From Clostridia bacterium (GTDB taxonomy: Bacteria > Bacillota > Clostridia > UMGS1840): a stretch of DNA of 64,000 nucleotides. The notes beneath the pieces were generated by a model. It made no database searches. It saw nothing but the letters and a program-made list of their open reading frames with translations, and was not told where the DNA came from. This document shows positions 1 to 64,000 of this stretch, one piece after another; within the stretch, counting starts at the first letter, position 1; the number at the start of each line of letters is the position of its first letter. The translations under genes were made by a program, and so were the position numbers. The stretch spans positions 5,234 to 69,233 of the forward strand of contig JAZRFJ010000028.1 in assembly GCA_045661305.1 (NCBI GenBank). The letters run 5' to 3'.

Positions 1-266
1 TTTTATGCGGAACAGGAATCGGTATTTCAATTGCCGCAAACAAAGTAAAAGGAATCAGGGCGGCAGTATGTTCTGACCCTGCCTCATCAAAGCTTTCAAA
101 GTTACATAACAATTCAAACATTCTTGCAATGGGGGCAAGAATAGTCGGAAAAGAACTTGCAAAAGATATTTTAAGAGCTTGGCTTGATACTGAATTTGAG
201 GGTGCAAGACATCAGGAAAGAATAGATGCAATTTCTGATATTGAAAACGGAAAAAAACTCTATTAA
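1..266 (+). CDS. rpiB: ribose-5-phosphate isomerase B (RpiB/LacAB family), C-terminal part; 5' end lies outside the window
   Basis: Frame 3 reads open from the window edge: LCGTGIGISIAANKVKGIRAAVCSDPASSKLSKLHNNSNILAMGARIVGKELAKDILRAWLDTEFEGARHQERIDAISDIENGKKLY, with stop TAA at 264-266. The GTGIG...NKV.GIRAA...HNN.N.L..G.R pattern is typical of RpiB. Confidence 0.85.
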   Translation, partial: LCGTGIGISIAANKVKGIRAAVCSDPASSKLSKLHNNSNILAMGARIVGKELAKDILRAWLDTEFEGARHQERIDAISDIENGKKLY

Positions 267-287
267 AAAAATTAAGAGATAATAAAT

Positions 288-1022
288 ATGAAAAGAATAG
301 CTTTTATAACAGGCGGTGCAACAGGAATAGGAAAAGAAACAGCAAAAACACTCTGCAAAGACGGTTTTTTTGTTGTTATTTTCTGTAACAACAGTGAACA
401 AGACGCCGCTTTATTATGCGAAGAACTTAACGAAAAAGACTTTAATTCCTGCTATATTAAAGCGGATTTATCAGTTTTTGAGGAAGCGCAAAAAGCAGTA
501 GCTGATGCTTTAAAAATAACAGGCGGAGTTCATCTTCTTGTTAACAACGCAGGTATTGCACAGCAAAAGCTTTTTAGCGAAATAACACATGTTGACTGGC
601 ACACAATGATGAATACAAATCTTAACTCTGTTTTTTATATGTGTAAAGAGGTAGTTCCTCTTATGATTAAAAACAAATGCGGAAAAATAATTAATATTTC
701 TTCAATGTGGGGAATATGCGGTGCTTCCTGCGAAGTCCACTATTCAACCTCAAAAGCGGCAGTTATCGGCTTTACAAAATCACTTGCACAAGAACTTGGT
801 CCAAGCAATATACAGGTAAACTGTGTTGCACCAGGTGTTATAGATACAAAAATGAACAGTTGTTTTTCAGGGGAAACTATGGAAGAATTAAAAGAAATGA
901 CACCTCTTGGAAGAATAGGAAAACCCTCGGATGTTTCTGAACTTATTTCCTTTCTTGCAAGTGATAAAGCTGATTTTATTACAGGTCAGGTTATTAGCCC
1001 CAACGGTGGATTTTTGATTTAG
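288..1022 (+). CDS. short-chain dehydrogenase/reductase (FabG-like 3-oxoacyl-ACP reductase family)
   Basis: 244 aa ORF with TGGATGIG Rossmann motif, NNAG, and the catalytic S...YxxxK (YSTSKAA). AAGAGATAAT lies upstream of the ATG. Confidence 0.85.
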   Translation: MKRIAFITGGATGIGKETAKTLCKDGFFVVIFCNNSEQDAALLCEELNEKDFNSCYIKADLSVFEEAQKAVADALKITGGVHLLVNNAGIAQQKLFSEITHVDWHTMMNTNLNSVFYMCKEVVPLMIKNKCGKIINISSMWGICGASCEVHYSTSKAAVIGFTKSLAQELGPSNIQVNCVAPGVIDTKMNSCFSGETMEELKEMTPLGRIGKPSDVSELISFLASDKADFITGQVISPNGGFLI

Positions 1023-1052
1023 GGATGTTAAAAAAGTCCAGACCGCAAAAAA
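1022..1052. repeat. 31-bp direct repeat, copy 1 (GGGATGTTAAAAAAGTCCAGACCGCAAAAAA)
   Basis: 28/31 identical to 1238-1268, offset 216 bp. The pair brackets the structured repeat at 1126-1230. Copy 1 starts at the last base of the SDR stop codon. Confidence 0.8.
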
Positions 1053-1125
1053 ATCAAACCAAAAAAATAAAAGAAATTTTAACAGATTTTTCTTGTTAGA
1101 ATTTAAAAAGTTTTTTGATTTTTTT

Positions 1126-1230
1126 GCTATGAACAAACCTCGCCTCTCGGTGTACCTTTGTACACCTTCGGGTTTCCCAAAGCTTTGCTTTGGCTCGGTT
1201 TGTCCATTCTGAAGCTTTTTTTCCTATCCC
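1126..1230 (-). repeat. structured intergenic repeat family E, copy E1 (candidate three-way-junction small RNA, minus-strand sense)
   Basis: The reverse complement aligns over about 105 nt with 51564-51670. Hairpins at 1149-1166 (GGTGTAC/GTACACC) and 1177-1193 (CCAAAGC/GCTTTGG). Closing helix 1131-1138 with 1202-1209. Covariation against copy E2. Confidence 0.7.
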
Positions 1231-1237
1231 TAAAAAT

Positions 1238-1268
1238 GGAATGTTAAAAAAGTCAAGACCACAAAAAA
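1238..1268. repeat. 31-bp direct repeat, copy 2 (GGAATGTTAAAAAAGTCAAGACCACAAAAAA)
   Basis: See 1022-1052. It contains GTCAAGACC, which recurs exactly at 15392-15400 and 17649-17657. Confidence 0.8.
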
Positions 1269-1278
1269 GGATTAAAAA

Positions 1279-1322
1279 GGGGAATTGCCGAAAGTTACAA
1301 AAAATTCCCCCTCCCCCCTATA
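1279..1322 (-). repeat. G-rich hairpin repeat family G, copy G1
   Basis: GGGGAATT (1279-1286) pairs with AATTCCCC (1303-1310), followed by CTCCCCCCTATA. The reverse complement TATAGGGGGGAGGGGGAA...CTTTCGG...TTCCCC aligns with 21837-21871. Confidence 0.6.
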
Positions 1323-1347
1323 AAAAACAACAACAAGGAGAACTAAG

Positions 1348-1851
1348 ATGAACGAAAATTATAATCAAATAAGAATAGATGTAAGACTTGAAGACTATGA
1401 CGGAATAGTGTACAGACACTTCTGCCCATACTGCATGGAAGAAATTGAAAAATCATTGCCTTATGAGGAAAGCAGTATAGAATGTGATGTATGTAAAAAA
1501 ATCATAAATCTTAACTGGTCAAGCTATGTAGATGATATTGAAGACTATTTATCCGAAAAAATAAGATACAGTATAAAATCATCAAATGCCTACGATGATG
1601 AAGATTCGCTGACAGAAGCTTTGTGTGATGTTATCGAAGAAGTTTACCGTTCCGACGACCATGAAGAATGTTATTCGGTTGCAGAGGAAGTTGTGGAAAT
1701 AACAAGAGGCTACGAAGACGAGCATGATATTGCAAAAGAAATTATTGACATTCTCGATGTTCCGTCATTTTCAGAAGAAGACGCAGATAGCTTTTACGAA
1801 GACGATTATGAAGATGACTATAACTATAATGATGACGATGAAGAGTTTTAA
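1348..1851 (+). CDS. hypothetical, highly acidic protein with N-terminal CxxC...CxxC zinc-ribbon
   Basis: 167 aa ORF with a good RBS (AAGGAG 7 nt upstream). CPYC...CDVC motif. C-terminal half is very rich in D/E/Y (ends DDYEDDYNYNDDDEEF). No family recognised. Confidence 0.6.
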   Translation: MNENYNQIRIDVRLEDYDGIVYRHFCPYCMEEIEKSLPYEESSIECDVCKKIINLNWSSYVDDIEDYLSEKIRYSIKSSNAYDDEDSLTEALCDVIEEVYRSDDHEECYSVAEEVVEITRGYEDEHDIAKEIIDILDVPSFSEEDADSFYEDDYEDDYNYNDDDEEF

Positions 1852-1863
1852 TTCTTTAAATTT

Positions 1864-1901
1864 AAATAGGGTATAAAGCAACTTAGCTTTGTACCCTATT
1901 T
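1864..1901 (+). terminator. long stem-loop downstream of the acidic-protein gene (putative terminator)
   Basis: AAATAGGGTATAAAGC / GCTTTGTACCCTATTT, 16-bp stem with one T-G wobble and a 6-nt loop. The downstream T-run is weak. Confidence 0.45.
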
Positions 1902-2011
1902 AAATCTATATATTTGTCCAAAAAAAGTTCAGCTGATATTAGTTGTTATTATAATAAATATACGATTTGATATAAAAAATATATAGAATGAATTCTGTAA
2001 TAAATTCTGTG

Positions 2012-2040
2012 TTGCATTCTTGTTAAATATATGTTATAAT
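2012..2040 (+). promoter_or_regulatory. sigma-A type promoter for putP
   Basis: TTGCAT, 17 nt, TATAAT. It ends 37 nt upstream of the ATG at 2078. Confidence 0.5.
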
Positions 2041-2077
2041 ATTCCTATTATAAAATAGGAAATGTGAGGTAACAAAA

Positions 2078-3616
2078 ATGACACACACACAATGGGGCAT
2101 GATACTTGCTATCGCAGTATATTTGCTCGGAATGGTATATATAGGATATATATACTCCAAAAAGACAGAAAATGCCGGAGATTTTTATCTTGGCGGAAGA
2201 AAATTAGGACCTTTTGTAACAGCTATGAGTGCGGAAGCATCTGATATGTCCGGTTGGTTACTTATGGGACTTCCCGGTGTTGCACTTGCAGGAAGTATTG
2301 CAGAAGCGGCATGGACTGCTATCGGTCTTGCAATAGGCACATACATAAACTGGCTTATTGTTGCAAGAAGAATAAGATGTTACACAGAGGTTGCAGGAAA
2401 TTCTGTTACACTGCCTGAATTTTTCGAAAACAGATACAAGGATAAATCCAAGCTATTAAGATTGTTTTCTGCACTTTTTATTGTAATATTCTTCGTTCCG
2501 TATACAGCCTCAGGATTTGTTGCTTGCGGAAAAGTTTTTGCAACTGTATTTGGCGCTGAGTATGTTACAGCGATGATTATTTCAGCATTCGTTATTGTTC
2601 TTTATACATCTATGGGCGGATTTTCTGCTGCAAGTACAACAGACTTTATCCAGAGTATTGTTATGTCAATAGCTCTTATTATAGTTGTTGTATTTGGTAT
2701 TTCAAATGCAGGCGGAATAAGTTCAGTAATTAATAACGCAAAAGATTTAAACGGATATTTCAGTCTTACAACACTTTCAAACTGGATGACAGACGGAAGT
2801 GTAGGACAATACAACGGTCTTACAATAGCATCAACACTTGCATGGGGACTAGGCTACTTTGGAATGCCTCATATTCTTTTGAGATTTATGGCTATTGAAG
2901 ATGAAACAAAGCTCAAGCTTTCAAGAAGAGTTGCATCAATATGGGTTGTTATCGCTATGTTTGTTGCAATAGCTATCGGTGTAATCGGATATTCTCTTAT
3001 CCAAAACGGCACAGTAACCACAATAGCTGACTTTGCACAGAGAGAAAATATAATTATGGTTATCGCAACACTCATAAGTGAATACGGATTTGTTTTTGCG
3101 CTCGTTGGCGGAATTATTCTTGCAGGAATTCTTGCTTCAACAATGTCAACAGCAGATTCACAGCTTCTTGCTGCCGCGTCAAGTATTTCAGAGGACATTA
3201 CTCAAGGCGTTTTGGGAATTAAAATTTCTGAAAAGAAATCAATCCTTATCGCAAGACTTACTGTTATAGGAATAGCTATTATCGGTATATTCCTTGCACT
3301 TAATCCTGATTCATCAGTATTCAAAATCGTATCATTTGCATGGGCAGGCTTTGGTGCGACATTCGGCCCTGTTGTTCTTGCTGCACTTTTCTGGAAGCGT
3401 TCAAACAAATATGGTGCTTTAGCAGGTATGTTAAGTGGTGCTATTATGGTATTTGTATGGAAATTCTGTATTGCTAAGCTTGGCGGAGTATTTGCAATAT
3501 ATGAGCTTCTCCCTGCATTTATAGTTGCTTGTATCGCGATAATTGTCGTAAGCTTGGCTACAAAAGCTCCTGAAAAGGAAATAACAGACGAATTTGAAGC
3601 TGTTGTTAACGCATAA
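2078..3616 (+). CDS. putP: sodium/proline symporter (SSF family)
   Basis: 512 aa polytopic membrane protein. The N-terminal FYLGGRKLGPFVTAMSAEASDMSGWLLMGLPG block is characteristic of PutP. Confidence 0.8.
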   Translation: MTHTQWGMILAIAVYLLGMVYIGYIYSKKTENAGDFYLGGRKLGPFVTAMSAEASDMSGWLLMGLPGVALAGSIAEAAWTAIGLAIGTYINWLIVARRIRCYTEVAGNSVTLPEFFENRYKDKSKLLRLFSALFIVIFFVPYTASGFVACGKVFATVFGAEYVTAMIISAFVIVLYTSMGGFSAASTTDFIQSIVMSIALIIVVVFGISNAGGISSVINNAKDLNGYFSLTTLSNWMTDGSVGQYNGLTIASTLAWGLGYFGMPHILLRFMAIEDETKLKLSRRVASIWVVIAMFVAIAIGVIGYSLIQNGTVTTIADFAQRENIIMVIATLISEYGFVFALVGGIILAGILASTMSTADSQLLAAASSISEDITQGVLGIKISEKKSILIARLTVIGIAIIGIFLALNPDSSVFKIVSFAWAGFGATFGPVVLAALFWKRSNKYGALAGMLSGAIMVFVWKFCIAKLGGVFAIYELLPAFIVACIAIIVVSLATKAPEKEITDEFEAVVNA

Positions 3617-3643
3617 AAAATTTTAAAAAATAAATTAGAAAAA

Positions 3644-3682
3644 AGAGGTAATGAAAAAATTCTTTTCATTGCCTCTTTTTTT
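3644..3682 (+). terminator. rho-independent terminator of putP
   Basis: AGAGGTAATGAAAA / TTTTCATTGCCTCT stem followed by a T-run. Confidence 0.75.
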
Positions 3683-3725
3683 CACTTTTAATATTGCTCT
3701 CTTTTGTTAAAATAATAAAAGAGAG

Positions 3726-4802
3726 GTGGTGGAAAATATAGAAACAAAAAAAAATAATTTTCAAAATTACAAAAAAAATGATAAGAAAAACAAAATTTTT
3801 AAATTTAAGTTTTATTCTCTTGTTTTCAGTATTTACATTATATTTGTAGGATATGCAAATTCGGTAGCTGAAAACGAGGTTTGCGTTTATTCAGATTTAA
3901 GAACTCAAAAACTTATTCCCTCAGGTCAGGCTGTCGCAATGAAATTAAAAACAAATGGAGTTTTGGTTGTAGGAGTAAAAAACGATGCAAATCTTCCCGC
4001 AAAAAAGGCAGGAATAAAAAACGGCGATATCATAACGATGGTAAATGATACAAAAGTTTTAAACACTGCCCATTTTGAAGAAATAATACAAGCTGCAGAT
4101 GAGAATGAAATTACGCTTTTCATAAAAAGAGATGACAAAATTTACAGTACAAATATTATTCCCCAAAAAAATAATGGTTTTTGCGAAATAGGTCTTTGGC
4201 TTCGGGACAGTGCAGCAGGAATAGGAACAGTTTCGTTTTATTCGAGTGACAAAAAGCATTTCTACGCACTGGGACATCCGATAGCTGACAGCGATACTCA
4301 AAAAAATTTTTCCGTAAGAACAGGAAGCTTAGAGCTTGTTGACATTCACGGTGCAAAAAAAGGTAAGAAAAACAATCCTGGGGAGCTTATAGGAACGATG
4401 TCCGATTACGAGATAGGAAGCATTTTAACTAATACAAATTCAGGAATTTACGGTAAAATCAAAGACAAGGGTGTAATACTTGAAAAACCTATCGAGGTAA
4501 TGAAAAAAGAAGAAGTCAAAGAAGGCAAAGCTTATATTTTCACAACTGTGAGCGACTGCGGAGTAGAAAAATTTGAAATAAAAATTTCAAAAATTTTAGA
4601 CAACAATAAAAACAAAGATTTCATTATAAAAATAACTGATAAAAAGCTTATAGAAAAAACAGGCGGAATAGTTCAGGGAATGTCGGGTTCACCGATAATT
4701 CAGAATGGCCGAATTGTGGGAGCTGTGACACATGTTTTTGTGAATGATCCAACAAGAGGTTATGGGATATTTATTGAAAATATGCTAGCGGCGTCATCAT
4801 AA
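3726..4802 (+). CDS. spoIVB: SpoIVB peptidase (S55 sporulation signalling serine protease)
   Basis: 358 aa with N-terminal membrane anchor, PDZ-like segment (GIKNGDIITMVND) and the S55 catalytic block GGIVQGMSGSPIIQNGRIVGAVTHVF. Non-ATG (GTG) start as in the track. Confidence 0.85.
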   Translation: MVENIETKKNNFQNYKKNDKKNKIFKFKFYSLVFSIYIIFVGYANSVAENEVCVYSDLRTQKLIPSGQAVAMKLKTNGVLVVGVKNDANLPAKKAGIKNGDIITMVNDTKVLNTAHFEEIIQAADENEITLFIKRDDKIYSTNIIPQKNNGFCEIGLWLRDSAAGIGTVSFYSSDKKHFYALGHPIADSDTQKNFSVRTGSLELVDIHGAKKGKKNNPGELIGTMSDYEIGSILTNTNSGIYGKIKDKGVILEKPIEVMKKEEVKEGKAYIFTTVSDCGVEKFEIKISKILDNNKNKDFIIKITDKKLIEKTGGIVQGMSGSPIIQNGRIVGAVTHVFVNDPTRGYGIFIENMLAASS

Positions 4803-4804
4803 GC

Positions 4805-4833
4805 AAAGCCCACACCGAAACGGTGTGGGCTTT
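4805..4833. terminator. GC-rich bidirectional terminator hairpin between spoIVB and the acyltransferase gene
   Basis: AAAGCCCACACCG aaa CGGTGTGGGCTTT, a perfect 13-bp stem, A/T-flanked on both sides. Confidence 0.8.
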
Positions 4834-4839
4834 ACATTG

Positions 4840-5877
4840 TTAAAATATTTTAGCTTTTTTTAATAATTTCAGAAGTTTGTCGCATATAATATGCACAATC
4901 GTTGCAAGTATCACAGTTGTTATAATTGAGAGGATAATGAAACAGCTTGAATTAATGTTTGGCAATACTTTCTCAACAATCTCGAACACAAAACAATGCA
5001 TCAAATACATTTCAAAGGAAATACTACCTAAGAAATAACTTATTTTATTACCAATTTGAATTTTTTCGTTCAGAAGTAATATAAACGCAAGAATTGCCAC
5101 ACCCAACAAAATCTTTAAAATATAGTCGCCCCAAAAAACAATATGCTTGAAAGACAGATACGATACTCCCAGGACAAGCGACGACAAGCACGCAACAGAA
5201 ACCTTCAATATCCATTTCTGACAAGAGGGTTTTTTGATGCTGTCATAATTAGCAAATAAAACTATTCCCCAAACAAAACCAATAGATTCGGTACACCATG
5301 TAGTTGTCTGAACAATTCCAATAAGTTTTAAAATATAGAGCAGTAAGCTGAAAGCAATGACAACAAAACATACAATCGGTCTGCGAAGCTTCTCTTTCCA
5401 TTTAAAACGGTAACCAATCCAAAACGCAACATAGCACACCAAAAGCCATCTTACCCACACATTGATCTGTAGCGGGCTACCTAAACGGGAACTGCCGGCA
5501 AGCAGAATCATGTCAAGCAAGATAATAACAACATTAGATATCCAGTTAGGAAGAATCAGTTTAGGCAATCTGCTGGTCCAGAACCGTTCGGTTGAATTTA
5601 TTTTTTTGCTTATACCTACAGACAAACCGTAGGCGGAAGTCATAAAGAAGAATGTAACACCAATATACGCAAAACTGCCAATCATATCCTGGATTTTATT
5701 CTGATATGCTGTTGGGATGTGAACAAGAATTACGATTAAGCACCAAAATCCACGCATCGCTTTTGTGTTGTCCATATCAAAAAAATTGTCATTGCCAGAA
5801 GAAATGTACTTTGATCCATGCGTCAGCATAAGTACCAAAAAAACAAGGATACCCATCATAATTACATAGTCAAGCAT
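4840..5877 (-). CDS. acyltransferase family 3 membrane protein (O-acyltransferase-like)
   Basis: 345 aa with about 10 predicted TM helices. The N-terminal FDMDNTKAMRGFWCLIVILVHI block resembles the acyltransferase_3 R/H motif region. RBS AGGGGG. Confidence 0.75.
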   Translation of the reverse strand: MLDYVIMMGILVFLVLMLTHGSKYISSGNDNFFDMDNTKAMRGFWCLIVILVHIPTAYQNKIQDMIGSFAYIGVTFFFMTSAYGLSVGISKKINSTERFWTSRLPKLILPNWISNVVIILLDMILLAGSSRLGSPLQINVWVRWLLVCYVAFWIGYRFKWKEKLRRPIVCFVVIAFSLLLYILKLIGIVQTTTWCTESIGFVWGIVLFANYDSIKKPSCQKWILKVSVACLSSLVLGVSYLSFKHIVFWGDYILKILLGVAILAFILLLNEKIQIGNKISYFLGSISFEMYLMHCFVFEIVEKVLPNINSSCFIILSIITTVILATIVHIICDKLLKLLKKAKIF

Positions 5878-5992
5878 ACTTTACCCCCTAATCATGAAAT
5901 TATATTTATTTAAGTCTACCAAAAAATACTAAAATTTGCAAGTAGTAATACTATTTTATAATCTGTAATGTTGTCCCCTATTGACAACACTC

Positions 5993-6100
5993 GTGTCAGG
6001 TTCACCGATACTTCAAAATGGTAAAATTATTGGTGCAGTAACTCATGTGTTTGTAAATGACCCGACAAGAGGGTATGGGATTTTTATTGAGAATATGCTC
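5993..6100 (+). pseudogene. orphan fragment of a spoIVB 3' end (36 codons, no start, frame runs into unrelated sequence)
   Basis: Aligns codon-for-codon with 4680-4787 of the intact spoIVB ([36 protein letters not shown]). My manual alignment gives 21 mismatches in 108 nt, mostly third positions. Confidence 0.75.
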
Positions 6101-6128
6101 TCTTTTTTAAACAGCCACATTTCTCTTG

Positions 6129-8072
6129 TTATTTTGTTTCTTCTTTTAAAAACACATTCCCTAAAGGTTTTAAGTTATCATAACTGTCAATAGCAAAAAC
6201 TTTTACAGTATAATCTTTAAAATCAGCAGGAATTTTCTGATATTCAAAAACATTCCCTTTGTTTCCCATTGGCTTATCCAAAATCTTTACAAGCTTGTTT
6301 CCGTTATATATTCCGCAAATAAGCGTTGTTTCATCAAGATTAACACCATCAACAACTGCCGCAATACGAACTGTATCGCCCTCGTTAAAAGTTGTTTTTT
6401 CTGCTTTACTTTCATCTGTGAAATTTACAAATGAAATATCTGTATATTTTTCATCTGTTTTTGTTATGGCTTTTATAGGGAAATTAGCACCGCCCAAGTC
6501 TGCTTCAACACGCTTATGTAAGTCGATGAATCCCACCATACCTAAAAGGTTTGGATAATAAAATGATTGCATAGGCTCACTTTTGGCATTTACTACACCC
6601 GCTTGAGATACATTTGCTTCAAAACACAAATTATGCGGCTGATATGTCGGTGAATTGGCAAGAATCAAAATTGAAAATTTTTCTGATGTTATTTGTGTAT
6701 CTTCAACATCAACAGTATGATAACCTGTATTTTCGGGAATTAATTTCCCAAATCTTATCATACTTTCCTCAAGGTTTTCAAAATACACATGATAGCCTGC
6801 ATTTTCATCTGCTTCTTTCAACTCATCATCAATCAGATATATATAATATTCAAAGCCTTCTTCAGCATAAAGAGAAATATGTGTCAAAACTTCACTTTCA
6901 GTTTTTCTTTCAAATTGGTTTCCGTAATAATTCATATAAGATAAAAATTTGTTTTCGTTCTCATCTTTTAATTCTACAGACATACTCCAATGTGAAAAAA
7001 AATCATCATACGAGTATAAAATCGTATTAGAGTTTCTTCTTTGCATTTGGGTTATAGCAAAAAGCTCATATCCTACATAGTAATCATAATAGGAAAGATA
7101 AAAAAATCCATTATCACACGCATCAGTACCCCAACTGTTTTTAACGATAAAAGCACCGTTATCAGGTGGAACTATTTCAACACCACTAACAGTATGTCTG
7201 AAATTTTCTTTATCATATGTATCATCCCATCCCACTATCAGCACAGAATGATTTGTACTAACAGTTGGGGAAGTTTCAGAAATTGGAAAATAGTATAAAT
7301 TCTTTTTCTCTGCCTGGGCAAAATAAGTGTAATTTGAATTCAAGGTACAAACTGCTGAGCCATAGGATAGTATAGCTTTTTTTAGGTCATCTCTCATTTC
7401 TGCTTTTTTATCATAATCTCTGCCATCATATTCTTTTATATCTTCATGATTGAATATCGTTCCTGTTATAATATAATCACTAAGAGGAATATTTGCAGTT
7501 TCAGAATAATCTCTGCCTTTTGCAGGCCACACAAATTCATCATCTTTTTCATTGACAAGACCTATTCTGTTTAAGAAATATGGAACAGATTTTCCATAGT
7601 TTCCTCCAGAGCCAAGAGACATATTGTGTCCAAAGGTGGTATTGTTATATCTATTTGAAACCATATATTGCATATGATTTTCGCTAAAATCATATGCATC
7701 ATTTATAGTTTTCCCATTTAGATCTAAAACAGGAAAATTTTTCAACATATAGCTTTCAGCCGCACCAAGTGCTGAAAATATCCAGCAGTTTCCACTTTCC
7801 CCTTGTGATTTAACAGGTGAAACAAATTGCAAATTATTTATGTCATCATTATATTTTGAAGGCAAATAGGCTGATTCGTTATCAAGAAATAATTTGCAAT
7901 TCAATTCACCAAGATCATACAAAACATTATCAGAATACTCTTCAACAAATATAGGCTCAGTTTCTAACCTATATGTTTCCATTATTTCAAGTCCATAGTT
8001 TTCTTCTGCATAACTCAAGGTTGTACTTGATAACATTACAATAGTTACCAAAATAACAAAAAACCTCTTCAT
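6129..8072 (-). CDS. secreted papain-like cysteine peptidase (C1 family) with long C-terminal extension
   Basis: 647 aa with signal peptide ([22 protein letters not shown]). Catalytic Cys in [12 protein letters not shown], His in [11 protein letters not shown], and the KNSWG motif. About 250 aa of beta-rich C-terminal region. Confidence 0.8.
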
Positions 8073-8183
8073 TTTAACACCTCTTAATTACAATTATATT
8101 TTCATTCTATCACCAAAATTAGCATTTGTCAATACAAATGAAAAAGGGATATTGAATTTTCGTCCAATATCCCCATATAATTC

Positions 8184-9329
8184 CTATTTAAAATAATCTT
8201 TCAATGTACTAAAGAAGCTTTTTCTTTTAGCGTGATTACTGCTTTCACATGCTTCATCAAACTTTTTAAGTAATTCCTTTTGTTTTTGGTTAAGCTTCTT
8301 TGGAATTTCAACCTTAACAATTACATACTGATTTCCGACTCCGCCGCCTCTTAAGTATGGAATGCCCTTTCCTTTAAGCATAAATTTTGCACCGTGCTGT
8401 GTTCCCTCAGGAATTGTCATTTCAATTTTTCCGTTTATTGCAGGAACAATAACTTTACCGCCAAGTGCTGCCTCTGCATATGTTATAGGAAGTTCAACAT
8501 AAATATCAAAGCCTGAACGCTGGAAAATTTTATCAGGTGTTACATTAACCTCGATATAAAGGTCGCCCATAGGTCCATTGTTTTTACCCGGTTCACCTTC
8601 ACCTCTTAGGGTTATTGCCTGACCGTCATCTATACCTGCAGGAATATTAATTTCCAGCTTCTTTGTTTTCCTTTCAACACCATTACCGTTACAGGTTTTA
8701 CATGGTTCTTTTATAATTTTACCTGTACCATTACAATTTGGACAAGTACCTGTTGTCTGAATATTTCCAATAGGTGTTCTCTGAACTTTTCTTACAGTAC
8801 CGCTTCCGTTACAGTTTGAACAAGTTTCAGGGCTTGTGCCTTTTCTTGCACCGCTTCCCATACAGTCTGAACATCTTTCATTTTTAGTTATTGAAATTTC
8901 TTTTTTTACACCAAAAACAGATTCTTTAAATGAAATAGTAACAGCCTTTTGTAAATCTCTTCCTCTTTGCGGACCGTTTCTTCTTGATGAGCCACCTCCA
9001 CCAAAGCCTCCGAAACCACCGCCGAAGAAGGAATCAAATATATCACTAAAATCACCAAAGCCTCCAAATCCACCGCCAAAACCGCCTCCGCCTGCCGTCT
9101 GGTCAAAAGCTGCATGACCAAACTGGTCATACTGCTGTCTTTTTTGAGAGTCAGACAAAACGGCATAAGCTTCATTTGCTTCTTTGAATTTAGCTTCAGC
9201 CTCTTTATCACCAGGGTGCAAGTCAGGATGGTACTGCTTTGCAACCTTTCTGTATGCTTTTTTTAAATCGTCCTCAGTAGCACTTTTAGAAACACCGAGG
9301 ACTTCATAATAATCTCTTTTTTCCGCCAT
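8184..9329 (-). CDS. dnaJ: molecular chaperone DnaJ
   Basis: J domain (YYEVLGV...HPD), G/F-rich linker and four CxxCxGxG zinc motifs. I place the start at MAEKRDYY (9329) rather than the track start at 9356. Confidence 0.95.
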
Positions 9330-9410
9330 CTGTTTTCTGCCTTTCACAACATTCAATCATCGGAGAGTCGAACTCAAACAGTTCAGCTCCCCGATGACTC
9401 TTAGTCTGTT

Positions 9411-11252
9411 TTATTTATTATCCTCGTCAACAACTGTATAATCAGCCTCATAAGCATCATCATCGCCCGCTGACTGCTGTGCACCTGACATATCAGGACC
9501 TGCCCCCTGTGCATTAGGATTTGCCTGTGCGTAAATCTTTTGTGCAACTTCGTTGAATTTCTTTGTCACTTCTTCGCTTGCAGCTTTGATAGCATCTGTG
9601 TCTGTGCCTTTTAATGCTTCTTTTAATTTATCAACTTCAGCCTGTATTCCGGAAACTTCTTCAGGTGATAATTTGTCTTTTACTTCGCCTAAAGTTTTTT
9701 CTGTCTGATATACAAGGCTGTCAGCCTGATTTCTTATTTCAATGCTTTCTTTTTTCTTCTTATCTTCAGCTGCAAACTGTTCAGCTTCTTTAACAGCCTT
9801 ATCAATATCTGCATCTGTTAAATTTGTTGATGCAGTAATTGTTATCTTCTGCTCTGCACCTGTTCCCAAGTCTTTTGCACTTACATGAACGATACCGTTA
9901 GCATCTATATCGAAAGTAACTTCAATCTGCGGAATACCTCTTGGAGCAGGAGCAATACCTGAAAGCTGGAAGTTTCCGAGAGTTTTGTTATCAGCAGCCA
10001 TTTCTCTTTCACCCTGGAGGATATGAATATCAACTGCTGTCTGATTATCTGCTGCTGTTGAGAATATCTGACTTTTCTTTGTAGGAATTGTTGTATTTCT
10101 TTCTATAAGCTTTGTGCATACTCCTCCAAGTGTTTCAATACCGAGTGAAAGCGGTGTAACATCGAGTAAAAGTACATCCTTTACATCACCAGCCAAAACA
10201 CCTGCCTGAATTGCAGCACCAACAGCTACACATTCGTCAGGATTAATACCTTTGAACGGTTCTTTACCGATAAAGTTTTTAACAGCTTCCTGAACAGCAG
10301 GTATTCTTGAAGAACCGCCTACGAGTAATACTTTTGCAATATCTCCGGGCTGAAGTCCTGCATCTGAAAGTGCCTGTTTTGTAGGAATCATTGTTTTTTC
10401 TACAAGGTCAGCTGTAAGCTGGTCAAATTTTGCTCTTGTAAGAGTCATATCAAGGTGTTTAGGGCCTGTTTCGTCTGCTGTGATAAACGGAAGGTTAATA
10501 TTTGCTGTTGCAACACCTGAAAGCTCAATTTTTGCTTTTTCAGCAGCTTCTTTAAGTCTTTGAAGTGCCATTTTATCTTTTCTAAGGTCAATTCCGTTTT
10601 CTTTTTGGAATTCATCTGCAAGATAGTTCATAACTCTTTCATCAAAGTCATCACCGCCAAGACGGTTGTTACCGTTTGTAGCAAGAACTTCAAATACACC
10701 ATCACCGATTTCGAGGATTGAAACATCGAATGTTCCGCCTCCGAGGTCATATACCATAATTTTATGCTCGCTGTCCTTATCAAGACCATAAGCCAAAGAT
10801 GCAGCAGTAGGCTCGTTTATAATTCTCAAAACCTCCAAGCCTGCGATTTTACCTGCGTCCTTTGTTGCCTGTCTTTGAGCATCTGAGAAGTAAGCAGGAA
10901 CTGTGATAACAGCCTGGCTTACAGTTTCACCGAGGTAGCTTTCAGCATCAGCCTTTAATTTCTGTAATACCATTGCTGAAATTTCCTGAGGTGTATAATT
11001 TTTGTCATCAATGTTTACTTTTTTATCTGTACCCATATCTCTCTTTATAGAGCTGATTGTTCTTTCAGGGTTTGTAATTGCCTGTCTTTTAGCAACCTGA
11101 CCTACAAGTCTTTCACCTGCTTTAGTGAAAGCAACAACTGATGGTGTTGTTCTTGCACCCTCTGCATTAGCGATAACTACAGGTTCTCCACCCTCTAAAA
11201 CTGCAACACATGAATTTGTTGTACCTAAATCAATACCAATTATTTTAGCCAT
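9411..11252 (-). CDS. dnaK: molecular chaperone DnaK (Hsp70)
   Basis: 613 aa. [18 protein letters not shown] and other canonical Hsp70 signatures. Confidence 0.98.
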
Positions 11253-11311
11253 AATAAAAATCTCCTTTTTTCTTTTTCTCTTTTTTCTTATTTATCTTTA
11301 CTTATTAAATT

Positions 11312-11854
11312 TTACGCTTTTACCTTAACCATACTATGACGGATTACCTTATCCTTTAACATATAGCCTTTTTGGAATTCGTCAAGCACAGTTCCGCTTT
11401 CTCCTTCGCCCTCTTCACTGTTCATAACTGCGTTATGGAACTCAGGGTCAAACGGGTTCCCAACAGCTTCTATCGGTGTAACACCAAGCTTTGAAAGAGT
11501 GTCATTAAACTTCTTTATAACAAGCTCAATTCCTTTTCTGTAATCCTCAACATTTCCCGTTTCATTTTTCATAGAAATTTCTAAAGTATCCAAAATCGGA
11601 ATAATGTCATTTACTGTGTTTCCGACAGCGAGGTCATAAGTGCCCTCTTTTTCCTTTTGAGTTCTTCTTTTATAGTTGTCAAACTCAGCAAGCAATCTCA
11701 AATATTTATCATTTATTGCGTTTGCATCATCCTTTAGCTTCTGAATTTCATTTTCTAAAGCTTCTTCTTTGGTTTCTTCTTTTTCTTCTGTTGTTTCTTC
11801 AATTTTTTCTTTTTCTGTTTCTTGTACTTTCTCTAATTTTTCTTTCTTTGCCAC
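11312..11854 (-). CDS. grpE: nucleotide exchange factor GrpE
   Basis: 180 aa with acidic/lysine-rich N-terminus, then LRLLAEFDNYKRR. Its position between hrcA and dnaK fits. Confidence 0.95.
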   Translation of the reverse strand: MAKKEKLEKVQETEKEKIEETTEEKEETKEEALENEIQKLKDDANAINDKYLRLLAEFDNYKRRTQKEKEGTYDLAVGNTVNDIIPILDTLEISMKNETGNVEDYRKGIELVIKKFNDTLSKLGVTPIEAVGNPFDPEFHNAVMNSEEGEGESGTVLDEFQKGYMLKDKVIRHSMVKVKA

Positions 11855-11874
11855 TTTTTCTGCCTCCTCCCATT

Positions 11875-12906
11875 TTATTCGCCGTTGCCTAAAAGATTTT
11901 CCATAGTTTTGGACATATTCTCTAAAGTAGTTATAACTTTTTCATAATTCATTCTCTTTGGTCCTATTACTCCAATCATGCCTGTTCTTCCGTCATAAGC
12001 CTTGTAAGAAGTAACAACCAAGCTTAAATCCTTGTCTTTTAACATCGGGCTTTCGTCACCGATAATAACAGTTGTACCTGCATTTTGGGATACGCTGTTT
12101 ACAAGTGCATTAACCTGCTCCTTATTATCAACAAGCTCTAAGAAATCCATAATTTTTTCAGTATCGGAAAACTCGGGTGCTTTTAACATATGTGATTTTC
12201 CGCTCATATACATCTGAGGTGTTCCCTTTTCCTCTAATGTTTCTGTGAGAAAATCAAGTATCATACCGAGTATTTCAAAATTGCTATTGAACTTTGCCTT
12301 AATCTTTTCTATAATTTCAGGCGTAATCATATCAAGCGTACAATGCCTTAATTCCTCGTTTACAATCTCTTTTATATATTCAATGGATTGTTGGGTTATA
12401 GGTGTAAGTATGCGTACCTGCTTACTTCTTACAGCACCTCTGTCGGTAACTAAAATAAACATCAGATAAAACTCTGTTATTTTCAAAATATCAAGGTGGC
12501 TTATTGAACCAAATGTATTATCCCTGATATTAGTTATGGCAGTAAGTCCCGTATTTTCCGAAATAGTCTTTGCCGCAAAATCCAAAAAGCGATTAAGCTC
12601 AAATAAATTTGCTTCCATTTTCGCCTTTAAGATTTCCATTTCCGTGTTTGTTGCCTTTATCTTTTTTATTAAGCTGTCAACATACAAACGGTAACCTGTG
12701 CTTGACGGTATTCTTCCCGCCGATGCGTGAGGCTGTGCCAAAAGTCCCATTTCCTCCAGGTCAGACATTTCATTTCTTATCGTTGCCGAGGATAAACCGA
12801 TATCACATTTTTTTGCAATAGTTCTTGACCCTACCGGCTCCGCCGTTTCTATATAATCCTCTATTAATGCCTTTAAGATGGTCGCTTTTCTTTTATCGAG
12901 TTCCAT
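11875..12906 (-). CDS. hrcA: heat-inducible transcription repressor HrcA
   Basis: 343 aa with N-terminal winged helix EPVGSRTIAKK. It is the first gene of the hrcA-grpE-dnaK-dnaJ operon, with CIRCE upstream. Confidence 0.95.
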   Translation of the reverse strand: MELDKRKATILKALIEDYIETAEPVGSRTIAKKCDIGLSSATIRNEMSDLEEMGLLAQPHASAGRIPSSTGYRLYVDSLIKKIKATNTEMEILKAKMEANLFELNRFLDFAAKTISENTGLTAITNIRDNTFGSISHLDILKITEFYLMFILVTDRGAVRSKQVRILTPITQQSIEYIKEIVNEELRHCTLDMITPEIIEKIKAKFNSNFEILGMILDFLTETLEEKGTPQMYMSGKSHMLKAPEFSDTEKIMDFLELVDNKEQVNALVNSVSQNAGTTVIIGDESPMLKDKDLSLVVTSYKAYDGRTGMIGVIGPKRMNYEKVITTLENMSKTMENLLGNGE

Positions 12907-12948
12907 TTTTTCACCTCTTTATAAGATAGTACCAGGCTTTCTTAGTTG

Positions 12949-12975
12949 TTAGCACTCTATCAAGTCGAGTGCTAA
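12949..12975 (-). promoter_or_regulatory. CIRCE operator (HrcA binding site)
   Basis: TTAGCACTC-N9-GAGTGCTAA, a perfect match to the CIRCE consensus. The palindrome extends to 12944-12980. Confidence 0.92.
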
Positions 12976-12982
12976 CAACTAT

Positions 12983-13011
12983 AAGATACCACTTTTTTTC
13001 CCTTTTGTCAA
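12983..13011 (-). promoter_or_regulatory. sigma-A type promoter of the hrcA operon
   Basis: Minus strand TTGACA (13011-13006), 17 nt, TATCTT (12988-12983), immediately upstream of CIRCE. Confidence 0.6.
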
Positions 13012-13129
13012 GCATTTTTGAAAAAAATTTAAAAATTATTTTTCCAATTTATAAAAAGTGAAAAATTAAAAAAGCTGAACAAATACTTAAAATAAAGCAT
13101 TCATTCAGCCTTTCAAAACCATTCTTATA

Positions 13130-13333
13130 CTATTTGGAAGAATCTCTGTCCCTGAAAAGAAGAGTAATAGCCCAAAGGCCCGCAATTCCAACTAAAGAGA
13201 AAATAATTCTTGAAATAGGAGATAACATACCGCCGAAAATTGATGAAACAACATCAACTCCAAAAAGTCCTATACTTCCCCAGTTAAGCGCTCCTACAAT
13301 TACAAGTATAAGTGCAATAGTGTCAATAATCAT
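13130..13333 (-). CDS. DUF378 family small membrane protein
   Basis: 67 aa with two TM helices. The ALILVIVGALNWGSIGLFGVDVV motif is typical of DUF378. Confidence 0.7.
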   Translation of the reverse strand: MIIDTIALILVIVGALNWGSIGLFGVDVVSSIFGGMLSPISRIIFSLVGIAGLWAITLLFRDRDSSK

Positions 13334-13417
13334 AATTTTGCCTCCATAAAATAACTTAAAAAATAATTTTTTTCATATATAATTATTGACAGAAATTATA
13401 TTTTTATACTTATTATA

Positions 13418-14347
13418 TTACTTTTTCTCTTCCGCTTGTTTTACCTGCTCGGTTTTTATCCCTAAAAACTCTGTTCTTATAAGCTCCTTTGTTTTTGGAA
13501 CATCACATATTACATATGAAGCCGTTCCGATGTAAAGCGGATTGTTTGGCATTTCATACATTCTGATACTGTCTTTACTAAGGGTATTTAAAATAGGAAG
13601 TAAATCTGTGAAGTTATAAAGTGCAACATTTGTTTTAAGATTTTTTTCTATTTCACTAAAAAGCTCAGGTGCTTTCGCAATCAAATCAGCATTAAGCTTC
13701 TGCTCATAAAGTGCTTTAACAAAATTCTGCTGTGCCTCAATTCTTCCCAAATCACCCGTAGGATATGACCGAAAACGACAGAACTGCTCCGATTTATCAC
13801 CATCAAGAAGCTGATATCCTGGGTATAGGTCAATATATAGTCCCTGGTCAGGGTCAGTATATTTCATTCTCTGCGGAACATCAATATAAACTCCGCCCAA
13901 AATATCTATGATTTTAGCAAATCCGCCCGGATTAACAACAGCATAATAATTTATAGGAAGCCCCGTAAGCTCTTTTACTTTAGCTAAAACGGCATCTACT
14001 CTTTGTCCCTCTTTTGCAGAAGCATAAACAGCATTTATTTTATTGTTCTGCGACCTTCCGATTGTTACTCTTGTATCTCTTGGAATACTCATTACATTAA
14101 GTACACTTCTTTTTGTATCAACAGAGGCAAGCATAATCGTATCTGTAAGAAGTCCGCCTTTGTCAGTTGCAAGAAGAAGCATATTTACTCTTCCGTCAAC
14201 CACCTTTTCGACCTCTGTAACACTCTGATTTTTTATAACAGGTTCAAGATACATAATTGCAGTATTTACTCCTGCAAAAACTGCAAAAATACAAAGTGCA
14301 ACCGAAATTATTCTTTTTACAATTTTTAAAAAAATTTTAAAATCCAT
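13418..14347 (-). CDS. LytR-CpsA-Psr (LCP) family cell-envelope glycopolymer transferase
   Basis: 309 aa with N-terminal TM anchor. Conserved LLLATDKGGLLTDTIMLASVD...SIPRDT...NKINAVYA and RFRSYPTGDLGRIEAQQNF blocks. Confidence 0.85.
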   Translation of the reverse strand: MDFKIFLKIVKRIISVALCIFAVFAGVNTAIMYLEPVIKNQSVTEVEKVVDGRVNMLLLATDKGGLLTDTIMLASVDTKRSVLNVMSIPRDTRVTIGRSQNNKINAVYASAKEGQRVDAVLAKVKELTGLPINYYAVVNPGGFAKIIDILGGVYIDVPQRMKYTDPDQGLYIDLYPGYQLLDGDKSEQFCRFRSYPTGDLGRIEAQQNFVKALYEQKLNADLIAKAPELFSEIEKNLKTNVALYNFTDLLPILNTLSKDSIRMYEMPNNPLYIGTASYVICDVPKTKELIRTEFLGIKTEQVKQAEEKK

Positions 14348-14372
14348 TTTTATTAAAGTCCTCTAACTTAAT

Positions 14373-15239
14373 CTAATCTGTCTGTTTTGTAGTTTTTTTA
14401 AACACATCATCTATAAGCTTTTTTGTTTCCTCTTCATTCTGCACCATATAGGACGCTCCGCCTATATACTTAGGTGATGAGGGAAGCTGATAAGTATTGA
14501 GTGTTAAGTTCTTAAATTTATATAATGTTTTTGCAAATTTTGAAATATCCGACAGACCAATATCTGTTTTAAAATCGTCCTTTACCTTTTTATATATAGC
14601 AGGAAGCTTTGCGATTGTTTTTGCATTGAGTTTTTGTTCATAAAGTGCTTTTAAAAACTCTTGCTGTGCATGTATTCTTCCCAAATCAGCATTTGCATAT
14701 CCACTTCTGTACCTCACATACTGCTCTGCCATAGCACCGTCAAGATGTTGCATACCTTTATTAAGATGTATATAAAGTCCCTGGTCGGGGTCCTCATAGT
14801 GCATATTCATAGGAACATCAAAATCGACACCGCCAAGTGCATCTATGACATTTTTAAAACCGTCAGGGTGAATAATCACATAATTATCAATTTTTAAATC
14901 AAGCATGTCCTCCACTTTCTTTTTTACAAGCTGGGGACGCTTTTTCTCATCCTCTCTTTGATAAACGCTGTTTAGTTTTACATGTCTTCCATTATCAAGC
15001 ATAACTCTCGTATCACGCGGTAGCGACATAAGATTTAAGCTCTTGGTATGAGTATTTATGTTTGCAACCATAATGGTATCTGTAAGAAGGCGTCCTTTAT
15101 CCGTTGCCAGAATAAGAACATTTACATTTCCTTTTGTAAAAAAGCCTTTTGATAACATTATTGCCGACATAAGTATAAAAATTACTAAAGCAACACTCAT
15201 TATTTTTCTTAAATATCTGAAAAATAATCTATTATTCAT
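14373..15239 (-). CDS. LCP family protein, tandem paralog
   Basis: 288 aa with the same motif set (ILATDKGRLLTDTIMVANIN...SLPRDT...RYRSGYANADLGRIHAQQEF). Clearly paralogous to 13418-14347. Confidence 0.85.
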   Translation of the reverse strand: MNNRLFFRYLRKIMSVALVIFILMSAIMLSKGFFTKGNVNVLILATDKGRLLTDTIMVANINTHTKSLNLMSLPRDTRVMLDNGRHVKLNSVYQREDEKKRPQLVKKKVEDMLDLKIDNYVIIHPDGFKNVIDALGGVDFDVPMNMHYEDPDQGLYIHLNKGMQHLDGAMAEQYVRYRSGYANADLGRIHAQQEFLKALYEQKLNAKTIAKLPAIYKKVKDDFKTDIGLSDISKFAKTLYKFKNLTLNTYQLPSSPKYIGGASYMVQNEEETKKLIDDVFKKTTKQTD

Positions 15240-15282
15240 ATATATTCCTCACAATTTTCTAAAATGTTTTAATAGTTTTATA

Positions 15283-15363
15283 TTATTCTTTATTATGGAG
15301 TATAAACATTGTTACGGGTACAATTATTGCAATAGCTATCGCAAGCCAGGTGGTAAAATTCAT
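15283..15363 (-). CDS. possible 26-aa hydrophobic micro-protein (MNFTTWLAIAIAIIVPVTMFILHNKE)
   Basis: Not in the ORF track (too short). Strong RBS AAAGGAG 7 nt upstream of the ATG. One predicted TM helix. Lies directly upstream of the LCP pair. No homology evidence. Confidence 0.3.
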   Translation of the reverse strand: MNFTTWLAIAIAIIVPVTMFILHNKE

Positions 15364-15414
15364 AGTGTTTCTCCTTTCTTTCGGAAGTTCGTGTCAAGAC
15401 CAGATTAAAAATTA

Positions 15415-15705
15415 TTATTTATCATAATATTTATATCCGCAAAAAGGACATTTTGGATAATCTAAATCGTGCTTCTTAGCACATTTGGGACATTGGATTT
15501 GTGCTATACCATTCTCTTCTTGATGTTCAGTATGATAAAACTCAATTTTACCACATCTCTCACATGAATATATATCAACTTCCATTGCACCAGCAATTAT
15601 ATTCGGCAAATCGCCTAAAATCCAACCAGTTTCTCCTAATTGAATTTTTCTTGAACCACTGTATTTCATTTTATTATTACATCTTAAACATACTAACTCT
15701 TTCAT
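15415..15705 (-). CDS. hypothetical double zinc-ribbon protein
   Basis: 96 aa with CLRC...CERC and CPKC...CPFC pairs. RBS AAAGGAGA. Confidence 0.55.
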   Translation of the reverse strand: MKELVCLRCNNKMKYSGSRKIQLGETGWILGDLPNIIAGAMEVDIYSCERCGKIEFYHTEHQEENGIAQIQCPKCAKKHDLDYPKCPFCGYKYYDK

Positions 15706-15717
15706 ATCCTATCTCCT

Positions 15718-15734
15718 TTCGGAAACTTTCGACA
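15718..15734 (-). promoter_or_regulatory. tandem Spo0A-box-like heptamers (TGTCGAA agt TTCCGAA) in the leader of 15415-15705
   Basis: The minus strand reads TGTCGAA (perfect 0A box), a 3-bp spacer, then TTCCGAA (6/7 to TGNCGAA). This is the same 7+3+7 geometry as the tandem 0A boxes of B. subtilis abrB. Confidence 0.45.
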
Positions 15735-15740
15735 TTCTTT

Positions 15741-15936
15741 ATATAAAGACTGTATAATCCGGATGCCAAGCATTTTTTATGAATTGACAACTCCGTTGTC
15801 ATGAATTGGCTCTGCCATGAATTCTCACTGACGCTCCATGAATTGAATTGCCTTAATGCACGAAGTGCAATTCATGAGCTGTAAGGCTCAATTCATGAAA
15901 CCTTTGATTTCAATTCATGCCGCAGGCAATTCATTG
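15741..15936 (+). repeat. repeat family R1, copy A: promoter-like module plus an array of short hairpins punctuated by CATGAATT (x4) then AATTCATG (x4)
   Basis: Direct-repeat partner at 18241-18438. Octamers start at 15779, 15801, 15817, 15838 and at 15869, 15890, 15912, 15928. Each inter-octamer segment is a small palindrome. The left end carries TGTATAAT on plus and TTGGCA-N17-TTATAT on minus. Confidence 0.85.
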
Positions 15937-15955
15937 CAGTCACAGACCGCATACG

Positions 15956-16123
15956 CTCGTGCCAAGTCAGGCGAACAGTGAATAATAGGACCTACTATTT
16001 TCTGTTCTTGTTTTCCTAAACAAAATCCATCAGAACCCGCAGGAATATTAGATTTTCCTGCCCGATATGTAAATATTTATTATCGGCAAACTAATCTTTT
16101 AAATTGTATGGACTTGACACAAG
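15956..16123. repeat. repeat family R2, copy A: 168-bp unit bounded by 13-bp terminal inverted repeats (MITE-like, switch-like, or structured RNA)
   Basis: CTCGTGCCAAGTC ... GACTTGACACAAG. Both ends are conserved with copy B and the centre has diverged apart from a covarying hairpin at 16039-16061. The unit ends 20 nt from the stop codon of 16143-16679. Confidence 0.8.
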
Positions 16124-16142
16124 TATGTAAACCCACTAAAAA

Positions 16143-16679
16143 CTATAAATTAAGTTTTCCTTTCATCTGTTTTGCATAAGGAATATCATCTATGCATATT
16201 TCAACAAACTGTATTACTGCATTGGCATAATCATTCCAATCTGCATCCTCATCTAAAATGACTTCATCAACGCCTAAATACTGATAACCACTTTTACAAG
16301 GCAACAACAAAGACACATACTTGCCTTGCATATCATCCCAACCAAGATGTATATATCTTTTTCCTTTTATTGCTTTTTTGAAACCTTTAATGCCATAATA
16401 TTTTTCTTCAAAAGTATTTTTACCCGAAAAATCATTGTATGATTCGTGCTGATTCCATTGTTCAATACCATATTTAATTTTTTCAGCTAGTTCTTCTTTG
16501 GTATATGGGCTTTTTAATTCTATAGGGTAATACGCTGTACAAAACCACGGCTCGTTTATTATTGTTCCATCCGCTAATTTTTGAGGTTCGTTGGTTTCAC
16601 TTTGCGGAAAAATAACGATGTCTTTTTCCTCATTCACATAAATATCAATCCATCTGAATTCTTCAAAATTAACTTTCAT
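16143..16679 (-). CDS. hypothetical cytoplasmic protein (acidic, about 178 aa)
   Basis: ORF 16143-16721 in the track. I prefer the start at MKVNFEEF (16679) because of the RBS GAAAGGTG. No family recognised with confidence. Size and acidity are compatible with an immunity-type protein, but that is a guess. Confidence 0.6.
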   Translation of the reverse strand: MKVNFEEFRWIDIYVNEEKDIVIFPQSETNEPQKLADGTIINEPWFCTAYYPIELKSPYTKEELAEKIKYGIEQWNQHESYNDFSGKNTFEEKYYGIKGFKKAIKGKRYIHLGWDDMQGKYVSLLLPCKSGYQYLGVDEVILDEDADWNDYANAVIQFVEICIDDIPYAKQMKGKLNL

Positions 16680-16711
16680 TTTTCCACACCTTTCTACATC
16701 ATTATATACCA

Positions 16712-16728
16712 TTCGACACAATTCTTAC
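16712..16728 (-). promoter_or_regulatory. Spo0A-box-like site (GTAAGAA ttg TGTCGAA) upstream of 16143-16679
   Basis: Perfect TGTCGAA on minus (16718-16712) with a degenerate partner 3 bp upstream. TGGTATATAAT (extended -10-like) follows immediately downstream. Confidence 0.4.
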
Positions 16729-16913
16729 TCGTGTCAAGTCAGGAGAACAGTGAATAATAGGAACTACTATTTTTGCCCTATTTTTTCAACTGTTTTTCTT
16801 TTAACACTTTTCCCTAGAACCCGTGAGAACACTGGATTTTCTCGCATTCGATAGTATATGTAAATATCAAAATCGGCAAACTAATCTTTTAAATTGTATG
16901 GACTTGACACGAG
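16728..16913. repeat. repeat family R2, copy B: 186-bp unit with perfect 13-bp terminal inverted repeats
   Basis: CTCGTGTCAAGTC (16728-16740) and GACTTGACACGAG (16901-16913) are exact reverse complements. Internal hairpin at 16823-16845. The unit ends 20 nt from the stop codon of 16933-17541. Confidence 0.85.
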
Positions 16914-16932
16914 TAACATGAATTTTAATTCT

Positions 16933-17541
16933 TCAATACAAGGATACGGGCTCCCAACCATAATGCTTGATGTAATTAATATCTAATCCGTTATGCTCTG
17001 CGTACATTCGCATGAATTCTATCTCTGCTTGATCGTTATCGTGATGGGTCATAAATTTATCATAAAGACCTGTATAGCCTTTTGTAAACTCTTTGATACT
17101 TTCAGCATAGTGCTCTCCGTCACCAGCTTTCTCAACAGATACAACAACATATCCGTTTTCTGTTTCTTTTAAATGAAAACAAGCAGGCATCTCTCCGCCA
17201 CCACCCTGCACCATTGTATCCCCCTCTAAGCGATAACCACCCGACCAGAAATTACCAAACACCAAATGCTCTCCATCACGGTCCGTCTCTTCTAAAATCA
17301 CAAACGAAGGAATCCAAACATCACCATAGCTTGCGTGACGCTCTGCTTCTTCATTAAACCAGTCACAAATAGCTGCAATAGCAAGGTTATCACCCACATA
17401 TACAAACGAGGGCATCTGTGTACCATCCTTTTGAGTAATATTAAATTGTGGTCCTCCGGAAGCAAGCGGTGGTTTTTCTGTCTTTTGACCGCAGCTGCAC
17501 AAAAGAAAAACAATCAAAAATAACACTAATATTTTTTTCAT
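16933..17541 (-). CDS. hypothetical lipoprotein
   Basis: 202 aa. Signal peptide with lipobox (LFLIVFLLCSC, Cys at the cleavage site). No recognised domain. Confidence 0.7.
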   Translation of the reverse strand: MKKILVLFLIVFLLCSCGQKTEKPPLASGGPQFNITQKDGTQMPSFVYVGDNLAIAAICDWFNEEAERHASYGDVWIPSFVILEETDRDGEHLVFGNFWSGGYRLEGDTMVQGGGGEMPACFHLKETENGYVVVSVEKAGDGEHYAESIKEFTKGYTGLYDKFMTHHDNDQAEIEFMRMYAEHNGLDINYIKHYGWEPVSLY

Positions 17542-17627
17542 AAAAACACTTCCTTTATATTATTTTCATATATCATATCAAAATAAGTGTGCTATAAACC
17601 TGACTTTTCTATCATTATTCAATAAAC

Positions 17628-17644
17628 TTCGACACAATTCGACT
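17628..17644 (-). promoter_or_regulatory. tandem Spo0A-box-like heptamers (AGTCGAA ttg TGTCGAA) upstream of the lipoprotein gene
   Basis: The minus strand reads CTTGACA aaa GTCGAA ttg TGTCGAA. This is a perfect box plus a 6/7 box with a 3-bp spacer, directly downstream of a TTGACA hexamer. Confidence 0.45.
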
Positions 17645-17729
17645 TTTGTCAAGACCGGCTAAAAAAATCACATCTGTATAAAAGCAAGCATATAATATAC
17701 AAAAAAGAAAAATTTTGTAGGTGATTTAT

Positions 17730-18212
17730 ATGTTTAACAATTATATACCTAATTTTAAGCAAAGACCTTATGCGTTTGCAAAAATAAATGGAAGTAATGA
17801 TTACCCAAATATAAACGGGATTGCATACTTTTATAAAGTAGAATCAGGCGTAATAGTTTCCATACAACTAAAAGGTCTTCCTGTATCAGATGATATTTGT
17901 AAAAAACCAATATTTGCAGTTCATATCCACAGTGGTGGCAGTTGCACAGGCAACAGCACCGACCCTTTCGCAAACGCCATGACACACTATAATCCAAACA
18001 ATTGCAATCACCCCTACCATGCAGGCGACTTACCGCCTATATTTGGTGCGAACGGGATTGGTTTCTCTGCATTTTTAACAAATCGATTTTCTCCTGAAGA
18101 GATAATAGGAAAAACTATTATAATCCATTCCGCACCCGATGACTTTACAACTCAACCATCAGGAAATTCAGGTATGAAAATTGCTTGCGGTGTGATTTCT
18201 TCTGTATATTAG
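17730..18212 (+). CDS. sodC: Cu/Zn superoxide dismutase family protein, no signal peptide
   Basis: FAVHIHSGGSC, HYNP, NHPYHAGDLP and IIIHSAPDD give the full set of His/Asp metal ligands. I prefer the start at 17730 (RBS AGGTGA) over the GTG at 17721. Confidence 0.8.
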   Translation: MFNNYIPNFKQRPYAFAKINGSNDYPNINGIAYFYKVESGVIVSIQLKGLPVSDDICKKPIFAVHIHSGGSCTGNSTDPFANAMTHYNPNNCNHPYHAGDLPPIFGANGIGFSAFLTNRFSPEEIIGKTIIIHSAPDDFTTQPSGNSGMKIACGVISSVY

Positions 18213-18240
18213 GCGATTTTATCTTGATATACGCTTTTTG

Positions 18241-18438
18241 ATATAAAGACTGTATAATCCGGATTCCAAGCTTGTTAAATGAATTGACAACTGTCGTTGT
18301 CATGAATTGGCTACGCCATGAATTCTCGCTTTGCTCCATGAATTGAATTGCCTTTTAAATGCACGAAGTGCAATTCATGAGTCGCAAGACTCAATTCATG
18401 AAATCTTTGATTTCAATTTATGCCGAAGGCAATTCATT
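18241..18438 (+). repeat. repeat family R1, copy B
   Basis: Collinear with 15741-15936 and in the same orientation. Differences cluster in hairpin loops or are compensated in stems. Lies 29 nt downstream of the sodC stop and is followed by an 11-bp perfect hairpin at 18438-18462. Confidence 0.85.
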
Positions 18439-18514
18439 GATTTCAAGCTTTGCTTGAAATCATTATATCACCTTTGCAATAAATTGTCAATTTTTTTAAC
18501 AAAATATACACAAT

Positions 18515-18550
18515 AATGACACTCACAAAATTTATGAGTGTCATTTTATA
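18515..18550 (+). terminator. rho-independent terminator (plus-strand sense, possibly bidirectional)
   Basis: AATGACACTCA / TGAGTGTCATT stem followed by TTTATAT. Confidence 0.6.
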
Positions 18551-18564
18551 TAGATTATTAAAAC

Positions 18565-18813
18565 CTAATTCAATTCTGAAATTTTATCTATACAGCATTT
18601 ACATATTTTTTTGTTTTCAAAGTCGATAAGGTCCTCGTCTGCCCCGCAAAATAAACAAGAAATTTCATATTTTTTTATGATAACTTCTCCGTCATTTCCG
18701 ATAAAAAATTCCAAAACATCTTCCTCCGAAACATCAAGTGCTTTTCTAATCGGCTTTGGTATAAGAAGTCTTCCAAGCGGGTCGATTTGCTTTGTTATTC
18801 CTGTTGCTTTCAT
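18565..18813 (-). CDS. AbrB/MazE/SpoVT-family DNA-binding protein fused to a C-terminal CxxC...CxxC zinc-ribbon
   Basis: The N-terminus MKATGITKQIDPLGRLLIPKPIRKAL is a typical swapped-hairpin AbrB fold signature. C-terminus has CLFCG...CKCC. Start at 18813 with RBS GGAGGAAG. Confidence 0.8.
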   Translation of the reverse strand: MKATGITKQIDPLGRLLIPKPIRKALDVSEEDVLEFFIGNDGEVIIKKYEISCLFCGADEDLIDFENKKICKCCIDKISELN

Positions 18814-18865
18814 ACTTCTTCCTCCATTTTTATACATTTGTTTTCTGATTCTTTATTTTTTCTAC

Positions 18866-18894
18866 ATTATATCATGGAAAAAGAGCGATGTCAA
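18866..18894 (-). promoter_or_regulatory. near-consensus sigma-A promoter of the AbrB-like gene
   Basis: Minus strand TTGACA, 17 nt, TATAAT, with a TGa extended -10. A perfect TGTCGAA heptamer lies further upstream at 18940-18946 (minus sense). Confidence 0.65.
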
Positions 18895-18951
18895 GGATTT
18901 TGGCAAAAAAACCCAAAATATGTAATTTTTGCCACATATTTCGACAAATTT

Positions 18952-19731
18952 CTACTTTACAACTGTCTTTAAGTATGTCAAGGTTTTTGGGACAAAGTCA
19001 ATTTGCGTCAAAAAAAGTCTTTCCGAGAACGAAAAAAGCTCGTTGTGGAAAAGCTCACCGAGATTAAATTTCAAAAAAGAACTAAGCTCAGCCTCAGTTA
19101 TATACTTTATACATTTATAAGCATCAAAGCTTATTTTTTTTATGTGGTCACCCGAAACACTCATACACTCGTCACAAGAAAGAATGTTTTCAATGAAATT
19201 ATAAAAAACAAATTCGCTGTCATTAAACTTCTTCTGGCAGAACATACACTCCGACATTTCGGGAACAACACCCAGAATAACACAAAGTCTTATTTCAAAC
19301 GCAGACTTTATAAGAAGGGACGACTTAACATTATTTGAAAGTGCATATAAAGAGTTGAGAGCAAGCCTTAATATTTCTTCGTCAGGCTGTTCATAAGTAC
19401 CTGTCAACCTAACTGCCTCCAAAATATAGCAACCAACGGCAAACGCAGTAATATCCTTTTTAATATCAAAAAAATTAGTAATTATATTACATTCCCTTAC
19501 AGTATAAATCTGCTTGTTGCGTGTTAAGATATAATCTCCGTAGCAAAACATATTTATTCCTGCCATATCTTTACGCTTTAAACTTTTTGCACCGGGTGCT
19601 TTTGCGTTTATAAGTCCATATTCATCTGTATAGACAGTAAGCATTTTGTCGCCCTCGTTAATCGCAGTTTCACCGACAACAATCCCTTTTGCAGTTAAAA
19701 AGTCCAAGAAAGCACCCCCATTATGAAACAA
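18952..19731 (-). CDS. recO: DNA repair protein RecO
   Basis: 259 aa. N-terminal OB-fold pattern (KGIVVGETAINEGDKMLTVYTDEYGLINAKAPGAKS) and C-terminal CxxC...CxxC zinc motif (CMFC...CDEC). The start codon is uncertain because the TTG at 19731 sits inside the T-tract of the plsY terminator. Confidence 0.8.
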   Translation of the reverse strand: MFHNGGAFLDFLTAKGIVVGETAINEGDKMLTVYTDEYGLINAKAPGAKSLKRKDMAGINMFCYGDYILTRNKQIYTVRECNIITNFFDIKKDITAFAVGCYILEAVRLTGTYEQPDEEILRLALNSLYALSNNVKSSLLIKSAFEIRLCVILGVVPEMSECMFCQKKFNDSEFVFYNFIENILSCDECMSVSGDHIKKISFDAYKCIKYITEAELSSFLKFNLGELFHNELFSFSERLFLTQIDFVPKTLTYLKTVVK

Positions 19732-19752
19732 AAGGACGGAAATATCCGTCCT
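19725..19752 (-). terminator. hairpin plus T-tract immediately after plsY
   Basis: AGGACGGA aata TCCGTCCT (19733-19752) overlaps the plsY stop codon and is followed on the minus strand by TTTTGTTT. Confidence 0.55.
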
Positions 19753-20365
19753 ATTTTTTCTTAAACGAAATTTTATTTTCAGTTTTAGAAAGTAATCTTT
19801 TTATATTTTGATGATGACGCACTATAATCTGAAGTGCAAGAATAATTGTTGCAATTACTATAAGTACAATATGCTCCGAGCCTTTACAGAAAAACCATAC
19901 CCAGAAAGGTGCAGAAAAAGCTGCTAAAATTGAGCCGAGTGACACAAACTTTGATAAAGCGATAACTATAACACCTGTCAAAAATACGCATAGTCCTGCA
20001 AGCGGACTGAAGCAAAATACTGCTCCGCACGAAACGGTAACGCCTTTTCCGCCCTTAAATCCAAAATATACAGGATAGTTATGACCTAAGCTTGCAGTAA
20101 TTGCAGCAATATACGAAGTAGGTAAATCACGCGTAAATAAATATGCAACACCGTATGCCGCAACAGCTTTGAATGTATCCATTATAAGAACTATAACAGC
20201 AGGAAGTGTCCCTAAAGTACGAAGTGTATTCGTAGCTCCTGCATTTTTACTTCCATGCTCTCTTACATCAACTTTATAAAAAATCTTACCTATAATTATC
20301 GAAAAGTTAAGACTTCCGAACAAATAACCTACCAAAGCGGCAATAACATATAATAAATATTTCAT
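19751..20365 (-). CDS. plsY: glycerol-3-phosphate acyltransferase PlsY
   Basis: 204 aa membrane protein with GSKNAGATN and GHNYPVYFGFKGGKG motifs. Confidence 0.92.
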   Translation of the reverse strand: MKYLLYVIAALVGYLFGSLNFSIIIGKIFYKVDVREHGSKNAGATNTLRTLGTLPAVIVLIMDTFKAVAAYGVAYLFTRDLPTSYIAAITASLGHNYPVYFGFKGGKGVTVSCGAVFCFSPLAGLCVFLTGVIVIALSKFVSLGSILAAFSAPFWVWFFCKGSEHIVLIVIATIILALQIIVRHHQNIKRLLSKTENKISFKKK

Positions 20366-20380
20366 AGCATAAAGTCTCCT

Positions 20381-21712
20381 TTACAGCTTTTTCTTTTCGT
20401 TTCTTTCACGGATATAGAACTTTATAGGTGTTCCTGTATAATCAAATGCACTTCTTATCCTGTTTTCAAGATATCTTTCATAAGAAAAGTGCATCAATCT
20501 TACATCGTTTACAAATATTACAAACTGAGGGGGAGTAATATCTGATTGAACTCCGTATAAAATTTTAAGTCTTCTTCCTTTATCCGTAGGCGGCTGTACT
20601 CTTGCAGTTGCATCTGCAATGAGGTCATTTAACATACCTGTTGTAATTCTTCTTTTTGAATTTTCATAAACGCGGTCAATCATTTCAAAAATGCCTTCTA
20701 CTCTCTGTCCTGTCTTTGCTGAAATAAACATTGACGGAGCGTACATCATATATGGAAATTCTTCCATTACTTCTTTTTTCATTTCGTCCATCGTGTGAGT
20801 ATTTTTTTCAACGATATCCCATTTGTTTATAACAAATATTGAAGCTTTACCCTCGTTATGAGCATATCCTGCAATCTTTGTATCCTGTTCTGTCGGACCT
20901 TCAGTTCCGTCAATAAGAATAAGACAAACATCTGCTCTTTCAACAGCAGTATATGAGCGTAAAACAGAATATTTTTCAACCTTTTCGTTAACTCTGCTTT
21001 TTCTTCTTATTCCCGCAGTATCAATAAACAAATATTTTCTTCCGTCTTTTTCGACATAGCTGTCGATTGCATCTCTCGTTGTTCCGGGAATATTTGAAAC
21101 AATCATTCTTTCTTCGCCCAAAATACAGTTTACCAAAGAAGATTTGCCTGCATTTGGTTTTCCTACGACAGCAACCTTTATTATGTCTTCTTCCTCCTCG
21201 GAAATATCATCTGACGGAAAGCCTTTTACCACTTCGTCAAGAAGGTCACCTGTTCCCATGCCCTGAATAGCACTTATAGCAACAGGCTCACCCATTCCAA
21301 GATTGAAAAATTCGTAATATTCCATAGGTGGCTCACCCGGAGAATCGCACTTATTAACAGCAAGGACTATCGGTTTTTTAGATTTCATAAGTATCTTTGC
21401 AACTTCCTCATCATCAGGAAGAAGTCCTGTGCGAACATCTGTTAAAAATATAATTACATCAGCAGTTTCAATAGCTATTTCCGCCTGCGTACGCATCATA
21501 GCTGTTATTTCATCATCGCTGTCAGGCTCAATACCGCCTGTGTCAATAAGAAGAAAGGCTTTGTCAAGCCACTGTGCCTCGGACATTATTCTGTCTCTTG
21601 TTACACCAGGAGTATCTTCAACTATTGAAACCCTCTTCCCCACTATTCTGTTAAAAAGCTGAGATTTACCCACATTTGGGCGTCCTACTATTGCAACTAT
21701 CGGTTTTGACAT
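20381..21712 (-). CDS. der: ribosome biogenesis GTPase Der (EngA)
   Basis: Two tandem GTPase domains (GRPNVGKS and GKPNAGKS P-loops) plus a KH-like C-terminus. ATG at 21712 is preferred to the TTG at 21721. Confidence 0.95.
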   Translation of the reverse strand: MSKPIVAIVGRPNVGKSQLFNRIVGKRVSIVEDTPGVTRDRIMSEAQWLDKAFLLIDTGGIEPDSDDEITAMMRTQAEIAIETADVIIFLTDVRTGLLPDDEEVAKILMKSKKPIVLAVNKCDSPGEPPMEYYEFFNLGMGEPVAISAIQGMGTGDLLDEVVKGFPSDDISEEEEDIIKVAVVGKPNAGKSSLVNCILGEERMIVSNIPGTTRDAIDSYVEKDGRKYLFIDTAGIRRKSRVNEKVEKYSVLRSYTAVERADVCLILIDGTEGPTEQDTKIAGYAHNEGKASIFVINKWDIVEKNTHTMDEMKKEVMEEFPYMMYAPSMFISAKTGQRVEGIFEMIDRVYENSKRRITTGMLNDLIADATARVQPPTDKGRRLKILYGVQSDITPPQFVIFVNDVRLMHFSYERYLENRIRSAFDYTGTPIKFYIRERNEKKKL

Positions 21713-21743
21713 ACTTCTCAATCCTTTCTTTTCATCTTAATTC

Positions 21744-21800
21744 TTACTTTATTTTATTTAAAAATTCTTTCATATCAGCCATCGGAGTGATGGAGCGTTT
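21744..21800 (-). pseudogene. remnant of a PfkB-kinase 3' end (...MADMKEFLNKIK stop)
   Basis: The minus-strand reading ends MKEFLNKIK-stop (TAA at 21746-21744), against MKEFLDSIK-stop for the intact kinase at 21950. The 15-bp identical core TAAAAATTCTTTCAT occurs at 21759-21773 and 21965-21979. The upstream extent of the remnant is unclear. Confidence 0.45.
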
Positions 21801-21836
21801 ATAATTTGTATTAATAAATAAAACTGTATTTTTCTC

Positions 21837-21929
21837 TATAGGGGGATGGGGGAACCTTTCGGTGTTTCCCCTTTGTCCCCCTATGACCCCTATCCCCCTC
21901 CTAGCGATCGCTCAATCGCCGCGAGGCTG
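21837..21929 (+). repeat. G/C-rich structured block containing repeat family G, copy G2
   Basis: TATAGGGGGATGGGGGAACCTTTCGGTGTTTCCCC aligns with the reverse complement of 1279-1322. The block is a local GC spike in an AT-rich genome. Further hairpins are GCGAT cgctca ATCGC and GCC gcga GGC, and it contains GCGATCGC. Confidence 0.6.
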
Positions 21930-21949
21930 AATGTCTTAATTTTATATGT

Positions 21950-22825
21950 TTACTTTATACTATCTAAAAATTCTTTCATGTTACTTGGTACTGCCTCTTT
22001 GTTTGAAACAACAAATCCGCTTACCTGCGAAGCGAAGTCCATACAGGTACACAAATCGTTTCCATTAAAATATTTAAAGAGAAACGCTGCTCCAAAGCTA
22101 TCTCCTGCACCTACGGTTGAAACTACCTCAACCTTTTCTGCCTTACAAATAAGCACTTTGTCATTTTTTATATCATACGCATATGAGCCGTCTTTTCCTG
22201 CAGTAATTATTATAATTTCAAGTTTGGGGAACTTCTCTTTTAATCTTACAAAGGCATCTTTTACTCCGTATATTTCTCCAAACACAAGCTTACACACAAT
22301 TGGAAGCTCCTCATCGCTTATTTTAACGATATCGGAATTTTCAAGACATAACATTACACTTTCCTTTGAATAAAAAGGAGGTCTTATGTTAAGGTCTGTA
22401 TATATTTTCCTGATTTTCTCGCTTTTTATAACCTTTTTTATCGCATCAGTATTATGTTTCCCACGCAAAGCCAGAGTTCCGAACACCAACACATCAAATT
22501 CTTCATTTAAAGTATCAGCATCAATATAATCATAAGCTACATCATTTTTTAAATCATATGACGGAACAAAATTCTTATCAAGTGTGACATCGCATCTGCC
22601 TGTAATCTTATCATTAAGTCTTGCGATATATTTTGTGTTTATACCCATAGACTTCATTTCTTCTACTGCTTTTTTTCCTAAATCGTCTTCACCGACAGCA
22701 GACATAACAAAAGCTTCACCACCTAATAAAGAAAAGTGGGACGCTAAATTAAGCGGTGCACCGCCAATGCAAGATTTGTCAGGATAAACATCGTATAAAA
22801 CTTCTCCGAAAGATAACAACTTCAT
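21950..22825 (-). CDS. PfkB-family carbohydrate kinase (fructokinase-like)
   Basis: 291 aa with N-terminal FGEVLYDV...GGAPLN and C-terminal VSTVGAGDSFGAAF (PfkB signature 2). Confidence 0.85.
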   Translation of the reverse strand: MKLLSFGEVLYDVYPDKSCIGGAPLNLASHFSLLGGEAFVMSAVGEDDLGKKAVEEMKSMGINTKYIARLNDKITGRCDVTLDKNFVPSYDLKNDVAYDYIDADTLNEEFDVLVFGTLALRGKHNTDAIKKVIKSEKIRKIYTDLNIRPPFYSKESVMLCLENSDIVKISDEELPIVCKLVFGEIYGVKDAFVRLKEKFPKLEIIIITAGKDGSYAYDIKNDKVLICKAEKVEVVSTVGAGDSFGAAFLFKYFNGNDLCTCMDFASQVSGFVVSNKEAVPSNMKEFLDSIK

Positions 22826-22851
22826 AGCTGTTTTTCCCTTTCTTATATATT

Positions 22852-24138
22852 CTACAAATATAAATTTTTAAGTAATTCTCCACCGTCAGCCTCGCACACA
22901 ATAACCTCGCATGAAAGTGCCTTTTCAATATCCGCTTTTGTAAAATCGTCAAGTGTTACATCGCCCTGTGCACGAAACATATTTTTAGGGAGTAAAAGTT
23001 TTTCTATTTTCTTTATTTTTAACTGTTCTATAACATCTGTTGCGGTAAGTAAACCCGAAACAGTTATATTCTCACCAAAAAAGTTGTTTTTAATTTTTAT
23101 CGTTTCAATATTACTTTCAAATTTTTCATTAAAATCATCAACAAGCTTTTTCACCGTATCATACGCGGCATAGCCTGTTACAACAACTTTGTTTTCTATT
23201 TTCTTTTTTCTGTTTTTCAGACAAAATCTTTCAAGATTAAATTCATCTTTTAAAGATGCTATCATCCCAACCCCGTTTTCAATCTGCGGAAAGTCATCAT
23301 AATACTCAATATTGGGTATAGGGATTTCACCCTTTATAAAAAATTCATCTGCAGGATACACAAATCTGCAGCCTCTTTCCTTATACGAAATATCACCGTA
23401 TTTATTTATAGTGTTTATAACGCAAATACAATCTTCTTTTGTAAAAAGCTCTACTTCAGTAAGCTTTTCTCTATATTTCGTCTGTCCCATAGGAACAACT
23501 GAAACACTGTTTACACCTAAATCATATAAATCCTTTAAAGATGTTTCCAAGTGTTCTTTATCATTCCAGCCTTTGCACAAAACAATCTGTGCATTGACCG
23601 TAATATTATTATCAATAAGTCTTTTTATTTTTTCTTTTATTCCGCCTGCAAAGCGGTTATTAAGCATTTTCTTTCTCAAATCATCTTCTGTTGAATGAAC
23701 AGAAACATTAACAGGAGAAAGGTGCATTTTTATTATATTTTCAAATTCATCATCTTTCATATTTGTAAAAGTGACATAATTCCCTGTTAAAAACGACAGT
23801 CTTGTATCGTCATCCTTGAAATAAAGCGGTTCACGCATACCTTTTGGAAGCTGGTCAATAAAGCAGAAAATACATTTATTGTGACAGCTTTTCGGGTTTT
23901 CTACCATAGGACCGTTGTTTATTATCCCGATATCCTCATAGTTATTGTGTATTGTTACAATATAATTTTTGTTATCGGGTTTTAGGACATTAAGTGTTAC
24001 CTTTTTGTCACAGATTAGATATCCGTACATAAGACCATCGGTAACTTCTTTGGAATTTATATGCGTAATAAAGTCGCCTTTTCTTATATGCTTTTTATAC
24101 GCAAGGCTGTTTTTTATAACATCTTCAACATAATACAT
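22852..24138 (-). CDS. DUF512 protein (PDZ plus radical-SAM-like domain)
   Basis: 428 aa with N-terminal PDZ-like region, a CHNKCIFCF cysteine motif and a C-terminal DUF512-type region. Confidence 0.8.
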   Translation of the reverse strand: MYYVEDVIKNSLAYKKHIRKGDFITHINSKEVTDGLMYGYLICDKKVTLNVLKPDNKNYIVTIHNNYEDIGIINNGPMVENPKSCHNKCIFCFIDQLPKGMREPLYFKDDDTRLSFLTGNYVTFTNMKDDEFENIIKMHLSPVNVSVHSTEDDLRKKMLNNRFAGGIKEKIKRLIDNNITVNAQIVLCKGWNDKEHLETSLKDLYDLGVNSVSVVPMGQTKYREKLTEVELFTKEDCICVINTINKYGDISYKERGCRFVYPADEFFIKGEIPIPNIEYYDDFPQIENGVGMIASLKDEFNLERFCLKNRKKKIENKVVVTGYAAYDTVKKLVDDFNEKFESNIETIKIKNNFFGENITVSGLLTATDVIEQLKIKKIEKLLLPKNMFRAQGDVTLDDFTKADIEKALSCEVIVCEADGGELLKNLYL

Positions 24139-24150
24139 ATAAATCCCTCC

Positions 24151-24194
24151 AAAATATAAAATGACGGGGAACTTAGAACATAAGTATCCCCGTC
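24151..24194 (-). terminator. rho-independent terminator of rpmF
   Basis: GACGGGGA / TCCCCGTC stem (24163-24194) followed on the minus strand by ATTTTATATTTT. Confidence 0.7.
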
Positions 24195-24205
24195 TAGCTA
24201 AAATA

Positions 24206-24382
24206 TTAATCTACTTTAACTACTTCTCTACCTTTGTAATATCCACAAGCTTTACAAACTCTGTGTGGTAATGTCAATTCCTGACAATGTGGACATTTAA
24301 CAAGTCCCGGAACACTAAGTTTCCAATTTGCTCTTCTTTTGTCTCTTCTTGCTTTAGAAACTTTTCTCTTTGGTACAGCCAT
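24206..24382 (-). CDS. rpmF: 50S ribosomal protein L32
   Basis: Not in the ORF track (58 aa). The minus strand translates to [58 protein letters not shown]. Canonical L32 N-terminus and CxxC...CxxC. Confidence 0.95.
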
Positions 24383-24430
24383 TTTCTACACCTCCTGAGT
24401 GTATATAATAATTTTTTAAACAAATGTAAG

Positions 24431-24946
24431 TTAGTTTTTGAAAAAGTCCTTCAATTTCTCAAGTCTTGGGTCAATTTCATCATCGGTGCAATCACAAGTC
24501 TTAAAGTTAAGATTTAAGCCGCATTTTGAACATAAACCCTTGCAGTCATCTTTACAGATATGTTTTTCAAGTGTAAGCTGATATATATATTTAAAAATCG
24601 CTTCAACTAAAAAAACCTTATTCCCTGCATATGAAATATACTCATCAGCCTCAAAATCTGAATTTTCTTTTGCTATAACCTCGTCAATTTCAAGACAAAA
24701 TTCCTTAGTGAAATCGTCTAAACAACGGTCGCAAGCAAAATATAATAAAAAGCTTACAGTACCTTTCAAAAACAAGTTGCCCGACAGATTTGTAATATTT
24801 CCACTTAAAGACACATCGCTTGCAAGCGGAAGCGTTCTTTCAACCTCATAAAAAACTTCTTTCGGGTAAGTTTTGTTAACGTCCAAAACTGCCCCCTCAG
24901 CCTTTGTTATAGAGGACAGGTCAATATATAAAGCATTATCTTGCAT
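24431..24946 (-). CDS. yceD: YceD/DUF177 family ribosome-maturation protein
   Basis: 171 aa with CDRC...CKGLCSKCG zinc motif. The conserved position directly upstream of rpmF fits. Confidence 0.85.
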   Translation of the reverse strand: MQDNALYIDLSSITKAEGAVLDVNKTYPKEVFYEVERTLPLASDVSLSGNITNLSGNLFLKGTVSFLLYFACDRCLDDFTKEFCLEIDEVIAKENSDFEADEYISYAGNKVFLVEAIFKYIYQLTLEKHICKDDCKGLCSKCGLNLNFKTCDCTDDEIDPRLEKLKDFFKN

Positions 24947-25031
24947 AATTTACCTCCCCATTCAATAAAAGAACTGTTAATCTTGTTAATCTAAGTTGAA
25001 AAAATTAACAACTGACAGACATACAACTAAT

Positions 25032-25060
25032 ATAATACATAATTTTTGCCATTTTGTCAA
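25032..25060 (-). promoter_or_regulatory. sigma-A type promoter of yceD-rpmF
   Basis: Minus strand TTGACA (25060-25055), 17 nt, TATTAT (25037-25032). Confidence 0.55.
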
Positions 25061-25115
25061 GAGTTTTTTTGAAAAAACTTATCAAATAGACTATTTTACG
25101 ACCAAAAAACCAAAT

Positions 25116-26297
25116 TTATATTAATTTTTGTGTTTCAAGTGCAATCATAAGCTCTTCATTTGTAGGAATAACAAGAGTTTTAACTTTTGCACCCTCTTTT
25201 GTAATATCAACAGTACCTCTTGTGCTGTTCTTATCCTGGTCGATTTCTATTCCCATAAACTCAAGACCTGAAACTATGTCAGCTCTCATTTTTGCATCGT
25301 TTTCACCAATACCGGCTGTAAATACAACTGCATCTACTCCGCCCATTGCTGCAGCATATGCACCTATATATTTTTTAACACCGTATTCAAATATTTCAAG
25401 CGCAAGTGCACATCTTTCATCGCCTGCTTCTTTTCCTGCACACAAATCTCTGAAGTCTGATGATTTTCCTGAAATACCTAAAACTCCTGATTCTTTGTTA
25501 AGAATTGTGAGCACTTCTGATACTGAAATACCTCTCTTATTAGCAATAAACTCAACTATTGCAGGGTCTAAATCTCCAGAACGGGTTCCCATTGCTATAC
25601 CTGCAAGCGGTGTAAGTCCCATTGTTGTATCAACTGATTTTCCGCCGTTTACAGCAGTTATTGAGGAACCGTTTCCTAAATGACAGGTAACAATTTTGAG
25701 ATCTTTAGCATCTTTTCCAAGATACTCTGCAGCTTTCATTGATACATACTTATGGCTTGTTCCATGAAAACCGTATCTTCTGATACCATACTCCTTATAA
25801 AACTCGTAAGGAAGTGCATATATATATGCTTTTTGAGGCATTGACTGATGGAAAGCAGTATCAAACACGCCAACCTGTGGAACATTCGGAAGAATTTTTT
25901 TGCATGCTTCAATACCGATTATGTTCGGAGGATTGTGAAGCGGAGCAAGCTCGATACATTCATCAAGTGCATTCATAACTGCTTCTGTGATAACACATGA
26001 GCCGTTGAATTTCTCACCGCCGTGAACAACTCTGTGTCCAATAGCATTGATTTCTTCCATAGATGAGATAACACCCATTTCTTTATCTGTAAGGCTGTTA
26101 AGAACAGCGTTTATAGCATCGCTATGGTCTTTTAAAGGAAGCTCTTTTTCAAACTTCTGTCCGTCTTTTTCATGCTTTAATTTTCCGTCTATACCTATTC
26201 TTTCGCATAAGCCTTTAGCCATAACTGTTTCATTATCCATATTTATAAGCTGATATTTAAGTGATGAGCTTCCGGCATTGATTACTAATACTTTCAT
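25116..26297 (-). CDS. ackA: acetate kinase
   Basis: 393 aa. [17 protein letters not shown] and the HRVVHGG and FHGTSH motifs. Confidence 0.97.
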
Positions 26298-26366
26298 TTT
26301 TTATTTTTCCTTTCTTTTTCTCTCTTTTTTCTTTTGTATTTATTTGTGTAATGCTTAAATTTTAAC

Positions 26367-26475
26367 TTGGATTTTGGATGAGAAAATTTGACTTTCGAGG
26401 AAGCTTGCCGCAGGTGTATATAGATACATCGAGGAAAAGCTGACGATGAAAACGAATTTTATCGCCAAAAGCCAA
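26367..26475 (+). repeat. imperfect long palindrome with a central GGTGTAT-atag-ATACATC hairpin in the pta-ackA spacer (possible degenerate relative of family E)
   Basis: The outer arms TTGGATTTTGGATGAGAAAATT and AATTTTATCGCCAAAAGCCAA are partly complementary. The central hairpin at 26413-26430 and the flanking CGCAG...CGAGG resemble the CGAAG-hairpin-CGAGAGG core of E1/E2. Confidence 0.35.
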
Positions 26476-26481
26476 TTAAAA

Positions 26482-27471
26482 TTACTGAGCTTGTACGGCT
26501 GTTATTGCCACTACTCCTACTATGTCTTCGCTGCTGCAACCACGGGATAAGTCATTTATCGGCATTGCAATACCCTGTGTTATACGACCGTACGCTTCTG
26601 CTTTTGCAAGACGCTGAACGAGTTTATAACCGATGTTTCCTGCATCTAAGTCACGGAAACACAGAACATTTGCTTTACCTGCAACATCACTGTCAGGAGC
26701 TTTTGATGAGCCGACTGACGGAACGATAGCAGCATCAAGCTGAAGCTCTCCGTCAACCTTAAGGTTGGGGTTATTTTCTTTACATATTCTTGTAGCTTCT
26801 ACAACCTTGTCCACATCTTGATGCTTTGCACTTCCCTTTGTTGAGTGTGAAAGCATTGCAACGATTGCTTCTTTTTCAACTAAAAGCTCAAAAGATTCAG
26901 CACTGCAAGCAGCTATTGCAGCAAGCTTTTCAGGGTCAGGATTCTGTTCTAAACCGCTGTCAGCGAATATAAATGTTCCGTCCGCACCATATTCACAGTT
27001 TGGAACTTCCATAAGGAAAAATGCTGATACAAGCTTAACACCAGGTTTTGTTTTTATAATCTGTAAGCTTGGGCGAAGTGTGTTTGCAGTTGAGTGACAT
27101 GCACCAGAAACAACACCGTCTGCGTCACCTGCCTTAACCATAAGACAAGCATAGTACATATAATCTCCCAAAGCTGTTTTTTTAGCTTCTTCATAAGTAA
27201 GACCTTTTGATTTTCTCAGTTCAACAAAAAGGTTTAAGTATTCTTCTGTTTTTTCATAAGTAAACGGGTCAATAATTTTAGCTTTTTTAATATCAAGACC
27301 TGCACTGTTTTTCTCTACTTCTTCCTTTGTACCAATAATAATGAGGTCGGCAATATCTTCTTTTAATATAATTTCAGCTGCCTCAAATGTTCTTCTGTCC
27401 ATTGATTCGGGCAGAACAATTGTTTTTTTGTTCATTCTTGCTCTTTCTTTGATTCTGTCAATAAAAGCCAT
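26482..27471 (-). CDS. pta: phosphate acetyltransferase
   Basis: Start placed at MAFIDRIKERA (27471, RBS GGAGGAG) rather than the track start at 27543. Typical Pta sequence (TIVLPES..., GADGVVSGA, HSTKGS). Confidence 0.95.
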   Translation of the reverse strand: MAFIDRIKERARMNKKTIVLPESMDRRTFEAAEIILKEDIADLIIIGTKEEVEKNSAGLDIKKAKIIDPFTYEKTEEYLNLFVELRKSKGLTYEEAKKTALGDYMYYACLMVKAGDADGVVSGACHSTANTLRPSLQIIKTKPGVKLVSAFFLMEVPNCEYGADGTFIFADSGLEQNPDPEKLAAIAACSAESFELLVEKEAIVAMLSHSTKGSAKHQDVDKVVEATRICKENNPNLKVDGELQLDAAIVPSVGSSKAPDSDVAGKANVLCFRDLDAGNIGYKLVQRLAKAEAYGRITQGIAMPINDLSRGCSSEDIVGVVAITAVQAQ

Positions 27472-27664
27472 TTTATCTCCTCCTGAAATTAAGGGAAAAA
27501 CCCATAATATTATATGATAATCATTATATACCAAAAAATACAATTTTTCAAGTCTTTTTTGAATTTTTTAAAATTTCATTTCATTTTTCTTTTTTTATTT
27601 GACTTTTATACATTATTATGGTACAATTCATTTATAAATACAGTAATTAAGAGGTGTAACAGAT

Positions 27665-28543
27665 ATGGCACTTAGTATGACCGGCTACGGAAGAGAAAAG
27701 AACTTAAGCGGTAATTATGAGGTAAGCGTTGAAATTAAATCTGTAAACAACAGATATTTTGATGCAAACATAAGAGTACCGAAAGTCTTTAATTTTTTAG
27801 AAGAAAGAGTAAGAAAATACTTATCTGAAAGAATAAACAGAGGTAAGGTTGATGTTTTCATATTTATGAGAAATACCGTTGAAGATGAGTCTGATATTTC
27901 TTATAATAAAGACCTTGCAAAAAAATATTACGACGTTTTTAAAGAAATTTCCGTTAATCTTGATATTCCTTTTGACCTTACAGCAACAAAGCTTGGTAAA
28001 ATGAATGATATTTTCACTATTTCGCAAAAAGAGTTCAGCGAAGACGAAATTTTTGAAATTTTAAAGCCTGTACTTGATAAAGCTACCGATGATTTTATAG
28101 ATATGAGAAAAAAAGAAGGCAAACGCTTAGAGGAAGATGTTTTATCAAGAATAGAAAAGCTTAAGGGAATTGTATCTGAAATTGAAAAGCTTTTACCACA
28201 GTCTGTTAAAGAATATGAGCAAAGACTTCGTTCAAAGCTCGACGAATACTTAAAAGGCGTTGAATATGACGAACAGCGTGTTTTAACAGAAGTTGCAATC
28301 TTCTCCGACAAGGTTGCTACATTTGAAGAAACTACAAGATTAAGAAGTCATTTTGAAGAATTTTTAAGTCTTGTATCAAAACAAAGTCCTGTCGGAAAAA
28401 AACTTGATTTTATCATTCAGGAAATGAACAGAGAAGTAAATACAACCTGTTCAAAGTGCCAGAGTATTGAAATTTCAAAGCTTGGAATTGAAGCAAAATC
28501 AGAAATTGAGGCGATACGCGAACAAATCCAAAATATCGAATAA
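27665..28543 (+). CDS. yicC: YicC/YloC family endoribonuclease
   Basis: 292 aa. MTGYGR start motif and the C-terminal EMNREVNT / EQIQNIE signature. Confidence 0.9.
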   Translation: MALSMTGYGREKNLSGNYEVSVEIKSVNNRYFDANIRVPKVFNFLEERVRKYLSERINRGKVDVFIFMRNTVEDESDISYNKDLAKKYYDVFKEISVNLDIPFDLTATKLGKMNDIFTISQKEFSEDEIFEILKPVLDKATDDFIDMRKKEGKRLEEDVLSRIEKLKGIVSEIEKLLPQSVKEYEQRLRSKLDEYLKGVEYDEQRVLTEVAIFSDKVATFEETTRLRSHFEEFLSLVSKQSPVGKKLDFIIQEMNREVNTTCSKCQSIEISKLGIEAKSEIEAIREQIQNIE

Positions 28544-28556
28544 AGATGTGAAACAA

Positions 28557-29213
28557 ATGACAAAAAAAGAACGATTTTTTAAAATAAAAGCTGAGCTTGA
28601 TAAGCTTTATAAAAACCCGCATTGCACACTTAACTATAACTCCCCTTTTGAGCTTCTTATTGCAACAATGCTTGCAGCACAGTGTACAGATGCAAGAGTA
28701 AATATCGTTACAGAACAAATGTTTAGAAAATATAATACTCCCCAAATGTTTTCAAAGCTAAGGCTTGAAGAAATCGAAGAAGAAATAAAATCAACAGGCT
28801 TTTATAAAAACAAGGCAAAAAACATTAAAAAATGTTCAATACAGCTTTTGGAAAAATATAACGGAGAAGTTCCTGAAAATATGGAGGATTTGGTTTCTCT
28901 TGCAGGGGTAGGCAGAAAAACTGCGAATGTTGTACGCGGTGAAATTTTTAATAAACCTGCCATTGTTATAGATACTCACGCAAAAAGGCTTGCCAACAGA
29001 ATGGGACTTACAAAAAGCGATGACCCTGTAAAAATCGAATTTGAACTGAAAAAATTCATTCCCGAAGAATATCAGTTTCAATTTTGCCACTGTCTTGTTT
29101 TTCACGGTCGTGAAATATGCAAGGCACAAAAGCCACTTTGCCAGGCTTGTCCGATTAACAGCTTTTGTCCACATAATTTAAAAAAAGATAAAGAAACTAA
29201 AAAAGGAAAATGA
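28557..29213 (+). CDS. nth: endonuclease III
   Basis: Start at MTKKERFF (28557). HhH-GPD motif (LVSLAGVGRKTANVV) and the C-terminal 4Fe-4S Cys cluster CxxxxxxCxxCxxxxxC. Confidence 0.92.
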   Translation: MTKKERFFKIKAELDKLYKNPHCTLNYNSPFELLIATMLAAQCTDARVNIVTEQMFRKYNTPQMFSKLRLEEIEEEIKSTGFYKNKAKNIKKCSIQLLEKYNGEVPENMEDLVSLAGVGRKTANVVRGEIFNKPAIVIDTHAKRLANRMGLTKSDDPVKIEFELKKFIPEEYQFQFCHCLVFHGREICKAQKPLCQACPINSFCPHNLKKDKETKKGK

Positions 29214-29668
29214 TTATGATTTTATATATAACAATCTGTACAATTATCATAGCATTAACCCGTGCGTTTTCATACTGGGGAATATATGTTTTAAAAGATA
29301 ACCCGATTGTGCTTATAAAAAATGTGCTTAACCTTACTTATGTTGAAAATACAGGTGCGGCATTCGGAATTTTCAATAATCATACAAGCATTCTTTCAGT
29401 TATCGGAATAATATTTTTTATTATCATAACATACATTGTTGCATCTAAGAAATTAAAAGGCACTTCCTTTGTCGTTGCACTTGCATTTTTAGCGGGCGGC
29501 GGAATTTCAAATGTATGTGACAGAATAAAGTTCGGGTTTGTAGTGGACTATATTGATTTTACACTTATAAATTATCCTGTTTTCAATCTTGCTGATATTT
29601 GTGTGGTTTTAAGCTGTATATTTATATTTATAAAAATTCTTTTTACAAAAGAAAGTGATGAAAAATAG
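29210..29668 (+). CDS. lspA: lipoprotein signal peptidase II
   Basis: 152 aa with four TM helices, NTGAAFG and FNLAD motifs. ATGA overlap with the nth stop. Confidence 0.9.
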   Translation: MIMILYITICTIIIALTRAFSYWGIYVLKDNPIVLIKNVLNLTYVENTGAAFGIFNNHTSILSVIGIIFFIIITYIVASKKLKGTSFVVALAFLAGGGISNVCDRIKFGFVVDYIDFTLINYPVFNLADICVVLSCIFIFIKILFTKESDEK

Positions 29669-29670
29669 CT

Positions 29671-30600
29671 ATGGAAGAAAAAAAACTCACTGCTGATGTC
29701 TGTGAGCCTGTAAGAGCAGATAAGTATATAGTTTCTGCCCTGTCGGAGCTTACCAGAAGCCACATTCAAAAGCTTATTGAAGACGGAAATGTTCTTATAA
29801 ACGGAAAAACATGTTCAAAAAAGACTTTAGTAAAAAAAGATGATGAAATAACAGTTTTAATCCCAGAGCCTGAGCTTCTTGATGCAAAACCGCAGGATAT
29901 CCCTATTGATATTGTTTATGAAGATGATGATGTGATAATCGTCAATAAACCGAGAAATATGGTTGTTCACCCAGCCGGCGGAAATCCTGACGGCACACTT
30001 GTGAATGCACTTATGTACAGGTTTTCTGACAGTCTTTCTACTATAAACGGAGTTATCCGCCCTGGAATTGTACACAGAATTGATAAAGATACTACGGGGA
30101 TTCTTATGGTCGCAAAAAATGACCGTTCGCATCTTTTTTTGTCCGAACAAATTAAAGACCACTCGTTTGTAAGAGAATATATTGCACTTTGTGACGGAAA
30201 TATTAAAGAAGATACAAAAAGAATAGATAAGCCCATCGGGAGAAGCGAAAAAGACAGAAAAAAGATGGCTGTCACTATGAAAAACTCAAAAGAGGCAATA
30301 ACAGATATTGAAGTAATAAAGAGATTTGGTACACATACACTCATAAAGTGCAAGCTTTATACAGGCAGAACGCACCAGATAAGAGTACATTTATCATCAA
30401 TCGGTCATGCTATAACAGGTGATAGTGTTTACGGTGCGAAAAAGCAACCCCTCTTTGACAAGGGACAGCTTCTTCATGCTTATAAGCTTGGCTTTATTCA
30501 TCCAAAAACAAATAAATACATCGAATTTACCAAAGATATACCTGAAGAATTTGAAAAAGTTCTTAAAAAACTTCAAGGAAAGGAAAATGATTTACTATGA
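29671..30600 (+). CDS. rluD: RluA-family 23S rRNA pseudouridine synthase (RluD-like)
   Basis: 309 aa with N-terminal S4 domain, and the HRIDKDTTG catalytic motif plus GRTHQIR. Confidence 0.9.
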   Translation: MEEKKLTADVCEPVRADKYIVSALSELTRSHIQKLIEDGNVLINGKTCSKKTLVKKDDEITVLIPEPELLDAKPQDIPIDIVYEDDDVIIVNKPRNMVVHPAGGNPDGTLVNALMYRFSDSLSTINGVIRPGIVHRIDKDTTGILMVAKNDRSHLFLSEQIKDHSFVREYIALCDGNIKEDTKRIDKPIGRSEKDRKKMAVTMKNSKEAITDIEVIKRFGTHTLIKCKLYTGRTHQIRVHLSSIGHAITGDSVYGAKKQPLFDKGQLLHAYKLGFIHPKTNKYIEFTKDIPEEFEKVLKKLQGKENDLL

Positions 30601-31595
30601 AAATAACGATTTTAGGCTCAGGAGGCTGGGGTACTGCACTTGCGTGTACGCTTTCTAAAAATTCTAAAAAAGATATCCTCCTTTGGTCATTATTTGAAAA
30701 TGAAATAAAGGCTTTAAAAGAAGAAAAAGAAAATAAAGCATTTCTTCCCGGGGTTAAGCTTCCCGATGAAATTGAATATTCATCCGACCTTGAATATAGT
30801 GTAAAAAGAGCAGAAATTGTCATTTTTGCAGTACCGTCCTTTGCGATGCGTGAAACGGCAAAAAAAGCATCTTTATACTTTAATCCCGAAACACAGATTG
30901 CAGTCTGTGTGGCAAAAGGTCTTGAAGACAGTACATTTATGACTCTGGGAGAAGTTATAGAATCAGAATTGCCGAAAAACAGCCGTGTTTGTGCGCTCAG
31001 CGGTCCTACACACGCAGAAGAGGTTGCAAGAGATATTCCTACAACAATCGTTGCTGCAGCTAAAGATATAAAAACTGCTCAGATTGTTCAGGAAAGTATG
31101 ATGAATGACAAATTCAGAATATATACCTCTGATGATATGAAGGGTGTCGAGCTTGGCGGAACAATAAAAAATATTATTGCACTTTGTGCAGGAATTTCAG
31201 ATGGTTGCGGATTTGGTGACAACGCGAAAGCTGCACTTATGACAAGGGGTATTCACGAGATTGCAAATCTTGGCGTTGCTATGGGCGGAAAAAGAGAAAC
31301 ATTCTATGGTTTGTCGGGAATAGGTGACTTAATTGTAACCTGCACAAGTATGCACTCCAGAAACAGAAGATGCGGAATTTTAATCGGAAAAGGTATGAAA
31401 GCCGATGATGCAATGAAAGAAGTAAATATGGTTGTAGAAGGTGTTAAATGCTTAAAAGCTGTTTATAATGCTGCAAAAAAATGTAATGTTGAAATGCCTA
31501 TTATAAACGAAGCTTATGATGTTATCTATAATAATAAAAATCCTTTTGACTGCGTAAATGCACTTATGACAAGAGATAAAAAATCTGAGCTTTAA
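30597..31595 (+). CDS. gpsA: NAD(P)H-dependent glycerol-3-phosphate dehydrogenase
   Basis: 332 aa. GSGGWGTALA Rossmann motif, GPTHAEEV and GTIKNIIA blocks. Confidence 0.95.
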   Translation: MKITILGSGGWGTALACTLSKNSKKDILLWSLFENEIKALKEEKENKAFLPGVKLPDEIEYSSDLEYSVKRAEIVIFAVPSFAMRETAKKASLYFNPETQIAVCVAKGLEDSTFMTLGEVIESELPKNSRVCALSGPTHAEEVARDIPTTIVAAAKDIKTAQIVQESMMNDKFRIYTSDDMKGVELGGTIKNIIALCAGISDGCGFGDNAKAALMTRGIHEIANLGVAMGGKRETFYGLSGIGDLIVTCTSMHSRNRRCGILIGKGMKADDAMKEVNMVVEGVKCLKAVYNAAKKCNVEMPIINEAYDVIYNNKNPFDCVNALMTRDKKSEL

Positions 31596-32467
31596 TGATT
31601 GTAAATAAAAAGAACCTTTATTTGTCACTTCTAATCATTGCTGCCTTTATGCTTATCTACATTGTTCTATATTATTGTCAACCTTATATAATAACAAAAG
31701 ATAAGCTTACTATTGAATTTATTGACACAGGGAAGTCAGACAGTATTTTTATAAAATTCCCCAACGGAAAAACTGCTCTTGTAGACGGCGGTTTTGCAAA
31801 TTCTCTGCCCAAAATACAAAGCACACTTTATAAATACCGCGTCAGAGAAATTGATTATTTAATAGCAACCCATCAGCATGATGACCATATTGGCTCTTTT
31901 TATGATATTTTAAATATTTACGATGTAAATGGCATCTATATGCCAGCCTCCCCCATAGAAAATGGTAAGCTCGTTAATTTGGAAAACGAAATAGAAGAAA
32001 ATAACATTCCGCTTTATTTTTCAAAGCATGGTGATGTACTGATAGACGAGAGTGATATTTTTTTAAAAGTTATCTCTCCGTTTCCCCAGGATAAATACTA
32101 TGAAGAAAACGATTACAGCCTTGTTTTCTATCTAACCTACAAAGACTCATCTTTTCTTTTTATGGGTGATGCAACAAGAAAAATTGAAATTCTTTTGATG
32201 AAGTATTATGAGGAAGAACTGAAAAAAGCTGATGTTATAAAGCTTGGTCATCATGGAAGCGATACATCAAGCTCTTATAATTTTTTAGAAAAAATAAGTC
32301 CGCGTTATGCAGTTGTTACAACTGATGAAAACGGAGAAAATAAACTTTCCAAAAATCTTCTTAACAAATTAAATGAACTTAAAATAAAGCTCTTTTCTAC
32401 AAATAAATACGGGAATATTTCTTTCATTTCAGACGGAAATGATATTAAAATAATAACAGAAAGATGA
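31595..32467 (+). CDS. membrane-anchored MBL-fold hydrolase (ComEC C-terminal-domain-like)
   Basis: 290 aa with N-terminal TM helix and the HQHDDH metallo-beta-lactamase motif, then LGHHGS. Confidence 0.75.
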   Translation: MIVNKKNLYLSLLIIAAFMLIYIVLYYCQPYIITKDKLTIEFIDTGKSDSIFIKFPNGKTALVDGGFANSLPKIQSTLYKYRVREIDYLIATHQHDDHIGSFYDILNIYDVNGIYMPASPIENGKLVNLENEIEENNIPLYFSKHGDVLIDESDIFLKVISPFPQDKYYEENDYSLVFYLTYKDSSFLFMGDATRKIEILLMKYYEEELKKADVIKLGHHGSDTSSSYNFLEKISPRYAVVTTDENGENKLSKNLLNKLNELKIKLFSTNKYGNISFISDGNDIKIITER

Positions 32468-32569
32468 ATTGGGGATTTATTATTAAAAAACGGCAGAATC
32501 AGATATGATTCCCTGACATAATTTTTCACTTGACATATAATATATGTATAAAATTCTAAAAAAGGAGAA

Positions 32570-33178
32570 ATGAATATGAATATATGTGTATACGGAGCTT
32601 CAAGCGATATGATAAAAAAAGATTATATAAAAATGGGTGAAGAACTCGGAAGAAGACTTGTTGAACGCGGGCACCAACTTGTTTACGGCGCAGGCGGTAA
32701 AGGAATGATGGGTGCTGTTGCAAGAGGTGCTTACGAAAAGAACGGTCATATTATCGGTGTTGTACCGAGATTTTTCAATGCTGACGGAGTTTTGTTTGAC
32801 AACTGCACAGAGCTTATCAGAACAAATACCATGCGTGAGAGAAAGCAGATAATGGAAGACAGTTCAGATGCCTTTATAACAACTCCGGGCGGTATCGGAA
32901 CATTTGAAGAATTTTTTGAAATTCTTACCCTAAAACAGCTTGCAAGAACAAATAAGCCGATATGTATTTTTGATATTGACGGATATTATGACGAGCTTCT
33001 TTCACTTATGCACCACGCAATTGAAGAAAACTTTATGAAAGAAGAATGTACAGAATTATATAAGGTTTTCACAGAAATTGACCCGATGCTCGATTATATT
33101 GAAAACTATGACCCTGATGATGTTAATTTACTCGAAATGAAAGATATTCATGAAGAAAAGGAAATAAAAAATGTATAA
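32570..33178 (+). CDS. LOG family (TIGR00730) nucleotide phosphoribohydrolase
   Basis: 202 aa with GGGKGMMG and PGGIGTFEE motifs. Confidence 0.85.
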   Translation: MNMNICVYGASSDMIKKDYIKMGEELGRRLVERGHQLVYGAGGKGMMGAVARGAYEKNGHIIGVVPRFFNADGVLFDNCTELIRTNTMRERKQIMEDSSDAFITTPGGIGTFEEFFEILTLKQLARTNKPICIFDIDGYYDELLSLMHHAIEENFMKEECTELYKVFTEIDPMLDYIENYDPDDVNLLEMKDIHEEKEIKNV

Positions 33179-34091
33179 AATTAATCTTGGCTCATCAAAT
33201 TTTAAAGTTCCGACAATGGCTGTGGGCTGTATGAGAATTAATAGCACCGATAAGAAAAATGCCGAAATATTTTTAAGGACTGCTATTGAGTACGGTGCAA
33301 ACTTTTTTGACCATGCCGATATATATGGCAGAGGCGAATGTGAAGAAATTTTTTCTGATGTTCTTGATATGGGAAACAGTATAAGGGAAAAAATCATTCT
33401 CCAGACAAAATGCGGAATTGTACCCGGTAAGATGTATGATTTTTCAAAGGAACATATTATAACTTCAGTTGAAAAAAGCTTAAAACGACTTAAAACTGAT
33501 TATGTAAATGTACTTTTACTGCACCGCCCTGACGCACTTTGCGAGCCTGAAGAAGTAGCAGAAGCTTTTTCTGTTCTTAAAAATAGCGGAAAAGTTCTTC
33601 ATTTCGGTGTTTCAAATCATAATCCTATGCAGATTGAACTGTTGAAGAAATATCTTGATGTGCCTATCGTTGCAAATCAGCTTCAACTAAGCATCACAAA
33701 CTGCACAATGATTTCAAATTCCATTAATGTAAATATGGAAAATTATTCATCAACTATGAGAGACGGCTCAGTTTTGGACTACTCAAGACTAAATGATATA
33801 ACAATTCAAGCCTGGTCGCCGTTTCAGTATGGATTTTTTGAAGGCGTTTTTATTGATAGTGATAAATTCCCTGAGCTTAATAAAAAGCTTTCTGAAATTG
33901 CTGAAAAATATAATGTTACAAAAACAACTATCGCATTCTCGTGGCTTCTTCGCCATCCTGCAAAATTCCAGCCTGTTACAGGCACTATGAATGTAGATAG
34001 ACTGAAAGATTGCATAAAAGCAACAGAGATAAAGCTTACAAGAGAAGAATGGTACGAAATTTATAAGAGTGCTGGAAACACACTACCATAA
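33171..34091 (+). CDS. aldo/keto reductase
   Basis: 306 aa. FFDHADIYG, LLLHRPD and GVSNH motifs. Confidence 0.85.
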   Translation: MYKINLGSSNFKVPTMAVGCMRINSTDKKNAEIFLRTAIEYGANFFDHADIYGRGECEEIFSDVLDMGNSIREKIILQTKCGIVPGKMYDFSKEHIITSVEKSLKRLKTDYVNVLLLHRPDALCEPEEVAEAFSVLKNSGKVLHFGVSNHNPMQIELLKKYLDVPIVANQLQLSITNCTMISNSINVNMENYSSTMRDGSVLDYSRLNDITIQAWSPFQYGFFEGVFIDSDKFPELNKKLSEIAEKYNVTKTTIAFSWLLRHPAKFQPVTGTMNVDRLKDCIKATEIKLTREEWYEIYKSAGNTLP

Positions 34092-34147
34092 ATACCAAAA
34101 AAAAGACAACCAAAAAAATTTTGGCTGTCTTTTTTACTGTTTTTTTA

Positions 34148-36541
34148 TTAAAGAATATTTTCATCAACCTTCTGGGCAAATCTTACTGCCTCCATAGCAT
34201 CTTTAGCATAAAAATCAGCATCTATTTTCATAGCATAGTCTTTGGTAAGCACAGCTCCTCCCACAACTATTTTACATAAAGGAGCATTTTTTCTTAAAAT
34301 TTTTATTGTCTCCTCCATTGATACAACAGTAGTCGTCATAAGTGCGCTAAGACCGACAACAGATGCTTTTCTCTCTATAACCGTTTCTACTATTTTTTCA
34401 GGCGGAACATCTTTTCCCAAGTCAATTACATCAAAGTTATAGTTTTCGAGTAATACTTTTACAATATTTTTTCCTATATCGTGAATATCACCTTTTACAG
34501 TCGCAATAACAAAAGTACATTTTTTTGTTTTTTCAGTATCCTGTGTTGTATCACAATTTTTCATATGTGCTTTTATTACATCAAAAGCTTCTTTTGCTGC
34601 CTCAGCACTCATAAGAAGCTGAGGTAAAAACACCTTGTTTTCTTCAAAGCCTTTTCCAACCTCATTAAGTGCAGGGATAATGTCGGAATCTATTATTTCA
34701 AGCGGTTTCTTTTCTTCCAAAAGCTCTTTTGAAATCTGTGATGCCTTATCACGAAGACCCTTTTTTATACTTTCAAAAAGGGTAAGTTTTTCTTCGGAAA
34801 CATTAGCTGTAACAGGCTTATTTTCCGAGAAATAGCTTATATAATTACTGCAATTTTCATCTAAATTATTAAGTGCACAAAAACTGTAATAAACCTTTAG
34901 CATATCCTCGGAATATGGATTCATTATAGCACAGGAAAGTCCATTTTGAAGTGCAAGAGCAAAAAATGTTGATGTAAGTGCCTCACGCGCGGGCATACCA
35001 AAAGAGATATTTGATACACCGAGGCTTGTTTTCATATCAAGTCTTTCTTTTATGAGCCTTATTGCATCTAAAGTAACTATTGCAGATGAGCTGTCAGCAC
35101 TAACTGCCATCGCAAGCGGATCAAAAATTATATCCTTTTTCTTTATTCCGTATTTAAGTGCAGTTTCATAGATATTTTTTGCAATTTCAAATCGTCCATC
35201 TGCGTTTTTTGGAATAGAATTTTCGCAAAGAGTAAGTGCAACCACTACCCCACCATATTTTTTCACAAGCGGAAAAATCTTCTCCATGCTTTCCTTTTTT
35301 CCGTTTACCGAGTTTACCATAGGCTTACCATTATAAGCTCTCATTGCTCTTTCCATAGCCTCGCAGTTTCCTGTATCAATCTGAATCGGAAGATTTATAA
35401 CTGCCTGAAGCTCTTTTACAGCATTCTCAAGCATATCCTTTTCATCAATTTCGGGAAGTCCGACATTGACATCTAAAATATCAACATTCTTTTCTTGTTG
35501 CTTTATTCCCTCCGACAAAATATAGTTCATGTCATTTGCAATCAAAGCTTCTTTAAACTTCTTCTTTCCTGTTGGGTTAATTCTTTCACCGATTAGAACA
35601 GGTTTTTTATCAAAAATAACTGCATGGGTATAGGAAGAAACCATTGTAAAGTCTTTTTCTTCGGGGATTTTTGGTATAACTTCAGAAACTTCCTTTTTCA
35701 TTTTTTCAATATGGAGAGGCGTAGTTCCGCAACAGCCTCCAAGTATTGTTGCACCCAATTTTGCAATTTCTTTCATTTCTTTTGCAAAATCTTCAACTGA
35801 AATATCAAAAACAGTTTTTCCGTCCTCAAGTCTTGGAAGTCCTGCATTAGGATTTACCATAACAGGAATTGATGAGTATTTCACAAGCTCTTTTACTGTG
35901 TTTTTCATCTTATCAGGTCCTAAGCTGCAGTTAAGACCGAGTGCCGAAACCCCAAGTCCTTCAAGAAGTGTAACCATTGCTACGGGATTTGCACCTGTCA
36001 TAAGCTTCATACTCTCATCATAAACATTCGTTACAAAAACAGGCAAATCGCAAGTTTCTTTCGCCGCTAAAACTGCAGCCTTCGTTTCATAGCTGTCATT
36101 CATCGTTTCAATAAGAATTAAATCGACACCGCACTCACACGCAAAAGAGATGCTTTTTTTAAATACATCTATTGCGTCTTCAAATTCAAAATCACCGTAC
36201 GGCTTTAGCAGTTTTCCTGTCGGGCCTACATCAAAAGCAATATGGATTTCACGGTCACAAAATTCCGAAACGGCTGTTTTGGCGTTATTTATTGCCTCTT
36301 TTATAACAGCTTTTAAAACACTTTCCTCCATTTTAAGAACATTTGCTCCGAAAGTGTTTGTTGTTATAACATCTGCACCGCTTTTTATATATTCTTTATG
36401 TATATCTATAATAATTTCTTTGTGAGTTATATTCCACATTTCAGGAAGCTCTTCACTTGTAAGTCCGTGTGATTGCAGAATTGTGCCCATTCCGCCGTCA
36501 AAAAACACAAAACCTTTTTTAATTTTATCCGTTATTTTCAT
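34148..36541 (-). CDS. metH: cobalamin-dependent methionine synthase core (Hcy-, pterin- and B12-binding modules; no activation module)
   Basis: 797 aa. N-terminal homocysteine S-methyltransferase (GGCCGTTP), pterin-binding region, B12 cap and the DxHxxG motif (GDIHDIGKN). Confidence 0.9.
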   Translation of the reverse strand: MKITDKIKKGFVFFDGGMGTILQSHGLTSEELPEMWNITHKEIIIDIHKEYIKSGADVITTNTFGANVLKMEESVLKAVIKEAINNAKTAVSEFCDREIHIAFDVGPTGKLLKPYGDFEFEDAIDVFKKSISFACECGVDLILIETMNDSYETKAAVLAAKETCDLPVFVTNVYDESMKLMTGANPVAMVTLLEGLGVSALGLNCSLGPDKMKNTVKELVKYSSIPVMVNPNAGLPRLEDGKTVFDISVEDFAKEMKEIAKLGATILGGCCGTTPLHIEKMKKEVSEVIPKIPEEKDFTMVSSYTHAVIFDKKPVLIGERINPTGKKKFKEALIANDMNYILSEGIKQQEKNVDILDVNVGLPEIDEKDMLENAVKELQAVINLPIQIDTGNCEAMERAMRAYNGKPMVNSVNGKKESMEKIFPLVKKYGGVVVALTLCENSIPKNADGRFEIAKNIYETALKYGIKKKDIIFDPLAMAVSADSSSAIVTLDAIRLIKERLDMKTSLGVSNISFGMPAREALTSTFFALALQNGLSCAIMNPYSEDMLKVYYSFCALNNLDENCSNYISYFSENKPVTANVSEEKLTLFESIKKGLRDKASQISKELLEEKKPLEIIDSDIIPALNEVGKGFEENKVFLPQLLMSAEAAKEAFDVIKAHMKNCDTTQDTEKTKKCTFVIATVKGDIHDIGKNIVKVLLENYNFDVIDLGKDVPPEKIVETVIERKASVVGLSALMTTTVVSMEETIKILRKNAPLCKIVVGGAVLTKDYAMKIDADFYAKDAMEAVRFAQKVDENIL

Positions 36542-37232
36542 TTTCTTTTATTCCTTTCCTGAAATTACAGCTGTAGTTTTTGCAAGACAAACATTTATTA
36601 TTACACTTTTCTTGTTTACTTTGGGGATTTTTGCTTAATCCGATGATTGCACAAACAGATTTTGAAGGCATCATCATAAAGCTTTCGTTAAGATATACTC
36701 CTGTATTTTTAGGAGCATCAAGATATGAAAAAATTTCTTTCTGGCATTTTAAATCGAGGTCTTCATACCCAGGGCTAAAGCGGGAAGTCAAAAAATAGTC
36801 TTTTGCCTGCTCCCCTATTATATCACACAAATAGTCGCAATAGCTTTCTATATATGACGCACCTGCAGAATTTACACCTAAAGCATAGGACATTGAGGAA
36901 ACGCTGTGTTTTTTTACTAGCATATCAATTCCGTTTCCGATTGTAGCAACCATAAAAACAACATAACTTGAGTTTTTCAAATGCTTAGCCAAAGCTTTTG
37001 AAGAAAATGTAAAAAAACCAAAATCAACCGTGTTCTCTGTTATATTTTCAATTTTTACATACCGCCACACAGCCGAGTTTTTCAAAACAGTTTTAACTTC
37101 GTTTTTCGCATTTTCGGCAAGCTTTATCATTGAATTATCATTACTGTCTTTACACCCCATATATCGTAATATTTCACTTAGTTGAGTATCAATATTATTA
37201 TCTGAATTTTTAAAAATGTTTTTTAAATCCAA
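36525..37232 (-). CDS. stand-alone methionine synthase reactivation (AdoMet-binding) domain protein
   Basis: The track ORF runs to 37280. I prefer the TTG at 37232, which is preceded by AAGAGGTG, leaving room for TTGATA-N17-TAAAGT. RFSPGYEDL is typical of the Met_synt_B12 domain. Overlaps the metH start by 17 nt. Cys-rich C-terminal tail. Confidence 0.75.
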   Translation of the reverse strand: MDLKNIFKNSDNNIDTQLSEILRYMGCKDSNDNSMIKLAENAKNEVKTVLKNSAVWRYVKIENITENTVDFGFFTFSSKALAKHLKNSSYVVFMVATIGNGIDMLVKKHSVSSMSYALGVNSAGASYIESYCDYLCDIIGEQAKDYFLTSRFSPGYEDLDLKCQKEIFSYLDAPKNTGVYLNESFMMMPSKSVCAIIGLSKNPQSKQEKCNNKCLSCKNYSCNFRKGIKENENNG

Positions 37233-37284
37233 GAAAATGCACCTCTTTACTACTTTAGCACAATATAACCAAAATATCAAGTGT

Positions 37285-37322
37285 TTTTTAACAAAAAAGG
37301 ATTGCGAAAACTCGCAATCCTT
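37285..37322 (-). terminator. rho-independent terminator of the zinc-ribbon gene
   Basis: AAGGATTGCGA / TCGCAATCCTT stem followed on the minus strand by TTTTTTGTT. Confidence 0.75.
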
Positions 37323-37341
37323 CGGCTTTTTTAAATTAAGA

Positions 37342-37611
37342 TTAACCTTCGTTGTTCATTTTTTCAAAGCATGCACTGCAATAAACAGGTTTGTCATCTC
37401 TTGGAATAAATGGAACCTTAGCTTCTCCGCCACAGCTAGCACATACAGCTGTATGAAGTTCTCTTTTTGCATTTTTTCTTGCAGTTCTGCAATCTTTACA
37501 TCTCTGTGGCTCGTTTTCAAAGCCTTTCTCAGCGTAAAATTCCTGTTCTCCTGCTGTGAATACAAATTCGTTTCCGCATTCTTTACATGTTAATGTTTTG
37601 TCCTGATACAT
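37342..37611 (-). CDS. zinc-ribbon protein of the CxxC-FxFTxxEQxFYxxKGFxNxPxRCxxC type
   Basis: 89 aa. CKECGNEFVFTAGEQEFYAEKGFENEPQRCKDCR plus a second CxxC...CxxC. Confidence 0.75.
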   Translation of the reverse strand: MYQDKTLTCKECGNEFVFTAGEQEFYAEKGFENEPQRCKDCRTARKNAKRELHTAVCASCGGEAKVPFIPRDDKPVYCSACFEKMNNEG

Positions 37612-37642
37612 TTTTTTGTCTCCTTAGGTTTTTAAAAATTAT

Positions 37643-38203
37643 TTATAGCATTTTTTTAATTTTTGCCTTTATCCTCTGAATAGCATTATCAACAGCTTTT
37701 GGTTCTTTTTCCATAGCTGAAGCTATTTCCTTATAGGTCATTCCGGAATTAATTAGACACAAAACACTATATTCAAAGGAACTAAGCTCATTTTTCAGAT
37801 TAAGTAAAAAATTTTCAAAGTTTTCATTATCAATATACTGTTCTTCAGGACCAAAACACAAAATAGGAATTACATTCCCGTTTTCGTCTTCAATCGGCTG
37901 ATACTCATTAAGCGGAATGTGCTTTTTCCGCAATGAATTTTTGATGGCTGTTTTAATTCTTAAAACTATGCAGTTTTTTGAAAAAATGATAAAATCAGTT
38001 CCACGCGAAATGTCGTAACTTTCTATCGCATGAAAAAGTCCTATCATTCCCTCTTGAATGATATCTTCTCTATCAGAGCCGGCAAGAAAATATTTAAGTG
38101 CAAGCGAACGGATAAACGGTTTAAATTCATCATAGATGATTTTCAGGGCATCTTCATCAAATGCCTTTGCTTTTAAAATAATTTCTCCGTCGATACTTTC
38201 CAC
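37643..38203 (-). CDS. sigma-70 family sigma factor, SigH-like
   Basis: 186 aa with GTG start. IIQEGMIGLFHAIESYD and RKKHIPLNEY closely resemble the region 2 and linker signatures of B. subtilis SigH (QEGMIGLYKAI, RQKHIPLNSY). Confidence 0.8.
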   Translation of the reverse strand: MESIDGEIILKAKAFDEDALKIIYDEFKPFIRSLALKYFLAGSDREDIIQEGMIGLFHAIESYDISRGTDFIIFSKNCIVLRIKTAIKNSLRKKHIPLNEYQPIEDENGNVIPILCFGPEEQYIDNENFENFLLNLKNELSSFEYSVLCLINSGMTYKEIASAMEKEPKAVDNAIQRIKAKIKKML

Positions 38204-38234
38204 CAGATATTTCCTCCCGAAATGCTATAAGACT

Positions 38235-38262
38235 ATTATACAACTTTTTTTTGATTTGTCAA
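38235..38262 (-). promoter_or_regulatory. sigma-A type promoter of the SigH-like gene
   Basis: Minus strand TTGACA, 16 nt, TATAAT. Confidence 0.55.
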
Positions 38263-38376
38263 CACTTTTTCGTTAATTACTATTATTTTTTCAGCGACAC
38301 AACTCGACAATATGTCTGTTTTGCACAAAAAGAAATATGTTTTTTCAGCAAATAAAATAGCACTTCAAATTTTTCC

Positions 38377-38405
38377 TTGCAAAATAATTTTTTTTGTGTT
38401 ATAAT
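38377..38405 (+). promoter_or_regulatory. sigma-A type promoter of the topoisomerase operon
   Basis: TTGCAA, 17 nt, TATAAT, with a TGt extended -10. Confidence 0.6.
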
Positions 38406-38447
38406 ATAATAGTATGTTTATATAAACTTTTACAAGAGGTGAGATTT

Positions 38448-40430
38448 TTGGAAAATAAAGAAGCTTATGGACAAGATAGTATTTCAAAATTAAAGGATGA
38501 AGAGCGAGTTAGACTAAGACCCGCAGTTATTTTCGGCTCAGACGGTCTTGAGGGATGTCAGCACGCTGTTTTTGAAATACTTTCAAACTCAATAGACGAA
38601 GCTAGAGAGGGTTACGGAAAGAAAATTGAAGTAACAAGATACAGTGACCTCTCTGTTGAGGTTGTCGACCATGGACGCGGTATACCTCTTGATTATAATA
38701 CAAAAGAAGATACTTATAACTGGATGCTTGTTTTCTGCGAGCTTTATGCAGGCGGAAAATATAACAACCAGGATGGAGAAAACTATGAGTACAGCTTGGG
38801 ACTTAACGGTCTTGGTGCATGTGCAACACAGTATGCGAGTGAATATATGGATGTTGAGGTTGTAAGAGACGGATATCTCTACAAGCTCCATTTTGAAAAG
38901 GGAAAAAATATCGGCGGTCTTTCAAAAGAGCCTACCTTAGAGAAGAAAACAGGCACAAAAATAAGATGGAGACCTGACCTTGATGTTTTTACAGAAATCG
39001 AAATCCCTGCGGAATATTATATAAATACACTTAAAAAGCAAGCGGTTGTAAACGAGGGAATTACATTTATTTTTAAAGACCAGAAGGATGACGGAAAATT
39101 CCAGGAATACAGCTTTGTATATAAAAACGGTATCACTGACTATGTAAATGAGTTGAAAGGCGAAAAAGCATTTACAGATGTTCATACAATAAGTGCTGAA
39201 AGAGTAGGCCGTGACAGAAGTGATAAGCCTGAATACAAAGTGAAAATGAATTTTGCTTTTTGTTTTTCAAATGAAGTAAATGTTTTGGAATACTACCATA
39301 ACTCAAGCTTTTTGGAGCATGGCGGTTCACCTGATAAGGCTGTAAAAAATGCCTTTGTTTACGCAATTGACAGCTATATAAAACAACTTAACAAATATAA
39401 TAAAAACGAGAATAAAATCACCTATAACGATGTTTTTGACAGCTTAATTCTCGTTTCTAATTCATTTTCAACTATAACCTCCTACGAAAACCAGACTAAA
39501 AAGGCTATAACAAACAAATTCATTCAGGAGGCAATGACAGACTTCTTAAAACAGAAGCTTGAGACCTATTTTATTGAAAACAAGGCTGAGGCGGACAAGA
39601 TTGCAGAACAGATACTTGTAAACAAAAGAAGTCGTGAGCAAGCCGAAAAAGCGAAAGTAAACATCAAGAAAAAGCTTTCGGGAAATATTGATATCACAAA
39701 CAGAGTACAAAAATTTGTTGACTGCCGTACAAAAGACATAAAAAGACGCGAACTGTACATTGTTGAGGGTGATTCTGCTCTTGGCTCATGTAAACAGGGG
39801 CGTGATGCAGAATTTCAGGCAATCATGCCAATACGAGGAAAAATTCTAAACTGCTTAAAAGCAGGCTATGACAAAATTTTTAATTCCGAGATTATAACTG
39901 ACCTTATCCGTGTGCTTGGATGCGGAGTTGAACTGAAGCTGAAAAACCAAAAGGATATGACAGCCTTTGACCTTGCAAAATTAAAATGGGACAAGGTTAT
40001 AATATGTACCGATGCCGATGTCGACGGCTTTCAGATAAGAACACTTGTTCTTACAATGCTTTATATACTTACTCCTACACTTATCGACATAGGAAAAATA
40101 TATATTGCAGAATCACCGCTTTTTGAGATCAATACAAAAAACGAAACCTTTTTTGCTTATGACGAAAGAGAAAAGGTTGAAATTATTTCAAAGCTCGGAA
40201 ACGAAAAATATACCATTCAGCGTTCAAAAGGTCTTGGTGAAAACCAGCCTGACATGATGTGGCAGACAACTATGAACCCCGAAACAAGACGGCTTATAAA
40301 GGTTATGCCTGAGGACGCAATTAAAACAAAAGATATTTTCGACCTTCTTTTAGGAGATAACCTGCAAGGAAGAAAAGACTATATACAGACAAACGGAAAA
40401 ATGTACTACGAATTTCTTGATTTGAGCTGA
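38448..40430 (+). CDS. type IIA DNA topoisomerase subunit B (divergent GyrB/ParE family)
   Basis: TTG start at 38448 with RBS GAGGTGA. GHKL ATPase (EILSNSIDEA, GLNGLGA), Toprim (EGDSA, DADVDG). The N-terminal block differs from canonical GyrB (RPAVIFGS instead of RPGMYIGS). Confidence 0.88.
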   Translation: MENKEAYGQDSISKLKDEERVRLRPAVIFGSDGLEGCQHAVFEILSNSIDEAREGYGKKIEVTRYSDLSVEVVDHGRGIPLDYNTKEDTYNWMLVFCELYAGGKYNNQDGENYEYSLGLNGLGACATQYASEYMDVEVVRDGYLYKLHFEKGKNIGGLSKEPTLEKKTGTKIRWRPDLDVFTEIEIPAEYYINTLKKQAVVNEGITFIFKDQKDDGKFQEYSFVYKNGITDYVNELKGEKAFTDVHTISAERVGRDRSDKPEYKVKMNFAFCFSNEVNVLEYYHNSSFLEHGGSPDKAVKNAFVYAIDSYIKQLNKYNKNENKITYNDVFDSLILVSNSFSTITSYENQTKKAITNKFIQEAMTDFLKQKLETYFIENKAEADKIAEQILVNKRSREQAEKAKVNIKKKLSGNIDITNRVQKFVDCRTKDIKRRELYIVEGDSALGSCKQGRDAEFQAIMPIRGKILNCLKAGYDKIFNSEIITDLIRVLGCGVELKLKNQKDMTAFDLAKLKWDKVIICTDADVDGFQIRTLVLTMLYILTPTLIDIGKIYIAESPLFEINTKNETFFAYDEREKVEIISKLGNEKYTIQRSKGLGENQPDMMWQTTMNPETRRLIKVMPEDAIKTKDIFDLLLGDNLQGRKDYIQTNGKMYYEFLDLS

Positions 40431-40471
40431 TGCCCCCAAAATTTTAAATTAACAAGAAAGGTATATTATAT

Positions 40472-42640
40472 ATGAATTTTACACAGCAACATATAACTGA
40501 CACTCTTATGACAAACTATATGCCATATGCAATGAGTGTTATTATTTCAAGAGCAATTCCTGAAATTGACGGTCTTAAGCCATCCCACCGAAAGCTTCTT
40601 TATACTATGTATAAAATGGGGCTTTTAAATTCAGCTAAAACAAAGTCTGCAAATGTTGTCGGACAGACAATGAAATTAAATCCGCACGGTGACCAGGCAA
40701 TATACGAAACACTTGTGCGTCTTACTACGGGAAACGAGTCACTTCTTCACCCGTATATCGACTCAAAAGGAAATTTCGGTAAGGTTTATTCAAGAGATAT
40801 GGCATATGCCGCATCCCGTTACACAGAAGTAAAGCTTGAGGGTATTGCAAACGAATTATTCCGTGACATTGGAAGTGACACAGTTGACTTTATTGATAAC
40901 TACGACGGCACAATGAAAGAGCCTGCACTCTTTCCTGTTACATTTCCTACTATCTTAACAGGCTCAAATCAGGGTATTGCTGTTGGTATGGCATCAAATA
41001 TCTGCTCCTTTAATTTAAGGGAGGTTTGTGATGCTACAATTGCCTACTTAAAAGACGAGGACTGCGATATTTTTGAACATATAATCGCACCTGATTTTCC
41101 AACGGGCGGTATTGTAATTGCTAACAAAGAGGAATTAAAAGAAATCCTTGCAACAGGAAGAGGAAGCTTTAAAATCAGGTCAAAATATAAATATGACAAA
41201 AAAGAAAATCTTATTGAAGTATATGAAATTCCTTATTCGACAACAACAGAAGCAATAATGGACAAGATTATTGAGCTTGTAAAAGCGGGAAAATTAAAGG
41301 AAATTTCCGATGTAAGAGACGAAACTGACAGAAACGGACTAAAACTCACAATCGACCTGAAAAAAGGTACTGACCCTGATAATCTTATGCTTAAATTATT
41401 TAAGCTTACACCTCTTCAGGACAGCTTTGGCTGTAACTTCAATATTATTATTGATAAAGAGCCTGATGTTTACGGAGTTGGCGGAATAATTGCACAGTGG
41501 AGCAAATTCCGTATTAACTGTGTAAAAAGAAGACTTACCTATCAGATAAACAAGAAAAAAGACAGACTTCATCTTCTTGAAGGTCTTAAAAAAATACTTC
41601 TTGATATAGATAAAGCTATTTCAATAATCCGTGAAACAGAGGACGACGCGTTTGTTGTTCCAAACCTCATGAAAGGATTTTCAATTGACGAAATTCAGGC
41701 AGAATTTATTGCAGAAATAAAATTGCGTAATCTTAATAAGAAATATATTCTTGATAAAATCGCAGATGTTGACAAATTAAAAAGCGAAATTTCGGAAATG
41801 GAAGCTTGTCTTAAAAGCGAAAAAGGTGTTAAAAACATAATCATTGAAGAGCTTGAAAATGTTAAAGAAAAATACGGCAAGGACAGAAAAACAGATTATA
41901 TTGACGAGGCTGACGCCGAGCATTTTGACGATAATTTAAAAATCGAAGACTATAACCTCAAGCTTTTTATAACAAAACAGCACTATATCAAAAAAATCCC
42001 ACTTGTTTCGCTTCGTGCAGGCGGTGAGCATAAGCTTAAAGAGGACGATAAGGTTTCCTATGAAATAGACGAAACAAACTTAGGCGAAATCCTTGTATTT
42101 ACAAATCAGTTTAACGCATATAAGCAAAAGCTTCACTTAATTCCTGACGCAAAGCTTTCAACCTACGGTGAATATCTGCCGTCACTTTTGGAAATGGAAA
42201 AGGACGAAAAGCCTGTTAATGTATTTACAACAAAGGATTATAAGGCATTTTTCCTGTTTGTATTTGAAAATGGTAAAGTAGCAAAAGTACCTTTAAGCTC
42301 ATATCAGACAAAAACTAACAGAAAGCGTCTTATAAAAGCATATTCAAACGCATCTCCTGTTGTAAGAATATTCAAGCTTGAAGAAGACTGTGACATTGCA
42401 CTCTTCTCAGATAAAGAAAAGGTACTGATATTTAACACCTCTCTTGTAAGCTTAAAAACAACAAAAGATACCATAGGAGTTCAGGCTATGAGGCTTACAA
42501 GGGCAAAAATAAAGCGTGCGGCACTTCTTAATGAAACAAAAATCAAAGAGCCTGAATTTTATTATGCAAAATCAATTCCACTTAGCGGTTGCACACTTCG
42601 TCCTGAAGAAAAAGGCTTCAGACAGCTTAAGCTATACTAA
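40472..42640 (+). CDS. type IIA DNA topoisomerase subunit A (divergent GyrA/ParC family)
   Basis: 722 aa. YAMSVIISRAIPEIDGLKPSHRKLLY, HPHGD, and the active-site Tyr context AASRYTE. Confidence 0.88.
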   Translation: MNFTQQHITDTLMTNYMPYAMSVIISRAIPEIDGLKPSHRKLLYTMYKMGLLNSAKTKSANVVGQTMKLNPHGDQAIYETLVRLTTGNESLLHPYIDSKGNFGKVYSRDMAYAASRYTEVKLEGIANELFRDIGSDTVDFIDNYDGTMKEPALFPVTFPTILTGSNQGIAVGMASNICSFNLREVCDATIAYLKDEDCDIFEHIIAPDFPTGGIVIANKEELKEILATGRGSFKIRSKYKYDKKENLIEVYEIPYSTTTEAIMDKIIELVKAGKLKEISDVRDETDRNGLKLTIDLKKGTDPDNLMLKLFKLTPLQDSFGCNFNIIIDKEPDVYGVGGIIAQWSKFRINCVKRRLTYQINKKKDRLHLLEGLKKILLDIDKAISIIRETEDDAFVVPNLMKGFSIDEIQAEFIAEIKLRNLNKKYILDKIADVDKLKSEISEMEACLKSEKGVKNIIIEELENVKEKYGKDRKTDYIDEADAEHFDDNLKIEDYNLKLFITKQHYIKKIPLVSLRAGGEHKLKEDDKVSYEIDETNLGEILVFTNQFNAYKQKLHLIPDAKLSTYGEYLPSLLEMEKDEKPVNVFTTKDYKAFFLFVFENGKVAKVPLSSYQTKTNRKRLIKAYSNASPVVRIFKLEEDCDIALFSDKEKVLIFNTSLVSLKTTKDTIGVQAMRLTRAKIKRAALLNETKIKEPEFYYAKSIPLSGCTLRPEEKGFRQLKLY

Positions 42641-42655
42641 AAACAGGAGGCTTTT

Positions 42656-44053
42656 ATGAAAAAATTCATCGGTTCATGGAGTTTTTATAAAAAAACTCTT
42701 ATAATAGCAATTCCGATTATGATTCAAAATCTTATCACAAATTTCGTTGCACTTATTGACAACATAATGGTTGGGAAAATAGGAACCGAACAAATGTCAG
42801 GCGTTGCAATTTCAAATCAGCTTTTTTTCGTTTTTAATTTAGCTGTTTTCGGTTCAATTTCAGGTGCAGGAATATTTTGTGCACAGTTTTTCGGAAAAAA
42901 GGACTACAAAGGTGTCCAAAGCACCTTCCGTTTTAAATTTTTAACTGCAGGTGTTATTACACTTTTAGGATGTATTATCTTTCTTATTTTTGGTGGAAAT
43001 CTCATATCCCTTTATTTACATGATGCACAAAAAGGGATTGACCTTAATAAGACATTTTTCTTTGCAAAGGAATATATGGCAGTAATGCTTATAGGGCTTA
43101 TCCCGTTTTCATTTGAACAGGTATATTCAAGCACACTAAGAGAGGGCGGAATTTCAACACCTCCGATGATAGCGGGAATTGTTGCTGTTATTACAAATAT
43201 TATTCTTAACTATTTACTTATTTTTGGTATAGGATTCTTCCCCGAGTTAGGTGTTATAGGTGCTGCAGTTGCGACAGTAATTTCAAGGTTTGTTCAGCTT
43301 TTTATTGTTATTTTATGGACTCATTCACATAAAAATGAGCTTCCTTATATTAAAAATATTTATAAAACATTTAAAATTCCTGCAAATCTTGCAAAAAGAA
43401 TTTTTATCAAGGGTTGTCTTCCGCTTACAACAAACGAATGTCTTTGGGGAGCAAGCGTTGCCGCACTTGCACAATGCTACTCTGTAAGAGGAATTGATGT
43501 TGTTGCAGGACAAAATATTGCAAACACGGCAATAAACCTTTTTAATGTGCTTTTTATTGCATTTGGCTCGGGTGTTTCTGTTGTTTCGGGACAACTTCTC
43601 GGCGCTGATGACATTGAAGGCGCTAAAGATGCCGCACCAAAACTGATATTTTTCTCAGGTGCAATGTGCGTTGTTGTAGGGTTTGTAATGGCACTGGTTT
43701 CAAAAGTGTTCCCCGAAGTTTATAACACAACCCAAAATGTAAAATCCCTTGCAACTTCTTTTATTTTAATAAGTGCAATATTTATGCCTGTTCATTCAGT
43801 TGTACATTCAACATATTTTATTCTCCGTTCAGGAGGAAAAACTCTTATTACATTTCTTTTTGACAGTGTTTTTGCATGGGGAATAAGTGTTCCGTCAGCT
43901 TTTTTGCTTGCGCACTACACTAATCTCAACATAGTAGCAATATATATTTCAACACAGCTTATAGAAAGTATAAAGTGCGTTATAGGGCTTGTTCTTATAA
44001 AAAAAGGTGTTTGGATTTCAAATATTATAAATGAAAAAAAGTTCAACTCGTAA
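42656..44053 (+). CDS. MATE family efflux transporter
   Basis: 465 aa with 12 TM helices and the typical N-terminal IPIMIQNLITNFVALIDNIMVGKIG. Confidence 0.9.
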   Translation: MKKFIGSWSFYKKTLIIAIPIMIQNLITNFVALIDNIMVGKIGTEQMSGVAISNQLFFVFNLAVFGSISGAGIFCAQFFGKKDYKGVQSTFRFKFLTAGVITLLGCIIFLIFGGNLISLYLHDAQKGIDLNKTFFFAKEYMAVMLIGLIPFSFEQVYSSTLREGGISTPPMIAGIVAVITNIILNYLLIFGIGFFPELGVIGAAVATVISRFVQLFIVILWTHSHKNELPYIKNIYKTFKIPANLAKRIFIKGCLPLTTNECLWGASVAALAQCYSVRGIDVVAGQNIANTAINLFNVLFIAFGSGVSVVSGQLLGADDIEGAKDAAPKLIFFSGAMCVVVGFVMALVSKVFPEVYNTTQNVKSLATSFILISAIFMPVHSVVHSTYFILRSGGKTLITFLFDSVFAWGISVPSAFLLAHYTNLNIVAIYISTQLIESIKCVIGLVLIKKGVWISNIINEKKFNS

Positions 44054-44115
44054 CACACAATGTTGTCAACTCATTAAAATCATTTGCTGATTTTAAAAAA
44101 TAGGAGTGAAAAACT

Positions 44116-45297
44116 ATGGAATACAATAAATTAAGTGACAGTCTTATTGAAAAAATTAAGTCTGACAATCCTGAAAAATTTAAAAGCTATGATAAAGCAA
44201 TCCGCAGGGACAATAATCACGATGTTGCAAACATATGGAGACCTGCGTTTGTAAGAGATATTGAAAAAATTCTTCATTGCCCCTATTATAACAGATATAC
44301 GGACAAGACACAGGTTTTTTCATTCTATAAAAATGACGATATTTCCCGCCGCGCTCTTCATGTTCAGCTTGTTTCAAGAATTGCAAGAAATATCGGAAAG
44401 GTCTTAGGACTTGATTTGGAGCTTATTGAGGCTATCAGTATAGGTCACGATATCGGACATACTCCGTTTGGGCATGCAGGCGAAACCATTCTTAATAAGC
44501 TTTATAATTACCATACGGGAAGATACTTTATGCACAATGTGCATAGTGTGCGTGTTTTAGATAAAATTTTTAATTATAATATTTCACTCCAGACATTAGA
44601 CGGAATTTTATGTCATAACGGAGAGGTTGAGCTTGAAAAATATCAGCCTGTTAAGCTCACAGATTTTTCTGATTTTGATAAGAAGTTTGAAAATTGCTAT
44701 ATCAACAAAGATGCTTCATCAAAGCTTGTCCCCTCAACTCTTGAAGGCTGTGTTGTAAGAATAAGTGACATTATAGCTTATTTGGGTAAAGACCGTCAGG
44801 ATGCTTCAATCGTTGGCTATGAGCCTGATGAAAAAGTATATAACAACGGAAAAATAGGAACATTCAATGCACAGATGATAAATAATCTTATTGTAAATAT
44901 AATTGAAAACAGCTATAATAAGGACTATATTGCACTTGATACAAGTTATTTTGAAGATTTAAAAATTGCAAAAGAAGAAAACTACAGATTTATTTATCTT
45001 AACGACGCAGTTAAAAAGTTTTTGCCTCACATAGAGCCTATATTTGAAAAGATATATAATAAGTGTATTTTTGACCTTGATAAAAAAGATACCACATCAT
45101 TAATATACCGTCACCACATAGATTATATCAAGGAAAGAACACGCTATTACGCAAAGAATAACTATGAAGAAACAGAAAAAAACCAGATTGTTGTTGACTA
45201 TATTGCAAGTATGACAGATGATTATATTACAGATTTATATGCTTACTGGTTCCCAAAAGAAAAACAGATTGAATATATTCCATATTTTTCTGATTAA
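44116..45297 (+). CDS. HD-domain phosphohydrolase (dGTPase-like)
   Basis: 393 aa. RALHVQLVS...GHDIGHTPFGH (HD motif), DGILCHNGE and RISDIIAY. Confidence 0.8.
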   Translation: MEYNKLSDSLIEKIKSDNPEKFKSYDKAIRRDNNHDVANIWRPAFVRDIEKILHCPYYNRYTDKTQVFSFYKNDDISRRALHVQLVSRIARNIGKVLGLDLELIEAISIGHDIGHTPFGHAGETILNKLYNYHTGRYFMHNVHSVRVLDKIFNYNISLQTLDGILCHNGEVELEKYQPVKLTDFSDFDKKFENCYINKDASSKLVPSTLEGCVVRISDIIAYLGKDRQDASIVGYEPDEKVYNNGKIGTFNAQMINNLIVNIIENSYNKDYIALDTSYFEDLKIAKEENYRFIYLNDAVKKFLPHIEPIFEKIYNKCIFDLDKKDTTSLIYRHHIDYIKERTRYYAKNNYEETEKNQIVVDYIASMTDDYITDLYAYWFPKEKQIEYIPYFSD

Positions 45298-45382
45298 AAT
45301 ATGTAGTAACTGTGAAATTAATTGACTTTTCATTTTTAAGAGTATATAATACTTTTTAAACTACTCATCGGAGGGGTATAAT

Positions 45383-46207
45383 TTGTTTGGATATGTTGTA
45401 ACAAACAACAAAATATTAAGTGAAGAGGATAATAAAATTTACCGTGCATATTATTGTGGTTTATGCCATGCACTTAAAGAAAAATACGGTCAAATCAGCA
45501 GACTTACATTAAATTATGATTTGACCTTTCTTGCAATTTTTTTAGATGCAGTCTATGATATTCCCAAAAAAGAAGAACAGCTTGGCTGCACACTCCATCC
45601 GTTTTCAAAGCATTTATGTTATAAAAACGAAATTTTTTCCTACTGTGCGGATATGAATATCGCACTCACCTACTATAAGCTTTTGGATGACTGGTATGAT
45701 GACAAAAATATCTTTGCACTTTTCTCATCGGAATTTTTCAAGAAAAAAATTGAGGAAATTAAGAAAAAATATCCTCGTCAATGCAGTGCAATAGAAGAAA
45801 ACTTAAAAAAGCTTATGAAAGCTGAAAAAGAAAATATTCTTATTCCTGATATTCCTGCCTCACATTTCGGAAATCTTATGGGAGAGCTTTTTTGTTTATA
45901 TGATGACAAAAACTCCGAGCTTTTAAAAAGCTTTGGTTTTGAGCTTGGAGAATTTATTTATATTATAGATGCCGTGAGTGACATAAAAAAGGACATCAAA
46001 CAAAAAAAGTATAATCCGTTAATTACAACACCACGAAAGGATTTTGAAAAAATACTTACTCTTGTTTTAGCAGAATGTACAGATGTATATAATAAAATTG
46101 AAATAAAAAACAACAAATCAATTATTGACAATATTCTTTATTCAGGAATATGGACAAAATATGAACTGAAAAAACAAAGAAAAAAAGAAGGAAAGAAAAA
46201 TGATTAA
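45383..46207 (+). CDS. DUF5685-like hypothetical protein
   Basis: 274 aa with TTG start after GGAGGGG. The N-terminus [35 protein letters not shown] matches my recollection of the DUF5685 family. Not verified by search. Confidence 0.6.
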
Positions 46208-46796
46208 TGACCCATACAGCGTTCTTGGAGTTCCCAAAGGTGCCTCCGAGGACGAGGTTACAAAAGCATACCGTAAGCTTGCAAAAAAATATCATCCTGA
46301 CTTAAATCCCGGAAATAAAGAAGCCGAGAAGAAAATGAGCGAAATAAATGCAGCTTATGAACAAATTAAAAACGGTGATACATCATCTGGTGGATATGGA
46401 AATTATGGAGGATATGGTAGTTATAACAATAATTCTTCTAACACTGACAGATTTTCCGCTGTTGAACACTTTATCCGCTTAGGATATTTTAATGAAGCAA
46501 TAAATGCTCTTAATTCGATAAATGAAAGAAATGCAAAATGGTACTATTACAGTGCTATCGCAAATTACAGACTTCATAACAAGGTTGTTGCTCTTTCACA
46601 TATCGAAACTGCAGTTAGAATGGAGCCGAATAATTATCAGTATCAGGAGCTTCTTAACAGAATTAAAAATAACAGCTATGTTTATGAACAGCAAAGCTCA
46701 ACCTACGAAAGACCGTTTGCATTTCAAAATATCTGCTGGTGGTACTGTGTTATAAACTTTCTTCTTAACTGCTTTTGCGGAAGGGGGTGCTGTTAA
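46200..46796 (+). CDS. J-domain protein with TPR-like middle and a hydrophobic Cys-rich tail
   Basis: 198 aa. DPYSVLGV...YHPD J domain, a G/Y/N-rich linker, and the C-terminus [22 protein letters not shown]. Overlaps the upstream gene by 8 nt. Confidence 0.85.
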
Positions 46797-47203
46797 TGTT
46801 AAATAAGCTAAAAACATCTTTTTTAAGATTTATGACAGGACGCTACGGTCCTGATGCTTTTTATAAATTCCTTTTATATGTTTATATAGCACTTATAATT
46901 ATAAATATATTTATAGGAAGTGCAATTCTTTACTATCTGTCACTTTTTGTACTTATATATATGTTATTTCGTTTTTTCTCAAAAAACATATATAAAAGGC
47001 AGGAGGAAAACCGTAAATACTGGGTAGTTCATGAGAAAGTAAGAAAATGGATTAATCTTCAGAAGAATAAATACAAATTCAGAAAAACCCACATTTACAG
47101 AAAATGTCCTAATTGCAAGGTAAATATAAAATTGCCCAAAATAAAAGGCAAGCACACTTGTACCTGCCCTAAATGCAAAACAAATTTCAGTGTTTCCGTG
47201 TAA
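46796..47203 (+). CDS. membrane protein with C-terminal zinc-ribbon
   Basis: ATG at 46796 overlaps the J-protein stop (TAATG). One or two TM helices, then CPNC...CPKC. Confidence 0.6.
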   Translation: MLNKLKTSFLRFMTGRYGPDAFYKFLLYVYIALIIINIFIGSAILYYLSLFVLIYMLFRFFSKNIYKRQEENRKYWVVHEKVRKWINLQKNKYKFRKTHIYRKCPNCKVNIKLPKIKGKHTCTCPKCKTNFSVSV

Positions 47204-47223
47204 AATAACAAAAGACGCAAGAA

Positions 47224-47255
47224 GGCTGTGAACGATTGCTCACAGCCCTTTTTAT
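47224..47255. terminator. terminator hairpin between convergent genes
   Basis: GGCTGTGA acgattgc TCACAGCC followed by CTTTTT. Confidence 0.7.
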
Positions 47256-47259
47256 ATGT

Positions 47260-47400
47260 TTAGTTATTTCCCCAGCAAAAGATTAAGAATACAGCTATAA
47301 TAATTAAAATTATAACCCAACTGTCTGTACCATTATTATTGTTGCAAGGATTACAACAAGGGTCACAACAGCAGTTGTTATTATCGAATAAACTTGACAT
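47260..47400 (-). CDS. tiny Cys-rich single-TM protein (46 aa; YjcZ-like)
   Basis: Not in the track. The minus strand gives MSSLFDNNNCCCDPCCNPCNNNNGTDSWVIILIIIAVFLIFCWGNN. RBS-like GTGAGG upstream. Confidence 0.45.
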   Translation of the reverse strand: MSSLFDNNNCCCDPCCNPCNNNNGTDSWVIILIIIAVFLIFCWGNN

Positions 47401-47420
47401 ATTAAAAAACCTCACTTTTT

Positions 47421-47609
47421 TTAGTCACAGCAGCCGCAATTTCCGCCGAACATATTTCCTGAAAATCCTCTTCCGCAACCGTCGTCACAGCCGTCATTGT
47501 AGTTGTTATTCATATTTCCGCAGTTACCGCAGAAGAAAAGAAGAACAAAAAGAATGATGAACCATAAAATTGTGTCGTCCTTAAAACCTCTTAAAAATTG
47601 CATAATCAT
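47421..47609 (-). CDS. tiny Cys/Gly/Asn-rich single-TM protein (62 aa; YjcZ-like)
   Basis: MIMQFLRGFKDDTILWFIILFVLLFFCGNCGNMNNNYNDGCDDGCGRGFSGNMFGGNCGCCD. RBS AGGGAG. Confidence 0.55.
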   Translation of the reverse strand: MIMQFLRGFKDDTILWFIILFVLLFFCGNCGNMNNNYNDGCDDGCGRGFSGNMFGGNCGCCD

Positions 47610-47733
47610 ATCTCCCTTTTTAATTTTTTTAAGAAAACCTTAGCGTTGGTATTTTTGGCTACTGTTTCCTTTCACAATCAATATATGTACTTTCCAAAAA
47701 TGTGTTACTTTTTAAAAAAGTTTGTTAAAACAG

Positions 47734-47762
47734 TTGAAATTTATTAAAAAATATGTTAAAAT
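47734..47762 (+). promoter_or_regulatory. sigma-A type promoter of pheST
   Basis: TTGAAA, 17 nt, TAAAAT, about 40 nt upstream of pheS. Confidence 0.45.
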
Positions 47763-47799
47763 AATAAAGTATACATATTTCTAAATTAAAAGAAAGGCA

Positions 47800-48828
47800 A
47801 TGAAAAAAATGAAAGAGGCATTGAAAAATATTCAAATAGCTGCTGAAAAAAAGATAGCAGACGCCACAATTTCTAAAGAATTAGAAGAACTTAGGGTAAC
47901 ATATTTAGGAAAGAAAGGCGAATTAACTTCAATTTTAAAAGAAATGCGTTCTTTGTCAGCTGAAGAAAGACCGATTATCGGACAGATAGCAAACGAAGTC
48001 CGTGATTCAATCGAAAAAATGCTCAAAGAAAAAGGAGCATCTATTTACGAAAAAGAACTTGCAGAAAAACTTAAAAAAGAAAAAATTGATGTTACAATGC
48101 CTTCACGATTTATAAAGAAGGGTCACCTTCATCCGCTTACAAAAACATTAAATGAATTTTATGATATATTCACAGGTATGGGCTTTGAGGTTGCCGACGG
48201 TCCTGAGGTTGAGCTTGATTATTATAACTTTGAAGCTTTAAATCTTCCGAAAGACCATCCTGCCCGTGATACACAGGACACATTTTATATAGATGAAAAT
48301 GTAGTTTTGAGAACTCAGACATCACCTATTCAGGTGCGTATTATGGAGAAAACAAAACCGCCTATAAGATATATTGCACCGGGCAGAGTTTACAGAAGCG
48401 ATGCAGTTGATGCAACTCATTCGCCTGTTTTCCATCAGATTGAGGGTATCGTTGTTGACAAAGGAATAACAATGGCAAACTTAAAGTCAACACTTGAAAT
48501 TTTCTTGAAAAAATTCTACGGTGAGCAGACTAAAATAAGACTTCGTCCGCATCACTTCCCATTCACAGAGCCATCAGCAGAGGTTGATGTTTCTTGCTTT
48601 AACTGTGGTGGTGAAGGCTGCAGAATTTGTAAAGGCGAAGGCTTTATCGAAATTCTTGGTGCAGGAATGATTCACCCTAAGGTTTTATCAAACTGCGGTA
48701 TTGACCCTGAGGTTTATTCAGGCTTTGCGTTTGGTATCGGGCTTGAGAGAATAGTAATGCGTAAATATGATATTGATGATTTAAGATTATACTATGAAAA
48801 TGATCTTAGATTCTTAAAACAGTTTTAA
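47800..48828 (+). CDS. pheS: phenylalanine-tRNA ligase alpha subunit
   Basis: 342 aa with class II aaRS motifs ([29 protein letters not shown]). Confidence 0.97.
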
Positions 48829-48854
48829 AATATTTTAAAAAGGATGTATGAAAA

Positions 48855-51233
48855 ATGAAATTACCTTTAAGCTGGATAAATGAATATACAGATATTTCAG
48901 ACATATCCTACAAACAGTATGAACACGCTCTTACAATGAGCGGCTCAAAGGTTGAGGGCTTTGAGGATATGGCTAAAGATATAGTAAATGTAAAAACAGG
49001 AAAAATAATAAGTATGGAAAAACACCCTGATGCTGACAGACTTACAGTATGCCAGGTTAATATGGGGGAAAAAATCGGAGTAATTCAGATTGTTACTGCC
49101 GCAACAAATATGAAAGAAAATGATATTGTTCCTGTTGCACTCCATAAGTCAACTATCAAAGGCGGAGCAAAAATTGAAAAAGGAAAATTAAGAGGTGTTT
49201 TATCTAACGGTATGTTCTGCTCAACAGATGAGCTTGGTATCGGTGAGCCTAATGTTAAAGCAACTGGACTTCTTATTCTCCCATCCGATGCACCGCTTGG
49301 TATGGATATTGTTGAATATTTAAAATTAAATGACGCAATTTTTGATTTTGAAATCACTTCAAACCGCCCTGACTGCCTTAGTGTAATCGGTCTTGCAAGA
49401 GAAACAGCCGCTACATTCGGAAGAGCTTTTAATGTGAAAAAGCCTGTTGTTAAAGAGCTTGCAGGCGGAGATATAAATAGCGAGTTGAAAGTTGATGTTG
49501 AAAATTTCGAGCTTTGCAGAAGATATACAGCGAGAGTTGTAAAAAATATTAAAATTGAAGAATCACCAGAGTGGCTTAAAAGACGCTTGATTGCCTGCGG
49601 AGTAAGACCGATAAACAATATAGTTGATATAACAAACTATGTTATGCTTGAATACGGTCAGCCTATGCACGCATTTGACATTAAAAACATAAAAGACAGT
49701 CACATAATCGTCAGAAACGCAAAAGAAAACGAAACTATCACCACTTTAGACGGTATTGAAAGACAGTTATCTTCCGAAATGCTTGTTATCTGTGATGCCG
49801 ATAAGCCTGTTGCTATTGCAGGTGTTATGGGCGGAGAATTTTCAGGAATAACTGAAGATACAAAAACAATCGTTTTTGAAAGTGCTGCCTTTAACGGTGC
49901 ATCAGTAAGAAAGACAGCTAAAAAAGTAGGTCTTAGAACAGAAGCTTCTGCAAGATATGAAAAAGGTCTTGACAAGGAAATGGTTGTTGATGCGTTAGAA
50001 AGAGCGTGCGAACTTATTGAAGAGCTTTCATGCGGTGAAGTTGTAAAAGGCGTTATCGACAGAAATAACGACGAAACAAAAGACATAAAAATAAAATTCG
50101 AGCCTGCAAGAATAAATGAATTTTTAGGTACATCAATTGATGAAAACGAAATGATAAAATCACTTGAGGCACTTGAGTTTGAAGTGAAAGACGGATATAT
50201 AATTCCGCCGTCATTTAGAATTGATATTGAATGCTTTAATGATATTGCAGAGGAAGTTGTAAGAATACACGGATACGATAAAATTCCATCATCTCCTATG
50301 CAGGGTTCAGGCTTTGAGGGCGGTCTCAACAAACAGCAACAACTTGAAAAAGAAGCTAAAATGACTTTGGCAAATTTAGGACTCAGTGAAATATATACTT
50401 ATTCCTTTGAAAGTCCAAAAGCATTTGATATGCTCCTTATCCCTGAAAATTCAGATTTAAGAAATACAGTAAACATCTTAAATCCGCTTGGCAGTGATAT
50501 GTCAATTATGCGTACAACACCGCTTTATGGTATGTTGTCTACACTTTTATTAAATGAGAATAAGCGTGCAAAAGAGGCGTATCTCTTCGAGGTTGCAAAA
50601 ACATATCAGAAAATAAATGGTGAACAGCTCCCGAAAGAAACACAAAACATTACAATCGGAATGTTTGGAAATGATGTTGATTTCTTTAAATTAAAAGGTG
50701 TATGCGAAGAATTACTCGATGTATTTTCTATAAAAAATGCTAAGTTTGAAGCGTGTGAAACTGCTCCGTCATTCCACCCATACCAGACAGCAAAAATACT
50801 TTATAACGGTGAAGAAGTGGGTATAATGGGACAGATTAACCCGACAGTAAGAAATAATTTCAACATAGAAAATCCTGTTTTCTGTGCAATTATCTATTTC
50901 ACAAAAATCTGTGAGCTTGACATTGAAACTGTAAAATACAAACAGCTTAACCGTTTCCCTCAAAGTGAAAAAGATTTCAGCGTTGTTGTAGATGAAGATA
51001 TAACAGTTGATATGATTAAAGAAGTAGCTAAGAAAACTGCCGGTGAAATGCTTACCTCAATTGAGCTTTTTGATATTTATAAGGGAAGTCAGATACCAGA
51101 GGGCAAAAAGAGTGTTTCTTTCACATTTACTCTTGAAAATTATGAAAGAACTCTTACTGACGAAGAAACAAACGGTATGCTGGGTAAGATTATCGAAAGT
51201 GTAAAAGAAGCTTTCGGAGCAGAATTAAGATAA
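48855..51233 (+). CDS. pheT: phenylalanine-tRNA ligase beta subunit
   Basis: 792 aa. MKLPLSWINEY start, tRNA-binding, B3/4, B5 and FDX-ACB domains in order. Confidence 0.97.
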   Translation: MKLPLSWINEYTDISDISYKQYEHALTMSGSKVEGFEDMAKDIVNVKTGKIISMEKHPDADRLTVCQVNMGEKIGVIQIVTAATNMKENDIVPVALHKSTIKGGAKIEKGKLRGVLSNGMFCSTDELGIGEPNVKATGLLILPSDAPLGMDIVEYLKLNDAIFDFEITSNRPDCLSVIGLARETAATFGRAFNVKKPVVKELAGGDINSELKVDVENFELCRRYTARVVKNIKIEESPEWLKRRLIACGVRPINNIVDITNYVMLEYGQPMHAFDIKNIKDSHIIVRNAKENETITTLDGIERQLSSEMLVICDADKPVAIAGVMGGEFSGITEDTKTIVFESAAFNGASVRKTAKKVGLRTEASARYEKGLDKEMVVDALERACELIEELSCGEVVKGVIDRNNDETKDIKIKFEPARINEFLGTSIDENEMIKSLEALEFEVKDGYIIPPSFRIDIECFNDIAEEVVRIHGYDKIPSSPMQGSGFEGGLNKQQQLEKEAKMTLANLGLSEIYTYSFESPKAFDMLLIPENSDLRNTVNILNPLGSDMSIMRTTPLYGMLSTLLLNENKRAKEAYLFEVAKTYQKINGEQLPKETQNITIGMFGNDVDFFKLKGVCEELLDVFSIKNAKFEACETAPSFHPYQTAKILYNGEEVGIMGQINPTVRNNFNIENPVFCAIIYFTKICELDIETVKYKQLNRFPQSEKDFSVVVDEDITVDMIKEVAKKTAGEMLTSIELFDIYKGSQIPEGKKSVSFTFTLENYERTLTDEETNGMLGKIIESVKEAFGAELR

Positions 51234-51267
51234 TAATTTTTAAAATATAAGAAAGGTGGTATTCACA

Positions 51268-51510
51268 ATGGATGGAACAAAGTTAGTAGACATTCCAAAG
51301 AATGATGACAAAAAAATAAAAGAGATTATTTTTTCAGTTTACGAATCATTAAAGGAAAAAGGCTATAATCCTATCAGCCAGTTGGTTGGATATATCATTT
51401 CAGGTGACCCTACCTACATAACAAGCTACAATAATGCAAGAGCATTGATAGGAAGACTTGAACGCGACGACATTTTAGAAGAACTTTTAAAAAGTTATCT
51501 TAGTAATTAA
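51268..51510 (+). CDS. IreB/UPF0297 family regulatory phosphoprotein
   Basis: About 80 aa. [25 protein letters not shown] is diagnostic. ATG at 51268 with RBS AAAGGTGG. Confidence 0.85.
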
Positions 51511-51516
51511 AAAACA

Positions 51517-51566
51517 AAAAAGGGCTGTGGCAAAAATGTTTTAATTTTTGTCACAGCCCTTTTGGG
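51517..51566 (+). terminator. long terminator hairpin downstream of the IreB-family gene
   Basis: AAAAGGGCTGTGGCAAAAAT / ATTTTTGTCACAGCCCTTTT, a 20-bp stem with one G-T pair, then TTTT. Confidence 0.8.
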
Positions 51567-51670
51567 ACGAAGAAAAAATAGTGCAGAACGGACAAGCTGA
51601 GCCAAAGCGTAAGCTTTGGGGTACCCGAAGCTGTATGTGTATACAGCGAGAGGCGAAGTTTGTTCGTAGC
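51564..51670 (+). repeat. structured intergenic repeat family E, copy E2 (candidate three-way-junction small RNA, plus-strand sense)
   Basis: P1 51586-51593 with 51658-51665. P2 51602-51619 (CCAAAGC GTAA GCTTTGG, GNRA loop). P3 51630-51647 (GCTGTAT gtgt ATACAGC). Aligns with the reverse complement of 1126-1230. Confidence 0.7.
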
Positions 51671-51773
51671 ATAAAGCGTTTTGTTTATTCCTCAAAATTA
51701 TAATATTGAAAAAATCCCATCATGATTTTTTATGCTTTATGCGTTCTGTGCATTTTTGCACAGTCCCTATTTA

Positions 51774-53495
51774 TTACTTTACCATCTCAAGCATTGCATT
51801 TGCATACTTTTCTTTGTTTTCTTCAGCAAGCTCTGGTGTTTTTCCTAAAGTCATAACATAAGCTTTAATTTTCGGCTCTGTTCCTGACGGACGGAATGTA
51901 AGAAGCGTGCCATCTTCAAGCTCAAAGCTAAGAACATTTGAAGGCGGAAGCTCTATTTTCTTTTTGTCACCTGTTAAAACATCTGTAACAACCTGATTAT
52001 TATAATCATTTACTTTTACTACTTTAACTCCTGCAAACTCGCATGGTGAATTTTTAGATAAATCTTCCATTATTCCTTTTATTTTCTTTATGCCACTAAG
52101 TCCCTCATGTGATACAGAGATTGTTTTTTCTGTGTAATAGCCGTATTTTTCATAAAGAGCATCTAAAACTTCTTTTAATGTTTTTCCCTGCTCCATATAA
52201 AACGCTGCAGCCTCACAAATAAGCATAGAAGCATTTACCGCGTCTTTGTCACTTGCATGAGTTCCTGAAAGATATCCATAGCTTTCTTCAAAGCCAAAAA
52301 GATAGGTATTACTCTTTGTTTCTTCAAAAAGCTTAATCTGCTCACCGATAAACTTAAAGCCTGTAAGAACATCTATTACCTCTACACCATAGTCCTTTGC
52401 GATAGGTTTAATCATATTTGTAGTAACAATAGATTTAATTATTGCACCGTTTTTCGGAAGTGTTCCCCTTTTTTTCATGCAATCTAAAATATAGCTTACT
52501 ATAACAATACCAATCTGGTTTCCGTTTAAGATTTCATATTCACCACTGCTGTTTTTAAGCATAACTCCTGTTCTGTCAGCATCAGGGTCAGTTCCCACGA
52601 TAATATCGGCATTTATTTTTTTAGCATAACTAACTGCTATATCAAACCCCTCTGAATATTCAGGGTTTGGTGCTTTTACAGTTGGAAAATTACCGTCAGG
52701 AAGCTCCTGTTCCTTAACAACTGTCACATTTTTAAGTCCCATTCTCTCAAGTACAGTTCTTACAGGAATATTACCTGTTCCGTGAAATGGAGTATATACA
52801 ACTTTTAAATCAGTATTCTTTAAAACATCGGGATTTATGCTTAAATTCATAACTGCATTATAATATGCTTCGTCAACATCTTTTCCGATGATTTTTATAA
52901 TACCGCTTTCTACAGCTTTATCAAAATCTATCTTTTTCGCACCGTCAAAGATATCAATTTTCTGCATTTCGCTATACACAACCTCTGCCTCAGGCGGAGG
53001 GAGCTGTGCACCGTCAGACCAGTATGCCTTATATCCGTTATATTCTTTAGGATTATGAGAAGCTGTGATAACAATACCCGCAGTAGTTTTGAGATGCTTT
53101 ATTGCAAAAGAAAGCATCGGAGTCGGACGAAGACTTTCATATAAGTACACCTGTATATTATTTGCAGCTAAAACCTGTGCCGAAACCTTTGCAAACAAAT
53201 CTGCACATATTCTTGAATCGTAAGCAATGGCAACGCCTTTTTTCATAGCTTCTTCACCGTTTTTAACTATAAGGTTAGAAAGCCCTTGTGTTGCCTGTGC
53301 CACAGTATATATGTTCATACCATTTGTTCCTGCACGGATAATTCCGCGAAGTCCCGCAGTTCCAAACTCAAGCGATGCGGAAAATCTTTCTGCTATTTCA
53401 TTTTCATCATCTTTAATTTTTTCAAGCTCAGCTCTGTAAGAGTCGCAAAGGCCCTCATAATTGAGCCATTTTAAATAATTTTCTTTTGTGTTCAT
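51774..53495 (-). CDS. phosphoglucomutase/phosphomannomutase family phospho-sugar mutase
   Basis: 573 aa. Active-site TASHNPKEYNGYK and the metal loop GTDPDADR. Confidence 0.9.
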   Translation of the reverse strand: MNTKENYLKWLNYEGLCDSYRAELEKIKDDENEIAERFSASLEFGTAGLRGIIRAGTNGMNIYTVAQATQGLSNLIVKNGEEAMKKGVAIAYDSRICADLFAKVSAQVLAANNIQVYLYESLRPTPMLSFAIKHLKTTAGIVITASHNPKEYNGYKAYWSDGAQLPPPEAEVVYSEMQKIDIFDGAKKIDFDKAVESGIIKIIGKDVDEAYYNAVMNLSINPDVLKNTDLKVVYTPFHGTGNIPVRTVLERMGLKNVTVVKEQELPDGNFPTVKAPNPEYSEGFDIAVSYAKKINADIIVGTDPDADRTGVMLKNSSGEYEILNGNQIGIVIVSYILDCMKKRGTLPKNGAIIKSIVTTNMIKPIAKDYGVEVIDVLTGFKFIGEQIKLFEETKSNTYLFGFEESYGYLSGTHASDKDAVNASMLICEAAAFYMEQGKTLKEVLDALYEKYGYYTEKTISVSHEGLSGIKKIKGIMEDLSKNSPCEFAGVKVVKVNDYNNQVVTDVLTGDKKKIELPPSNVLSFELEDGTLLTFRPSGTEPKIKAYVMTLGKTPELAEENKEKYANAMLEMVK

Positions 53496-53528
53496 CTCTT
53501 TTTTTGTCCTTTCATCATTATATTATAA

Positions 53529-54239
53529 TTATTTATTATGAATAAGGGCCTGTACCTCATTAGGATTTAATTTTCGTATTTTTCCTGTTTTTAAGTTACC
53601 TAAACTCAAATTCCCAAGTGAAACCCTTTTAAGCTCTATCACATTGTGTCCGACAGCCTCAAACATCTTTCTTACCTGTCTGTTTCTGCCCTCCGAGATA
53701 GTAATCTCGACAACGCTTTTATCTTTGAAAATTTCAGATACAAAAACTTTTGCAGGGTATGTTTTTTTCTTATCAATAACAACACCTTTTCTTAATCTGT
53801 CTGCCTCTGAATCTGTAAGCTTTCCATTTATAACTGCTATATATTTTTTTTCGATATTATGGCTCGGATGTGTGATTTTATTCACAAATTCTCCGTCATT
53901 TGTAAGGATAAGAAGCCCTTCCGTATTATAGTCAAGCCGTCCCGCAGGATAAACCCTCTTTTCGGTTTCACCTTTTACAAGGTCTAAAACACAAGGTCTG
54001 TCAAACTGGTCGTGAACAGTTGTTACATACCCTTTTGGTTTATTTAACATATAATAAACCTTAGCTTCAGCTTTTAGAATTTTCTTGCCGTCAACTGTAA
54101 CAACATCGCCGTCTTTAATGGTATATCCCATTATATCAATAACAGCTCCGTTTACGCTGACTCTTCCCTCTTTTATAAGTTCCTCTGCTTTTCTTCTTGA
54201 TGCAATCCCTGCATCAGCAATATATTTTTGTAATCTCAA
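53529..54239 (-). CDS. rluB: RsuA/RluB-family pseudouridine synthase
   Basis: 236 aa with S4 domain (MRLQKYIADAGIASRR) and the GRLDYNTEGLL catalytic motif. Confidence 0.88.
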   Translation of the reverse strand: MRLQKYIADAGIASRRKAEELIKEGRVSVNGAVIDIMGYTIKDGDVVTVDGKKILKAEAKVYYMLNKPKGYVTTVHDQFDRPCVLDLVKGETEKRVYPAGRLDYNTEGLLILTNDGEFVNKITHPSHNIEKKYIAVINGKLTDSEADRLRKGVVIDKKKTYPAKVFVSEIFKDKSVVEITISEGRNRQVRKMFEAVGHNVIELKRVSLGNLSLGNLKTGKIRKLNPNEVQALIHNK

Positions 54240-54248
54240 TTTCTTACC

Positions 54249-55049
54249 TCAATCTTTTATATAATTTTCATATATTTTTCTATGGTCATTCCAATCATCA
54301 GGTGCTTTTAAGGTTACACATATGTATGTTTTACCGTTTTTCTTAACTGCTGAAACAAGTGTTCTGCCCGCCTTTTTTGTAAATCCCGTTTTAACACCTA
54401 TATAATCATCACTTTCCCATAATAGCTTATTATGGTTTTTTAAATATCTTTCATTCCCGTTTTCACTTTTTATAACAGCAGTTTTTGTGGCAACTATTTT
54501 TGAAAAATCTTCATTTTCTAAAGCATACGCAGTAATGCGAGCCATATCAGAGGCAGTAACATAATGATTTTTCCCATCTAATCCTGACGGATTTTCAAAG
54601 CTTGAATTATATGCACCTGCCCACTTTGCGATTTCATTCATTTCGCCCACAAATCCGTCATATCCAAAGTATGTTGCAATTGCATTTGCGGCATCGTTTC
54701 CCGAATTTAGCATAAGACCGTACAAAAGCTGTTCTAAAGTAAGCTTTTCGCCCGCCTTAAGATAAATGCTTGAGCCTTCTGTCATAGAAGATTTTTTGTC
54801 AATTACTACGGTTGAAGACGGGGTTCCCATCTCTATTGCTGTTATTGCAGTAACAATTTTAGTTATAGAAGCAGGTGACATTTTTTCGTTTTCATTATAG
54901 CCGTAAATAACCTCTTTATCGGTTGCATTGTAAAGACATACCGCCCTTGCACTGTAAAAAATTTCTGAGTTTGCGACAGTAATTCCTGTTATAAAAAGTA
55001 AAAAACTTAAAAACACACTAAGAACTTTTAATTTATTCACAAAAATCAT
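54249..55049 (-). CDS. serine-type D-Ala-D-Ala carboxypeptidase (PBP5 family, low molecular weight)
   Basis: 266 aa with signal/anchor sequence and the SxxK (SPASITK), SGN and KTG motifs. Confidence 0.85.
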   Translation of the reverse strand: MIFVNKLKVLSVFLSFLLFITGITVANSEIFYSARAVCLYNATDKEVIYGYNENEKMSPASITKIVTAITAIEMGTPSSTVVIDKKSSMTEGSSIYLKAGEKLTLEQLLYGLMLNSGNDAANAIATYFGYDGFVGEMNEIAKWAGAYNSSFENPSGLDGKNHYVTASDMARITAYALENEDFSKIVATKTAVIKSENGNERYLKNHNKLLWESDDYIGVKTGFTKKAGRTLVSAVKKNGKTYICVTLKAPDDWNDHRKIYENYIKD

Positions 55050-55108
55050 ACTCCGTATAAAAAATATAAATATCTTTACATAATTATATGAAGTATCTCT
55101 TCTGAATA

Positions 55109-55510
55109 TTATTCTTCAGGCTCTATTATAACAACCTCTTCTTTTTTTGTAAACTTATCTACCACCTTCTCAATTATCCCTGGTGCAACATCAATAAGCT
55201 TATCAAGAGGAGTTGTGGCAGTATCAACATTAATCATTCTTACATTATCGCCTGTAACAACAAGAAAGCCAACAGGTGAAATGCTCATTCCGCCGCCTAC
55301 TCCACCGCCGAAATTAGGTTCTTTTATTTTGTCATTCACACCCTGAAATTCACTTCCGCCTACACCAAAGCCGTAAGCTACACGGGAAATAGGAATAATT
55401 GTTGTCTTATCCCCTGCATTTATAGGTGTTCCGATGATAGTATCAACATCAACAAGGTCCTTGATGTTTTTCAAAGCTCCATCCATAATTTTTTCAATAC
55501 TTGCAGACAT
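55109..55510 (-). CDS. ytfJ: sporulation protein YtfJ/GerW family
   Basis: 133 aa. TIIPISRVAYGFGVGGSEF...GGGVGGGMSISPVGFLVV is typical of the family. Confidence 0.85.
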   Translation of the reverse strand: MSASIEKIMDGALKNIKDLVDVDTIIGTPINAGDKTTIIPISRVAYGFGVGGSEFQGVNDKIKEPNFGGGVGGGMSISPVGFLVVTGDNVRMINVDTATTPLDKLIDVAPGIIEKVVDKFTKKEEVVIIEPEE

Positions 55511-55511
55511 A

Positions 55512-56123
55512 TCATTTAGTCTCCTTTGAAATTTTTTTATAAATTAAAAATGCTTTTGCAATATGAAACGGTTTTGCCTCAACTAAAAAGGCACACTTAA
55601 TTTCAAAAACAGCCTCCTGGGGTTTAAAGTCAACATTTATAACAGGCGGTTTTTCCAAAACAAAAAAATTGCCTGAAAATGAAGAAATGGTATTTACAAA
55701 GGCACAGACACTTCCGTAAGCTATTCCCCCCGTAACAGGATTTCCTGTTCCGAATTTCCCTATGAAGCCTGTTTCGTTTACAGAAATTTTCCCTTTAAGA
55801 TATCCAAGCACTTCGGAAAGTGCTTTTTTCTGACGCATAAAGTTATTTCTCATATCAAAAAACTTTTTCATTATGCTGTCCTCAGAATTAAGCTTTTTTG
55901 CATTTTTCTCATCTTCGGGTTTCTTTATACTCTTTGCTGACTTGTTTTTCATTTTATCAAGAGGAATATTAAAAGAAAATCCGAATTTTAATATTTTTAT
56001 ATAAATTCCGCTGTTACCAACAGAAATTACAAGCTTTAAGCTTGTAAAAATAAATATTAACGCAACTGTTAATATAACAGCCAATATTATAAGTATTGTA
56101 TATAATATTACCAATAATTTCAC
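55512..56123 (-). CDS. DUF2953 (YtfI-like) sporulation-associated membrane protein
   Basis: 203 aa with N-terminal TM helix. Position directly upstream of ytfJ, as in other Firmicutes. Confidence 0.65.
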   Translation of the reverse strand: MKLLVILYTILIILAVILTVALIFIFTSLKLVISVGNSGIYIKILKFGFSFNIPLDKMKNKSAKSIKKPEDEKNAKKLNSEDSIMKKFFDMRNNFMRQKKALSEVLGYLKGKISVNETGFIGKFGTGNPVTGGIAYGSVCAFVNTISSFSGNFFVLEKPPVINVDFKPQEAVFEIKCAFLVEAKPFHIAKAFLIYKKISKETK

Positions 56124-56135
56124 TCCTGTTAAAAA

Positions 56136-56735
56136 TTACTCAAAATCAGCTGTTTCAACATCTTCAAAGGTAAGATTATCGTCATTTGCCACAACATTTT
56201 CAATAACATTTTCGCTTATAGGCGGAAGCTCGTGGATTGACTGGAGTCCAAACATTCTCAAAAATTCATTTGTTGTTCCGTAAAGCTTCGGATGTCCTAT
56301 CGTGTTTAAGTGTCCTCTTTCTTCAATAAGCTCCCTCTCCATAAGACGGCAAAGCGAATTGTAGGAATCTACTCCTCTTATTGAATCTATAACAACCTTT
56401 GTTACAGGCTGATTATAAGCAACTATGCTCAAAACCTCCAAAGCTGATTGTGAAAGTGTTTTTGCACTTCTTGTTTCAAGTGCTTTTGAAACATAGCTGT
56501 GATACTCTGATTTTGTTACAAGCTGTGCACAATCGTTCATTTTAACAAGCTTTACGCCTCTTTTTTCCCTCTCAAGCATAAGCTCGAAAGAATTAAGCAC
56601 CTTTAAAAAAGCTTCATATTCCATTTCAACAGCCTCAGCCATTTTCCTACATTCCAAAGGAGCACCTGCGGCAAAAAGCATAGCTTCTATTATACTATAA
56701 AGTTCAAGAAATTCTTCATTATTCATTTTTGCCAT
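56136..56735 (-). CDS. scpB: segregation and condensation protein B
   Basis: 199 aa. EAMLFAAG..., LSQSALEVLSIVAYNQPVT and GRPKLYGTT-like (GHPKLYGTT) motifs. Confidence 0.92.
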   Translation of the reverse strand: MAKMNNEEFLELYSIIEAMLFAAGAPLECRKMAEAVEMEYEAFLKVLNSFELMLEREKRGVKLVKMNDCAQLVTKSEYHSYVSKALETRSAKTLSQSALEVLSIVAYNQPVTKVVIDSIRGVDSYNSLCRLMERELIEERGHLNTIGHPKLYGTTNEFLRMFGLQSIHELPPISENVIENVVANDDNLTFEDVETADFE

Positions 56736-56739
56736 CTCC

Positions 56740-57480
56740 TTATATTTTTATTAGCATAAATGCTTCTTCGTTTTCACTGTACTCTTCATAAATTGCAATT
56801 TTTTCTTCTTTTACAAGGTCGAGTAGTGCCATAAATGCTGCCGACACCTGTGCACGAGAATAACATATCTCACAAAAAACTTCAACAAGCTCTCTTTTAA
56901 AGCTTTCGTTAAGAGCATTTAAAAGCCTGTCCGACATAGAAGAAACAGATACTATCTCTCTTTCCACCAATGGATAAAACTCTTCCTTTGACGGTGCAAT
57001 TCTCTGGCTTACTCTTTCACTTAAAATATTAAGCACATTTACAAGCTCGTCCTTTTCCATATCAAATTTATTGTATTTGACAAGACCTTTTATTTTTTCC
57101 TTTGGCTTTGTAAAAGAATTAAAGCCGATATGCTCTCTTTCTTTAAAATACGATGTCATTTCAGAATATTTTTTATATTCAATAAGCTTTCTGACAAGCT
57201 CTTCACGAGGGTCTTCTTCAACTATACCTTCAGTAGTTTTTTCGCTTGGAAGAAGCATTTTTGATTTTATGTACAAAAGCTCGGATGCCATAACTATAAA
57301 TTCCGAGGCTATATCCATATTAAGCTCTTCCATTTTTTTTAGATAATCTATATACTGCTGTGTAAGCTCGAAAATAGGTATATCGTATATATCAATTTTG
57401 TTTGCTTTAATAAGATGCAGAAGAAGGTCAAGTGGGCCCTCAAACTGCTCAAGTTTTAAATCCATTTTAAAATTCTCCAT
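56740..57480 (-). CDS. scpA: segregation and condensation protein A
   Basis: 246 aa. FEGPLDLLLHLI signature. Confidence 0.92.
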   Translation of the reverse strand: MENFKMDLKLEQFEGPLDLLLHLIKANKIDIYDIPIFELTQQYIDYLKKMEELNMDIASEFIVMASELLYIKSKMLLPSEKTTEGIVEEDPREELVRKLIEYKKYSEMTSYFKEREHIGFNSFTKPKEKIKGLVKYNKFDMEKDELVNVLNILSERVSQRIAPSKEEFYPLVEREIVSVSSMSDRLLNALNESFKRELVEVFCEICYSRAQVSAAFMALLDLVKEEKIAIYEEYSENEEAFMLIKI

Positions 57481-57490
57481 ACAAATTTTC

Positions 57491-58174
57491 TTAAACTCCT
57501 GGTAAGACGGAAATTACTCTCAAAAAAGCATTAAGAATATTGCTTACACCTGTGTTTATAAGTCTGTCCAAAGTACCTCCCCACAGAAGCACGAAAAAAA
57601 CAATCATAATATATCTTTCATACTGCATAATGCGAAAATAGTAGTTTTGAGGTAAAAACGCAAATAAAACTCTTGAGCCGTCAAGAGGCGGAACAGGAAT
57701 TATGTTAAAAACTCCAAGTCTTATATTAAATATTGCGAGTAACCATAAAAAATCTCCCAAGTATGCAATATGTCCGAAATATGCAAAAAGCATAAGTGAA
57801 ACAAATGCTATTACAAAGTTAGTAACAGGTCCCATAAGTCCAACAATCGCCATTCCCTTTTTAGGGTCACTGAAATTCCCCGGATTAACAGGAACAGGGA
57901 TGAGAAGAAATAAAAATCCAACCCACATAAAAACATCTGTTATAAAGCTCAACGACGGTATAAGTCTTCCTAAAAAAGCACCGCCTAAAATGACTGCTAC
58001 ATATCTTTTGTTTATGTGCTTTAAGGGATTAAAAGAAAGTCTTCTCTGCCACTTTGCAGTATTATCACCCAAAAGATAAGCAGTATATCCGTGCATAACC
58101 TCATGGGGAACGGTTGATAAAATAAGTACAACCACAACCATAAGACCTGATATTATATTATTTAAAATACTCAT
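57491..58174 (-). CDS. site-2 protease family (M50) membrane metalloprotease
   Basis: 227 aa, polytopic, with HEVMHG (HExxH) and the downstream PVPPLDGS motif. Confidence 0.8.
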   Translation of the reverse strand: MSILNNIISGLMVVVVLILSTVPHEVMHGYTAYLLGDNTAKWQRRLSFNPLKHINKRYVAVILGGAFLGRLIPSLSFITDVFMWVGFLFLLIPVPVNPGNFSDPKKGMAIVGLMGPVTNFVIAFVSLMLFAYFGHIAYLGDFLWLLAIFNIRLGVFNIIPVPPLDGSRVLFAFLPQNYYFRIMQYERYIMIVFFVLLWGGTLDRLINTGVSNILNAFLRVISVLPGV

Positions 58175-58360
58175 CTGAAAAATACTCCTTGTTTTTATGA
58201 ATATATTATACCATTATTTCAATTTTTTTGCAATAGATTTTTCATTTTTTTATCAAATACTATAAAATAAAGTTGTGTTTTTTTAATGAAAAATGTAGAC
58301 AAAAAAAGAAAAATATGATATTATAACATTATTATATGACGAAGAAAGGTTTTTTACATT

Positions 58361-59245
58361 ATGGGTTTATTTAACGGATACTTAAAAGAGGGAAAAGGTG
58401 TTGATAAAGATGCACCTAAACCAATAAGACCGATTTATTTTTTTGAACTTTTTTTCAGAAAATTTGGTCAGATGATGAAGCTTAATTTATTATTTTTTGT
58501 TACAACAATACCGATATGGTTTATTCTTTTTATGGTTGGAAACTTCGCACTTTCCAACATGGGCGAAAATCAGTTTGTTCCTATGCTACAGACAATCACA
58601 CAAATTGCTGTTAATCCGCTTTCAATGATTATTCTTCTTGCACTATGCTTTCTTATTGGCCCGTCTACTGCAGGTGCAACATATATTCTTGTGAATTTTG
58701 CAACAGAAATGCCGGTTTTTCTTACCTCAGACTATTTTGAGCATTTTAAGAAAAATATAAAGCAATCTGCACTTCTTATGATGATTAATGTTTTTGCTTT
58801 TATTTCTTTATTCCTTACATGGATTATCCCTATACTTCCCGGCTATAATCAGCTTGAAAGCATCAGACTTTTCTATATGCTAAAATACCCGAGCCTTATT
58901 GTATTTATTATTCTTTTGTTCGTAAATTTCTATGCAAATACTATTATGGTTTTGTTTAATATGAAATTTATCGACATTATAAAAAATTCTATTTTATTTG
59001 CACTCGGAAAACTACCATTAAATGTACTTATACTTGTATTATCACTTCTTCCTGCAATACTTTTATCAAGCTTTTTCCACCCAATAATACTTGTTATTTG
59101 TTTTGCACTCATTCTATATTCTTTCGGTGGATTTATGGTTGTATATTCTGTTTACCCTACGATAGAAAAATATATGCTTATCCCTGCCAAAGAAAAGGAA
59201 ATTGATGTAGAAGAAAATAAAGAGTCATCAGAAGTTGAAATGTAA
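58361..59245 (+). CDS. DUF624/YesL-family membrane protein
   Basis: 294 aa with about 6 TM helices. The N-terminal pattern FFELFFRKFGQMMKLNLLFF resembles YesL-family proteins. Confidence 0.6.
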   Translation: MGLFNGYLKEGKGVDKDAPKPIRPIYFFELFFRKFGQMMKLNLLFFVTTIPIWFILFMVGNFALSNMGENQFVPMLQTITQIAVNPLSMIILLALCFLIGPSTAGATYILVNFATEMPVFLTSDYFEHFKKNIKQSALLMMINVFAFISLFLTWIIPILPGYNQLESIRLFYMLKYPSLIVFIILLFVNFYANTIMVLFNMKFIDIIKNSILFALGKLPLNVLILVLSLLPAILLSSFFHPIILVICFALILYSFGGFMVVYSVYPTIEKYMLIPAKEKEIDVEENKESSEVEM

Positions 59246-59305
59246 AATGTTTTTAAAAATTAAAAAAGCGTTTCTTAAATTTAAAATAAGAAACGCTTTT
59301 TTATT

Positions 59306-59569
59306 TTATTGTTTACTATTATGCTCATGCTCATACTTTAATTTCGTTGCCATGCCCCCTCTTATATGACGCTCTGCTTTATTTGTGTTAAGAACAGCTC
59401 TCACATTTTCATATAAATCAGGATTAATTTTTTTTAGTCTTTGAGTAACATCCTTATGTACGGTTGATTTTGATATGTCAAACTTTTTTGCAGTATCACG
59501 GACAGTAGCATTATTATCTATAATATAGCTTGCAAAAAGCACGGTCCGCTTCTCAATATATTCTTTCAT
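59306..59569 (-). CDS. spoIIID: sporulation transcriptional regulator SpoIIID
   Basis: Start at MKEYIEKR (59569, RBS GGGGAG). HTH ATVRDTAKKFDISKSTVHKDV and the basic tail. Confidence 0.9.
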   Translation of the reverse strand: MKEYIEKRTVLFASYIIDNNATVRDTAKKFDISKSTVHKDVTQRLKKINPDLYENVRAVLNTNKAERHIRGGMATKLKYEHEHNSKQ

Positions 59570-59727
59570 TTTTGCTCTCCCCATATATTTATTTGTATAT
59601 GTATATGAGAGCTTAGCAAATTATATGTGTTTTGGTTCATATTTAAAAAATCATTTGCTAAAAAATGTATATTTGTCCTTTAATTGTAAAAAATATTATT
59701 AGATTTTTTAAAAAAGGAGTAAAGAAT

Positions 59728-60396
59728 ATGTTCAAACATGAAAAACAGCTTTTTCACCCTGTTTCAGTTGAAAGACCAAACCCACAGTATGCCGCACTTT
59801 TGCAGGAACAGCTTGGAGGTGCAAACGGCGAGCTTAAAGCTGCTATGCAGTATATGTCACAAAGCTTCAGAATAAAGGACCCTGAAATTAAAGACTTATT
59901 TCTTGATATAGCAGCAGAAGAACTTGGTCATATGGAAATGGTCGCACAAACAATTAACCTTTTAAACGGACATGATGTAAACGCAGGTGATGTTCCCGCA
60001 GGTGAAATTCAATCACATGTGCTTTTGGGACTTAACCCAGGGCTTATAAATGCGTCAGGTTATTCATGGACAGGTGATTATGTATCAGTAACAGGTGATT
60101 TATGTGCTGACTTACTTTCAAATATTGCATCGGAACAGCGCGCCAAGGTTGTATATGAATATCTTTACAGACAGATAGACGATAAAAAAGTGCGTGAAAC
60201 AATAGATTTTCTCCTTAACCGTGAAGAAGCACACAACGCAATGTTCCGCGAAGCCTTTAACAAAGTGCAGAATACAGGCTCAAATCAGGATTTCGGAACA
60301 ACAAAAGCTGCCAGAATGTACTTTAGTATGTCGGAGCCATCTCCAAAAGACACACCGTTTCCAAAAACTGATGTTGAAAAACCTATGTTTCATTAA
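59728..60396 (+). CDS. manganese catalase family protein (CotJC-like)
   Basis: Start at MFKHEKQLFHP (59728, RBS AAAGGAG). GGANGELKAAMQYMSQSF and EELGHMEMV di-Mn ligand motifs. Confidence 0.9.
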   Translation: MFKHEKQLFHPVSVERPNPQYAALLQEQLGGANGELKAAMQYMSQSFRIKDPEIKDLFLDIAAEELGHMEMVAQTINLLNGHDVNAGDVPAGEIQSHVLLGLNPGLINASGYSWTGDYVSVTGDLCADLLSNIASEQRAKVVYEYLYRQIDDKKVRETIDFLLNREEAHNAMFREAFNKVQNTGSNQDFGTTKAARMYFSMSEPSPKDTPFPKTDVEKPMFH

Positions 60397-60438
60397 TATA
60401 AAAAGCCTCTCACACCGAGAGGCTTTTTATATTAATTT

Positions 60439-60867
60439 CTACATTTTTTCGCAACCCTTACATACTTCACAAAGTGCATCGGACACCTCAAAGGAATAAT
60501 CGAGTGATTGCGATAAATCACCCAGAGTAAGCATTCCCACAAGCTCGCTTTCGTTTACAACAGGAAGTCTTCTTACCTTTATATCCGACATAATATCAAA
60601 CGCATCGTCAAGGTCTGTAAACGGTGAAACGGTAGTTACATCTTTAGTCATAATGTCGCTTGCAGATGTATTTTTCACATCTTTCCCCTCACCGATTGCC
60701 CTTAAAACAATATCTCTGTCCGTAATCACACCGCATATATTTCCGTTATCGTCACAAACAGGTATTACACCTACATCGTTTTCACTCATAAGCTTGGCAA
60801 CATGGTAAATGTCAGTATTTTTCCCGACACTAAGAGCAGGCGTTGTCATAATATCCTTTACTTTCAT
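60439..60867 (-). CDS. CBS-pair domain protein with C-terminal CxxCxxC tail
   Basis: 142 aa with two CBS repeats (MTTPALSV...VCDDNG; MTKDVTTV...VVNESE). Tail is CEVCKGCEKM. Confidence 0.85.
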   Translation of the reverse strand: MKVKDIMTTPALSVGKNTDIYHVAKLMSENDVGVIPVCDDNGNICGVITDRDIVLRAIGEGKDVKNTSASDIMTKDVTTVSPFTDLDDAFDIMSDIKVRRLPVVNESELVGMLTLGDLSQSLDYSFEVSDALCEVCKGCEKM

Positions 60868-61056
60868 AATTTCCTCCGTTTTATTTTTTTGTTTTTGGTA
60901 TTATTTTTATAATACTATTTTTTTTCGCCTTTTAAAAAATATTCATAAATAAAAAGCCTTTTTTAATTTCTGTTCGACAAATTTTTTATATTTGTAGAAT
61001 AATTGTATGAAAAAAAATAATAAACACAAAATTTTTGGAAAAACAAGGAATTTGTA

Positions 61057-61085
61057 TTGACGGTTTTTAATTAAAAAAGTATTAT
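61057..61085 (+). promoter_or_regulatory. sigma-A type promoter of the Spo0A_C-like gene
   Basis: TTGACG, 17 nt, TATTAT. It is followed by 2.5 tandem copies of AAAAGTGCA (61099-61122) in the leader. Confidence 0.5.
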
Positions 61086-61141
61086 TAAAGCTGTTTTTAA
61101 AAGTGCAAAAAGTGCAAAAAGTAAAAAAAGAGGTACAAGAG

Positions 61142-61786
61142 ATGTCAAAGCTTTTATTCTGCGAGAATCCTGATTACTACAAAAAAATTGACAAAAGTCT
61201 TTTATGGAGTTATTTTATAACAGACTCATGGGCGGAATGTAAAAAATATATTTCTCTTTATATGCCAAAATCTATAACAATTTCGGAAAATATGGCAGAA
61301 AATATAGATGAGTTAATAAACCATGTAAAAAAAGAATATAAAGACTTTCCGTCTATATTCATATTTTCAAAAGAGCGTATATTATCATCAATAACAGACG
61401 AATTTGGAAAAAGACAAATTCTCCATGCAGATAAAATTCCACTCGAAACTGATAAAATTATAAACAATATTATGCTAAAATACAGCTTTGTTCCAAAGCT
61501 TAAGGGTTATACATATATAAAGCGGGCAATGTATGAGGGCCTTTTGAATGACGGCGCGTATATAAATATCAAAAAAATTTTATATCCGAACATAGCAACA
61601 ATGTATCTGGTAAGCGAGGGTGCAGTAGAACGCGGGATAACCTTTTCAATACTAAAGGCATATGAAAAGAGCGAAGAAATGAAAGAACTTTTCCAAAATT
61701 CTTCTCGTCCGCCCTCTAATCTCGAATTTCTAAAACGGTTTTTCATAGTTGTAAAAGATGACTTGTCTTGTTATACACATAAATAA
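61142..61786 (+). CDS. orphan Spo0A C-terminal (DNA-binding) domain protein with a non-receiver N-terminal half
   Basis: About 214 aa from the ATG at 61142 (RBS AAGAGGTA). The C-terminal half KLKGYTYIKRAMYEGLL...KILYPNIATMYLVSEGAVERGITFSILKAY parallels the Spo0A effector domain pattern (GY.YL..AI...LYP.IA..Y.T....VER.IR.AI). The N-terminal half has no DD...D...K receiver signature. Confidence 0.6.
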   Translation: MSKLLFCENPDYYKKIDKSLLWSYFITDSWAECKKYISLYMPKSITISENMAENIDELINHVKKEYKDFPSIFIFSKERILSSITDEFGKRQILHADKIPLETDKIINNIMLKYSFVPKLKGYTYIKRAMYEGLLNDGAYINIKKILYPNIATMYLVSEGAVERGITFSILKAYEKSEEMKELFQNSSRPPSNLEFLKRFFIVVKDDLSCYTHK

Positions 61787-62126
61787 GTGCGATACAAATA
61801 AAATACCATAAAAAAAAGTAACCTAAGCATATCTGTCCCATAAAATTAAACGGTAAAGACGAATAATCCCATACATCATATTTAAGAATAATATTAAAAA
61901 CAATACCGAATAAAAGCTCAATAAATGTTATAAATAAAGCGCAAAAAAGGCTTTTTATAAATATATTCATATCAGGATAGCTTTTGTTAAAAGCGTATAT
62001 AAATAATGTACATAGCCCTCCTGCAAAGCACATAGTCGGATGGGAATATCCACGCCAGATAATCTCTAAAACGGGGTATATACAAAACCCCCATGTAAAG
62101 GAAATAACTAAATCCAAATTTATCAC
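61743..62126 (-). CDS. small polytopic membrane protein (putative ABC-transporter type IV / CmpB-like family)
   Basis: 127 aa with 4 TM helices and the VWDYSSLPFNFMGQICL motif typical of that family. Confidence 0.65.
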   Translation of the reverse strand: MINLDLVISFTWGFCIYPVLEIIWRGYSHPTMCFAGGLCTLFIYAFNKSYPDMNIFIKSLFCALFITFIELLFGIVFNIILKYDVWDYSSLPFNFMGQICLGYFFLWYFICIALIYVYNKTSHLLQL

Positions 62127-62233
62127 CTTTACTTATTATTTCTCAATTTAAAACGGCTATGCACTGTTTTTATAATTAAAAGCAGAAAATGTTCAAAAAG
62201 TATAAAAAATTTAGAGTTTTTTTCCAAAAAAGC

Positions 62234-62262
62234 TTGATTTTTTTAAAAAAGTATGGTATCAT
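62234..62262 (+). promoter_or_regulatory. sigma-A type promoter of secG
   Basis: TTGATT, 17 nt, TATCAT, with a TGg extended -10. Confidence 0.5.
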
Positions 62263-62330
62263 AACTTAGTAACTCATTGTTACATAATTTTTCTTAAATA
62301 ATAAAATAATATCTTTGGAGGATTTTTATA

Positions 62331-62723
62331 ATGACAGCGTTAAAATTCATAATTATAGGATTTCAGATTGTTCTTTCCATTATTCTTGTAGCAGTTGTAT
62401 TATTGCAGAGCGGTTCACAGCGTGGACTTTCAGGCAGTATTGCAGGCGGTGCTGAAACTTTCTTCGGCAAAAATAAGGGAAGATCACTCGATGCAAAATT
62501 GAAAAAATGGACATCAGTTGTAGCTGTTTTGTTCCTTGTTTCTTCAATTTCTTTAAACCTTGTTATTCAGGCTGAAGACAAAAAAATAGAAGCTGAAACA
62601 CAGGCTTTAATTGAAGAACAGGCTAAAGCTCAGGAAGAAAATGAAGAAAATCATGTTCACGAAGAGGGCGAAGAGGGCGAAGAGGGCGAAAACACTCCTG
62701 TTGAAGAAGAAACAGCTGAATAA
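62331..62723 (+). CDS. secG: preprotein translocase subunit SecG with long acidic C-terminal extension
   Basis: The first 80 aa or so are typical SecG (LLQSGSQRGLSGSIAGGAETFFGKNKGR plus a second TM helix). This is followed by an extension of about 50 aa rich in E/A/Q. Confidence 0.85.
   Translation: MTALKFIIIGFQIVLSIILVAVVLLQSGSQRGLSGSIAGGAETFFGKNKGRSLDAKLKKWTSVVAVLFLVSSISLNLVIQAEDKKIEAETQALIEEQAKAQEENEENHVHEEGEEGEEGENTPVEEETAE
62661..62690 (+). repeat. perfect 9-bp tandem repeat (GAAGAGGGC x3 plus GAA) inside the secG tail
   Basis: Read directly. It encodes EEGEEGEEGE. Confidence 0.9.
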
Positions 62724-62794
62724 TAAATTAGATTTGATTTTTGAGAGTTCCGTTTTTTCGGGACTCTTTTTGTTTTTTAAGAAAGGAATGTACT

Positions 62795-64000
62795 ATGTCT
62801 AATAAAAAAACAAAAAAAGAAGAAAAAACTTTTGAAGGAACTTTATCCATAACAAAATACGGATACGGTTTTGTTGATATTTCAAAAAGAAACGGTATAT
62901 ATGTAAGCGAGAAAAATCTTAACGGGGGCTTTTTTGGTGATACTGTAAGAGCAAAGCTTATTAAAAAAGGCAAAAAACCTGAATGTAAGGTTGTAAGAGT
63001 AGTAAAGAGGAACATTTCTTCGCTCACAGGCTTTTATCACAAAGAAAATACTCAAGCCTGGTTTGTTCCGCTTGATTCTAAAATACCTTTTATATTTAAA
63101 ATCAAGCACTTTAACCCCGAAATAAATTTCATGCTGTCCGAGGGAGATATAATTACAGGAGAAATATTAAGCTACGGAACTTCAAAAACTCCGCCTACAA
63201 TATATATTTCCGAATTTTTGGGCAGATATGATGATAAAGGAAATGATATGCTTATTGTCATGAAGAAGTATGGTATTTCGGAAAGCTTCCCAGAAAATGT
63301 TCTTTATGAGGCTGAAAATTTTGGGAACATTACAGAAAACGATTTGGAAAAAAGAATTGACTTAACAAATGAAACAATAGTTACAATTGATGGTGACGAT
63401 GCAAAGGACTTAGATGATGCTGTTAATGTTTTAAAGACACCTGACGGCTACACACTCGGAGTTCATATTGCCGATGTAAGCCACTATGTAAAAGCAAACA
63501 GTGAGCTTGATAAGGAAGCTTTCAAAAGAGGGACAAGCGTTTATTTTCCTGACAGAGTTGCACCGATGCTCCCAAAAAAGCTTTCAAACGGTCTTTGCAG
63601 TCTTAATCCTGACGAAATAAAGCTCACTTTCTCGTGTATTATTGATTTTGACAATAATGGGAATGTAGTTAATTACCGTTTGCAAAAATCGTTTATAAAG
63701 TCAAAAGCAAGGCTGACATACGAAGTTGTAAGAAAGATAGTTTTGGAGGAATTTGACGAAGAAACGAGAAAATTTGAGCATCTGAAAAAAGAAATCATGC
63801 TTATGTATGAGCTTTATAAAATATTAAGGAAAAAGCGTGAAAATGACGGGTTTGTTGAATTTAATTTTCCAGAGCCTAAATTTCTCCTTAATGAAAACGG
63901 AAAAGCAGTTGATGTATTCCCCTATCCTTTAAGCTTTTCAAACGAAATAATAGAGGAATTTATGCTATCCGCCAATGTGTGTGTTGCTGATTTTGCATTG
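62795..64000 (+). CDS. rnr: ribonuclease R (RNB family exoribonuclease), N-terminal part; 3' end lies outside the window
   Basis: Open frame from the ATG at 62795 to the window edge. Cold-shock-like N-terminus (GTLSITKYGYGFV) and the RNB start with TIDGDDAKDLDDAV...VHIADVSHYV. Confidence 0.92.
   Translation, partial: MSNKKTKKEEKTFEGTLSITKYGYGFVDISKRNGIYVSEKNLNGGFFGDTVRAKLIKKGKKPECKVVRVVKRNISSLTGFYHKENTQAWFVPLDSKIPFIFKIKHFNPEINFMLSEGDIITGEILSYGTSKTPPTIYISEFLGRYDDKGNDMLIVMKKYGISESFPENVLYEAENFGNITENDLEKRIDLTNETIVTIDGDDAKDLDDAVNVLKTPDGYTLGVHIADVSHYVKANSELDKEAFKRGTSVYFPDRVAPMLPKKLSNGLCSLNPDEIKLTFSCIIDFDNNGNVVNYRLQKSFIKSKARLTYEVVRKIVLEEFDEETRKFEHLKKEIMLMYELYKILRKKRENDGFVEFNFPEPKFLLNENGKAVDVFPYPLSFSNEIIEEFMLSANVCVADFAL

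Follow-up and report, generated by a model that had tools for sequence, protein, structure and literature searches.

The paired 31-mers that lie just downstream of an SDR/FabG-like reductase gene, in a stretch of DNA of 64 kb (hereafter the window), belong to a dispersed, non-coding, multi-copy repeat family, here called E. The tract 1022-1347 consists of one full E unit (E1, 1022-1237), 31 nt of another E unit, and a 3'-terminal piece of the G element, a repeat unrelated to E. All three together make up an inserted stretch that separates the SDR stop codon from the ribosome-binding site of the next gene. The overall reading, in which the 31-mers are the front module of a terminator-linked structured repeat, copy 2 starts a truncated extra unit, and the family acts and spreads as proposed below, is probably correct.

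A composite insertion downstream of the SDR gene

The 31-mers reported in the earlier note are present as described, with 28 of 31 positions identical and starts 216 bp apart; none of 100 dinucleotide shuffles yielded such a match. The first copy adjoins the SDR stop codon, as had been claimed, and overlaps it by one base (TAG 1020-1022). The structured element said to lie between the copies was recovered as well: its core (1120-1240) is predicted to fold into a three-way junction (-32.8 kcal/mol, z = -3.8), and the full tract 1015-1350 reaches -86.4 kcal/mol (z = -5.3). So was the G-rich hairpin beyond copy 2, in which GGGGAATT (1279-1286) pairs with AATTCCCC (1303-1310), with a C-run extending to 1318. 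This hairpin belongs to G1, which derives from a second repeat family unrelated to E and is homologous to 21828-21870 on the minus strand of the window, as well as to sequences at two related loci, L201 and L200. Table 1 lists the features of the tract and their counterparts elsewhere in the window.

Table 1. Features of the E1 locus and related elements in the window
Feature	Position	Strand	Basis or remark
SDR/FabG-like reductase gene, upstream	288..1022	+	ORF; Pfam adh_short/KR on orthologues; TAG overlaps first G of the element
31-mer copy 1, 5' module of E1	1022..1052	+	Predicted pairings; family conservation; covariation of P1, P1b and P2
P2a, variable hairpin within P2: AAATTTTAACAG, loop, TTGTTAGAATTT	1074..1104	+	Predicted fold; equivalents in relatives differ in sequence
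P2 3' strand, TTTGATTTTTTTGC	1114..1127	+	Predicted fold; compensatory changes in 10 of 10 P2 pairs
Conserved core of E1, including P2b, P3, P4 and two hairpins	1128..1211	+	Fold and covariation
3' tail of E1, P1 3' strand: U-run, then CCUAUCCCUAAAAAU	1212..1237	+	Fold and family alignment
31-mer copy 2, orphan 5' module of truncated second unit	1238..1268	+	HMM matches; same architecture in relatives
G1, 3' fragment of G element: hairpin GGGGAATT/AATTCCCC and CTCCCCCCTATA	1270..1322	+	Homology
RBS AAGGAG and gene for 167-aa acidic CxxC protein, start 1348	1335..1851	+	ORF; at empty sites of relatives, RBS 23-29 nt from the SDR stop
Full G element copy, source family of G1	21828..21937	-	Directly 3' of the stop of ORF 21950..22825 (minus strand)
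Intrinsic terminator of E2: GGGCTGTGaCAAAAAT, loop, ATTTTTGcCACAGCCC, T-run	51508..51560	-	5' arm repeats the start of the E2 5' module (GGGACTGTG)
E2, second, diverged unit, 67% identical to E1	51555..51770	-	After phosphoglucomutase stop; compensatory changes in hairpin 1 and P1

The distance from the SDR stop to the next gene is 325 nt in the window, versus 23-29 nt in orthologues with 75-78% SDR identity (23 nt in L202, 29 nt in L203 and L204). Since these short spacers carry no 31-mer, E1, copy 2 and G1 amount to an insertion of about 300 nt. The earlier note had looked to an empty site retaining a single 31-mer; the empty sites that were found have none, and L202 holds only TGTCAAAAAAGG, similar to TGTTAAAAAAGT. 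Its term "composite insertion scar" is thus apt as to composition and insertion, but not as to a duplicated target. Decayed versions of the insertion are borne by L200 and L201. In L200, whose SDR is 94% identical, copy 2 is unchanged and the E1 core is deleted, a loss that argues against an essential role at this site though not at others. Exact-protein look-ups with the SDR and the 167-aa ORF returned no record, and a metagenome scan with the SDR recovered only relatives of at most 57% identity, none carrying E.

The 9-mer GTCAAGACC, part of the direct repeat, had been taken to link this locus to the repeat systems of a 16-kb islet through a common recombination or target sequence. It does recur in the islet, at 15393-15401 and 17648-17656, one base away from the positions originally given, and also within pheT (49965-49973, minus strand). 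These are four matches in the window against 0.28 expected, for a 9-mer chosen post hoc from about 40 candidates; it is the sole G+C-containing 9-mer of either 31-mer with three extra matches. The proposed link itself is not supported, as the islet sites do not fit the extended module pattern when up to 3 mismatches are allowed and are missed by a module-only HMM even at an E-value threshold of 100. Compared by hand, they are similar to TACTCGTGTCAAGTC, the terminal inverted repeat of a separate element about 190 bp long (13/15 at 15393, 11/15 at 17648). The E-family consensus at this position is GTCCAGACC or GCACAGACC, the A of copy 2 being a minority variant.

Other roles for the 31-mer were considered and rejected. 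Neither strand offers an acceptable -35/-10 pair, and sigma-G and sigma-H promoters were ruled out by inspection. The GGGGATGTAA motif is neither a start-stop (ATG-TAA) nor a Shine-Dalgarno sequence conserved in the family, given that CTG and CCG variants exist.

The E fold and the reiteration of its module

E units are about 215-270 nt long, and on the strand drawn they fold into a closed structure with 7-9 helices. The closing helix is long and interrupted, and comprises P1a (GGGR:YCCC), P1b (CAGA:UCUG) and, between them, an A-run:U-run extension; P2, a side arm, bears a variable hairpin, and an invariant three-way junction completes the fold. The 31-mer copy 1 is the 5' module, and is conserved because the 5' strands of P1a, the extension, P1b and P2 all come from it. 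The corresponding E1 pairings are predicted between GGGAU and AUCCC (1226-1230), between the A-run 1030-1035 and the U-run 1216-1222, and between CAGA (1039-1042) and UCUG (1208-1211), with GCAAAAAAAUCAAA (1045-1058) as the P2 5' strand. Within the core, P2b pairs AUG with CAU, P3 pairs AACAAAC (1132-1138) with GUUUGU (1198-1203), and P4 pairs GCCU with GGGU and contains the conserved G.U and U.G; hairpins 1 and 2 occupy 1149-1166 and 1177-1193.

Covariation bears this fold out. RNAalifold returned 35 pairs, 22 of them with compensatory changes, and 96% of cells are paired in this structure, versus 85% in shuffles and 25-45% with slid partners. When P1b is included, giving 45 pairs, 93.6% of cells are paired, and the number of double-change cells is 238 against 64.5 in shuffles, a value reached in 0 of 500 shuffles. 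The P4 wobbles are themselves conserved (G.U in 54/61, U.G in 61/61), and the fold is therefore specific to one strand.

The junction nucleotides are invariant across bacterial families while the helices covary, which is atypical for a selfish repeat. Such invariance exceeds what a purely selfish repeat needs and hints at a function, or at a structural requirement of the mobilising machinery.

Copy 2 is the module reiterated after the tail of E1, a terminal redundancy rather than duplicated host DNA. Positions 3-63 of the unit HMM align to 1235-1295 (E-value 2.6e-4) and the module HMM matches copy 2 at 2.5e-5; downstream there is no P2 partner, and CAGA is mutated to AAGA. An orphan module is similarly placed at L081, L058, L104, L112, L116, L101 and L033. 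In about 16 of 75 E units, 21-34 nt of the unit's own module come next; these stretches carry variants specific to the locus and end at variable points, and across E copies the reiterated length ranges from 9 to 34 nt. The fate of the reiteration differs among members. In about 70%, its first 14 nt or so have been reshaped into the 5' arm of an intrinsic terminator that E itself carries; the 3' arm of this terminator then forms an inverted repeat with the 5' end of E, and the whole element reaches about 290 bp. Where units stand in tandem, the next unit begins with the reiteration. About one fifth of copies, E1 among them, have it as a truncated orphan that ends at variable points.

The second unit of the window, E2, faces ireB and has hairpins at both ends on one strand. 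It is missing from six conspecific contigs whose IreB is that of the window, five of which have a plain terminator in its place; one contig lacking E2 shares 97.5-98.3% identity with the window across 6 kb. In principle, the other strains could instead have lost E2 by deletion, but extra changes would be needed to yield the hairpin that they carry.

E units at the 3' ends of genes

The E core pattern is matched by at least 118 loci in metagenome-assembled genomes (MAGs) of Oscillospirales-type gut and rumen Clostridia, with several per MAG and many at contig ends. One MAG, JAQXGO, carries about 10 near-identical copies with unrelated flanks, and tandem copies also occur. The 5' module is conserved across these genomes and loci. 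The claim that the 31-mer is host or target sequence was therefore overturned: the same module forms the conserved 5' end of E at unrelated loci in many genomes (the L082 module equals copy 1 at 30 of 31 positions by hand count), and so belongs to the element.

In Oscillospirales-type gut Clostridia, the places occupied by E are terminator regions where genes end. Unit starts fall within -45 to +8 nt of a same-strand ORF stop in 64 of 88 cases, versus 6.9% of random positions. Of the 47 units that could be fully assessed, 40 adjoin at least one gene end and only 3 are in divergent regions; 43 of 64 units have a convergent gene downstream. The apparently strong co-orientation with the upstream gene (64/88) is partly automatic at convergent sites and was set aside; between co-directional genes, sense outnumbers antisense by 14 to 6 only, a modest bias, and transcription as 3' UTR is therefore not universal. 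A strong hairpin with a T-run follows 61 of 86 units, some copies having no terminator. Family-type terminators are almost never found without E, which rules them out as a pre-existing dispersed target.

The match between the 5' end and the terminator 3' arm scores at least 12/18 in 24 of 75 copies, 9-11 in 13 and below 9 in 38 (E1, 4; E2, 11). Left flanks are A-rich but variable, with no conserved target tetra- or pentanucleotide, and no fixed-length target-site duplication was seen in the JAQXGO flanks or at the E1 and E2 empty sites. Taking the majority gene strand of 8-kb loci as a proxy for replication, the strand of E carries more than 60% of coding bases in 28 loci and less than 40% in 22, with 26 intermediate; GC skew was discarded as a guide, since it follows gene orientation and is therefore uninformative on replication direction.

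No copy had a transposase beside it, the analysis turned up neither a reverse transcriptase nor another partner, and none of 139 HMM hits was a split copy with an ORF inside. Rfam 15 gave no match in the 64-kb window at the gathering score, and only chance-level matches, none to an intron, on E1, E2 and L082 at E-values up to 10; a tRNA/tmRNA scan found none. Plasmid and phage collections gave no match, viral contigs gave one match only, and keyword and sequence-string searches of the literature returned nothing relevant. E is thus previously undescribed, having no Rfam family, no plasmid or phage match and no place in the searchable literature.

Spread of E and comparison with known systems

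In the explanation put forward here, E would be transcribed as the 3' UTR of the gene adjoining its 5' module. It would be a selfish 3'-end cassette that brings or replaces a terminator and is tolerated there, and its conjectured route of spread is to be copied into sites that look like terminators and match its end modules over a short stretch. E2 is placed at a native terminator, the arms of which, GGGACTGTG and CACAGTCCC, match its own ends. Terminal redundancy could then arise as a by-product of copying or of unequal recombination.

A bolder version makes E a new class of terminator-homing mobile element whose fold is needed for propagation through an RNA or circular intermediate, or else a widespread RNA domain of 3' UTRs that has a conserved partner, either protein or ligand, and happens to be mobile as well. 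With a circular or RNA intermediate, P1 would join the two ends of the unit, and copying slightly more than one round would produce redundancy of variable length, tandem arrays and partial end units. This version is considered unlikely.

Similarly doubtful is the possibility that E is a DNA-level MITE or an IS200/IS605-type palindrome-associated element, in which case the fold would let a transposase encoded elsewhere recognise single-stranded DNA and the RNA would be irrelevant. E is indeed small, non-coding, multi-copy and polymorphic for presence or absence; the 24 of 75 copies scoring at least 12/18 have inverted repeats of 14-17 bp formed by the 5' end and the terminator 3' arm, and the two E2 hairpins lie on one strand. 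However, fixed target-site duplications and a conserved target tetra- or pentanucleotide are lacking, no transposase is seen nearby, majority gene strand shows no bias (28 versus 22 loci), and half of the copies have no good inverted repeats.

Less probable still is a target-site duplication or att-type scar, in which a mobile E1 duplicated a host 31-mer or recombined at a core also used in the 16-kb islet. Direct repeats do bracket E1 within an inserted tract, repeats around a unit share locus-specific variants, and both types of empty site match the module start right after the stop (TGTCAAAAAAG in L202, GGGACTGTG at the E2 site). Yet the empty sites L202, L203 and L204, free of any 31-mer, contradict it, the repeats range from 9 to 34 nt and end at different points, similarity to the module in the islet stops at the 9-mers, and the module is present at unrelated loci and genomes.

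About as improbable is a conditional terminator, in which P1 would compete with an antiterminator under a junction ligand or a ribosome parked on the stop codon: the junction is invariant, E begins 0-10 nt past the stop codon, and the module (region 1) and its reiteration (region 3, the terminator 5' arm) are alike and both complement the tail (region 2), which by inspection can pair with either, but 43 of 64 units precede a convergent gene and so have nothing downstream to regulate, near-identical and tandem copies share a genome, terminators are missing from some copies, the tail and region 3 form an imperfect helix whereas that of the terminator is near-perfect, and the E1 core is dispensable in L200. 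In riboswitch platforms and trp-type attenuators, the P1 5' strand resembles the terminator 5' arm because both complement one intervening segment. E shares this likeness, but is multi-copy, lies outside 5' leaders and mostly faces a convergent gene.

The cassette proposed here can also be set against other known repeats. REP/BIME (REPIN) sequences of enterobacteria and pseudomonads are multi-copy, extragenic and structured, are transcribed as 3' UTR, and occur singly or in arrays, mostly just after stops and between convergent genes; E shares these traits, with its 3'-UTR transcription as proposed above. REPs are simple imperfect palindromes of 20-40 nt linked to RAYT transposases, whereas E is a multi-helix fold of 215-270 nt that has an invariant three-way junction, carries its own terminator and reiterates its 5' module. 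BOX elements of Streptococcus pneumoniae, built of boxA-boxB(n)-boxC modules with no built-in terminator, are likewise modular, non-coding, multi-copy and intergenic, with reiterable modules, a stable RNA fold and no known transposase; they have no documented strict tie to gene 3' ends. E differs from BOX in sequence and host, and in its far stronger covariation.

Classical MITEs such as Correia and RUP are comparable in that E is about 290 bp, non-coding, multi-copy and polymorphic in insertion, with inverted-repeat ends in a third to half of copies, and Correia elements can supply terminators too. E departs from them in having no fixed-length target duplication, a right inverted repeat that is the terminator 3' arm, and a structurally constrained interior. 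Class C (IIC) group II introns are mobile RNA-structured elements that home to intrinsic terminators. E (about 220 nt) is several-fold too small to be one, has no domain V/VI and no Rfam intron match, and precedes its terminator, whereas a class C intron follows one.

An odd direct repeat has thus become a defined family, large and strongly covarying, with many copies at gene 3' ends in uncultured gut and rumen Clostridia. E breaks MAG assemblies, since many copies sit at contig ends, and it brings in terminators or takes the place of existing ones. Because strains of one species differ in it, E affects the annotation of 3' UTRs and terminators and is usable as a strain marker. Finally, reiteration of the module yields both a terminator and a direct repeat, and offers a handle on how transposase-less elements spread.

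Fold and family of the structured repeat

The 31-bp direct repeat that the earlier note had described downstream of the SDR gene is real: at three mismatches or fewer its two copies are the only matches in the window, and shuffled sequences gave none. The structured element placed between them, the E1 unit of the repeat family E, was likewise borne out. Its core is predicted to fold as a three-way junction (-32.8 kcal/mol, z = -3.8), and the entire segment 1015-1350 reaches -86.4 kcal/mol (z = -5.3) in a predicted fold with a closing pairing, an A-run : U-run pairing and the helix P2. The G-rich hairpin beyond copy 2 (G1) is also present, without a U-tract, and no terminator was predicted across 1022-1347.

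Coordinates of features in the window and in fetched loci
Feature	Position	Strand	Remarks
SDR ORF	288..1022		last base of stop codon is first base of copy 1
Closing pairing	1019-1027 : 1226-1234		UUUAGGGAU : AUCCCUAAA
31-mer copy 1	1022-1052		GGGATGTTAAAAAAGTCCAGACCGCAAAAAA
P2	1045-1058 : 1114-1127		GCAAAAAAAUCAAA : UUUGAUUUUUUUGC
Core	1120-1240		between the 31-mers
Orphan module, weak	1235-1295		unit HMM
31-mer copy 2	1238-1268		GGAATGTTAAAAAAGTCAAGACCACAAAAAA
G element fragment	1270-1322		
G1	1279-1286 : 1303-1310		hairpin
Acidic gene	1348-1851		167 aa, downstream of E1
SpoIVB-like peptidase genes	4681-4786, 5994-6099		tandem paralogues, 82% identical over 106 nt
LytR-CpsA-Psr genes	13418..14347, 14373..15239		tandem paralogues, segments 78-81% identical
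GTCAAGACC	1252, 15393, 17648	plus	
GTCAAGACC	49965	minus	
Hairpin repeats, ~205 bp	15735-15940, 18235-18440		88% identical
CACAGACCGCATA	15941-15953		
MITE-like elements, ~190 bp	15954-16127, 16726-16917		about 75% identical
G element, full copy	21828-21937	minus	immediately past a stop codon
E2	51538-51769	minus	starts 3 nt past phosphoglucomutase (pgm) stop
G element in L201	3849-3959		88% identical
E copy in L203	4399-4552		just past acidic gene
Leader in L206, L207	4223-4494, 4223-4493		
3'-half copies in L101	5135-5348		

Local BLAST within the window identified a second unit, E2, 67% identical to E1. Compensatory changes separate the two in hairpin 1 (GGUGUAC/GUACACC in E1, CUGUAU/AUACAG in E2) and in the closing helix (GGGAU/AUCCC, GGGAC/GUCCC). 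At its end, E2 has a canonical intrinsic terminator with a 5' arm (GGGCTGTG...) that repeats the element's own 5' start (GGGACTGTG...), so that the flanking direct repeat belongs to the element type and not to the SDR locus.

The core pattern AACAAACNTCGCCTCTCG-N12-26-CTTCGGG matched at least 118 stretches in a one-genome-per-species collection. Among the matches listed, all hosts are gut or rumen Clostridia MAGs (named groups include Acutalibacteraceae, Oscillospiraceae, Congzhengia, Fimenecus, and Aphodoplasma), with multiple copies per MAG and many at contig ends. A unit HMM gave 139 matches in the listed loci and the window, where it recovered E1, E2, and the weak orphan module only. The family is absent from Rfam, has no match in plasmid and phage collections, and occurs once in 2.9 million viral contigs; literature searches by keyword and sequence string found nothing. 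Its 5' module, the conserved front part of the unit, is kept across the family (as GGGGGATGTTAAAAAAGTCCAGACCGCAAAAAGGC in locus L082), and a second subfamily carries GGGGCTGTAGCAAAATGCACAGACCGCATAAAGC. One MAG holds about 10 near-identical copies running from (A)AGGRGCCGTAGCAAAATGCACAGACCGCATAAAGC to the terminator end GGAGCCGTAGCAAAA...TTTTGCTACGGCTCC; their flanks are unrelated to each other and show no visible target duplication, and its tandem units have the module in common.

Covariation was assessed on 61 non-redundant units, for which RNAalifold predicted 35 pairs; 22 of these show compensatory changes. In this structure, 96.0% of cells are paired (85.2% shuffled, 25-45% with partners slid), with 229 double-change cells against 63 in shuffles. 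With the P1 extension and P1b included, the 45 pairs give 93.6% (84.8% and 30-48%) and 238 double-change cells against 64.5; 0 of 500 shuffles reached the observed count in either case. All 10 pairs of P2 covary, and P1b (CAGA:UCUG) is 95.9% paired with two covarying pairs, its counterpart in the CYGGA subfamily pairing with UCCAR. In helix P4, a G.U is retained by 54 of 61 units and a U.G by all 61, which makes the fold specific to the strand drawn. The 31-mer is the source of the 5' strands of P1a, the A:U extension, P1b, and P2, and the 9-mer singled out by the earlier note, GTC[C/A]AGACC, includes the P1b strand.

E2 and E1 sites in relatives

In L205, a contig with 97.5-98.3% identity to the window across 6 kb, only 49 nt separate pgm from the convergent ireB, and 22 nt stand in place of window 51520-51758. 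A search for exact copies of the window's IreB gave six contigs, that of L205 among them, and E2 is absent from all six: five carry GGGACTGTG-TTTTG-CACAGTCCC and a T-run where E2 would sit, and the sixth a different terminator. E2 is strain-specific. The arms of the native terminator are the same as the outermost parts of E2 that make up P1, GGGACTGTG...GCACAG on the 5' side and GTCCC in the tail; they are also nearly the same as E2's own terminator (GGGCTGTG.../...CACAGCCC). In the simplest single event, the whole cassette would have replaced the native hairpin through short matches at both ends. E2 could also have been deleted from the other strains, though this would take additional changes. 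In L206 and L207 (pgm 89-91% identical), a conserved 272-nt leader lies between pgm and a P-type cation ATPase gene, with a promoter-like TTGACA...TACAAT followed by GGGGAGTAG..GCGCTTTTT..GCGTGTCAAGTCAAC...; it could be a regulatory RNA.

The E1 site was compared in contigs of SDR homologues at 94, 84, 78, and 75% identity, which all share the gene order rpiB, SDR, and a ~169-aa acidic gene. In the window, 325 nt separate the SDR stop from the next gene and hold E1, copy 2, and G1. In L200 (94%) the spacer is 183 nt, with the module reduced to GGATGTTAAAAAG, P2 and the core deleted, and the tail, copy 2, and G1 intact. L201 (84%; 239 nt) retains the module, a variable hairpin, and the P2 3' strand, lacks the core, tail, and copy 2, and continues into a nearly full G element. 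Only 23 nt (TGTCAAAAAAGGAGAATTGAACT) are found in L202 (78%), and 29 nt (TTTTAATAAGAATAATACGGAGGCACCAT) in L203 and L204 (75%). These short spacers identify the tract as an insertion between stop codon and RBS, composite as the earlier note had proposed and found only in the nearer relatives. The empty site with a single 31-mer that it had envisaged was not seen: L202, L203, and L204 hold none, the match of L202 to the module being limited to TGTCAAAAAAG against TGTTAAAAAAG. Duplication of host sequence as the source of the 31-mer pair is rejected, since the empty sites lack the 31-mer and the module is conserved family-wide. E1 is decaying in the two nearest relatives, L200 and L201, which counts against an essential role at the SDR site.

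SDR/acidic-gene synteny is kept down to 75% SDR identity, and L203 has an E copy past the acidic gene with the SDR/acidic-gene spacer empty. The acidic protein of the window has an N-terminal CxxC...CxxC and a very acidic tail; Pfam recorded no match on its orthologues.

Position, terminator, and reiterated module

Units start between -45 and +8 nt from a same-strand ORF stop (at least 80 codons) in 64 of 88 cases, against 6.9% for random positions, with the mode at 0-9 nt from the stop; E keeps strongly to gene 3' ends. A convergent gene comes next in 43 of 64 units. Where genes converge, the unit automatically shares the direction of the gene beside its 5' module, so the proper measure is the cross-tabulation of 47 units: 20 lie between convergent genes, 14 between co-directional genes in sense and 6 in antisense, 3 between divergent genes, and 4 in unclear context. 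The orientation bias is modest. In 8-kb loci, orientation does not track the strand that carries most of the genes (28 vs 22), which speaks against an IS200/IS605-type replication-strand mechanism.

A strong hairpin with a T-run follows the tail in 61 of 86 units, its 5' arm being the module's first ~14 nt (in L028, for example, GGGACTGTAAAAAAC...GTTTTTTACAGTCCC); E-type terminators almost never occur without E. The element 5' end and the terminator 3' arm are inverted repeats of each other, with a score of at least 12/18 in 24 of 75 copies; overall, the element measures about 290 bp. Some 16 of 75 units instead repeat their own module for 21-34 nt after the unit, as locus-specific variants with differing end points (34/34 in L101, 33/33 in L116, 24 in L081, 23 in L033, and 28/31 for E1). 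True tandem units occur in L074, L046, and L113, and orphan modules followed by an unrelated hairpin in L058, L104, L081, and L112, an arrangement identical to that of the window. Copy 2 is a second E unit in truncated form, with AAGA by mutation in place of CAGA and no downstream P2 partner. L101 also holds two tandem copies of the unit's 3' half only (HMM positions 147-253), ~121 nt apart, in an array phase that differs from the usual one.

Neighbouring repeats and the nature of E

A separate G-rich repeat of ~110 nt, the G element (CAGCCTCGCGGCG...GAGCGATCG.TAGGAGGGGG...GGGGAAACACCGAAAGGTTCCCCC.TCCCCCTATA), has a 3' end homologous to G1, and a fragment of this element also occurs in L200. 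The 9-mer link drawn by the earlier note between the repeats near 1 kb and the small-gene islet near 16 kb was not supported. GTCAAGACC occurs four times in the window against 0.28 expected, and its islet sites fail the extended module pattern and are not found by the module HMM at E <= 100. By hand comparison, they match the inverted repeat TACTCGTGTCAAGTC at 13/15 (15393) and 11/15 (17648). This 15-bp inverted repeat ends each of the two MITE-like elements, and both sites look like related solo ends. CACAGACCGCATA, located between a hairpin repeat and a MITE-like element, is the same as the module core of the second E subfamily (TGCACAGACCGCATAAAGC) and may be an E-module fragment, or chance. 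The islet repeats were not found in the fetched loci. The ~205-bp hairpin repeats, which bracket the islet, each contain five or six short G+C hairpins, whose spacers change from CATGAATT in the first half to AATTCATG in the second.

The modular construction of a new structured, terminator-associated repeat family accounts for the direct repeat. Tests for a riboswitch, a class C intron, and an IS200/IS605 derivative went against E. Its lifestyle is closest to that of REP, BOX, and MITE-type repeats. It fails their defining tests on palindrome size and fixed target duplication, and no transposase was seen next to any copy. E would be transcribed as a 3' UTR and would spread by homology-assisted copying.

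Follow-up and report, generated by a model that had tools for sequence, protein, structure and literature searches.

A probable recombinase-less mobile cassette at the catalytic-motif codons of spoIVB in Clostridia and its proposed link to elements with three serine recombinases

Introduction

Staphylococcal SCC elements use attachment sites formed by two half-sites around a central dinucleotide, and they build tandem composite islands in which some members lack a recombinase (bioRxiv 10.64898/2026.03.31.715619; bioRxiv 10.1101/336396). CIMEs retain attL and attR without integration or transfer genes; together with functional elements they form tandem arrays at a target gene's 3′ end and offer a resident att site that newcomers enter (PMC5704250). 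In streptococcal ICEs with serine integrase triplets, the element end next to the target carries three large serine recombinase (LSR) genes in the same orientation, whose orthologues group according to their place within the trio (Ambroset et al. 2016, PMC4701971). These ICEs disrupt the targets mutT, traG, and hsdM and have direct repeats of 2-8 bp; recombinase-less cassettes on the same sites, as found here, are not described for them (PMC4701971).

The locus examined here is the spoIVB region of a 64-kb stretch of clostridial DNA, analysed as a whole and referred to as the window. Its closest analogues are the SCC composite islands and the CIMEs. With SCC/SCCmec at rlmH (orfX), including pseudo-SCC without ccr genes, it shares half-sites around a dinucleotide and tandem accumulation in arrays with recombinase-less members; likewise, the 3′ end of a conserved gene is targeted and the gene, here the spoIVB ORF, is kept intact. 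The differences concern the hosts (staphylococci versus gut Clostridia), the target (rlmH versus the catalytic-motif codons of spoIVB), the number of recombinases (one or two versus three in tandem), the core (GA versus a putative TG), and the extent of replacement, which is limited to a few terminal codons in SCC and reaches about 120 nt here (40 codons, including the GMSGSP serine codon). The LSR trio and Ccr have Pfam domains in common, and the comparison between them is one of those domains only.

The resemblance to CIMEs lies in an insert flanked by attL and attR that lacks integration and transfer genes, and a near relative (locus L191) displays such accretion at the very site occupied in the window. 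Described CIMEs, however, depend on tyrosine integrases and are seen as decay products, whereas serine-type recombinases are implicated here, the cassettes measure just 0.5-4.5 kb, 13 recombinase-less inserts contain no recombinase debris, and one cassette occurs in several hosts. The related large elements resemble the streptococcal triplet ICEs in their co-oriented trio and its positional clustering; in contrast to these, an element-borne end restores the target, and a diverged repeat of 108-130 nt results.

LSR elements inside sporulation genes of endospore formers are represented by skin in sigK (SpoIVCA) and SPbeta in spsM (SprA), which interrupt the gene until programmed excision in the mother cell rebuilds it. 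Here an LSR-type site also lies in a sporulation gene, but spoIVB keeps its reading frame (358 aa, full S55 domain) and therefore does not depend on excision to function. Integron cassette arrays are similar in layout only: their units are small and promoter-poor, hold one to three genes, end in a conserved recombination site, and are added at a fixed chromosomal location; an IntI tyrosine recombinase, an attC hairpin, and an adjacent integrase gene are all missing here. The literature searched on spoIVB in combination with serine recombinase, with attB, and with integration site plus prophage contains no description of this gene as an integration target.

Organization of the spoIVB Locus

The spoIVB ORF is uninterrupted, and the S55 profile is matched over positions 3-210 of its 210. 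The features of the locus are as follows, with the assignments at the junctions being putative.

3726-4802, + strand: spoIVB, 358 aa (Peptidase_S55, 1.7e-78)
3726-4680, + strand: native spoIVB body (PDZ plus S55 peptidase), ending with the first base (A) of the G-M-S-G-S-P Met codon
about 4655-4680 (~25 nt), + strand: presumed chromosomal left arm of the attachment site, codons T-G-G-I-V-Q-G, the last of the native body
4681-4682, + strand: putative crossover dinucleotide TG of the left junction (attL), placed by the drop in identity to L001 and by the right-junction breakpoints
4683-4802, + strand: in-frame spoIVB 3′ end read as imported, encoding S-G-S-P...ENMLAASS-stop (phylogenetic discordance)
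4806-4832, no strand: strong GC-rich hairpin in the gap where spoIVB and the acyltransferase gene converge, part of the cassette, presumed terminator
4840-5877, − strand: Acyl_transf_3 gene for a membrane O-acyltransferase of the OafA/YrhL type, cassette cargo (Pfam PF01757, 5.8e-21)
5878-5968, no strand: non-coding cassette stretch on the 5′ side of the acyltransferase gene, with 98.9% identity to L191 and L192
5969-5993, + strand: element right arm, P-arm motif TGTTGTCCCCTATTGACAACACTC plus G, presumed serine recombinase half-site
5994-5995, + strand: putative crossover dinucleotide TG of the right junction (attR), placed by the end of window-L195 identity and by 47 junction pairs
5996-6103, + strand: spoIVB 3′ end read as native and displaced, a pseudogene fragment with its tail deleted (95/108 versus the in-frame end of L001)
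6104-6131, no strand: what is left of the native spoIVB terminator (right arm) together with sequence downstream of it, 49 nt missing relative to L001 by global alignment
6129-8072, − strand: gene for a secreted C1 (papain-family) peptidase, native neighbour outside the insert (Pfam Peptidase_C1, 1.8e-14)
8184-9356, − strand: dnaJ, beyond the C1 peptidase gene

A codon-by-codon comparison of 4680-4787 with 5993-6100 gave 21 differences in 108 nt, of which 17 are synonymous and 4 change the amino acid (M>V, I>L, R>K, V>I). An independent repeat search recovered the same pair as a direct repeat (4681-4786 / 5994-6099) with 82% identity and a spacing of 1313 nt. The preliminary description had reported precisely this diverged repeat, and its view that the divergence arose under purifying selection in separate lineages holds. 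The similarity begins exactly at the Met codon and ends after ENML. Because the fragment at 5993-6100 matches a relative with a blastn E-value of 3e-36, the repeat is not a product of chance.

The acyltransferase-3 gene noted earlier between the two copies is confirmed by its Pfam match, and a protein 99% identical to its product bears the JGI name 'peptidoglycan/LPS O-acetylase OafA/YrhL'; its role is probably the O-acetylation of a surface glycan. No record identical to the window SpoIVB was returned by an exact-protein look-up, and homologues were used instead. The structure once described as a GC-rich bidirectional terminator is a real hairpin (−23.3 kcal/mol, z = −6.9), but it lacks a following T-run and so escapes a simple terminator scan; Rfam gave sub-threshold matches only. 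L191, L192, L196, and L199 share the hairpin along with the cassette, at 92-96% conservation, even beside a 77%-identical acyltransferase gene. A foreign base composition of the insert was considered and rejected: its GC content (0.33-0.38) equals that of the surroundings, and the GC check of the block is therefore uninformative on origin.

Origin of the Two spoIVB Ends

In the sister locus L001 the site is empty: spoIVB ends in ...ENMLSHTEN-stop and is followed by the native terminator (hairpin of −19.4 kcal/mol) and the peptidase gene, with no insert. The window spoIVB body is 91.8% identical to L001 over the 700 nt before 4680; measured per 54 nt, identity is 0.83-1.0 up to 4671 and 0.80-0.81 from 4672 on. 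The out-of-frame fragment agrees with L001 at 95 of 108 positions and the in-frame end at 87, and at the 21 discordant positions L001 has the nucleotide of the fragment in 14 cases and that of the in-frame end in 6. Conversely, the in-frame end matches the copies of L003 and L105 at 95-96 of 108 positions, despite gene bodies that are only 77-78% identical. Downstream, the fragment is joined to the remnant of the native terminator, and the displaced fragment of L191 retains the sister tail ...ENMLSHTEN-stop, identical to L001. Taken together, these comparisons indicate that the fragment at 5993-6100 is the resident spoIVB 3′ end pushed out of frame, and that the in-frame end (...ENMLAASS-stop) is the import. 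The latter (4683-4802) travels with the cassette in L191 and L192 and includes the serine codon of the GMSGSP motif, which we take to encode the catalytic serine.

The wider neighbourhood requires two adjustments to what had been described. The C1 peptidase gene, formerly assigned to an accessory block, is a native neighbour present in both L191 (94.6% identical) and L001, whose products have at the C-terminus a Cys-rich extension of ~110 aa not found in the window peptidase. The absence of spo0A beside spoIVB is correct, and none exists anywhere in the 64-kb window; nevertheless, spo0A is also not adjacent to spoIVB in L001, L002, L103, L105, and L107. Since close relatives share this condition, it represents a lineage trait rather than an effect of the insert. 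In other Clostridia, the same element family sits between spoIVB and spo0A.

Junction Anatomy and the Conserved Motif

Window positions 4681-5995 very probably constitute a small integrated mobile cassette without a recombinase gene, whose attL (4681) and attR (5994) yield the 'duplicated' spoIVB end; this degree of confidence applies to the whole explanation, that is, the spoIVB-site cassette plus the LSR-trio element family. The cassette measures ~1.3 kb and comprises the in-frame spoIVB end, the hairpin, the acyltransferase gene, and a 24-nt motif (5969-5992). Its sole gene is that of the acyltransferase; both junctions are intact, and integration and transfer genes are absent.

The motif consists of an A-rich tract followed by TGTTGTCC-N4-5-TTGACA-N-CACTC, with a spacer too variable for an exact pattern. 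It lies before displaced spoIVB ends in more than 80 loci of very divergent Clostridia, and its single occurrence in the window compares with 0 expected by chance. Every displaced spoIVB end behind a recombinase-less insert (16 junctions) has it directly 5′, as do those behind an LSR trio (45 distinct junctions), and it is conserved alike beside both. Relative to the breakpoint, it occupies positions −24 to −1.

The breakpoint itself can be mapped closely. When the same element arm was compared next to different host copies, the first difference fell at position 4 or later in 47/47 junction pairs; element-linked sequence at the right junctions stops before position 4 of the copy, and across hosts the post-motif sequence varies by host and not by element. 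The window cassette and that of L195 are 99.3% identical up to a point exactly after ...CACTC GTG. These limits place the breakpoints within the Met codon of G-M-S-G-S-P, at its TG, which is the likely exact crossover. An element half-site about 20-25 bp from a short core, with element and host sequence meeting at a fixed point, is a feature of LSR att sites.

Distribution of the Cassette and Allelic Series

An allelic series is available at this site: L001 is empty, the window holds the cassette, and L191 is doubly occupied, with an LSR-trio element at the window's left junction. The order in L191 is LSR2, LSR3, the motif, the window in-frame copy (97%), the acyltransferase gene, the motif again, and the native fragment ending in SHTEN-stop; this locus is near-conspecific, and its cassette is 98.7% identical. 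In L192 and L193, a 99% identical cassette is followed by a different host end and a convergent spo0A. The same cassette, at 99% identity, therefore abuts three different host spoIVB ends (window, L192, and L195), that of L195 being very different. More distant hosts carry acyltransferase genes with 93%, 77%, and 67% nucleotide identity beside spoIVB; the first two versions share the window layout, and the third lies further along a multi-insert array. Such occurrences suggest that the cassette is mobile and is presumably moved by recombinases encoded elsewhere. The earlier preference for horizontal insertion over local duplication is consequently well founded, in view of the empty site in L001, the conserved junction motif, and the link to LSR trios.

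Among the matches listed, 12 of 83 spoIVB loci contain one to three extra same-strand 3′-end copies and hence arrays of two to four spoIVB ends; these 83 are mostly species representatives with SpoIVB 37-47% identical to that of the window, and they show breadth rather than sister-strain synteny. The closer relatives L105 and L106 have one extra copy each. The truncated extra copies start at the Met codon except in three cases (L008, L018, and L022), and all but two of them have the same non-coding motif in front. The recombinase-less cassettes range from 0.5 to 4.5 kb. No LSR remnants were found in 13 recombinase-less inserts, nor any recombinase family among 25 listed of the 43 Pfam families detected in 35 cargo ORFs.

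The copies are patchy mosaics, as in the leading copy of L192; those of the window and L191 differ only at nt 1-24, and in several loci two copies are nearly identical to each other. Mosaic copies are not predicted by one clean crossover, so gene conversion or RecA-dependent exchange between repeats must be invoked, and homologous exchange of this kind could add to the spread of the cassette.

Elements with Three Serine Recombinases

Six IMG/VR contigs and GenBank MT836038 display the order LSR1-LSR2-LSR3, motif, fragment, host genes, and each LSR scanned carries Resolvase, Recombinase, and Zn_ribbon_recom domains. A further 80 metagenomic loci were retrieved with LSR3 alone as the query; the fragment lies ~40-600 nt downstream of LSR3 in 66-69 of them and at ~1.7 kb in one. 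The LSR1-2-3 order is kept in 6/6 viral contigs and in the metagenomic loci long enough for all three genes. Positional counterparts are 44-63% identical across elements, compared with ~30% among the three recombinases.

The near-conspecific L191, like about 75 related loci, thus has LSR genes beside the att site. There is none in the window insert or anywhere in the 64 kb, which indicates that the window unit uses the sites and is not an autonomous LSR element. A full spoIVB within 10 kb upstream was found in 0/80 LSR loci, and no single contig holds a complete LSR-trio element with both junctions; for this reason, the left end of the large elements is deduced from the small cassettes.

Proposed Mechanism

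A clostridial family of integrative elements carries three tandem LSR genes at its right end, followed by the conserved arm, and would integrate in spoIVB at the TG of the Met codon within the catalytic-site motif G-M-S-G-S-P. The left end of each element would bring its own copy of the last ~40 spoIVB codons, from the GMSGSP serine codon onward. By virtue of this element-borne end, spoIVB would stay intact while the native end would come to lie beyond the element, no longer in frame. Since the new left junction would resemble the empty target, further elements could integrate there, so that tandem arrays form in which the latest arrival lies closest to spoIVB. The window unit, which has both arms but no recombinase, would have been moved by a trio supplied from elsewhere.

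At the level of sequence alignment, the junction anatomy, the LSR-trio link, the breakpoint position, the empty, occupied, and doubly occupied series, and the same cassette at different host ends are all documented. The LSR trio would be the catalyst of the reaction. It is also conceivable, with the balance tilting slightly toward doubt, that the catalytic-motif codon of spoIVB anchors an SCC- or integron-like gene-capture platform in gut Clostridia; in that case, the 0.5-4.5 kb recombinase-less cassettes, each with a spoIVB end and a 24-nt arm, would be the true mobile units, excised, exchanged between species, and stacked by trios supplied from elsewhere. On this view, the three recombinases may each serve one of three unlike half-sites, namely the chromosomal left arm, the element arm, and the shared spoIVB-coding arm.

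Alternative Explanations

One alternative, unlikely but deserving serious weight, is that the insert is an inert deletion remnant of an LSR-trio element that decayed in place. The acyltransferase unit would then never have been mobile alone, and its other occurrences would reflect vertical descent or homologous recombination through the 108-nt spoIVB repeats on either side. In its favour, decay of ICEs or IMEs is the usual account of CIMEs (PMC5704250), the window lacks a recombinase, and the mosaic copies attest to homologous exchange between repeats. Nevertheless, the cassette remains 99% identical in L195, L192, and the window yet meets three different host ends, and the identity with L195 stops exactly at the GTG crossover, not inside the repeat. 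Moreover, the 13 recombinase-less inserts contain no LSR pseudogene debris, although a clean internal deletion would leave none, and the arm motif is equally conserved beside inserts and LSR trios.

The preliminary description had taken the fragment at 5993-6100 as foreign, arriving with the accessory block, and the in-frame end as native. The mostly synonymous differences do imply that at least one copy evolved elsewhere. This assignment is, however, very improbable: L001, with a gene body 92% identical, is closer to the fragment (95 versus 87 of 108), which runs into native downstream sequence and keeps the SHTEN-stop sister tail in L191, and the post-motif sequence varies with the host, not the element.

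A similarly slight probability attaches to the motif acting as a single-stranded hairpin, with cassettes moved by an ssDNA mechanism (integron attC-like, IS200/IS605-like, or Xer/IMEX-like) instead of by LSRs. The inverted repeat TGTTGTC...GACAACA and the small recombinase-less cassettes in arrays, like those of integrons, count in its favour. The motif nevertheless folds no better than shuffles (z = −1.03), and its pairing is lost in variants such as those of L025, L052, and L047. Neither tyrosine recombinase nor HUH transposase families occur among the 25 listed of 43 cargo Pfam families or in the scanned trio-adjacent ORFs. The motif also lies 1-24 nt from the breakpoint, as expected of an LSR half-site, and the trios precede it directly in about 70 loci. 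Finally, a local tandem duplication of the spoIVB end with divergence and later insertion of the acyltransferase gene, although in keeping with direct repeats 1.3 kb apart, is scarcely credible given a 19% difference between the copies against 8% for the sister lineage over the gene body, a conserved non-coding motif at the same junction in more than 80 loci of distant taxa, the link of the junction to LSR trios, and the empty site in L001.

Significance

With the recombinase-less mobile cassette as the preferred reading, spoIVB emerges as an integration hotspot: roughly one in seven sampled Clostridia, among the matches listed, carries extra DNA at a position predictable from sequence alone. 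This would explain the hypervariable spoIVB neighbourhood as well as the separation of spoIVB and spo0A in some genomes. After integration, the GMSGSP serine codon and the C-terminal 40 residues of SpoIVB would be element-encoded, an unusually intimate way to spare an essential sporulation checkpoint gene. The data also provide candidate natural attB/attP sequences for a large triple-LSR family, together with natural recombinase-less substrates. The role of three recombinases per element becomes directly testable here, and the trios are potential genome-engineering tools for gut Firmicutes.

Additional Observations

Several candidates were set aside. A replication terminus or dif site at ~4800, considered for a change of GC-skew sign, was rejected, as the skew follows gene strand all along the window. 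The strict-motif match in viral contigs (L084) is due to chance, with no spoIVB fragment after the motif, and the 'viral' or phage records L085-L096, L108, and L109 are ordinary complete spoIVB genes rather than attachment sites. Shared cargo was discarded as evidence of mobility in the glycyl-radical inserts of L002 and L025, which are alike in layout but independent, because their proteins are just 25-46% identical. A 10-mer at the right junction shared with the R2 inverted repeat (16727/16905), previously suspected to be coincidental, is at chance level: with ≤1 mismatch allowed it has 4 matches where 1.7 are expected, and a count of 4 is reached in 12 of 100 shuffles.

The cargo across cassettes includes acyltransferases, AraC-type-regulated sugar-utilisation modules, glycyl-radical enzymes, and ATPases. 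In L138, the ~6.6 kb upstream of the trio encode a two-component system, a Y-family polymerase, a GNAT protein, and a methyltransferase.

The repeated 3' end of spoIVB

The feature at the 3' end of spoIVB is an insertion that resembles known mobile systems but is apparently undescribed at this gene. The last 36 conserved codons of spoIVB (4680-4787, the in-frame end) are present again at 5993-6100 (the fragment), and a codon comparison gave 21 of 108 nucleotides unlike and four amino-acid changes. A repeat search found the same pair independently (82% identity, 1313 nt apart), so that the diverged second end of the preliminary description is borne out. The features concerned are as follows.

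Features at the spoIVB repeat
3726-4802 (+): spoIVB, 358 aa, PDZ and S55 peptidase domains
4806-4832: hairpin between the two copies, -23.3 kcal/mol, z = -6.9
4840-5877 (-): Acyl_transf_3 gene between the two copies
6129-8072 (-): C1 peptidase gene past the second copy

Together with the peptidase gene, dnaJ also lies beyond the second copy. Genes converge at about 4800, where GC skew switches sign; a replication terminus placed at this change (4600-5000) was rejected, since skew tracks gene strand throughout the window. Elsewhere, 1348-1851 (+), upstream of a sodium:solute symporter gene, encodes a very acidic, Cys-containing protein of 167 aa that had no match in a Pfam search. A perfect 16-nt inverted repeat, TTACTCGTGTCAAGTC / GACTTGACACGAGTAA, occupies 16725-16740 and 16901-16916, with its arms 160 nt apart. 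The 10-mer common to this repeat (R2) and the junction before the fragment had been considered possibly coincidental, and its occurrence is indeed at chance level.

Which copy is native

In L001, a sister lineage, the body of the corresponding gene is 91.8% identical to that of the window spoIVB. A comparison of both window ends with this sister gene, as suggested earlier, places the fragment closer (95 of 108 nucleotides, vs 87 of 108 for the in-frame end), and L001 sides with the fragment at 14 of the 21 discordant sites and with the in-frame end at six. Per 54-nt window, identity to L001 is 0.83-1.0 until 4671 and 0.80-0.81 afterwards. The in-frame end is closest to copies in the relatives L003 and L105 (95-96 of 108), whose gene bodies are only 77-78% identical. 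Past the fragment, 6104-6131 aligns with the right arm of the native L001 terminator and the sequence following it, while a 49-nt deletion relative to L001 has taken the last spoIVB codons and the left arm of the terminator. On account of the identity to L001, the discordant sites and the downstream match, the fragment is identified as the displaced native end, and 4683-5993 as the insert, here termed the cassette.

The preliminary description had favored horizontal insertion over local duplication, with the fragment arriving from another lineage. The insertion stands, but its direction is reversed, since the sister comparison and the terminator remnant identify the fragment as native. Nor does the accessory block extend through the C1 peptidase as had been claimed: this gene is a native neighbor, also found in L001 and in L191, a near-conspecific contig. 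At its 3' end (6129-6200), the window peptidase gene is without the Cys-rich C-terminal extension of about 110 aa found in L191 and L001; because these orthologues continue into the extension, a stretch of about 330 nt is deduced to have been lost from within the window gene.

These loci form an allelic series. L001 represents the empty site, where spoIVB (...ENMLSHTEN-stop) is followed by the terminator and the peptidase gene, and the window represents the site occupied by the cassette. In L191, whose peptidase gene and cassette are 94.6% and 98.7% identical to those of the window, the order begins with two large serine recombinase genes (LSR2 and LSR3, of the LSR1-LSR2-LSR3 tandem, or trio, of related larger elements), the 24-nt motif that directly precedes the fragment in the window (5969-5992), and a copy 97% identical to the window in-frame end with an AASS-stop tail. 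It continues with the hairpin, the acyltransferase gene, the motif, the native fragment with its SHTEN-stop tail and the peptidase gene. This arrangement shows that a trio element has inserted where the left junction lies in the window. Such double occupancy is what the insertion model would predict if the left junction still acts as a target.

Recurrence across Clostridia and the junction motif

In L002, a close relative with SpoIVB 83% identical to that of the window, two additional spoIVB 3'-end copies lie downstream of the intact gene, both directly preceded by the sequence of window 5969-5992. Among the matches listed, 12 of 83 spoIVB loci carry one to three extra same-strand 3'-end copies 0.5-4.5 kb downstream; 80 of the 83 represent species of Oscillospiraceae and other Clostridia, with SpoIVB only 37-47% identical to the window's. 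A single extra copy is also present in both L105 and L106, which are closer relatives. With three exceptions (L008, L018 and L022), truncated copies start at the Met codon of G-M-S-G-S-P, and before all but two of the Met-starting copies lie an A-rich tract and TGTTGTCC-N4-5-TTGACA-N-CACTC. This motif occurs once in the window, against 0 expected by chance.

The cargo between copies is mixed, comprising AraC-type regulators, glycyl-radical enzymes with activases, KDPG aldolase with PfkB kinase, AAA ATPases, XRE regulators and an acyltransferase; recombinase families were absent among the 25 listed of 43 Pfam families matched. The densest array seen (L018:10850-13300) holds four spoIVB-end copies in 2.4 kb, with cassettes of only 0.5-1 kb and one small ORF each, including an AAA-type kinase-like protein. 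In two unrelated loci (L121:7452-7520 and L160:5396-5465), the fragment is cut short after its ...CATGTG codons by a foreign sequence almost identical in both, TG(A/T)GTACGCCCATGATAC, possibly one end of a further element that inserts within the fragment.

The crossover was mapped on 47 junction pairs with a common element arm (at most one mismatch in 40 nt) and different host copies. The first difference fell at copy position 4 or later in these pairs and never at positions 1-3. Position 1 is attributed to the element because it is frequently G or C, while the host codon is invariably ATG. Together, these breakpoints and the element-owned first position point to an exchange at the TG of the Met codon. 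Relative to an exchange placed there, the motif spans -24 to -1, a length that fits a half-site of a serine recombinase. The putative attB would correspond to about 4655-4710, and the putative attP to 5945-5995 joined to 4683-4720. The circular cassette junction would then read ...TTGACAACACTC-G/TG/-TCGGGTTCACC...AASS-stop, and the restored empty site GGIVQG-A/TG/-native end...SHTEN-stop, slashes enclosing the exchanged TG.

Large serine recombinase trios

In six IMG/VR contigs, only the fragment is present; it opens at the Met or the Ser codon, and the same motif again stands before it. Adjoining it upstream, on the same strand, are three tandem genes of about 530-590 aa; each trio protein scanned has Resolvase, Recombinase and Zn_ribbon_recom domains. 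Trio order is kept in all six, each protein sharing 44-63% identity with its positional counterpart and about 30% with the other two. GenBank MT836038 runs from trio to motif, fragment and host cobalamin genes, which is the right junction of an integrated element.

When 80 metagenomic loci were fetched by third-recombinase alignment alone, without spoIVB as query, the fragment was found about 40-600 nt downstream of the third recombinase in 66-69 of them, and at about 1.7 kb in one; most of the remaining contigs stop just beyond this gene. No full spoIVB occurred within 10 kb upstream in any of the 80, which places the large elements above about 8.5 kb; both ends of one were never seen on a single contig among the loci examined. 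On the insertion model, the far end of a trio element would lie in spoIVB and bring along a S-G-S-P...stop segment of its own. Beside one trio (L138:474-6365) are a two-component system, a Y-family (ImpB/UmuC) polymerase with a YolD-like protein, a GNAT protein and a SAM methyltransferase. This cargo looks ICE/IME-like rather than phage-like, although IMG/VR classes related contigs as viral.

Movement of the cassette

The unit from AASS-stop tail to motif was found again in L192/L193 and L195 at 97-99% identity. In L192/L193, the unit comes after another motif and is followed by an unlike host end (...ENMLAEA-stop) and a convergent spo0A; in L195, identity ends exactly past ...CACTC GTG, where a host end of very different sequence begins. 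Acyltransferase genes 93%, 77% and 67% identical (nucleotide) to the window's also adjoin or neighbor spoIVB elsewhere, the first two (L196 and L199) in the window layout and the third (L201/L202) further along a multi-insert array. The spoIVB bodies of these contigs gave no blastn alignment with the window's. LSR remnants were found in 0 of 13 recombinase-less inserts, beside which the arm motif is as well conserved as beside trios. From these comparisons, we conclude that the cassette, which encodes no recombinase, is a mobile unit exploiting the sites of the trio, and we infer its mobilization by recombinases encoded elsewhere. Any trio elsewhere in the genome of the window could then serve as helper.

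Patchy mosaic copies do not fit this model. The leading copy in L192 has segments alternately like the window fragment and the window in-frame end. Differences are confined to nt 1-24 between the window in-frame copy and the displaced copy of L191, and to nt 1-12 between the L196 and L197 copies; within each of the loci L025, L049, L051, L052 and L083, the paired copies are near-identical past the first 6-12 nt. Gene conversion between direct repeats, sparing the edge by the unrelated flank, would explain the mosaics, in which case homologous exchange may also help the cassette to spread.

Relation to known systems

The system works much as staphylococcal SCC composite islands do, with which it shares serine recombinases, a conserved gene whose 3' end is preserved, tandem arrays and members that lack recombinase genes (bioRxiv 10.64898/2026.03.31.715619; bioRxiv 10.1101/336396). 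The spoIVB cassette arrays also resemble CIME accretion (PMC5704250). Streptococcal ICEs use serine-integrase triplets, disrupting their targets and leaving 2-8-bp repeats (PMC4701971). Unlike skin- and SPbeta-type intervening elements, the insert leaves spoIVB intact, and unlike an integron, it has no attC hairpin and no IntI. Searches of the literature outside subscription journals found no paper that connects spoIVB with serine recombinases, with attB or with the integration of prophages. Beyond the window, these loci reveal a widespread, apparently undescribed integration hotspot and define natural sites for triple serine recombinases.

Position of spo0A

In many Clostridia, spo0A lies 3' of spoIVB on the same strand. 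In six trio loci (L113, L168, L175, L177, L186 and L190), it comes about 0.15-1 kb beyond the displaced fragment; in those genomes, the trio element is located between the spoIVB body and spo0A, which indicates that trio elements can separate the two genes. The 64-kb window contains no spo0A, in agreement with its reported absence from the usual place, but the insert is not the cause: none of the close relatives examined has spo0A beside spoIVB, so its absence here is a lineage trait. In L192:46-810 and L036:7970-8734, spo0A and spoIVB converge rather than running in the same direction, unlike the Bacillus-type order.

Follow-up and report, generated by a model that had tools for sequence, protein, structure and literature searches.

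Gut-1 (RF01706) is an orphan non-coding RNA of human gut metagenomes that was described with no gene association or function and was judged to be an RNA on the basis of covariation (PMC2864571). The 23S rRNA intervening sequence of Coxiella carries three to four tandem GACAGAT heptamers before its S23p open reading frame (ORF) (PMC4990558), and the consensus of the 0A box is TGTCGAA (PMC3485338). Results of our analysis indicate that R1, one of two repeat families of a small accessory islet, represents a previously unrecognised variant of the Gut-1 RNA design, with a different linker.

Layout and variability of the islet

The islet (15283-18564) occupies 3.3 kb between the LCP genes and the recO side of the window, i.e., of the whole 64-kb stretch of DNA that was analysed. 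Its features and their immediate neighbours are the following:

15283..15400, minus strand: solo CTTGACAC module and 26-codon hydrophobic micro-ORF (15283-15363)
15415..15705, minus: ZnR96 (96 aa, double CxxC), which the nearest relative (L137) has as well
15728..15734, minus: predicted Spo0A box TGTCGAA, ~23 nt upstream of the ZnR96 start codon
15736..15778 (R1a) and 18236-18278 (R1b), minus: R1 tail, common to both copies
15740..17643, no strand: 1.9-kb block (R1a, R2a, acid178, R2b, lipo202) absent from L137 (blastn breakpoints, junction sequences)
15779..15936, minus: R1a, Gut-1-like hairpin array (nhmmer 176 bits on the minus strand)
15953..16128, minus: R2a, second R2 copy, chimeric
16143..16679, minus: acid178, member of a ~175-aa protein family found only in Clostridia
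16712..16738, minus: 5' module of acid178, CTTGACAC...TGTCGAA, overlapping the 3' inverted repeat of R2b
16725..16916, minus: R2b, ~190-nt conserved intergenic element (nhmmer 230 bits; perfect 16-nt terminal inverted repeats)
16933..17541, minus: lipo202, lipoprotein (homologues and contexts compared)
17628..17657, minus: 5' module upstream of lipo202, CTTGACA followed by tandem AGTCGAA and TGTCGAA, 10-11 nt apart
17730..18212, plus: Cu/Zn superoxide dismutase (SOD) gene, no signal peptide (Pfam Sod_Cu 4e-24)
18220..18436, no strand: R1b array and tail, absent from L137 (blastn breakpoints, junction sequences)
18279..18438, minus: R1b, Gut-1-like hairpin array (nhmmer 172 bits on the minus vs. 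35 on the plus strand)
18439..18461, minus: P0 hairpin, GATTTCAAGC-AAA-GCTTGAAATC, at the 5' end of R1b on the sense strand
18462..18490, minus: perfect sigma-70 promoter TTGACA-17-TATAAT with upstream TG (promoter scan 12/12)
18565..18813, minus: AbrB/SpoVT-type regulator with a C-terminal CxxC pair, adjoining recO

The recO/AbrB-LCP gap differs in gene content in each of the four relatives anchored on these genes, which agrees with the accessory character that the initial annotation had ascribed to the islet, and is a strain-variable hot spot for small accessory genes. Since the AbrB/SpoVT-type regulator is conserved beside recO in all relatives, it does not belong to the variable part. The UP/-35 region of the sigma-70 promoter follows the AbrB terminator in L137 and L141; in L139 it is located immediately upstream of LCP, and this position directly before the LCP genes suggests that the promoter is ancestral. 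The hot spot would sit just downstream of the promoter that drives the LCP operon in relatives, with its junctions filled by dispersed repeat families common in uncultured gut and rumen Clostridia.

The Pfam search upheld the gene assignments for the AbrB/MazE-type fold, Sod_Cu, LCP, and RecO. The zinc-ribbon matches of ZnR96 are weak, below the Pfam cut-offs, and the 26-aa micro-ORF is doubtful as a gene, because a TGA interrupts its codon 6 in L137. No Pfam or NCBIfam family was matched by lipo202, and no Pfam domain by the acid178 family. The SOD gene, which converges on the R1b/AbrB side, is present also in L137 (gene table), where both R1 copies are missing; the earlier notion of two R1 copies bracketing one unit is therefore abandoned.

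The CTTGACA..GTCGAA 5' module, with three matches vs. 0.03 expected, and the solo CAAGACC ends (R2 left end) are real. The proposal that every junction is built from shared modules goes too far, as the region between the divergent SOD and lipo202 genes contains the short module only. Judging from perfect matches to TGTCGAA, the module contains predicted Spo0A boxes of the ordinary kind, with a degenerate second box, TTCCGAA, 10 nt after that of ZnR96. The organism carries sporulation genes, including those of a SpoIVB peptidase and a Spo0A_C-domain protein. A hairpin that includes a conserved G.U pair can also form between the two halves of the module.

R1 hairpin arrays and PF05635 genes

Both repeat pairs reported in the initial annotation were confirmed: R1a and R1b (15741-15936 and 18241-18438) share 87% column identity, R2a and R2b (~15953-16128 and 16725-16916) align at 80%, and HMMs built from relatives detect exactly two copies of each in the window. 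Their description on the plus strand needs to be reversed, as R1 and R2 read in the sense direction on the minus strand of the window. R1 consists of 4+4 short hairpins, which covary and have an invariant CATGAATTG linker between them. On the sense strand, four units, each comprising CAUGAAUUG and a short variable hairpin, come first, then a centre, and after it four inverted units, as in R1b. All nine exact CATGAATTG/CAATTCATG 9-mers of the window (1.2 expected) are inside R1a and R1b.

The P0 position is occupied by a covarying hairpin in most R1 relatives. A hairpin identical to P0 is present in viral contig L186, after a TATAAT box and before an ATATCGA-type array and a four-helix-bundle (4HB) gene. 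R1a has neither P0 nor its own promoter; R2a abuts it instead. The sense strand of the R1 tail is promoter-like (TTGGCA-17/18-TATATA), and the plus strand of this stretch also scores as a promoter (TCGACA-18-TATAAT). In L141 the tail is found with no array beside it, and in L168 it precedes each small gene.

That the repeats also occur in other genomes is now clear: the R1 design was found in 8 phage contigs and at a minimum of 120 loci in MAGs of Clostridia from gut and rumen, and R2 in more than 20 metagenome contigs. An undescribed architecture confined to this locus is not supported, given the Gut-1 design of this widespread family and the Spo0A boxes of the 5' module. R1 copies are 80-88% identical across MAGs with unrelated flanking genes, and R1-family arrays come in fours. 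Covariation is visible in the R1 alignment, and 70% of 542 distinct inter-linker spacers close a stem of at least 3 bp, vs. 2.3% of shuffles. On the sense strand, 13 G.U pairs were counted vs. 4 A.C pairs, and the downstream gene is co-oriented at 11 of the 12 loci related to R1. In L144 and L080, single orphan genes are set apart from one another by R2 and half-R1 arrays, each half-array of L080 preceding a terminator and an extended -10 box, and in phages R1-type arrays are located between co-transcribed genes.

The 5' arms of arrays upstream of three PF05635 genes (L178, L179, and L182) match Gut-1 RF01706 at 60-73 bits on the strand of the gene; the R1 copies of the window were not detected by the covariance model of Gut-1, not even at E<=10. 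PF05635, a four-helix-bundle family, is the sole enriched family among 150 surveyed neighbours of R1 arrays, which matched 176 Pfam families, the 25 most frequent of them being listed. A PF05635 gene is carried at 14 loci with R1-family arrays, the array being placed upstream of or around it: in L099, the ORF is inside the palindrome, and L139 alone has an array and a PF05635 gene as an insertion between pta and ackA. Upstream of 17 of 23 4HB genes, and of none of 56 control ORFs, a 7-mer is repeated four or more times. The linker of the array changes with the lineage of the PF05635 protein, and viral loci found by means of this protein carry arrays with other linkers. The window contains no PF05635 gene, and R1a and R1b contain no ORF.

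The array would most likely be transcribed on the gene-sense (minus) strand and fold into hairpins, and may in this form present its repeated linkers to a cognate multimeric four-helix-bundle (S23p/Avd-like) protein; we infer this recognition from the co-variation of linker and protein lineage. The ORF-less R1a and R1b would be orphaned or trans-acting sites spread by phages and recombination.

R2 spacers, breakpoints, and the proposed assembly of the islet

Members of the R2 family are ~190 nt long, have 14-16-nt inverted ends, are 85-95% identical, and form whole intergenic spacers between orphan genes, always spanning, on the sense strand, the distance from the stop codon to the ribosome-binding site of the next gene. 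They often occur in arrays, with four copies in L144 and two each in L150, L159, L161, and L162, where the genes are co-oriented single orphans. In 4-5 independent contexts, R2 has a sharp end after CTTGACACGAG. Its reported distance of 20 nt from the stop codon holds approximately for both copies in the window and is not a rule of the family (about 26 nt in L064). R2a is a chimera, the first ~63 nt of which match the R2 beside acid178 in L164 and the remainder an L142 subtype. R2 would serve as a ready-made intergenic spacer, ending in the CTTGACA/Spo0A-box module before the next ribosome-binding site.

The differences from L137, the flanks of which are ~93% identical, start and stop at repeats. 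Both junctions of the 1.9-kb block are inside the CTTGACA...TGTTGAA module, intact in L137, the upstream junction being the 5' module of lipo202 (17628..17657). At R1b, L137 retains the promoter and the P0 hairpin though the array is absent there, and L141 retains the tail. Two genes recur at other loci together with pieces of flanking repeats: acid178, the block of which (16065-16749) has a 94% match at a different locus in L164, and lipo202, which forms with R2b a block common to L173 (92%). The breakpoints are in or at the ends of R2, and the two shared blocks overlap by 22 nt (16728-16749) just upstream of the acid178 5' module, at the 3' end of R2b. The short CTTGACA core coincides with three breakpoints, which would also fit site-specific recombination. 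No target-site duplications of R1 or R2 were found at the junctions examined. Close relatives are thus polymorphic for the presence of blocks, and gene-plus-repeat blocks are reused at other loci; this pattern supports a cassette-like mosaic.

The islet may have been assembled by general or short-homology recombination between dispersed repeat copies rather than by a dedicated integrase, possibly with the involvement of circles excised between direct repeats, and such recombination is the most economical mechanism. A joint explanation, in which a hot spot, a Gut-1-like R1/PF05635 system, R2 spacers, and dispersed-repeat recombination act together, seems to us reasonably probable.

A dedicated cassette system similar to integrons or CALINs, in which R2 would be attC-like, the CTTGACA core would be the crossover site, and a recombinase encoded elsewhere would move circles of a gene and R2, is unlikely. 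It would account for the arrays of orphan genes each followed by R2, for the travelling of lipo202 with its downstream R2, for the meeting of the L164 and L173 blocks at R2b, for the sharp R2 end and the L137 junction at the same core, and for the solo cores. The repeats of V. cholerae are similarly alike within one superintegron, to which the identity of R2 copies is comparable. The ORF map and domain search of the 64-kb window revealed no recombinase and no attC-like core, and the 25 most frequent families of the R1 neighbours, the only neighbours surveyed, include no recombinase. Moreover, the R2 ends differ from the attC R''/R' cores RYYYAAC/GTTRRRY, sequence conservation extends over the R2 body, which is not the case for most attC sites, one breakpoint inside this body produced the chimeric R2a, and the 1.9-kb block is bounded on its right by R1a with its tail and not by a partial R2. 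The integron-like logic proposed earlier is therefore supported as a mosaic and not as an enzyme system.

A role of R1 and R2 as ordinary cis-acting signals of gene expression (leaders, promoters, terminators, or RNA-stabilising structures), conserved for function and moved passively while ordinary horizontal transfer fills the hot spot, is quite unlikely. Such a role would agree with the position of R2 between stop codon and ribosome-binding site, with the Spo0A boxes at its 3' end, with the promoter-like R1 tail and P0 region, with the signals that follow the L080 half-arrays, and with the phage arrays. However, the identity of R1 and R2 copies is far above that of the unrelated surrounding genes, R1b is present or absent between genomes otherwise ~93% identical in flanks, and lipo202 homologues of 81-84% identity lack R2. 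The PF05635 link and lineage-specific linkers would also be unexpected for generic signals.

Non-autonomous transposons of MITE or REP/BIME type, mobilised in trans, e.g., by an HUH/Y1 enzyme recognising the hairpins, with the hairpins and linkers as DNA-level signals and the PF05635 gene as cargo, are very unlikely. Inverted-repeat ends, many copies per genome and per locus, and presence/absence polymorphism are features of such elements, and REP elements with RAYT have conserved short words next to hairpins, as R1 does. Against this, none of the junctions examined showed a target-site duplication, no transposase is among the 25 most frequent families of the R1 neighbours, and the co-variation of linker and PF05635 lineage argues against mere cargo. 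The excess of G.U over A.C pairs on the sense strand favours RNA, and so does the assignment of Gut-1 (PMC2864571). A simple local duplication of R1 and R2 with no wider meaning, compatible with just two copies of each in the window, is refuted by hundreds of related copies in other genomes, phage contigs, and metagenomes.

Comparison with described systems

REP/BIME/REPIN elements and MITEs (Correia, BOX) are co-transcribed with their neighbours and can supply promoters or RNA-processing sites. The repeats of the islet are likewise short, extragenic, hairpin-forming, multi-copy, and modular. They differ in the association of R1 with a PF05635 gene and in that no RAYT, transposase, or target-site duplication was found; R1 combines variable hairpins with invariant linkers, and in REP elements the reverse is true.

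With integron arrays and CALINs (V. cholerae repeats), the islet shares co-oriented orphan genes each followed by an imperfect-palindrome repeat, gene content that varies between relatives, and the reuse of a gene with its downstream repeat elsewhere. In contrast, no intI or attC cores were found, and R2 is ~190 nt long, conserved in sequence, carries the expression signals of the next gene, and contains one of the breakpoints.

As in Spo0A-regulated promoters (PMC3485338), the predicted TGTCGAA boxes of the islet are on the gene-sense strand, 25-45 nt before start codons, and partly in tandem, 10-11 nt apart. The distance between these boxes and CTTGACA ranges from 3 to 17 nt, and the module is therefore not a fixed promoter.

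The 23S rRNA intervening sequences of Coxiella and Leptospira (PMC4990558) resemble R1-family elements in the presence of a PF05635 ORF between inverted-repeat arms (L099 and L134) and of tandem heptamers before this ORF. Both appear to be selfish insertions into transcribed regions, with decay of the ORF (L059 pseudogene). However, the R1-family elements are located between protein genes and in phage operons and not in rRNA, their arms are arrays of small hairpins and not one long stem, and the window copies R1a and R1b lack the ORF.

R1 resembles Gut-1 in design: one arm of R1 follows the design of the CAaUGAAAU-hp-GUGAAAU-hp-GUGAAAU-hp-GUGAAAU consensus, with short covarying hairpins, an invariant 7-9-nt linker (UGAAAU in Gut-1 vs. 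UGAAUU in R1), and a sequence of gut Clostridia type. The R1 linker, however, is AUGAAUUG, and R1 has two arms in place of the single arm of the published motif. The two-arm palindrome, the link to PF05635, and the family with alternative linkers come from the present analysis.

The recO-AbrB/LCP gap and its repeats

In all five related contigs that were reached through RecO homologues, the AbrB-type gene follows recO, and in the three of them that extend far enough (L137, the nearest relative, L139, and L141), the LCP genes come next, followed by DUF378 in L139 and L141 and by hrcA in L141. The comparison of relatives, which the initial annotation proposed with the LCP genes and recO as anchors, revealed a different gene content between the AbrB-type and LCP genes in each.

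Genes in the AbrB-LCP gap
Window: SOD (Sod_Cu), lipo202 (202-aa protein), acid178 (178-aa protein), zinc-ribbon gene
L137 (93% RecO): SOD and the 96-aa zinc-ribbon gene
L139 (76% RecO identity): DUF2798 gene
L141: FAD oxidoreductase

The features of the window discussed below are as follows.

15283-15363, minus strand: micro-ORF of 26 codons
15741-15936, minus strand: R1a, hairpin-array repeat
about 15953-16128, minus strand: R2a, repeat with inverted ends
16725-16916, minus strand: R2b, second copy of this repeat
18241-18438, minus strand: R1b, second hairpin-array repeat
18439-18461, minus strand: P0, hairpin at the R1b 5' end
18490-18462, minus strand: perfect promoter
18866-18981, minus strand: region upstream of the AbrB-type gene, with its own perfect promoter (TTGACA-17-TATAAT)

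The two R1 copies lie where they had been placed initially and align at 87%, while R2a and R2b align at 80%, the inverted ends of R2b being perfect over 16 nt. With HMMs built from relatives, R1 and R2 are each detected twice in the window and no more; the R1 copies score 172-176 bits on the minus strand but 35-42 bits on the plus strand. The 64-kb window has nine exact CATGAATTG/CAATTCATG words (1.2 expected), and every one of them is inside R1a or R1b. Pfam confirms the Sod_Cu, LCP, RecO, and AbrB/MazE fold assignments; the matches behind the zinc-ribbon assignment of the 96-aa protein are weak and below Pfam's cut-offs, and the 178-aa protein, the 202-aa protein, and the micro-ORF have no Pfam match. 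The islet orphans received no NCBIfam assignment, neither the islet proteins nor the four-helix-bundle protein described below match any defence-system family, and blastn of the islet found no counterpart in plasmids or cultured phages. The LCP protein had no exact match on record, and no tRNA or tmRNA was found. Codon 6 of the micro-ORF is TGG in the window and TGA in L137 (2616-2696), where the ribosome-binding site is also weaker; this hydrophobic micro-ORF is probably not a conserved gene.

The flanks of the window and L137 are about 93% identical in nucleotide sequence, and the differences between them start and stop at repeats. The window contains two extra blocks, one at 18220-18436 (the R1b array and its adjoining tail) and one at 15740-17643 (R1a, R2a, acid178, R2b, and lipo202). 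Both junctions of the latter fall within a module kept intact in L137 (CTTGACAAAACCATAGTAAGAATGTTGAAAG), and a partial R2 does not bound it on both sides. These block differences, together with the differences in gap content, indicate that the region is a genuine variable hot spot. Recombination between R1a and R1b does not explain the L137 arrangement, as L137 is without both copies and yet has kept SOD. The promoter and the P0 hairpin are retained in L137 and the R1 tail without the array in L141; an HMM search found no decayed R1 copy in either.

R1 arrays, PF05635 proteins, and Gut-1 RNA

The initial annotation did not recognise the islet architecture from any described system and proposed a whole-genome search for further copies of its repeats. 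An absence of any known relative is not supported: related copies occur in other genomes, and the R1 design turned out to be widespread. A pattern of three spaced 9-mers retrieved at least 120 genome loci, nearly all in metagenome-assembled genomes (MAGs) of gut or rumen Clostridia, and the R1 design is present in 8 of 16 viral matches, for instance between the terminase and portal genes (L004) or after the terminase gene (L015). In a dozen MAGs, R1 is 80-88% identical across 160-200 nt, with unrelated flanking genes. Each R1 unit consists of an invariant word and a short hairpin of free sequence: of 542 distinct spacers, 70% can form a stem of 3 bp or more, versus 2.3% of shuffles. The arrays come in fours (DDDD 24 times, IIII 21 times, and DDDDIIII 20 times). 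R1 has two mutually inverted arms, each with about four units, and its linker is specific to the lineage. RNAalifold predicts covarying hairpins and a long-range stem from the first linker to the centre. In the window-minus sense, the hairpin stems contain 13 G.U versus 4 A.C pairs, and the downstream gene is co-oriented with this strand in 11 of 12 related loci.

Pairing of the 9-mers of the two arms into a four-way-junction ladder was rejected: the arrays of L080 join the non-complementary linkers AACTTCAC and CAATTCATG, the AAATCAT variants (L109, L128, and L139) are uncompensated in the other arm, and no compensatory changes were found in the 9-mers of the arms. L080 has a row of four small orphan genes at 627-4061, including DUF3885, each followed by four units of hairpin plus CAATTCATG, a terminator, and an extended -10 box; some of these arrays come after a second array type with the linker AACTTCAC. 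The viral contig L186 carries TGGTATAATGATTTCAAGCAAAGCTTGAAATC at 1090-1130 (compared with 18439-18468 of the window); the hairpin of this sequence is identical to P0 and lies after a TATAAT box and before an array with a different linker (ATATCGA).

The sole gene family enriched beside the arrays is PF05635, the four-helix-bundle protein of "23S rRNA intervening sequences". This family is very large and has the fold of the DGR protein Avd; we know of no role of its stand-alone members. The PF05635 ORF lies between the two arms in L099 and L134 and 18-30 nt after the full palindrome in L097, L104, L109, L128, and L139. L139 carries, at 3905-4480, a complete array with its PF05635 gene as an insertion between pta and ackA; in L141 and the window (25116-27543), this gap measures 177-185 nt and is empty. 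The arrays of L097, L104, and L059, which have the PF05635 gene, are 82-85% identical to those of the window. No PF05635 homologue was found in the window by tblastn, and therefore its R1 copies, which have no such gene right after or inside the array, are ORF-less.

The R1-type design with other linker words accompanies more distant PF05635 genes as well. The viral set was ascertained by protein alone. Of 23 such PF05635 genes, 17 have four or more copies of one 7-mer in the 300 nt before them, versus 0 of 56 control ORFs.

Linker words at distant PF05635 loci
ATATCGA: L134, L186
TATATCA/TGATGAT: L049, L182
GTGAAAT: L178, L179
GTGAAGC/CCTTCAC: L180, L181

In the viral contigs L178, L180, L181, and L183 (about 760-1020), tRNA genes and a terminator immediately precede the array and the PF05635 gene.

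The 5' arms of L178, L179, and L182 match Gut-1 RNA (RF01706) in Rfam with 60-73 bits (gathering score 50 bits) on the strand of the protein gene. The Gut-1 consensus comprises three hairpins with GUGAAAU between them, a linker 1-2 bases from that of the R1 arm, and R1 likewise has at least three short covarying hairpins and an invariant single-stranded linker. The 2010 description of Gut-1 gave no organism, partner, or function (PMC2864571). For the R1 copies themselves, neither the whole window at the gathering threshold, nor 15200-19000 at E<=5, nor R1b by itself at E<=10 gave a match to the Gut-1 model, and the ATGAATT-type arrays of L097, L099, L109, and L139 gave none either. The shared design and the arm-level matches thus place R1, without an ORF, in a wider family of hairpin arrays in which Gut-1 is the one subtype catalogued; R1 is a variant of Gut-1, and the candidate protein partner of this kind of array is newly seen.

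R2, block reuse, and putative regulatory signals

The core word of R2 occurs in 22 metagenome contigs, in copies of about 190 nt that are 85-95% alike and have unrelated flanks. R2 is always on the gene-sense strand, between one stop codon and the ribosome-binding site of the next gene. Its inverted ends (14-16 nt) are paired in 86% of cells across 13 copies, with about ten G.U pairs and about six A.C mismatches by a hand count on the listed end sequences, and its inner hairpin has two compensatory pairs. R2 is often found in arrays: four copies separate orphan genes in L144, one of which encodes a DUF4357/GIY-YIG protein, and there are two copies in each of L150, L159, L161, and L162. Rfam does not contain R2, neither R1 nor R2 was assigned to a family in Rfam searches of the whole window and of the region, and a literature search on the repeat words, gut Clostridia MITEs, and PF05635 found no published description of these elements. 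R2 is an undescribed dispersed intergenic element. In L146, L153, L161, and L171 (5640-5740), its 5'-ward part is replaced or interrupted by a conserved segment GGGTACCCGAGAACCTTGATACTCGCAAGCTCG. Another dispersed intergenic repeat, CCTTCCCCTTGAGGGGAAGG...GGATGAGGTG, which gives spurious ORFs such as ...PLRGRPPSPTGEG, occurs in L059 (700-900), L080 (1790-2030 and 3686-3900), L141 (12920-12970), and L186 (1450-1560).

The block 16065-16749, comprising the 5' module, the ORF of acid178 (a family found in Clostridia only), and the first ~63 nt of R2a, recurs in L164, where it is 94% identical and flanked by a PHP-domain gene and rdgB. The R2 copies diverge past the end of this block, so R2a is chimeric. 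The block 16728-17556 (lipo202 and the entire R2b) recurs at 92% identity next to other neighbours in L173; lipo202 homologues of 81-84% identity are without R2. At the 3' end of R2b, these blocks share 22 nt. Their recurrence means that genes travel with pieces of repeats, the joints being at the ends of R2 or inside it. The cassette-like mosaic proposed initially is supported in part: the gap content is variable and gene-plus-repeat blocks are reused, but one breakpoint is within R2.

The most economical mechanism would be an assembly of the islet by recombination among copies of the dispersed repeats, with a site-specific system at the CTTGACA core as a live rival. No recombinase was found in the window, its ORF map consisting of housekeeping genes and doubtful ORFs without a recombinase domain, and the 25 Pfam families that are most frequent beside R1 arrays include neither a recombinase nor a transposase.

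The shared 5' module CTTGACA..GTCGAA is real, with three occurrences versus 0.03 expected. Its right half is TGTCGAA, the Spo0A box consensus (PMC3485338). Four of the seven perfect boxes of the window are in 15728-18946 (about 0.3 expected for that length). Each of these four has the gene-sense orientation; they precede the starts of the zinc-ribbon gene, acid178, and lipo202 by 25-45 nt and also occur upstream of the AbrB promoter. Some boxes are tandem, 10-11 nt apart. These are putative Spo0A sites, a class defined by the 7-bp core upstream of the regulated gene, often in tandem, and sporulation genes are present in the organism. This part of the proposed shared boundary would most simply be an ordinary regulatory signal. 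The two halves of the module can also form a hairpin, in which a G.U pair is conserved. They do not fit a -35/-10 pair (spacing of 3 to 17 nt) or the spacings required of sigma-D, sigma-K, or ECF promoters.

A second copy of CCTTGACAT with a TGTCGAA box lies ~50-90 nt upstream of the AbrB promoter, inside the recO 3' end. In L168 (2230-3960), four consecutive small genes, an acid178 homologue among them, each follow the same promoter-like module TTGCATCTAAAC...TATAGT...AATGTCGAA, which resembles the R1 tail and the Spo0A box upstream of the zinc-ribbon gene of the window.

The perfect promoter at 18490-18462 is directly before LCP in L139 and after the AbrB terminator in L137 and L141; judging from these positions, it is the ancestral promoter of the site. 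While it drives LCP in relatives, here it faces R1b and then the 3' end of the convergent SOD, and therefore a stand-alone R1b RNA or an antisense transcript may be produced.

We consider possible, although rather unlikely, a joint reading in which Gut-1-type arrays and PF05635 proteins would form a previously unrecognised ribonucleoprotein module and R2 arrays would be the Clostridia counterpart of integron cassette arrays. Each protein lineage would read its own linker of 7-9 nt, repeated four to five times, in a selfish or regulatory module spread by phages, of which classical ORF-bearing rRNA intervening sequences would be a special case; a putative recombinase acting at the CTTGACA core would serve the R2 arrays.

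The locus leads to a testable pairing of arrays and proteins. The hairpin arrays present a repeated linker word that changes with the lineage of the adjacent protein. If the pairing holds, it would give a function to two orphans, Gut-1 and PF05635, explain the look of ORF-bearing intervening sequences, and reveal a further class of intergenic elements that phages carry in gut Clostridia. Together with the reuse of gene-plus-repeat blocks, the R2 arrays show how accessory genes are shuffled in these uncultured organisms, and both can serve as markers to locate similar hot spots in MAGs.

Comparison with known element classes

In REP/BIME elements, the palindromes and a 5' tetranucleotide are conserved and a RAYT (Y1) gene is present in the genome. 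In R1, in contrast, the hairpins are variable and the linker is conserved, and the 25 families most frequent beside R1 arrays include no Y1/RAYT family.

Integron or CALIN arrays consist of co-oriented cassettes, each with one gene and one repeat, that vary cassette by cassette between relatives. Repeat-separated gene arrays exist in L144 and L080, and gene-plus-repeat blocks are reused, but one breakpoint is inside R2 and the block 15740-17643 is not bounded by partial R2 on both sides. Integron attC sites have R''(RYYYAAC)...R'(GTTRRRY) cores and a variable centre, whereas the ends of R2 are TTACTCGTGTCAAGTC...GACTTGACACGAGTAA around a 150-nt body that is 85-95% conserved, those of R1 are CAATGAATTG...CAATTCAT, and no intI was found beside the array within the window.

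With its inverted ends, size of ~190 nt, lack of an ORF, and presence in more than 20 contigs, R2 is similar to MITEs. MITEs also have target-site duplications and a parent insertion sequence with matching ends; no duplications were found at the R1/R2 junctions inspected, and no transposase belongs to the 25 Pfam families most frequent beside R1 arrays.

Intervening sequences of 23S rRNA are located in helix 25 or 45 of the 23S rRNA gene and are excised by RNase III, whereas R1 lies between protein genes, and Rfam detects no rRNA in the window. Those of them that bear an ORF combine inverted arms with an S23p ORF that is preceded by tandem heptamers (PMC4990558), and they are the nearest described relatives of the complete element composed of an array and an ORF.
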